From positions 1-16,238 of the forward strand of contig NIVC01005253.1 of the NCBI GenBank assembly GCA_002269645.1: 16,238 nt of DNA, written 5' to 3'. Position 1 is the first letter of the stretch, and every line of letters starts with the position of its first letter. The DNA comes from Macrostomum lignano (taxonomy: Eukaryota). The notes under the pieces were generated by a model. That model was not told the origin of the DNA, did not search any database, and saw only the letters and a program-made list of their open reading frames with translations. The position numbers were made by a program, and so were the translations under genes. Positions 1 to 16,238 of the stretch are shown here, piece after piece.

Positions 1-114
1 AGGCTGTGCGACTTTGGCTACTCGCAGGAGATGCTGAGCGGCCGTTCGACAAGCCGCTTGCCGGTGGGACTCCTCCGCTCCTGCCACTGCCGCCCGAGGT
101 GCTGGGAGGGCCAT
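1..114 (+). CDS. Ser/Thr protein kinase exon (5'-truncated by window), subdomains VII-VIII, one internal frameshift
   Basis: Frame from nt 1 reads RLCDFGYSQEML (DFG motif). Frame from nt 63 reads GGTPPLLPLPPEVLGGP (PE of subdomain VIII). Donor GTATGA at 115 is phase 1, matching the acceptor at 361. The DFG and PE frames differ by 1 nt. Confidence 0.8.
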
Positions 115-126
115 GTATGAGATTCC

Positions 127-130
127 AACT

Positions 131-189
<59 letters not shown>

Positions 190-190
190 A

Positions 191-285
<95 letters not shown>

Positions 286-309
286 CTAACTAACTAACTA
301 CTATCTAAC
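127..309 (+). repeat. (CTAA)n tetranucleotide microsatellite, ~45 copies, filling the kinase intron 115-361
   Basis: Nearly pure AACT run with rare AAAT/ATCT variants, lying between donor GTATGA (115) and acceptor CCCCAG (361). Confidence 0.97.
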
Positions 310-361
310 CCAATAACTACTAATGACTCAATAACTATGCCATGCTCCATCCCTACCCCAG

Positions 362-777
362 GCCGTGGCTGCAGCGCTGACTGGTTCAGCTACGGCACGC
401 TGGCCTTCTGGCTGCTGCACCGCCGTTTTCCCATTGTGCCGCCGAGATTCGTCACCGACATCGCCGACTTCGCCAGCCACATGGCTGGCCGGGGCTTCGC
501 CGAGCTCGAGCGCGCGTTCGCTAACAAAGTGAGCCGAGTCTAACCGCGAACTCGTCATCGCCCTGCTGCAGCCGCGGCCGTCTCGGCGGCCAGTGGGATT
601 CTGCGGGTTCGCCGAGCACGCCAGCTGCTGGTGGAGAGCCGCCTGTTCCCGCGGGGTCACCGAGGCTGAGCAGCTGCGCCGGCTGGTTGAGTCCAACCGC
701 TGCTGGCGCCGTTCCTGCGCTGCCGCTGTAGGGCGAAGGCCAGAGGCGACTCGGGCTTGAAGGAGGTCACTTTCTGA
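362..777 (+). CDS. Ser/Thr protein kinase terminal exon, subdomains IX-XI plus C-tail; frameshifted (pseudogene or assembly error)
   Basis: Splicing 114->362 gives PPEVLGGP-C-RGCSADWFSYGTLAFWLLHRRFP, the usual 12-residue spacing from the subdomain VIII Glu to the subdomain IX Asp. Frame from 545 gives RELVIALLQPRPSRRP (subdomain XI), reached only via a 1-nt shift near 541 (TAAC vs TAC). The putative tail PLLAPFLRCRCRAKARGDSGLKEVTF* ends at TGA 775-777 after further shifts; the end point is less certain. Confidence 0.72.
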
Positions 778-1258
778 AGGCATGAGCAGTGATGGACGAT
801 GGACGAACGATAAACGACTGCTGCTATGGCCGGACATTTCCCAAGCATGTCCTGCTGTGGGTGTCCCTTTATGGGTGTTTTGAGATTCTGTGGGTGTTTT
901 GGGGTTTTGTGGGTATTTTGTGATTTCTTGTGTTGTGCTCGGGTTTTAAAGCTGTTTTTTTTGTCACAAGAAGTCTCAGTCCAATCAGTCATGGGAAGAT
1001 TGTGAGATTTATTATCACTAAATGCGTCTCGCACTTTTAGCACAGTCTAACACTTTATCTCGTGACTTTATTCTCGAAAACAATGGTAACCGGGCAGCTC
1101 TGTTATTAAGTTTGTTACATGTAAAAATATTTCACAAAAATTGTTCTGCTTGATCGACCATACCTAAACTCAATGTAATTTTTATTCGACTGGAGTTTAT
1201 CATGTCTGTTTCCTTAATCAGACAAGAAAACACTTTTCAAGCTTTTCCAACGCTTTAT

Positions 1259-1264
1259 AATAAA
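1259..1264 (+). promoter_or_regulatory. Candidate polyadenylation signal of the kinase gene
   Basis: AATAAA ~480 nt after the putative stop, followed by T/GT-rich sequence (gttattttcggttt, ~1312-1326). Confidence 0.45.
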
Positions 1265-1467
1265 ACAAACAGTATCCAATATTTATTTCCGGTGCAATGT
1301 CCTCACGCAGTCGTTATTTTCGGTTTGGGCGGAATTTTAAACAGCAAAAATTCTAAGAATCAGTTTAAATCTTCACTCTTTTCAGCGAGGCCTTGTGGAT
1401 AATTTGCTAAAAAATCTGCGAAAAAAAAATTGCAAAATTGCAAAATAATCAACAGAATCGTCTGAGA

Positions 1468-1530
1468 ATGTCGCGAGACAGACTGCCGGACCTGAGGCGG
1501 GCGATGGCTTTGGGGGAGGATGCTGCTCAG
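1468..1530 (+). CDS. STX1: Syntaxin-1-like, first coding exon (N-peptide)
   Basis: ATG at 1468 reads MSRDRLPDLRRAMALGEDAAQ, matching the syntaxin N-peptide pattern M-x-(K/R)-D-R-L-x-x-L. Donor CAG|GTGAGA, phase 0. Confidence 0.85.
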
Positions 1531-1566
1531 GTGAGAACTGCATCTGATTGACCAGTGCGACTGCTC

Positions 1567-2160
1567 GACAGTGGGACTGTCTGACAATGGGACTGTCTGA
1601 CAATGGGACTGTCTGACAATGGAACTGTCTGATAGTGGGACTGTCTGACAATGGGACTGTCTGACAATGGGACTATCTGACAATGGGACTGTCTGATAGT
1701 GGGACTGTCTGACTATGGGACTATCTGACAATTCTGACAATGAGACTATCTGACAATGGGACTATCTGACAATGGGACTATCTGACAATGGGACTGTCTG
1801 ACAATGGGACTATCTGACAATGGGACTATCTGACAATAGGACTATCTGACAATGGGACTGTCTGACAATGGGACTATATGACAATGGGACTATCTGACAA
1901 TGGGACTATCTGACAATGGGACTATCTGACAATGGGACTATCTGACAATGGGACTATCTGACAATGGGACTATCTGACAATGGGACTATCTGACAATGGG
2001 ACTATCTGACAATGGGACTATCTGACAATGGGACTATCTGACAATGGGACTGTCTGACAATGGGACTGTCTGACAGGGGACTGTCTGACAATGGGACTAT
2101 CTGACAATGGGACTGTCTGACAATGGGACTGTCTGACAGTGGGACTGTCTGACAATGGAC
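1567..2160 (+). repeat. 16-bp minisatellite TGGGACT(A/G)TCTGACAA, ~37 copies, in syntaxin intron 1
   Basis: Direct 16-nt periodicity. The G variant predominates at both ends and the A variant in the centre. Confidence 0.97.
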
Positions 2161-2186
2161 TCTGCGCCTCGCAAATTCGCGCTAAG

Positions 2187-2423
2187 ATCGTGCCAGACGA
2201 AGAAGAGCTCGGCGACGAGAACTTTTCGATGGAACCGGACGATCAGCCGGGCAGGCGCGGAGACCCGAGCGTTGGCAGCGGCCGCGCAACTCCGAAGGCT
2301 TCATGGACGATTTTTTCGCTGACGTCGACGCTGTCCGTCGCCTGATTAACGAAATCGAAGCTAGCGTCTGCAGCGTCAGGATGAAGCACTCGCACATCCT
2401 GGCCTCGCCAAACAACGACCAGA
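2187..2423 (+). CDS. STX1: Syntaxin-1-like exon 2 (linker + Ha helix); 5' boundary uncertain (2187 or 2279)
   Basis: 2300-2423 reads FMDDFFADVDAVRRLINEIEASVCSVRMKHSHILASPNNDQ (cf. STX1A FMDEFFEQVEEIR...KHSAILASPNPDE). Donor GTGAGT at 2424, phase 1. The acidic stretch IVPDEEELGDENFSMEPDDQP (2187-2249) is in another frame. Confidence 0.85.
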
Positions 2424-2587
2424 GTGAGTTTCTGCGGAGTGAAATCACTCTCTAGACTCTTGACTGATCGGAGTGAGTGAACTCACTCTGGCACACCATG
2501 ACTGATCTCAGTGAACTCACCCACCCTTGAGCAGGCAGTTTCTGCTTCAAATCTTCATTATTCAGGACCCAAATCCATTTGTTGCAG

Positions 2588-2662
2588 AAACAAAGGAAGA
2601 ACTTGAAGTCCTGATGCAGAACATCAAGACCAACGCTAACAAAGTGCGAATGAAGCTCAAAG
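2588..2662 (+). CDS. STX1: Syntaxin-1-like exon 3 (Hb helix), 75 bp
   Basis: TTGCAG| (K)TKEELEVLMQNIKTNANKVRMKLK |GTTCGT, phase 1-1; cf. STX1A [24 protein letters not shown]. Confidence 0.95.
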
Positions 2663-2678
2663 GTTCGTGGCTACTGTT

Positions 2679-3057
2679 TATTGGGATCATTATCCCCTCA
2701 GAGCTCATTGGATCATTATCCCCCCGCCACTCATTAGGATCATTATCCCCCACCAGATTTCATTGGGATCATTAACCCCCACCAGAGATCATTGGATCAT
2801 TAAACCCCACCAGAGATCATTGGATCATTATCCCCCACCAGAGATCATTGGGATCATTATCCCCCACCAGATTTCATTGGTGATCATTAACCCCCGGAGT
2901 TCATTGGGATCATTATCCCCCCAGAGTTCATTGGGATCATTATCCCCCCAGAGTTCATTGGGATCATTATCCCCCACCAGAGATCATTGGGATCATTATC
3001 CCCCACCAGATTTCATTGGTGATCATTAACCCCCCGGAGTTCATTGGGATCATTATC
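2679..3057 (+). repeat. ~26-29-bp minisatellite CATTGGGATCATTATCCCCCACCAGAGAT, 14 copies
   Basis: Units start at about 2679, 2706, 2732, 2761, 2790, 2818, 2846, 2875, 2902, 2929, 2956, 2985, 3014 and 3042. Length variation is mostly in G and C homopolymer runs. Confidence 0.93.
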
Positions 3058-3116
3058 ACATTCATTAACAGCTGACAGTCAGGTCACATAGCAACCGACT
3101 CCCATCGAATCTCCAG

Positions 3117-3192
3117 CCGTTGAGCAGGGTCTTGAGCAGAGTGAGCTGTCCGACGGTGGATCCACAGCCGACGTGCGAATCCGCAAAACCAG
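3117..3192 (+). CDS. STX1: Syntaxin-1-like exon 4 (Hb-Hc linker); 1 nt short at the 3' end
   Basis: CTCCAG| (A)VEQGLEQSELSDGGSTADVRIRKT+AG |GTAAAT; cf. [24 protein letters not shown]. At 76 bp it ends in phase 2, but the next acceptors are phase 0. Confidence 0.88.
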
Positions 3193-3358
3193 GTAAATTT
3201 CTGCTTTTACTGTTGCAGATTCTGACAGAAAAACAGGAAAGAAATTAATCGGCTTTCCCGCTCAGTCCAACACAAGAGCCTCTTAAAAATTTTTGCATAA
3301 ATTATTTTGCTAAAATCTCCGAAATACCAGAAAGTTTTAAAGCATTATTGCTTTGCAG

Positions 3359-3467
3359 CACTCGACAATCACGCGAAAGTTCATAGAGACAATGAGCGAG
3401 TACAACAGGGCCCAGTTGGAGTACCGCAGCGGCTGCAAGGCTCGGATTAGACGCCAGATGGAGATCA
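3359..3467 (+). CDS. STX1: Syntaxin-1-like Hc-helix exon, copy a (109 bp)
   Basis: TTGCAG| [36 protein letters not shown]+A |GTAATC, phase 0-1; cf. [36 protein letters not shown]. Confidence 0.95.
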
Positions 3468-3610
3468 GTAATCCGAGGCTTAGTTCGATTTGGCTAGACT
3501 CCTGTGCTGACTGGTGGCGCTGGTGAAGGCAAAATATTTTACCAGATATTAGTTGCACGCTGGCCCCTATTGGTGCGATCGTTTGGCGGTTAATTTTAAT
3601 GAATTCTTCT

Positions 3611-4463
3611 CTCTCTGTGCACACTTGATTGGACTCAGTGGCTGCCGGTTCTTATCTCTCTGTACACACTTGATTGGACTCAGTGGCTGCCGGTTCTTAT
3701 CTCTCTGTACACACTTGATTGGACTCAGTGGCTGCCGGTTCTTATCTCTCTGTACACACTTGATTGGACTCAGTGGCTGCCGGTTCTTATCTCTCTGTAC
3801 ACACTTGATTGGACTCAGTGGCTGCCGGTTCTTATCTCTCTGTACACACTTGATTGAACTCTATGGCTGCCGGTTCTTATCTCTCTGTACACACTTGATT
3901 GAACTCTATGGCTGCCGGTTCTTATCTCTCTGTACACACTTGATTGAACTCTATGGCTGCCGGTTCTTATCTCTCTGTACACACTTGATTGAACTCTATG
4001 GCTGCCGGTTCTTATCTCTCTGTACACACTTGATTGGACTCTATGGCTGCCGGTTCTTATCTCTCTGTACACACTTGATTGGACTCAGTGGCTGCCGGTT
4101 CTTATCTCTCTGTACACACTTGATTGAACTCTATGGCTGCCGGTTCTTATCTCTCTGTGCACACTTGCACACTTGCACACTTGAACTCTATGGCTGCCGG
4201 TTCTTATCTCTCTGTACACACTTGATTGGACTCAGTGGCTGCCGGTTCTTATCTCTCTGTACACACTTGATTGAACTCTATGGCTGCCGGTTCTTATCTC
4301 TCTGTGCACACTTGCACACTTGCACACTTGAACTCTATGGCTGCCGGTTCTTATCTCTCTGTACACACTTGATTGGACTCTATGGCTGCCGGTTCTTATC
4401 TCTCTGTACACACTTGATTGGATCTCTATGGCTGCCGGTTCTTATCTCTCTGTACACACTTGA
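3611..4463 (+). repeat. 45-bp minisatellite CTCTCTGTACACACTTGATTG(G/A)ACTC(AG/TA)TGGCTGCCGGTTCTTAT, ~19 copies
   Basis: 45-nt period with two variant classes and two 57-bp units. It accounts for ORFs 3553..4626 and 3815..4072. Confidence 0.97.
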
Positions 4464-4982
4464 TCTCGCGTATCCGCGTACCTCCCATATTTTACTCCGA
4501 AACACAATATTATTTAGAAAAGTGTCTATTGATAAAAATAATTTTAGTAGCCTTGTGTTCACCCGAATCTCAGTCTGGCTCAATAACAGGTATAAAAACT
4601 GGCTTCTGTTTTTGGGGGAGTGCTAGATGTCTTGGGGATCCCACTGGGGCGCTGAGCTGCAGAAGAGCGTCATAAAAAGCTTGCAGCAGGCACCAGGCTG
4701 AACTGAATGCCTGCGTGCCAAACTGCTGAAGCCTCAATTTGATTGACTGCACTATTCGATGTGGCCGCTTGTTGAGTGACGCCCCACTTCGCTTCCAGTG
4801 ACTTGTCGTTGCATTATTAATTTGCACGTCAGCCGATTGCAGAAAAATCCAATCAAAAGTGTCAGTTGAAAGTGAAATTTTAAATCATTTTCAGCAGCTG
4901 CTCAGATATCTTAGAGACCTAACTCGTTCCCCACCTCTCTCTCAGACCTCTCTCCAGGTCTCCCTCCCTCCGATTTCTGCGT

Positions 4983-5400
4983 CAGATCTCTCTGCATCAG
5001 ATCTCTCATAAGATCTCTCATCAGATCTCTCATCAGATCTCTCATCAGATCTCTCATCAAATCTCTCATCAGATCTCTCATGAGATCTCTCATCAGATCT
5101 CTCATCAAATCTCTCATCAGATCTCTCATCAGATCTCTCATCAGATCTCTCATCAGATCTCTCATCAAATCTCTCATCAGATCTCTCATGAGATCTCTCT
5201 CATCAAATCTCTCATCAGATCTCTCATCAGATCTCTCATCAGATCTCTCATCAGATCTCTCATCAGATCTCTCATGAGATCTCTCTCATCAAATCTCTCA
5301 TCAAATCTCTCATCAGATCTCTCATCAGATCTCTCATCAGATCTCTCATCAGATCTCTCATCAGATCTCTCATGAGATCTTTCATCAGCTCTCTCAGATC
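4983..5400 (+). repeat. 12-bp tandem repeat ATCTCTCATCAG, ~34 copies
   Basis: 12-nt period with CAA and ATGAG variants. It accounts for the (MRDL)n and (RSLI)n ORFs. Confidence 0.97.
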
Positions 5401-5487
5401 CTCGCAGAGGATACCTACTGACATGCAGAGCTTCTCTAGTGAAGCCGTCAGTCAGAGCAGCGCGGCCCGCACCCACCGCAATTCCAG

Positions 5488-5596
5488 CACCTGACGCTTT
5501 CCCGCAAATTTGTGGACGCCATCAGCCGCTACAACGCCTGCCAGATCGCCTTCAGGCAGGGCTGCAAGGCGAAGATTTCTCGCCATTTAGCGCTCA
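5488..5596 (+). CDS. STX1: Syntaxin-1-like Hc-helix exon, copy b (109 bp), candidate mutually exclusive alternative exon
   Basis: TTCCAG| HLTLSRKFVDAISRYNACQIAFRQGCKAKISRHLAL+A |GTAAGA. Same length and phases as 3359-3467, 16/36 identical residues, no stops. Confidence 0.85.
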
Positions 5597-6411
5597 GTAA
5601 GAAAGCTGCTCTGCGAGCTCGTGGCTTTGAGCTTGAGAAGCATTCAGGCTTGTGCCCGCTCGAATCTTGATTGTTTGTTGCATTGCACGGTGCTTTGTTA
5701 TTTTTATGCCTTGTTGTGGCTTTGGGGCAGCACATTCTGTTGTTAACAGGCGCCCGCCCAGCCATTTGTCAACAATACTGAGTGCTCGCGAACTACAGAG
5801 CTTGAAAAAAATTTGAGAATTGACTTCTGCTGCTAGAAGAAATCTTTATGGCTATTTCCGCTGCTTGAGGACCGTTCTTCTGGTATAAAAGAAAATGTTT
5901 CCGCTCGTCTGTCTTTTTTTCTGCTTCGAACTTGCTATATCCTATATACTAAAAATGAGTTGTCTGTGGGTATGCGATAGATTTCAGAAAAAATGGCTCA
6001 ACCGATTTTCTTCAAACTTGCACCATTCGATCAGAAATTCTCCTGGGACGGTACATGCATCTTGGCTAAGAAATTGCTATATATTAAAGGGATTAAATAT
6101 TCGAAAAACATGCTTTTTTGCAAAGGTCAAGCAAAATTTTCGACTTGAAATGCATTGTAAGAATGCTAGAGAAAAAACTGACTGGCTGAATTTCAATTCT
6201 GATAAAGATTGCATCACAACAAGTAGAAAACAGTGCCGAAGAAATGCACACACGACTTGATTTAAATTGCGTAACCAATATTGCTAACTTGAATTGAAAC
6301 TGATACTGGCTGACTGAGAAATTGATTTTGTCATAACTTTTTACTCTAATTGACTTGCTGTAAGAATTGAATTATAAGGGCCACAATTGATGTACTCCAA
6401 TTGAAAAGAGA

Positions 6412-6488
6412 TAGCCCAGATGCGAACAGACTGGAATGCTAATGTAGCGACCTGGGTTCGAATCTTAGTAGTGCAAAATAATTTTTTT
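6412..6488 (+). promoter_or_regulatory. tRNA-like Pol III A-box/B-box plus oligo-T inside the Helitron (second copy at ~9881-9957)
   Basis: TAGCCCAGATG at 6412; CTGGG-TTCGAAT-CTTAG T-arm geometry at 6452-6468; T7 at 6482-6488. No acceptor stem or anticodon stem can be folded. Confidence 0.4.
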
Positions 6489-6517
6489 ATTAAAACACCT
6501 TGAAAACATGAAACTGC

Positions 6518-8912
6518 TAAACATAAAAGAAGCACAATGTCAAACATATCAGTGGCACCATGTCGAACATTAAAGAGCCACCATGCCAAACATAAACGAG
6601 CCACCATGTCAAGCATTAAAAAGCCACCATGTCAAACATATTTGTGACTCCATGTAAAACATATATACGTGACTCCATGTCAAACATAAAAGAGCCACCA
6701 TGTCAAACGTAAAAGAACCGACATGTTGAACATTAAAGAGCCACCATGTCAAACGTAAAAGAACCACCATGTCGAACTTTAAAGAGCCACCATGTCAAAC
6801 GTAAAAGAACCGACATGTCGAACATTAAAGAGCCACCATGTCAAACATTAAAGAGCCACCATGTCAAAAATTAAAGAGCCACTTTGTCATACTTAAAAGA
6901 GCCACCATGTCAAACATTAAAGAGCTACCATGTCAAACATAAAAAAGCCACCATGTCAAACTTTAAAGAGCCACCACGTCGAACGTGAAAAAGCCACCAT
7001 GTCAAGCATAAAAGAGCCACCATGTCTAACAATAAAGAACCACTTTTTCGAACATTAAACAGCCACCATGTCAAATGTAAAAGAACCGACATGTCGAACA
7101 TTAAAGAGCCACGATGTCAAACATTAAAGAGCCACCATGTCAAAAATTAAAGAGCCACTTTGTCATACTTAAAAGAGCCACCATGTCGAACATTAAAGAG
7201 CTACCATGTCAAACATAAAAAAGCCACCATGTCAAACTTTAAAGAGCCACCACTTCGAACGTGAAAAAGCCACCATGTCAAACATAAAAGAGCCACCATG
7301 TCTAACAATAAAGAACCACCATGTCGAACATTAAAGAGCTACCATGTCAAGCATAAAAGAGCCGACATGTCGAAAATTAAAGAGCTACCATGTCAAACAT
7401 TAACGAGCCACCATGTCAAACATTAAAGAGCCACTTTGTCGAAAATTAAAGAGCTACCATGTCAAACATAAAAGAGCCAACATGTCGAAAATTAAAGAGC
7501 CACCATGTCAAACGTAAAAGAACCACCATGTCGAACATTTAAGAGCTACAATGTCAAACATTTAAGAGCCACCATGTCAAACGTAAAAGAACCACCATGT
7601 CGAACATTTAAGAGCTACAATGTCAAACATTAAAGAGCCACCATGTCAAACATTAAAGAGCCACCATGTCAAACATAAAGGAGCCACTTTTTCGAACATT
7701 AAAGAGCCACCACGTTGAACATTAAAGAGCCACCATGTCGAACATTAAAGAACCACCATGTCAAACATTAAAGAGCCACCATGTCAAATAATAAAGAGCC
7801 ACCATGTCAAACATTTAAGAGCCACCATGAAAAAAATTTAAAGAGCCACCATGTCTAACATTAAAGAGCCACCATGTCCAACATGCAACATTAAAGAGCC
7901 ACCATGTCCAACATATATGTGACTCCATGTCGAACATTAAAGAGCCACCATGTCGAACGTTAAAGAGCCACCATGTCGAACATAAAAGAGCCACCATGTA
8001 AAACATTAAAGAGCCACCATGTCTAACATTAAAGAGCCACCATGTCGAACGTTAAAGAGCCACCATGTCAAACATTAACGAGTCACCATGTCAAGCGTAT
8101 ACGTGACTCCATGTCAAACATTAAAGAGCCATCATTTCAGACATTAAAGTGTCACCATGTCGAACATTAAAAAGCCACCATGTCCAACATTAAAGAGCCA
8201 CCATGTCTAACATATATGTGACTCCAAGTCGAACATTAAAGAGCCACCATGTCCAACATGCAACATTAAAGAGCCACCATGTCCAACATATATGTGACTC
8301 CATGTCGAACATTAAAGAGCCACCATGTCGAACGTTAAAGAGCCACCATGTCGAACATAAAAGAGCCACCATGTAAAACATTAAAGAGCCACCATGTCTA
8401 ACATTAAAGAGCCACCATGTCGAACGTTAAAGAGCCACCATGTCAAACATTAACGAGTCACCATGTCAAGCGTATACGTGACTCCATGTCAAACATTAAA
8501 GAGCCATCATTTCAGACATTAAAGTGTCACCATGTTGAACGTTAAAGAGCCACCATGTCGAACATTAAAGAGCCACCATGTAAAGCATATATGTGACTCC
8601 ATGCCAAATATATACATGACTCCATGTCTAACACATACATGACTCCATGTCAAACATTAAAGAGCCACCCTGTCGAACGTTAAAGAGCCACAATGTAGAA
8701 CATTAAAGAGCCACCATGTCGAACGTTAAAGAGCCACCATGTCGAACATTAAAGAGCCACTTTGTCAAACATAGAAGAGCCACCATGTCAAACATAGAAG
8801 AGCCACCATGTCAGACATTGGAAGCCACCGTATCAAACATAAAAGAGTTACCATGTTGAACAAAAAAGAGCCACAATGTAGAACATAAAAGAGCCACCCT
8901 GTTAAACATAAA
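6518..8912 (+). repeat. 23-bp minisatellite CATGTC(A/G)AACAT(T/A)AAAGAGCCAC, ~104 copies (Helitron copy 1)
   Basis: 23-nt period. Three units give the 23-aa pseudo-repeat seen in the ORF track. Confidence 0.97.
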
Positions 8913-9002
8913 ATATACACAATTTCAAATGTAAAAGTAAGTGAATTTTAAAGGAGCCGCTATAATGCTAAAGAAATTGTCGCACTAGCTACTTATTGTC
9001 TG

Positions 9003-9250
9003 GTGGATGCTTGCTATTTGGGGATGCTATCTATCTTGGGATGCTTGCTATCTGGGGGATGCTTGCTATCTGGGGATGCTTGCTATCTGGGGGATGCTTG
9101 CTATCTGGGGGATGCTTGCTATCTGGGGGATGCTTGCTATCTGGGGATGCTTGCTATCTGGGGGATGCTTGCTATCTGGGGGATGCTTGCTATCTGGGGG
9201 ATGCTTGCTATCTGGGGGATGCTTACTATCTGGGGGATGCTTGCTGTCTT
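9003..9250 (+). repeat. 17/18-bp minisatellite GGGG(G)ATGCTTGCTATCT, ~14 copies (Helitron copy 1)
   Basis: Direct periodicity; homogeneous array. Confidence 0.96.
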
Positions 9251-9989
9251 GCGATGATTTCTTTTTGCATTGCACTTCATTTGAGTATTTTGTCTGTTTT
9301 CTTTGTGAAGGCTTTATTTCGCTATTTTTTGTTACTTACTTGTAGAGAACAGAGACTCTATATAGATGTCCCCCAACGGGGGGCAAAGATTGCTAGTCCT
9401 ATATACTAAAAATGAGTTGTCTGTATGTATGTATGTATATGGGTATGCGATTGATTTCAGAAAAAACGGCTCAACCGATTTTCTTCAAACTTGCATCATT
9501 CGATCAGAAATTTTCCTGGCACAGTACATGCATCTTGGCTAAGAAATTGCTCAATGTTAAAGGGATTAAATATTCGAAAAACACGCTTTTTTGCAAAGGT
9601 CAAGCAAAATTTTCGACTTGAAATGCATTGTAAGAATGCTAGAGAAAAACTGACTGACTGAATTTCAATTCTGATAAAGATTGCATCACAACAAGTTGAA
9701 AACAGTGCCGAAGAAATGCACACACGACTTGATTGAAATTGCGTAACCATATTGCTAACTCGAAGTGAGACTGATACTGGCTGACTGAGAAATTGATTAT
9801 GTCATAACTTTTTACTCCAATTGACTTGCTGTAAGAATTGAATTATAAGGGCACAATTCATTTCTCCAATTGAAAAGAGATAGCCCTGATGCGAACAGAC
9901 TGGAATGCTAATGTAGCGACCTGGGTTCGAGTCTTAGAAGCGCAAAATAATTTTTTTATTAAAACACCTTAAAAACTAAAAAAACTGCT

Positions 9990-12900
9990 AAACATAAAAA
10001 AAGCGCAATAGAAGAGCCACCATGTCAAACCTAAAGGAGCACCATGTCGAACATTAAAGAACCACCATGTCGAACATAAAAGAGCCACCATATCGAACAT
10101 AAAAGAGTTACCATGTTAAAAATTAAAGAGCCACCATGTCGAACATAGAAGAGCCACCATGTCGAACATAGAAGAGCCACCATGTCAAACATTAAAGAGC
10201 CACCATATCAAACATAAAAGAGTTACCATGTCAAACATTAAAGAGCCACATTGTCAAGCATTAAAGACCACCATTTCAAACCTAAAATAGTTACCATGTC
10301 AAACATTCAATAGCCACCATGTCAAACATTAAAGAGCCACCATGTCGAACATAAAAGAGCCACCATATTAAACATAAAAGAGTTACCATGTCAAACATTA
10401 AAGAGCCACCATGTCGAACATTAAAGAGCCACCATGTCAAACATTAAAGAGCCACATTGTCAAGCATTAAAGACCACCATTTCAAACCTAAAAGAGCCAC
10501 CATGTCAAACATTAAAGAGCCACCATGTCGAACATTAAAGAGCCACCTTGTCAAATATTAAAGAGCCACCATTTCAAACCTAAAGAAGCCACCATGTCGA
10601 ACATACAAGAGCCACCATGTCGAACATAGAAAAGCCACCATGTCAAACATTAAAGAGTCACCATGTCAAACATTAAAGAGCCACCGTTTCAAACCTAAAA
10701 GCCACATGTTAAAAATTAAAGAGCCACCATGTCAAACATAAAACAGACACCATTAAGAACATTAAAGAGCCACCATGTCAAATATAAAACAGCCACCATT
10801 TCGAAAATTAAGGAGCCACCATTTCAAAAATTTAAGAGCCGCTATGTTAAACATTAAAGGGCCACCTTGTCAAATATTAAAGAGCCACCATTCAAACCTA
10901 AAAGAGCGACCCTGTCGAACATACAAGAGCCACCATGTCGAACATAAAAGAGCCACCATGTCGAACATACAAGAGCCACCATGTCGAACATAGAAAAGCC
11001 ACCATGTCGAACATAGAAAAGCCACCATGTTAAACATTAAAGAGCCAATATTTCAAACCTAAAGGAGCCACCATGTCGAACATAAAAGAGTCACCATGTT
11101 AAAAATTAAAGAGCCACCATGTCGAACATTAAAGAGCCACCATTTCAAACATTAAAGAGCCACCATGTCAAACATTAAAGAGCCACCGGTTCAAACCTAA
11201 AAGAGCCACCATGTCGAACATTAAAGAGCCACCATGTCAAACATTAAAACAGACACCATGTCAAACATTAAAGAGCCACCATGTCAAACATTAAAGAGCC
11301 ACCGGTTCAAACCTAAAAGAGCCACCATGTCGAACATTAAAAAGCCACCATGTCAAACATTAAAGAGCCACCATTGTCAAACATTAAAAAGCCACCATTT
11401 CAAACCTAAAAGAGCCACCATGTCAAACATTAAAGAGCCACCATGTCAAACATTAAAGAGCCACCTTGTCAAATATTAAAGAGCCACCATTTCAAACCTA
11501 AAGAAGCCACCATGTCGAACATACAAGAGCCACCATGTCGAACATTAAAGAGCCACCATATCAAACATAAAAGAGTTACCATGTCAAACATTAAAGAGCC
11601 ACCATGTCAAACATTAAAGAGCCACCATGTCGAAACATAAAGAGCCACCATATCAAACATAAAAGAGTTACCATGTCAACATTAAAGAGCCACCATGTCG
11701 AACATTAAAGAGCCACCATGTCAAACATTAAAGAGCCACCATGTCAAACATTAAAGAGCCACCATGTCGAACATAAAAGAGCCACCATATCAAACATTAA
11801 AGAGTTACCATGTCAAACATTAAAGAGCCACATTGTCAAGCATTAAAGACCACCATTTCAAACCTAAAATAGTTACCATGTCAAACATTCAATAGCCACC
11901 ATGTCAAACATTAAAGAGCCACCATGTCGAACATAAAAGAGCCACCATATTAAACATAAAAGAGTTACCATGTCAAACATTAAAGAGCCACCATGTCGAA
12001 CATTAAAGAGCCACCATGTCAACATTAAAGAGCCACATTGTCAAGCATTAAAGACCCACCATTTCAAACCTAAAGAAGCCATGTCAAACATTAAAGAGCC
12101 ACCATGTCGAACATAAAGAAAAGCCACCATGTCAAACATTAAAGAGTCACCATGTCAAACATAAAGAGCCACCGTTTCAAACCTAAAAGAGCCACCATGT
12201 TAAAAATTAAAGAGCCACCATGTCAAACATAAAACAGACACCATTAAGAACATTAAAGAGCCACCATGTCAAATATAAAAACAGCCACCATTTCGAAAAT
12301 TAAGGAGCCACCATTTCAAAAATTTAAAACAGAGCCGCTATGTTAAACATTAAAGGGCCACCTTGTCAAATATTAAAGAGCCACCATTTCAAACCTAAAA
12401 GAGCGACCATGTCGAACATACAAGAGCCACCATGTCGAACATAAAAGACCACCATGTCGAACATACAAGAGCCACCATGTCGAACATAGAAAAGCGACCA
12501 TGTCGAACATAGAAAAGCCACCATGTTAAACATTAAAGAGCCAATATTTCAAACCTAAAGGAGCCACCATGTCGAACATAAAAGTCACCATGTTAAAAAT
12601 TAAAGAGCCACCATGTCGAACATTAAAGAGCCACCATTTCAAACATTAAAGAGCCACCATGTCAAACATTAAAGAGCCACCGGTTCAAACCTAAAAGAGC
12701 CACCATGTCGAACATTAAAGAGCCACCATGTCAAACATAAAGAGACACCATGTCAAACATTAAAGAGCCACCATGTCAAACATTAAAGAGCCACCGGTTC
12801 AAACCTAAAAGAGCCACCATGTCGAACATTAAAAAGCCACCATGTCAAACATTAAAGAGCCACCATGTCAAACATTAAAGCCACCATTCAAACCTAAAAG

Positions 12901-15020
12901 AGCCACCATGTCAAACATTAAAGAGCCACCATGTCAAACATTAAAGAGCCACCTTGTCAAATATTAAAAGCACCATTTCAAACCTAAAGAAGCCACCATG
13001 TCGAACATACAAGAGCCACCATGTCGAACATTAAAGAGCCACCATATCAAACATAAAAGAGTTACCATGTCAAACATTAAAGAGCCACCATGTCAAACAT
13101 TAAAGAGCCACCATGTCGAACATAAAAGAGCCACCATATCAAACATAAAAGAGTTACCATGTCAAACATTAAAGAGCCACCATGTCGAACATTAAAGAGC
13201 CACCATGTCAAACATTAAAGAGCCACCTTGTCAAATATTAAAGAGCCACCATTTCAAACCTAAAAGAGCCACCATGTCGAACATTAAAGAGCCACCTTGT
13301 CAAATATTAAAGAGCCACCATTTCAAACCTAAAGAAGCCACCATGTCGAACATACAAGAGCCACCATGTCGAACATAAAAGAGCCACCATATCAAACATA
13401 AAAGAGCCACCATGTCGAACATAAAGAGCCACCATGTCGAACATAAAACAGCACCATTCAAAACATTAAAAGAGCCACCATGTCGAACATTAAAGAGCCA
13501 CCATGTCAAATATAAAACAGCCACCATTTCGAAAATTTAAGAGCCGCCATGTTAAACATTAAAGGGCCACCTTGTCAAATATTAAAGAGCCACCATTTCA
13601 AACCTAAAAGAGCGACCCTGTCGAACATACAAGAGCCACAATGTCGAACATAAAAGAGCAGCTATGTAGAACATAAAAGAGCCACCATGTCAAACATAAA
13701 AAGCCACCATGTCAAACATAAAAGAGCCAACATGTAGAACATAAAAGAGCCACCATGTCGAACATTAAAGAGCCACCATGTCGAACATACAAGAGCCACC
13801 ATGTCGAACATAGAAAAGCCACCATGTCGAACATAGAAAAGCCACCATGTTAAACATTAAAGAGCCAATATTTCAAACCTTAAGGAGCCACCATGTCGAA
13901 CATAAAAGAGTCACCATGTTAAAATTAAAGAGCCACCATGTCGAACATTAAAGAGCCACCATGTCGAACATTAAAGAGCCACCATGTCAAACATAAAACA
14001 GACACCATGTCAAACATTAAAGAGCCACCGGTTCAAACCTAAAAGAGCCACCATGTCGAACATTAAAGAGCCACCTTGTCAAATATTAAAGAGCCACCAT
14101 TTCAAACCTAAAGGAGCCACCATGTCGAACATTAAAAAGCCACCATGTCGAACATTAAAAAGCCAACATGTCAAACATAAAAGAGCCACCATGTCAAACC
14201 TAAAAAAGCCACCATGTCAAACATAGAAGAGCCACCATGTCAAACATAATAGAGCCACCATGTCAAACATTAAAGAGCCACCATGTCAAACATAGAAGAG
14301 CCACTATGTCAAACATAAAGAGCCACCATGTCGAACATAAAAGAGTCACCATGCTTAAAAATTAAAGAGCCACCATGTCGAACATTAAAGAGCCACCATG
14401 TCGAACATTAAAGAGCCACCATGTCGAACATTAAAGAGCCACCATATCAAACATAAAAGAGTTACCATGTCAAACATTAAAGAGCCACCATGTCGAACAT
14501 TAAAGAGCCACCATATCAAACATAAAACAGACACCATGTCAAACATTAAAGAGCCACCATGTCGAACATTAAAGAGCCACCATGTCAAACATAAAACAGC
14601 CACCATTTCGAAAATTAAGGAGCCACCATTTCGAAATTAAAGAGCGCCCATGTTAACCATTCAAACATTAAAGAGCCACCATGTCAAACATAAAGAGCCA
14701 CCATGTCGAACATAAAGAGCCACCATGTTCGAAGCCATTAAAGAGCCACCATGTCGAACATTAAAAGCCACCCGGTGTCAAACTAAAAGAGCCACATGTC
14801 GAACATTAAAAAGCCACCATGTCAAACATAAAAAAGTCAACCATGTCAACATAAAGAGCCACCATGTCAAACCTAAAAAAGCCACCATGTCAAACATAGA
14901 AGAGCCACCATGTCGAACATAAAAGAGCCACTTATGTCAAACATAAAAGAGCCACCATGTCAAACATAGAGAGAGCCACTATGTCAAACATAAAAGAGCC
15001 ACCATGTCAAACATTCAAGA
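9990..15020 (+). repeat. 23-bp minisatellite, ~215-220 copies (Helitron copy 2)
   Basis: Same consensus as 6518-8912 but different diagnostic variants; contains ~1.5-kb block duplications. Confidence 0.97.
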
Positions 15021-15118
15021 TATCCAATTTCAAATGTAAAGGTATAAAGCGCCATGCCAATTTAAAGGAGCCACTATAAAGCTAAGGAAATTGTGTCGCT
15101 CTAGCTACTTATTGTCTG

Positions 15119-15690
15119 GTGGATGGTTGCTATTTGGGGATGCTATCTATCTTGGGGATGCTTGCTATTTGGAGGATGCTTGCTTTCTGGGGGATGCTTG
15201 CTATCTGGGGAATGTTGTAATCTGGGAATGCTTGCTATCTGTGGGGATGCTTGCTATCTGGGGGATGTTGCTATCTGGGATGCTTGCTATCTGGTGGATG
15301 CTTGCTATCTGAGGGATGCTTGCTATCTGAGTGATGCTTGCTATCTGGGGATGCTTGCTATCTGGGTATGCTTGCTATCTGAGGGATGCTTGCTATTTGG
15401 GGTATGCTTGCTATCTGAGGGATGCTTGCTATCTTGGGGATGCTTTGCTATCTGGGGATGCTTGCTATCCTGCGGAATGCTTGCTATCTGGGGAATGCTT
15501 GCTATCTGGGGGATGTTTGCTATCTGGGGGTGCTTGCTATCTGGGGGATGCTTGCTATCTGGGGGGATGCTTTGCTATCTGGAGGATGCTTGCTATCTTG
15601 GGGATGCTTGCTATCTGGGAAATGCTTGCTATCTGGGAGAATGCTTGCTATCTGGAGGATGCTTGCTATCTGGGGGATGCTTGTGGTCTT
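15119..15690 (+). repeat. 17/18-bp minisatellite, ~32 copies (Helitron copy 2)
   Basis: Same consensus as 9003-9250 but more heterogeneous. Confidence 0.96.
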
Positions 15691-15830
15691 GGGAAGATTT
15701 CTTATTGCAATTCACTTCATTTGAGCAGTTTGTCTGTTGTCTTTGTGAAGGATTTTTGGCTGTCTTTTGTTAATTGTAGAGAACAGAGATTCTATCCAGA
15801 TGTCCCCCATCGGGGGGCGAAGATTGCTAG

Positions 15831-16238
15831 TCCTATATACTAAAAATGAGTTGTCTGTATGTATGTATGGGGGTAGGCATGCGATAGATTTCAGAAAAAA
15901 TTGGCTCAACCGATTATCTTCAAACTTGCACCATTCGATCTCAGAATTTTCCGGACGGTACATGCATCTTGGCTAAAAATTGCTCAATGTTAAAGGGATT
16001 AAATATTCCAAAAACATGCTTTTTTTGCAAAGGTCAAGCAGCTCTTTCGACCTGAAATGCATTGTAAGAATGCTAGAGAAAAAACTGACTGACTGAATTC
16101 GATTTGTGATAAAGATTGCATCCAACAAGTTGAAAACAGTGCCGAAGAAATGCACACACGACTTGATTTAAATTGCGTAACCATATTGCTAACTTGAATT
16201 GAGACTGATACTGGCTGACTGAGAAATTGATTATGTCA
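15831..16238 (+). mobile_element. Non-autonomous Helitron-type element, copy 3 (5' part; runs off the window)
   Basis: CTAG|TCCTATATACTAAAAATGAG junction; colinear with 5940-6335 and 9397-9805. Confidence 0.85.

What the first reader, a model, noticed from the sequence alone, without database searches (positions are those of the whole stretch)
3359..5596. Duplicated Hc-helix exon in a syntaxin-1 gene: candidate mutually exclusive splicing of the Habc domain
Seen: two 109-bp exons 2 kb apart, each with a YAG acceptor, GTAA donor, phase 0-1 and no stops. They encode [36 protein letters not shown] and HLTLSRKFVDAISRYNACQIAFRQGCKAKISRHLAL (16/36 identical, many other changes conservative). Both have GCKA where canonical syntaxin-1 has RCKG, which suggests duplication within this lineage. 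No copy of the neighbouring exons was found between them. Including both shifts the frame (109 is not a multiple of 3), as expected for mutually exclusive exons. Established: Hc packs against the H3 SNARE motif in the Munc18-bound closed form, and duplicated-exon switching is known for SNAP-25 exon 5a/5b. I do not know of it for the syntaxin-1 Hc exon. Inference: two isoforms with different closed-state stability or Munc18/Munc13 interaction; copy b loses most acidic residues (4 Glu in a, 1 Asp in b).
Basis: partly seen in the sequence, partly recalled or inferred. Interest (0 to 1): 0.85.

Follow-up and report, generated by a model that had tools for sequence, protein, structure and literature searches.

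The report
Ancient alternative Hc exon pair, syntaxin-1
A flatworm (Macrostomum) syntaxin-1 gene carries two versions of the 109-base exon for its regulatory Hc helix, and the same "a then b" pair is found in at least 12 other invertebrate genomes, so it looks like an old either/or splicing switch in a core neurotransmitter-release protein, although use of the second copy in this flatworm is not yet shown.

Summary
Exons 3359-3467 (5a) and 5488-5596 (5b) are both 109 nt, have AG acceptors and GTAA donors, are open in the same frame, and share 16/36 residues.

The gene is syntaxin-1 of Macrostomum: 5a and exon 4 are 97% identical to a M. lignano protein.

The duplication is not lineage-specific. 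The same tandem pair, an a-type exon upstream of a b-type exon, each 109 nt with intact splice sites, occurs in 12 other unidentified animal loci.

- **Selection:** in those animals both copies are under strong purifying selection. Protein sequence is nearly unchanged while synonymous sites are saturated.
- **Reading frame:** only "exactly one copy" keeps the frame.
- **Transcripts:** two environmental mRNAs carry the a exon spliced directly to exon 6.
- **Assignment:** window 5a is clearly a-type. 5b has all three b-type diagnostic residues but is unusually diverged.

No transcript evidence for 5b in Macrostomum could be obtained.

As sequenced, exon 4 lacks one base (ACC AG|gt where other animals have ACN CAG|gt), so neither copy is in frame. 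This is either an assembly indel or a decaying gene copy.

I found no paper describing this switch.

Verdict: a probable conserved mutually exclusive exon pair, and a new variant of a known mechanism.

The parts
1468..1530 (+). Syntaxin-1 exon 1 (ATG; MSRDRLPDLRRAMALGEDAAQ), donor CAG|gtgaga
   Evidence: the DRLxxL N-peptide resembles invertebrate syntaxin-1 (P0003)
2279..2423 (+). Exon 2 (RPRNSEGFMDDFFADV...ILASPNNDQ). The acceptor at 2278|2279 keeps the frame with exon 1 and puts FMDDFF at residue 29, as in human STX1A. An alternative acceptor at 2186|2187 opens an acidic ORF (IVPDEEELGDENFSMEPDDQ) but would then need a frameshift.
2588..2662 (+). Exon 3 (KTKEELEVLMQNIKTNANKVRMKLK), 75 nt
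3117..3192 (+). Exon 4 (AVEQGLEQSELSDGGSTADVRIRKT + AG), 76 nt. It is one base short of the conserved ...ACN CAG|gt ending, so exon 5a or 5b is read out of frame as sequenced.
   Evidence: P0015 has RIRKTQHST
3359..3467 (+). Exon 5a, the a-type Hc/linker exon (human STX1A residues 120-155), 109 nt, cag| ... |gtaatc
   Evidence: 35/36 identical to M. lignano P0015; 26-28/36 identical to a-type exons of L001, L002 and L004
3604..4464 (.). 45-bp tandem array (18.6 copies) in the intron between 5a and 5b
4989..5396 (.). 12-bp tandem array (33.6 copies) in the same intron
5488..5596 (+). Exon 5b, a diverged b-type Hc/linker exon, 109 nt, cag| ... |gtaaga. It has the b-type states L4, C18 and L34.
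5597..16238 (.). Start of the intron after exon 5. It holds only repeats (a 23-bp satellite of about 370 copies, 18-bp arrays and a repeated ~0.55-kb unit). Exon 6 onwards is not in the window.

Best explanation
The window holds the 5' half of a Macrostomum syntaxin-1 gene. Its exon 5 encodes the C-terminal two-thirds of the Hc helix and the first residues of the Hc-H3 linker, including the Munc13 contact residues R151 and I155 of mammalian syntaxin-1. This exon exists as two tandem, homologous 109-nt copies. They are not a recent local duplication. They are the Macrostomum versions of an old a-type/b-type exon pair found in the same order in many other, probably spiralian, animals. Because 109 is not a multiple of 3, and exon 4 ends in phase 0 while exon 6 starts in phase 1, only transcripts with exactly one copy stay in frame. 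Double inclusion or double skipping gives an early stop codon, and such transcripts would presumably be removed by nonsense-mediated decay. The result would be two syntaxin-1 isoforms that differ only in the Hc/linker surface. Shown: the anatomy; orthology of 5a to a-type; conservation of, and purifying selection on, both copies in other animals; the reading-frame logic; and a-type mRNAs that lack b. Inferred: that 5b is still spliced into Macrostomum mRNA, that choice of copy is regulated by cell type or stage, and that the isoforms differ in closed/open equilibrium or Munc18/Munc13 handling. The single missing base at the end of exon 4 is most simply a long-read assembly indel.
For: - **Identity of the gene:** 5a and exon 4 are 97% identical to the M. 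lignano t-SNARE protein P0015. Both variants match Pfam Syntaxin.
- **First sign of a wider pair:** an exhaustive HMMER search with 5b found an ORF (P0024) that reads through two tandem Hc exons on an environmental contig.
- **Breadth:** twelve distinct loci (L001, L002, L004, L014, L015/L019, L016, L017, L018, L020/L021, L023, L026, L039) carry a-type then b-type exons, each 109 nt with AG and GT, 212-3169 nt apart. L002 and L004 show a single exon 4 upstream of the pair and a single exon 6 downstream.
- **Selection on the a exon:** L001 vs L004 share 34/36 residues while synonymous sites are saturated (pS ~1).
- **Selection on the b exon:** L001, L002 and L003 share 36/36 residues with pS 0.7-1.0.
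- **Reading frame in L002:** a-only and b-only are in frame; a+b stops 6 codons into b; skipping both stops in exon 6.
- **Transcripts:** full-length spliced mRNAs L012 and L013 have e4|a|e6. Leech cDNA P0003 uses the a-type exon.
- **Diagnostic columns 4, 18 and 34:** a-type is I/A/M and b-type is L(M)/C/L. Window 5a has I, A, M and 5b has L, C, L. 5b is nearer to b-types in 1533 of 2000 column bootstraps.
- **State of 5b:** exact length, open frame and both splice sites are kept, GC3 is 0.81, and changes are fewest at codon position 2. pN against mollusc-like b exons is 0.25 with saturated pS.
- **Functional site:** R151 and I155 are the Munc13 MUN contact (PMC8728020). They are exon positions 32 and 36.
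Against: - No transcript or predicted protein containing Macrostomum 5b exists in the searchable collections. This is weak evidence, because the collections hold almost no Macrostomum sequence.
- 5b is by far the most diverged member. It shares at most 20/36 residues with any b-type, has 10 residues seen nowhere else, and has changed 4 of the 10 positions invariant in all 18 other sequences (Y22F, R29K, Q33H, I36L). This fits relaxed constraint as well as it fits specialisation.
- Some lineages have lost one copy. Leech and oligochaete-type loci are a-only; L003 and L005 are b-only. Loss is therefore a real option.
- As sequenced, the gene copy in the window is out of frame after exon 4.
- Exons 6-9 are not within 10.6 kb downstream.
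- The taxa of the comparison loci are unknown.
Confidence: 0.68

Rival explanations
1. 5b is a relic. The ancestral a/b switch existed, but Macrostomum now uses only 5a, as clitellate annelids do, and 5b is a recently silenced pseudo-exon drifting in the intron.
For: 5b is the fastest-evolving copy. It has 10 unique residues and 4 changes at otherwise invariant positions, and its pN is twice that of 5a. The only annotated Macrostomum protein uses 5a. Flatworm (cestode) and clitellate syntaxins are a-type. No 5b-containing protein was found.
Against: 5b keeps its exact 109-nt length and has no stop or indel. Both splice sites are intact, and its donor (gtaaga) is closer to consensus than that of 5a. 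All four changes at invariant sites are conservative. The hydrophobic positions 4, 8, 12, 15, 22, 26, 30 and 34 are all still hydrophobic. GC3 is 0.81. Long neutral decay would rarely leave all of this in place.
Confidence: 0.25
2. The whole gene copy in the window is a decaying duplicate, for example one homeolog of the partly duplicated M. lignano genome. The missing base at the end of exon 4 would then be real, and neither exon 5 copy would be translated from this locus.
For: Exon 4 ends ACC AG|gt instead of ACN CAG|gt, so e4+5a and e4+5b both terminate early. The copy differs from P0015 at 2 of 62 residues, so it is a different allele, paralogue or species. Exon 6 onwards is missing and the downstream 10.6 kb is satellite.
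Against: All other exons are open, with intact splice sites and 97% protein identity to P0015. The unrelated kinase-like gene at 1-530 also needs a one-base frame switch between its DFG and PPE motifs. The satellite copies differ by many single-base indels. Both points suggest sequencing or assembly indels rather than two independent pseudogenes. This rival also does not change what the exon pair is.
Confidence: 0.3
3. 5b belongs to a different syntaxin paralogue. It was brought next to 5a by partial gene duplication or by misassembly across the satellite arrays.
For: The region is full of tandem arrays where misjoins are easy. 5b is only 44% identical to 5a.
Against: No other syntaxin exon lies near 5b. 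Twelve independent loci in other animals show the same a-then-b arrangement; where the contig reaches the neighbouring exons (L002, L004) the pair sits between a single exon 4 and a single exon 6. No protein of a divergent paralogue matching 5b exists in 1.84 billion representatives.
Confidence: 0.03

Closest known systems
SNAP-25 exon 5a/5b (vertebrates)
   Same: A tandem duplicated exon in a neuronal SNARE gene is spliced in a mutually exclusive way, giving isoforms that differ by a few residues in a helix. The duplication is old and conserved (PMC2581893).
   Different: It is a different SNARE (Qbc rather than Qa) and affects the SNARE motif and palmitoylation region, not an autoinhibitory domain. 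It is found in vertebrates. Splicing and function have been shown experimentally for SNAP-25, but not here.
C. elegans unc-64 (syntaxin-1) exons 8a/8b, and similar C-terminal alternative exons in other syntaxins
   Same: This is alternative use of tandem homologous exons in the syntaxin-1 gene itself, regulated by cell type through UNC-75/CELF (PMC4946901). Locus L002 also has two tandem last exons (17294-17404 and 17447-17575).
   Different: Those exons encode the membrane anchor at the C-terminus. The pair described here replaces the Hc helix and linker start (residues 120-155), the part that governs the closed conformation and carries the Munc13 R151/I155 site.
Canonical syntaxin-1 Hc exon (vertebrate STX1A/1B, arthropod Syx1A)
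   Same: The b-type exon is its counterpart: [29 protein letters not shown]. Human STX1A shares 19/36 residues with 5b and about 57% with 5a.
   Different: The vertebrate and arthropod sequences retrieved show one copy only. The a-type copy (I4, A18, DGCKA, M34) was seen only in the flatworm, the leech and oligochaete-type worms, a cestode and the unidentified loci.

Membership tests
Syntaxin-1 / Qa-SNARE (Pfam PF00804 Syntaxin N-terminal domain) | Habc domain matching the Syntaxin profile | tested here: met
   PF00804 E 2.3e-27 with 5a and 4.3e-25 with 5b, well above the gathering score. Best relatives are syntaxin-1 and syntaxin-2 proteins.
Syntaxin-1 / Qa-SNARE (Pfam PF00804 Syntaxin N-terminal domain) | H3 SNARE motif and C-terminal transmembrane anchor | tested here: not met
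   Neither is present in the window. The near-identical M. lignano protein P0015 has both, so the gene probably continues beyond the window.
Mutually exclusive exons arising by tandem exon duplication | Adjacent homologous exons of equal length and equal phase, with their own intact splice sites | tested here: met
   Both are 109 nt, with cag| acceptors and |gtaa donors, and share 16/36 residues and 64/109 bases.
Mutually exclusive exons arising by tandem exon duplication | Including both or neither disrupts the reading frame | tested here: met
   109 is not a multiple of 3. In L002, a+b and skip-both give early stops, while a-only and b-only are in frame. In the window, a+b shifts the frame through all of 5b.
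Mutually exclusive exons arising by tandem exon duplication | Mature transcripts contain exactly one of the two exons, and both kinds of transcript exist | not testable with these tools
   No Macrostomum transcripts are reachable. The a-only mRNAs L012 and L013 come from related but unidentified animals. No b-only mRNA from an animal that has both exons was recovered.
Mutually exclusive exons arising by tandem exon duplication | Both copies under purifying selection | tested here: inconclusive
   The test is met in other animals: a exons share 34/36 residues and b exons 36/36 with saturated synonymous sites. For Macrostomum 5b there is only indirect evidence: pN 0.25 against b-types, codon-position pattern, intact frame and splice sites. 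Its divergence is unusually high.
a-type / b-type Hc exon pair (defined here from the loci fetched) | Diagnostic residues at exon positions 4, 18 and 34 (a: I, A, M; b: L/M, C, L), with the a exon upstream of the b exon | tested here: met
   5a has I, A, M and 5b has L, C, L. 5a groups with a-types in 2000 of 2000 column bootstraps, and 5b with b-types in 1533 of 2000. The order a then b is the same in all 12 other loci.

The most novel reading that the evidence does not exclude
Syntaxin-1 of many spiralian animals (flatworm and mollusc-like or annelid-like lineages) has an ancient, conserved either/or switch for the Hc helix and the start of the linker, which includes the Munc13 R151/I155 contact. 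Each such animal would then make two syntaxin-1 proteins with different autoinhibition or priming properties from one gene. No paper I could search describes this layer of SNARE regulation.
Probability: 0.55. Interest if true: 0.72.

Novelty: new variant of a known kind. Interest (0 to 1): 0.6.

Why it matters
The Habc domain and its linker decide whether syntaxin-1 is closed (bound to Munc18) or can be opened by Munc13. This is the step that primes synaptic vesicles.

So far this step has been probed mainly with engineered mutants such as LE (L165A/E166A) and R151A/I155A. A naturally conserved pair of alternative Hc/linker exons would be evolution's own set of variants at exactly this site.

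- It would say which residues tune priming.
- It would suggest that different cells in these animals run syntaxin-1 with different set points.
- If the unidentified loci include neurobiology models such as Aplysia, Lymnaea, Octopus or Platynereis (not established here), the isoforms could be tested there directly.
- It adds a second SNARE gene, besides SNAP-25, in which an ancient exon duplication was kept as a splicing switch.

For the Macrostomum window itself the practical messages are two: the 5b exon should be annotated and checked, and this stretch of the assembly contains frame-breaking single-base indels.

Tried and rejected
- **Protein search with the 5b peptide:** no candidate shared enough words.
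- **Look-up of M. lignano P0015 in the contig index:** not on record, so no paralogous Macrostomum locus could be fetched.
- **Third protein search with a mixed a/b alignment:** it returned only short arthropod and vertebrate fragments. No named invertebrate isoforms came back, so the taxa of the a+b loci stay unknown.
- **Hairpin over the 5a donor (3437-3449 / 3469-3481):** the fold is no better than shuffles (z -0.92) and is absent at the orthologous exons of L001, L002 and L004. Rejected as a regulatory structure. No other inverted repeats were found around 5b.
- **Frameshift in exon 2:** I first assumed one was needed. An acceptor at 2279 removes the need.
- **The 11-nt identical run GGCTGCAAGGC shared by 5a and 5b:** considered as a gene-conversion tract. 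My own rough estimate gives about a 0.1 chance of such a run arising by chance, and it covers the invariant C-K, so I make no claim.
- **Leech-like transcripts L009-L011:** they have an insert after 5a. I checked whether it was a b exon. It is an unrelated short retained intron.
- **NJ tree with bootstraps:** it timed out and was replaced by a column bootstrap.
- **Self-alignment of the satellite arrays:** it did not settle the question of assembly error versus real variation.
- **tRNA and Rfam scans of the window:** empty.
- **Literature searches for an Hc-exon switch in syntaxin:** four searches found nothing.
Full report
**What is in the window.** The sequence is eukaryotic and rich in tandem repeats. 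On the + strand it carries the 5' half of a syntaxin-1 gene:

| Exon | Coordinates | Notes |
|---|---|---|
| 1 | 1468-1530 | starts at ATG |
| 2 | 2279-2423 | in-frame acceptor at 2279; an alternative at 2187 would need a frameshift |
| 3 | 2588-2662 | 75 nt |
| 4 | 3117-3192 | 76 nt |
| 5a | 3359-3467 | 109 nt |
| 5b | 5488-5596 | 109 nt |

Exon 4 plus 5a is 97% identical to a Macrostomum lignano protein fragment, P0015. The source is therefore M. lignano or a close relative. With either exon 5, the conceptual product matches Pfam Syntaxin far above threshold. No exon 6 or later exon is present, neither with human STX1A nor with P0015 as query. Everything from 5597 to the end is satellite and other repeats.

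**Check of the observation.** The two exons share 64/109 bases, which none of 10,000 shuffles reach. Identity is highest at codon position 2 and lowest at position 3. The flanking introns are unalignable. This points to an old duplication of coding sequence.

Exon 4 ends ...AAA ACC AG|gt, which is 76 nt and phase 2. Both exon 5 copies need phase 0. In four other animals exon 4 ends ACN CAG|gt or ACA CAA|gt, in L002 (where the acceptor was placed) its length is 2 mod 3, and P0015 reads RIRKTQHST. As sequenced, e4+5a stops after nine codons and e4+5b after two.

The unrelated kinase-like gene at the left end also needs a one-base frame switch between its DFG and PPE motifs. The satellite copies differ by many single-base indels. 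I therefore think an assembly indel is the more likely cause, but a decaying duplicate copy is not excluded.

**The key result: the pair is old and widespread.** A word-indexed search with the 5b peptide found nothing. An exhaustive HMMER search of 1.84 billion representatives found a read-through ORF, P0024, that matches twice. Its contig, L001, carries two 109-nt Hc exons 212 nt apart, each with AG and GTAAG.

Further contigs reached through other hits and a scan of metagenome contigs with an a-type alignment give twelve distinct loci with the same layout:

- **Upstream "a-type" exon:** (Y/H)STI(S/T)RKF..YN.AQ..YR(D/E)GCKAR..RQMEI
- **Downstream "b-type" exon:** H/Y/C.TLSRKF..YN.CQ..YRE(R/K)CK.RIQRQL(E/A)I
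- **Both copies:** exactly 109 nt, with intact acceptor and donor

In L002 and L004 a single exon 4 precedes the pair and a single exon 6 follows it. Some lineages have only one copy. About 30 oligochaete-type loci and the leech transcripts are a-only. L003 and L005-L007 are b-only. In L008 the b exon is fused to exon 6.

**Both copies are real coding exons in those animals.**

- The a exons of L001 and L004 share 34/36 residues while synonymous sites are saturated.
- The b exons of L001, L002 and L003 share 36/36 residues with 16-24 synonymous differences.
- In L002, a-only and b-only transcripts are in frame. a+b stops six codons into b. Skipping both stops in exon 6.
- Two full-length spliced mRNAs from environmental transcript data, L012 and L013, have exon 4 joined to an a-type exon joined to exon 6. 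They are not from the same species as any genomic locus, with at most 86% base identity.
- Leech cDNA P0003 also uses the a-type exon.

Two copies under selection that cannot be co-included is the signature of mutually exclusive splicing.

**Where the Macrostomum exons fit.** 5a is plainly a-type. It shares 26-28/36 residues with the a-type exons of L001, L002 and L004, and it is closer to a than to b in 2000 of 2000 column bootstraps.

Three alignment columns separate all a-types from all b-types: position 4 (I versus L/M), 18 (A versus C) and 34 (M versus L). 5a has I, A, M and 5b has L, C, L. 5b also lies downstream, as every b exon does. Its A35 and Q24 recur in one b-type subgroup.

DGCKA is the general a-type motif. 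Its presence in 5b (QGCKA) is the exception and is unexplained.

5b is also the most diverged member of the whole set:

- It shares at most 20/36 residues with any b-type.
- It has ten residues seen in no other sequence.
- It has conservative changes at four positions invariant in all 18 others (Y22F, R29K, Q33H, I36L).
- Its non-synonymous distance to mollusc-like b exons is twice that of 5a to a exons (0.25 versus 0.12).

Against decay, it keeps the exact length, an open frame, both splice sites (its donor is better than that of 5a), every hydrophobic core position and a GC3 of 0.81.

**How it most likely works.** Exon 5 corresponds to human STX1A residues 120-155. This is the C-terminal two-thirds of Hc plus the start of the linker. 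It includes R151 and I155, which contact the Munc13 MUN domain during opening of syntaxin (PMC8728020). These are exon positions 32 and 36.

Choosing a or b would swap residues 123, 137, 143-144, 147 and 153 while leaving the rest of the protein unchanged. In Macrostomum 5b it would also change I155 to L and remove three of the four acidic residues. Plausible effects are on closed-state stability and on Munc18/Munc13 handling.

Mutual exclusion is enforced at least by the reading frame, presumably together with nonsense-mediated decay. The introns between copies are 212-3169 nt, so steric exclusion is unlikely. I found no supported RNA structure. A 13-bp hairpin over the 5a donor folds no better than shuffles and is not conserved. 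The functional consequences and the regulation are inferred, not shown.

**Comparison with what is known.** The closest cases are SNAP-25 exons 5a/5b (PMC2581893) and the tandem C-terminal exons 8a/8b of C. elegans unc-64/syntaxin (PMC4946901). L002 itself has such a C-terminal pair. Four literature searches found no description of an alternative Hc exon in any syntaxin. Genome annotations of molluscs or annelids may already list such isoforms. I could not check this, because the third protein search returned only short arthropod and vertebrate fragments.

**Limits.**

- No Macrostomum transcripts or second Macrostomum locus could be reached. Use of 5b in this animal is therefore unproven.
- The comparison loci are unidentified animals from environmental assemblies. 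Calling them spiralian rests on resemblance to leech and flatworm sequences and on my recollection of molluscan syntaxin.
- The frame defect at exon 4 is unresolved.

**Verdict.** The mutually-exclusive-exon reading is well supported as the ancestral and widespread state, and probable (about two in three) for Macrostomum itself. The lineage-specific origin is refuted. This is a new variant of a known mechanism, of moderate to good interest for SNARE biology.

Noticed in passing
window 3185-3194: Exon 4 ends ACC AG|gtaaat, one base short of the conserved ACN CAG|gt. This puts both exon 5 copies out of frame. It is either an assembly indel or a real frameshift in this gene copy.
   Followed up: partly
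window 1-115 and 353-530 (+ strand): A fragment of a protein-kinase-like gene lies upstream of the syntaxin gene, with an (AACT)n intron at 127-309. The DFG motif (frame 0) and the GTP...PPEVL motif (frame 2) are in different frames about 40 nt apart. The joined sequence matches Pkinase only weakly (E 2.8e-4, below the gathering score).
   Followed up: partly
window 1567-2158, 2676-3057, 3604-4464, 4989-5396: Introns 1 and 3 and the 5a-5b intron of the syntaxin gene each hold their own tandem array: 16-mer x37, 29-mer x14, 45-mer x19 and 12-mer x34.
   Followed up: no
window 5932-8937, 9390-12401, 15840-16238: A large repeated block (a ~0.55-kb unique unit, then the 23-bp satellite AAACATTAAAGAGCCACCATGTC, then the 18-bp satellite TCTGGGGGATGCTTGCTA) occurs at least twice at 82% identity, and a third copy starts at the window end. 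The 23-bp satellite has a higher-order period of about 1.47 kb. No tRNA or Rfam match was found.
   Followed up: partly
window 2187-2278: An acidic ORF (IVPDEEELGDENFSMEPDDQPG) sits behind a good acceptor at 2186|2187. It resembles the acidic N-terminal stretch of other syntaxin-1 proteins but is in a different frame from FMDDFF. It could be an alternative acceptor combined with an indel, or a coincidence.
   Followed up: partly
window 3437-3449 / 3469-3481: A 13-nt inverted repeat (12/13 complementary) brackets the 5' splice site of exon 5a. The fold is not better than shuffles (z -0.92) and is not conserved in other animals.
   Followed up: yes
L002 17294-17404 and 17447-17575: Two tandem homologous last exons (GEMIDRIEYNVEQAVDYIE... 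and GEMIDRVEFNVNQAVEYVD...) occur in the same syntaxin gene. They resemble the C-terminal alternative exons known from C. elegans unc-64.
   Followed up: no
L027-L056; L009-L011; L003, L005-L007; L008: The copies have been lost in different lineages. About 30 oligochaete-type loci and the leech transcripts have only the a exon. L003 and L005-L007 have only the b exon. In L008 the b exon is fused to exon 6, with no intron between them.
   Followed up: partly
L009 630-740, L010, L011 620-680: The leech-like transcript contigs keep a short insert, apparently a retained intron with stop codons, between exon 5a and exon 6. This splits the ORF in two, and the insert does not begin with GT.
   Followed up: partly
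L001 566-1294: The public gene call P0024 reads TAG as a sense codon and runs through both Hc exons and the intron between them. It is a prokaryote-style mis-call on eukaryotic DNA in a metagenome, and it is what exposed the tandem pair.
   Followed up: yes
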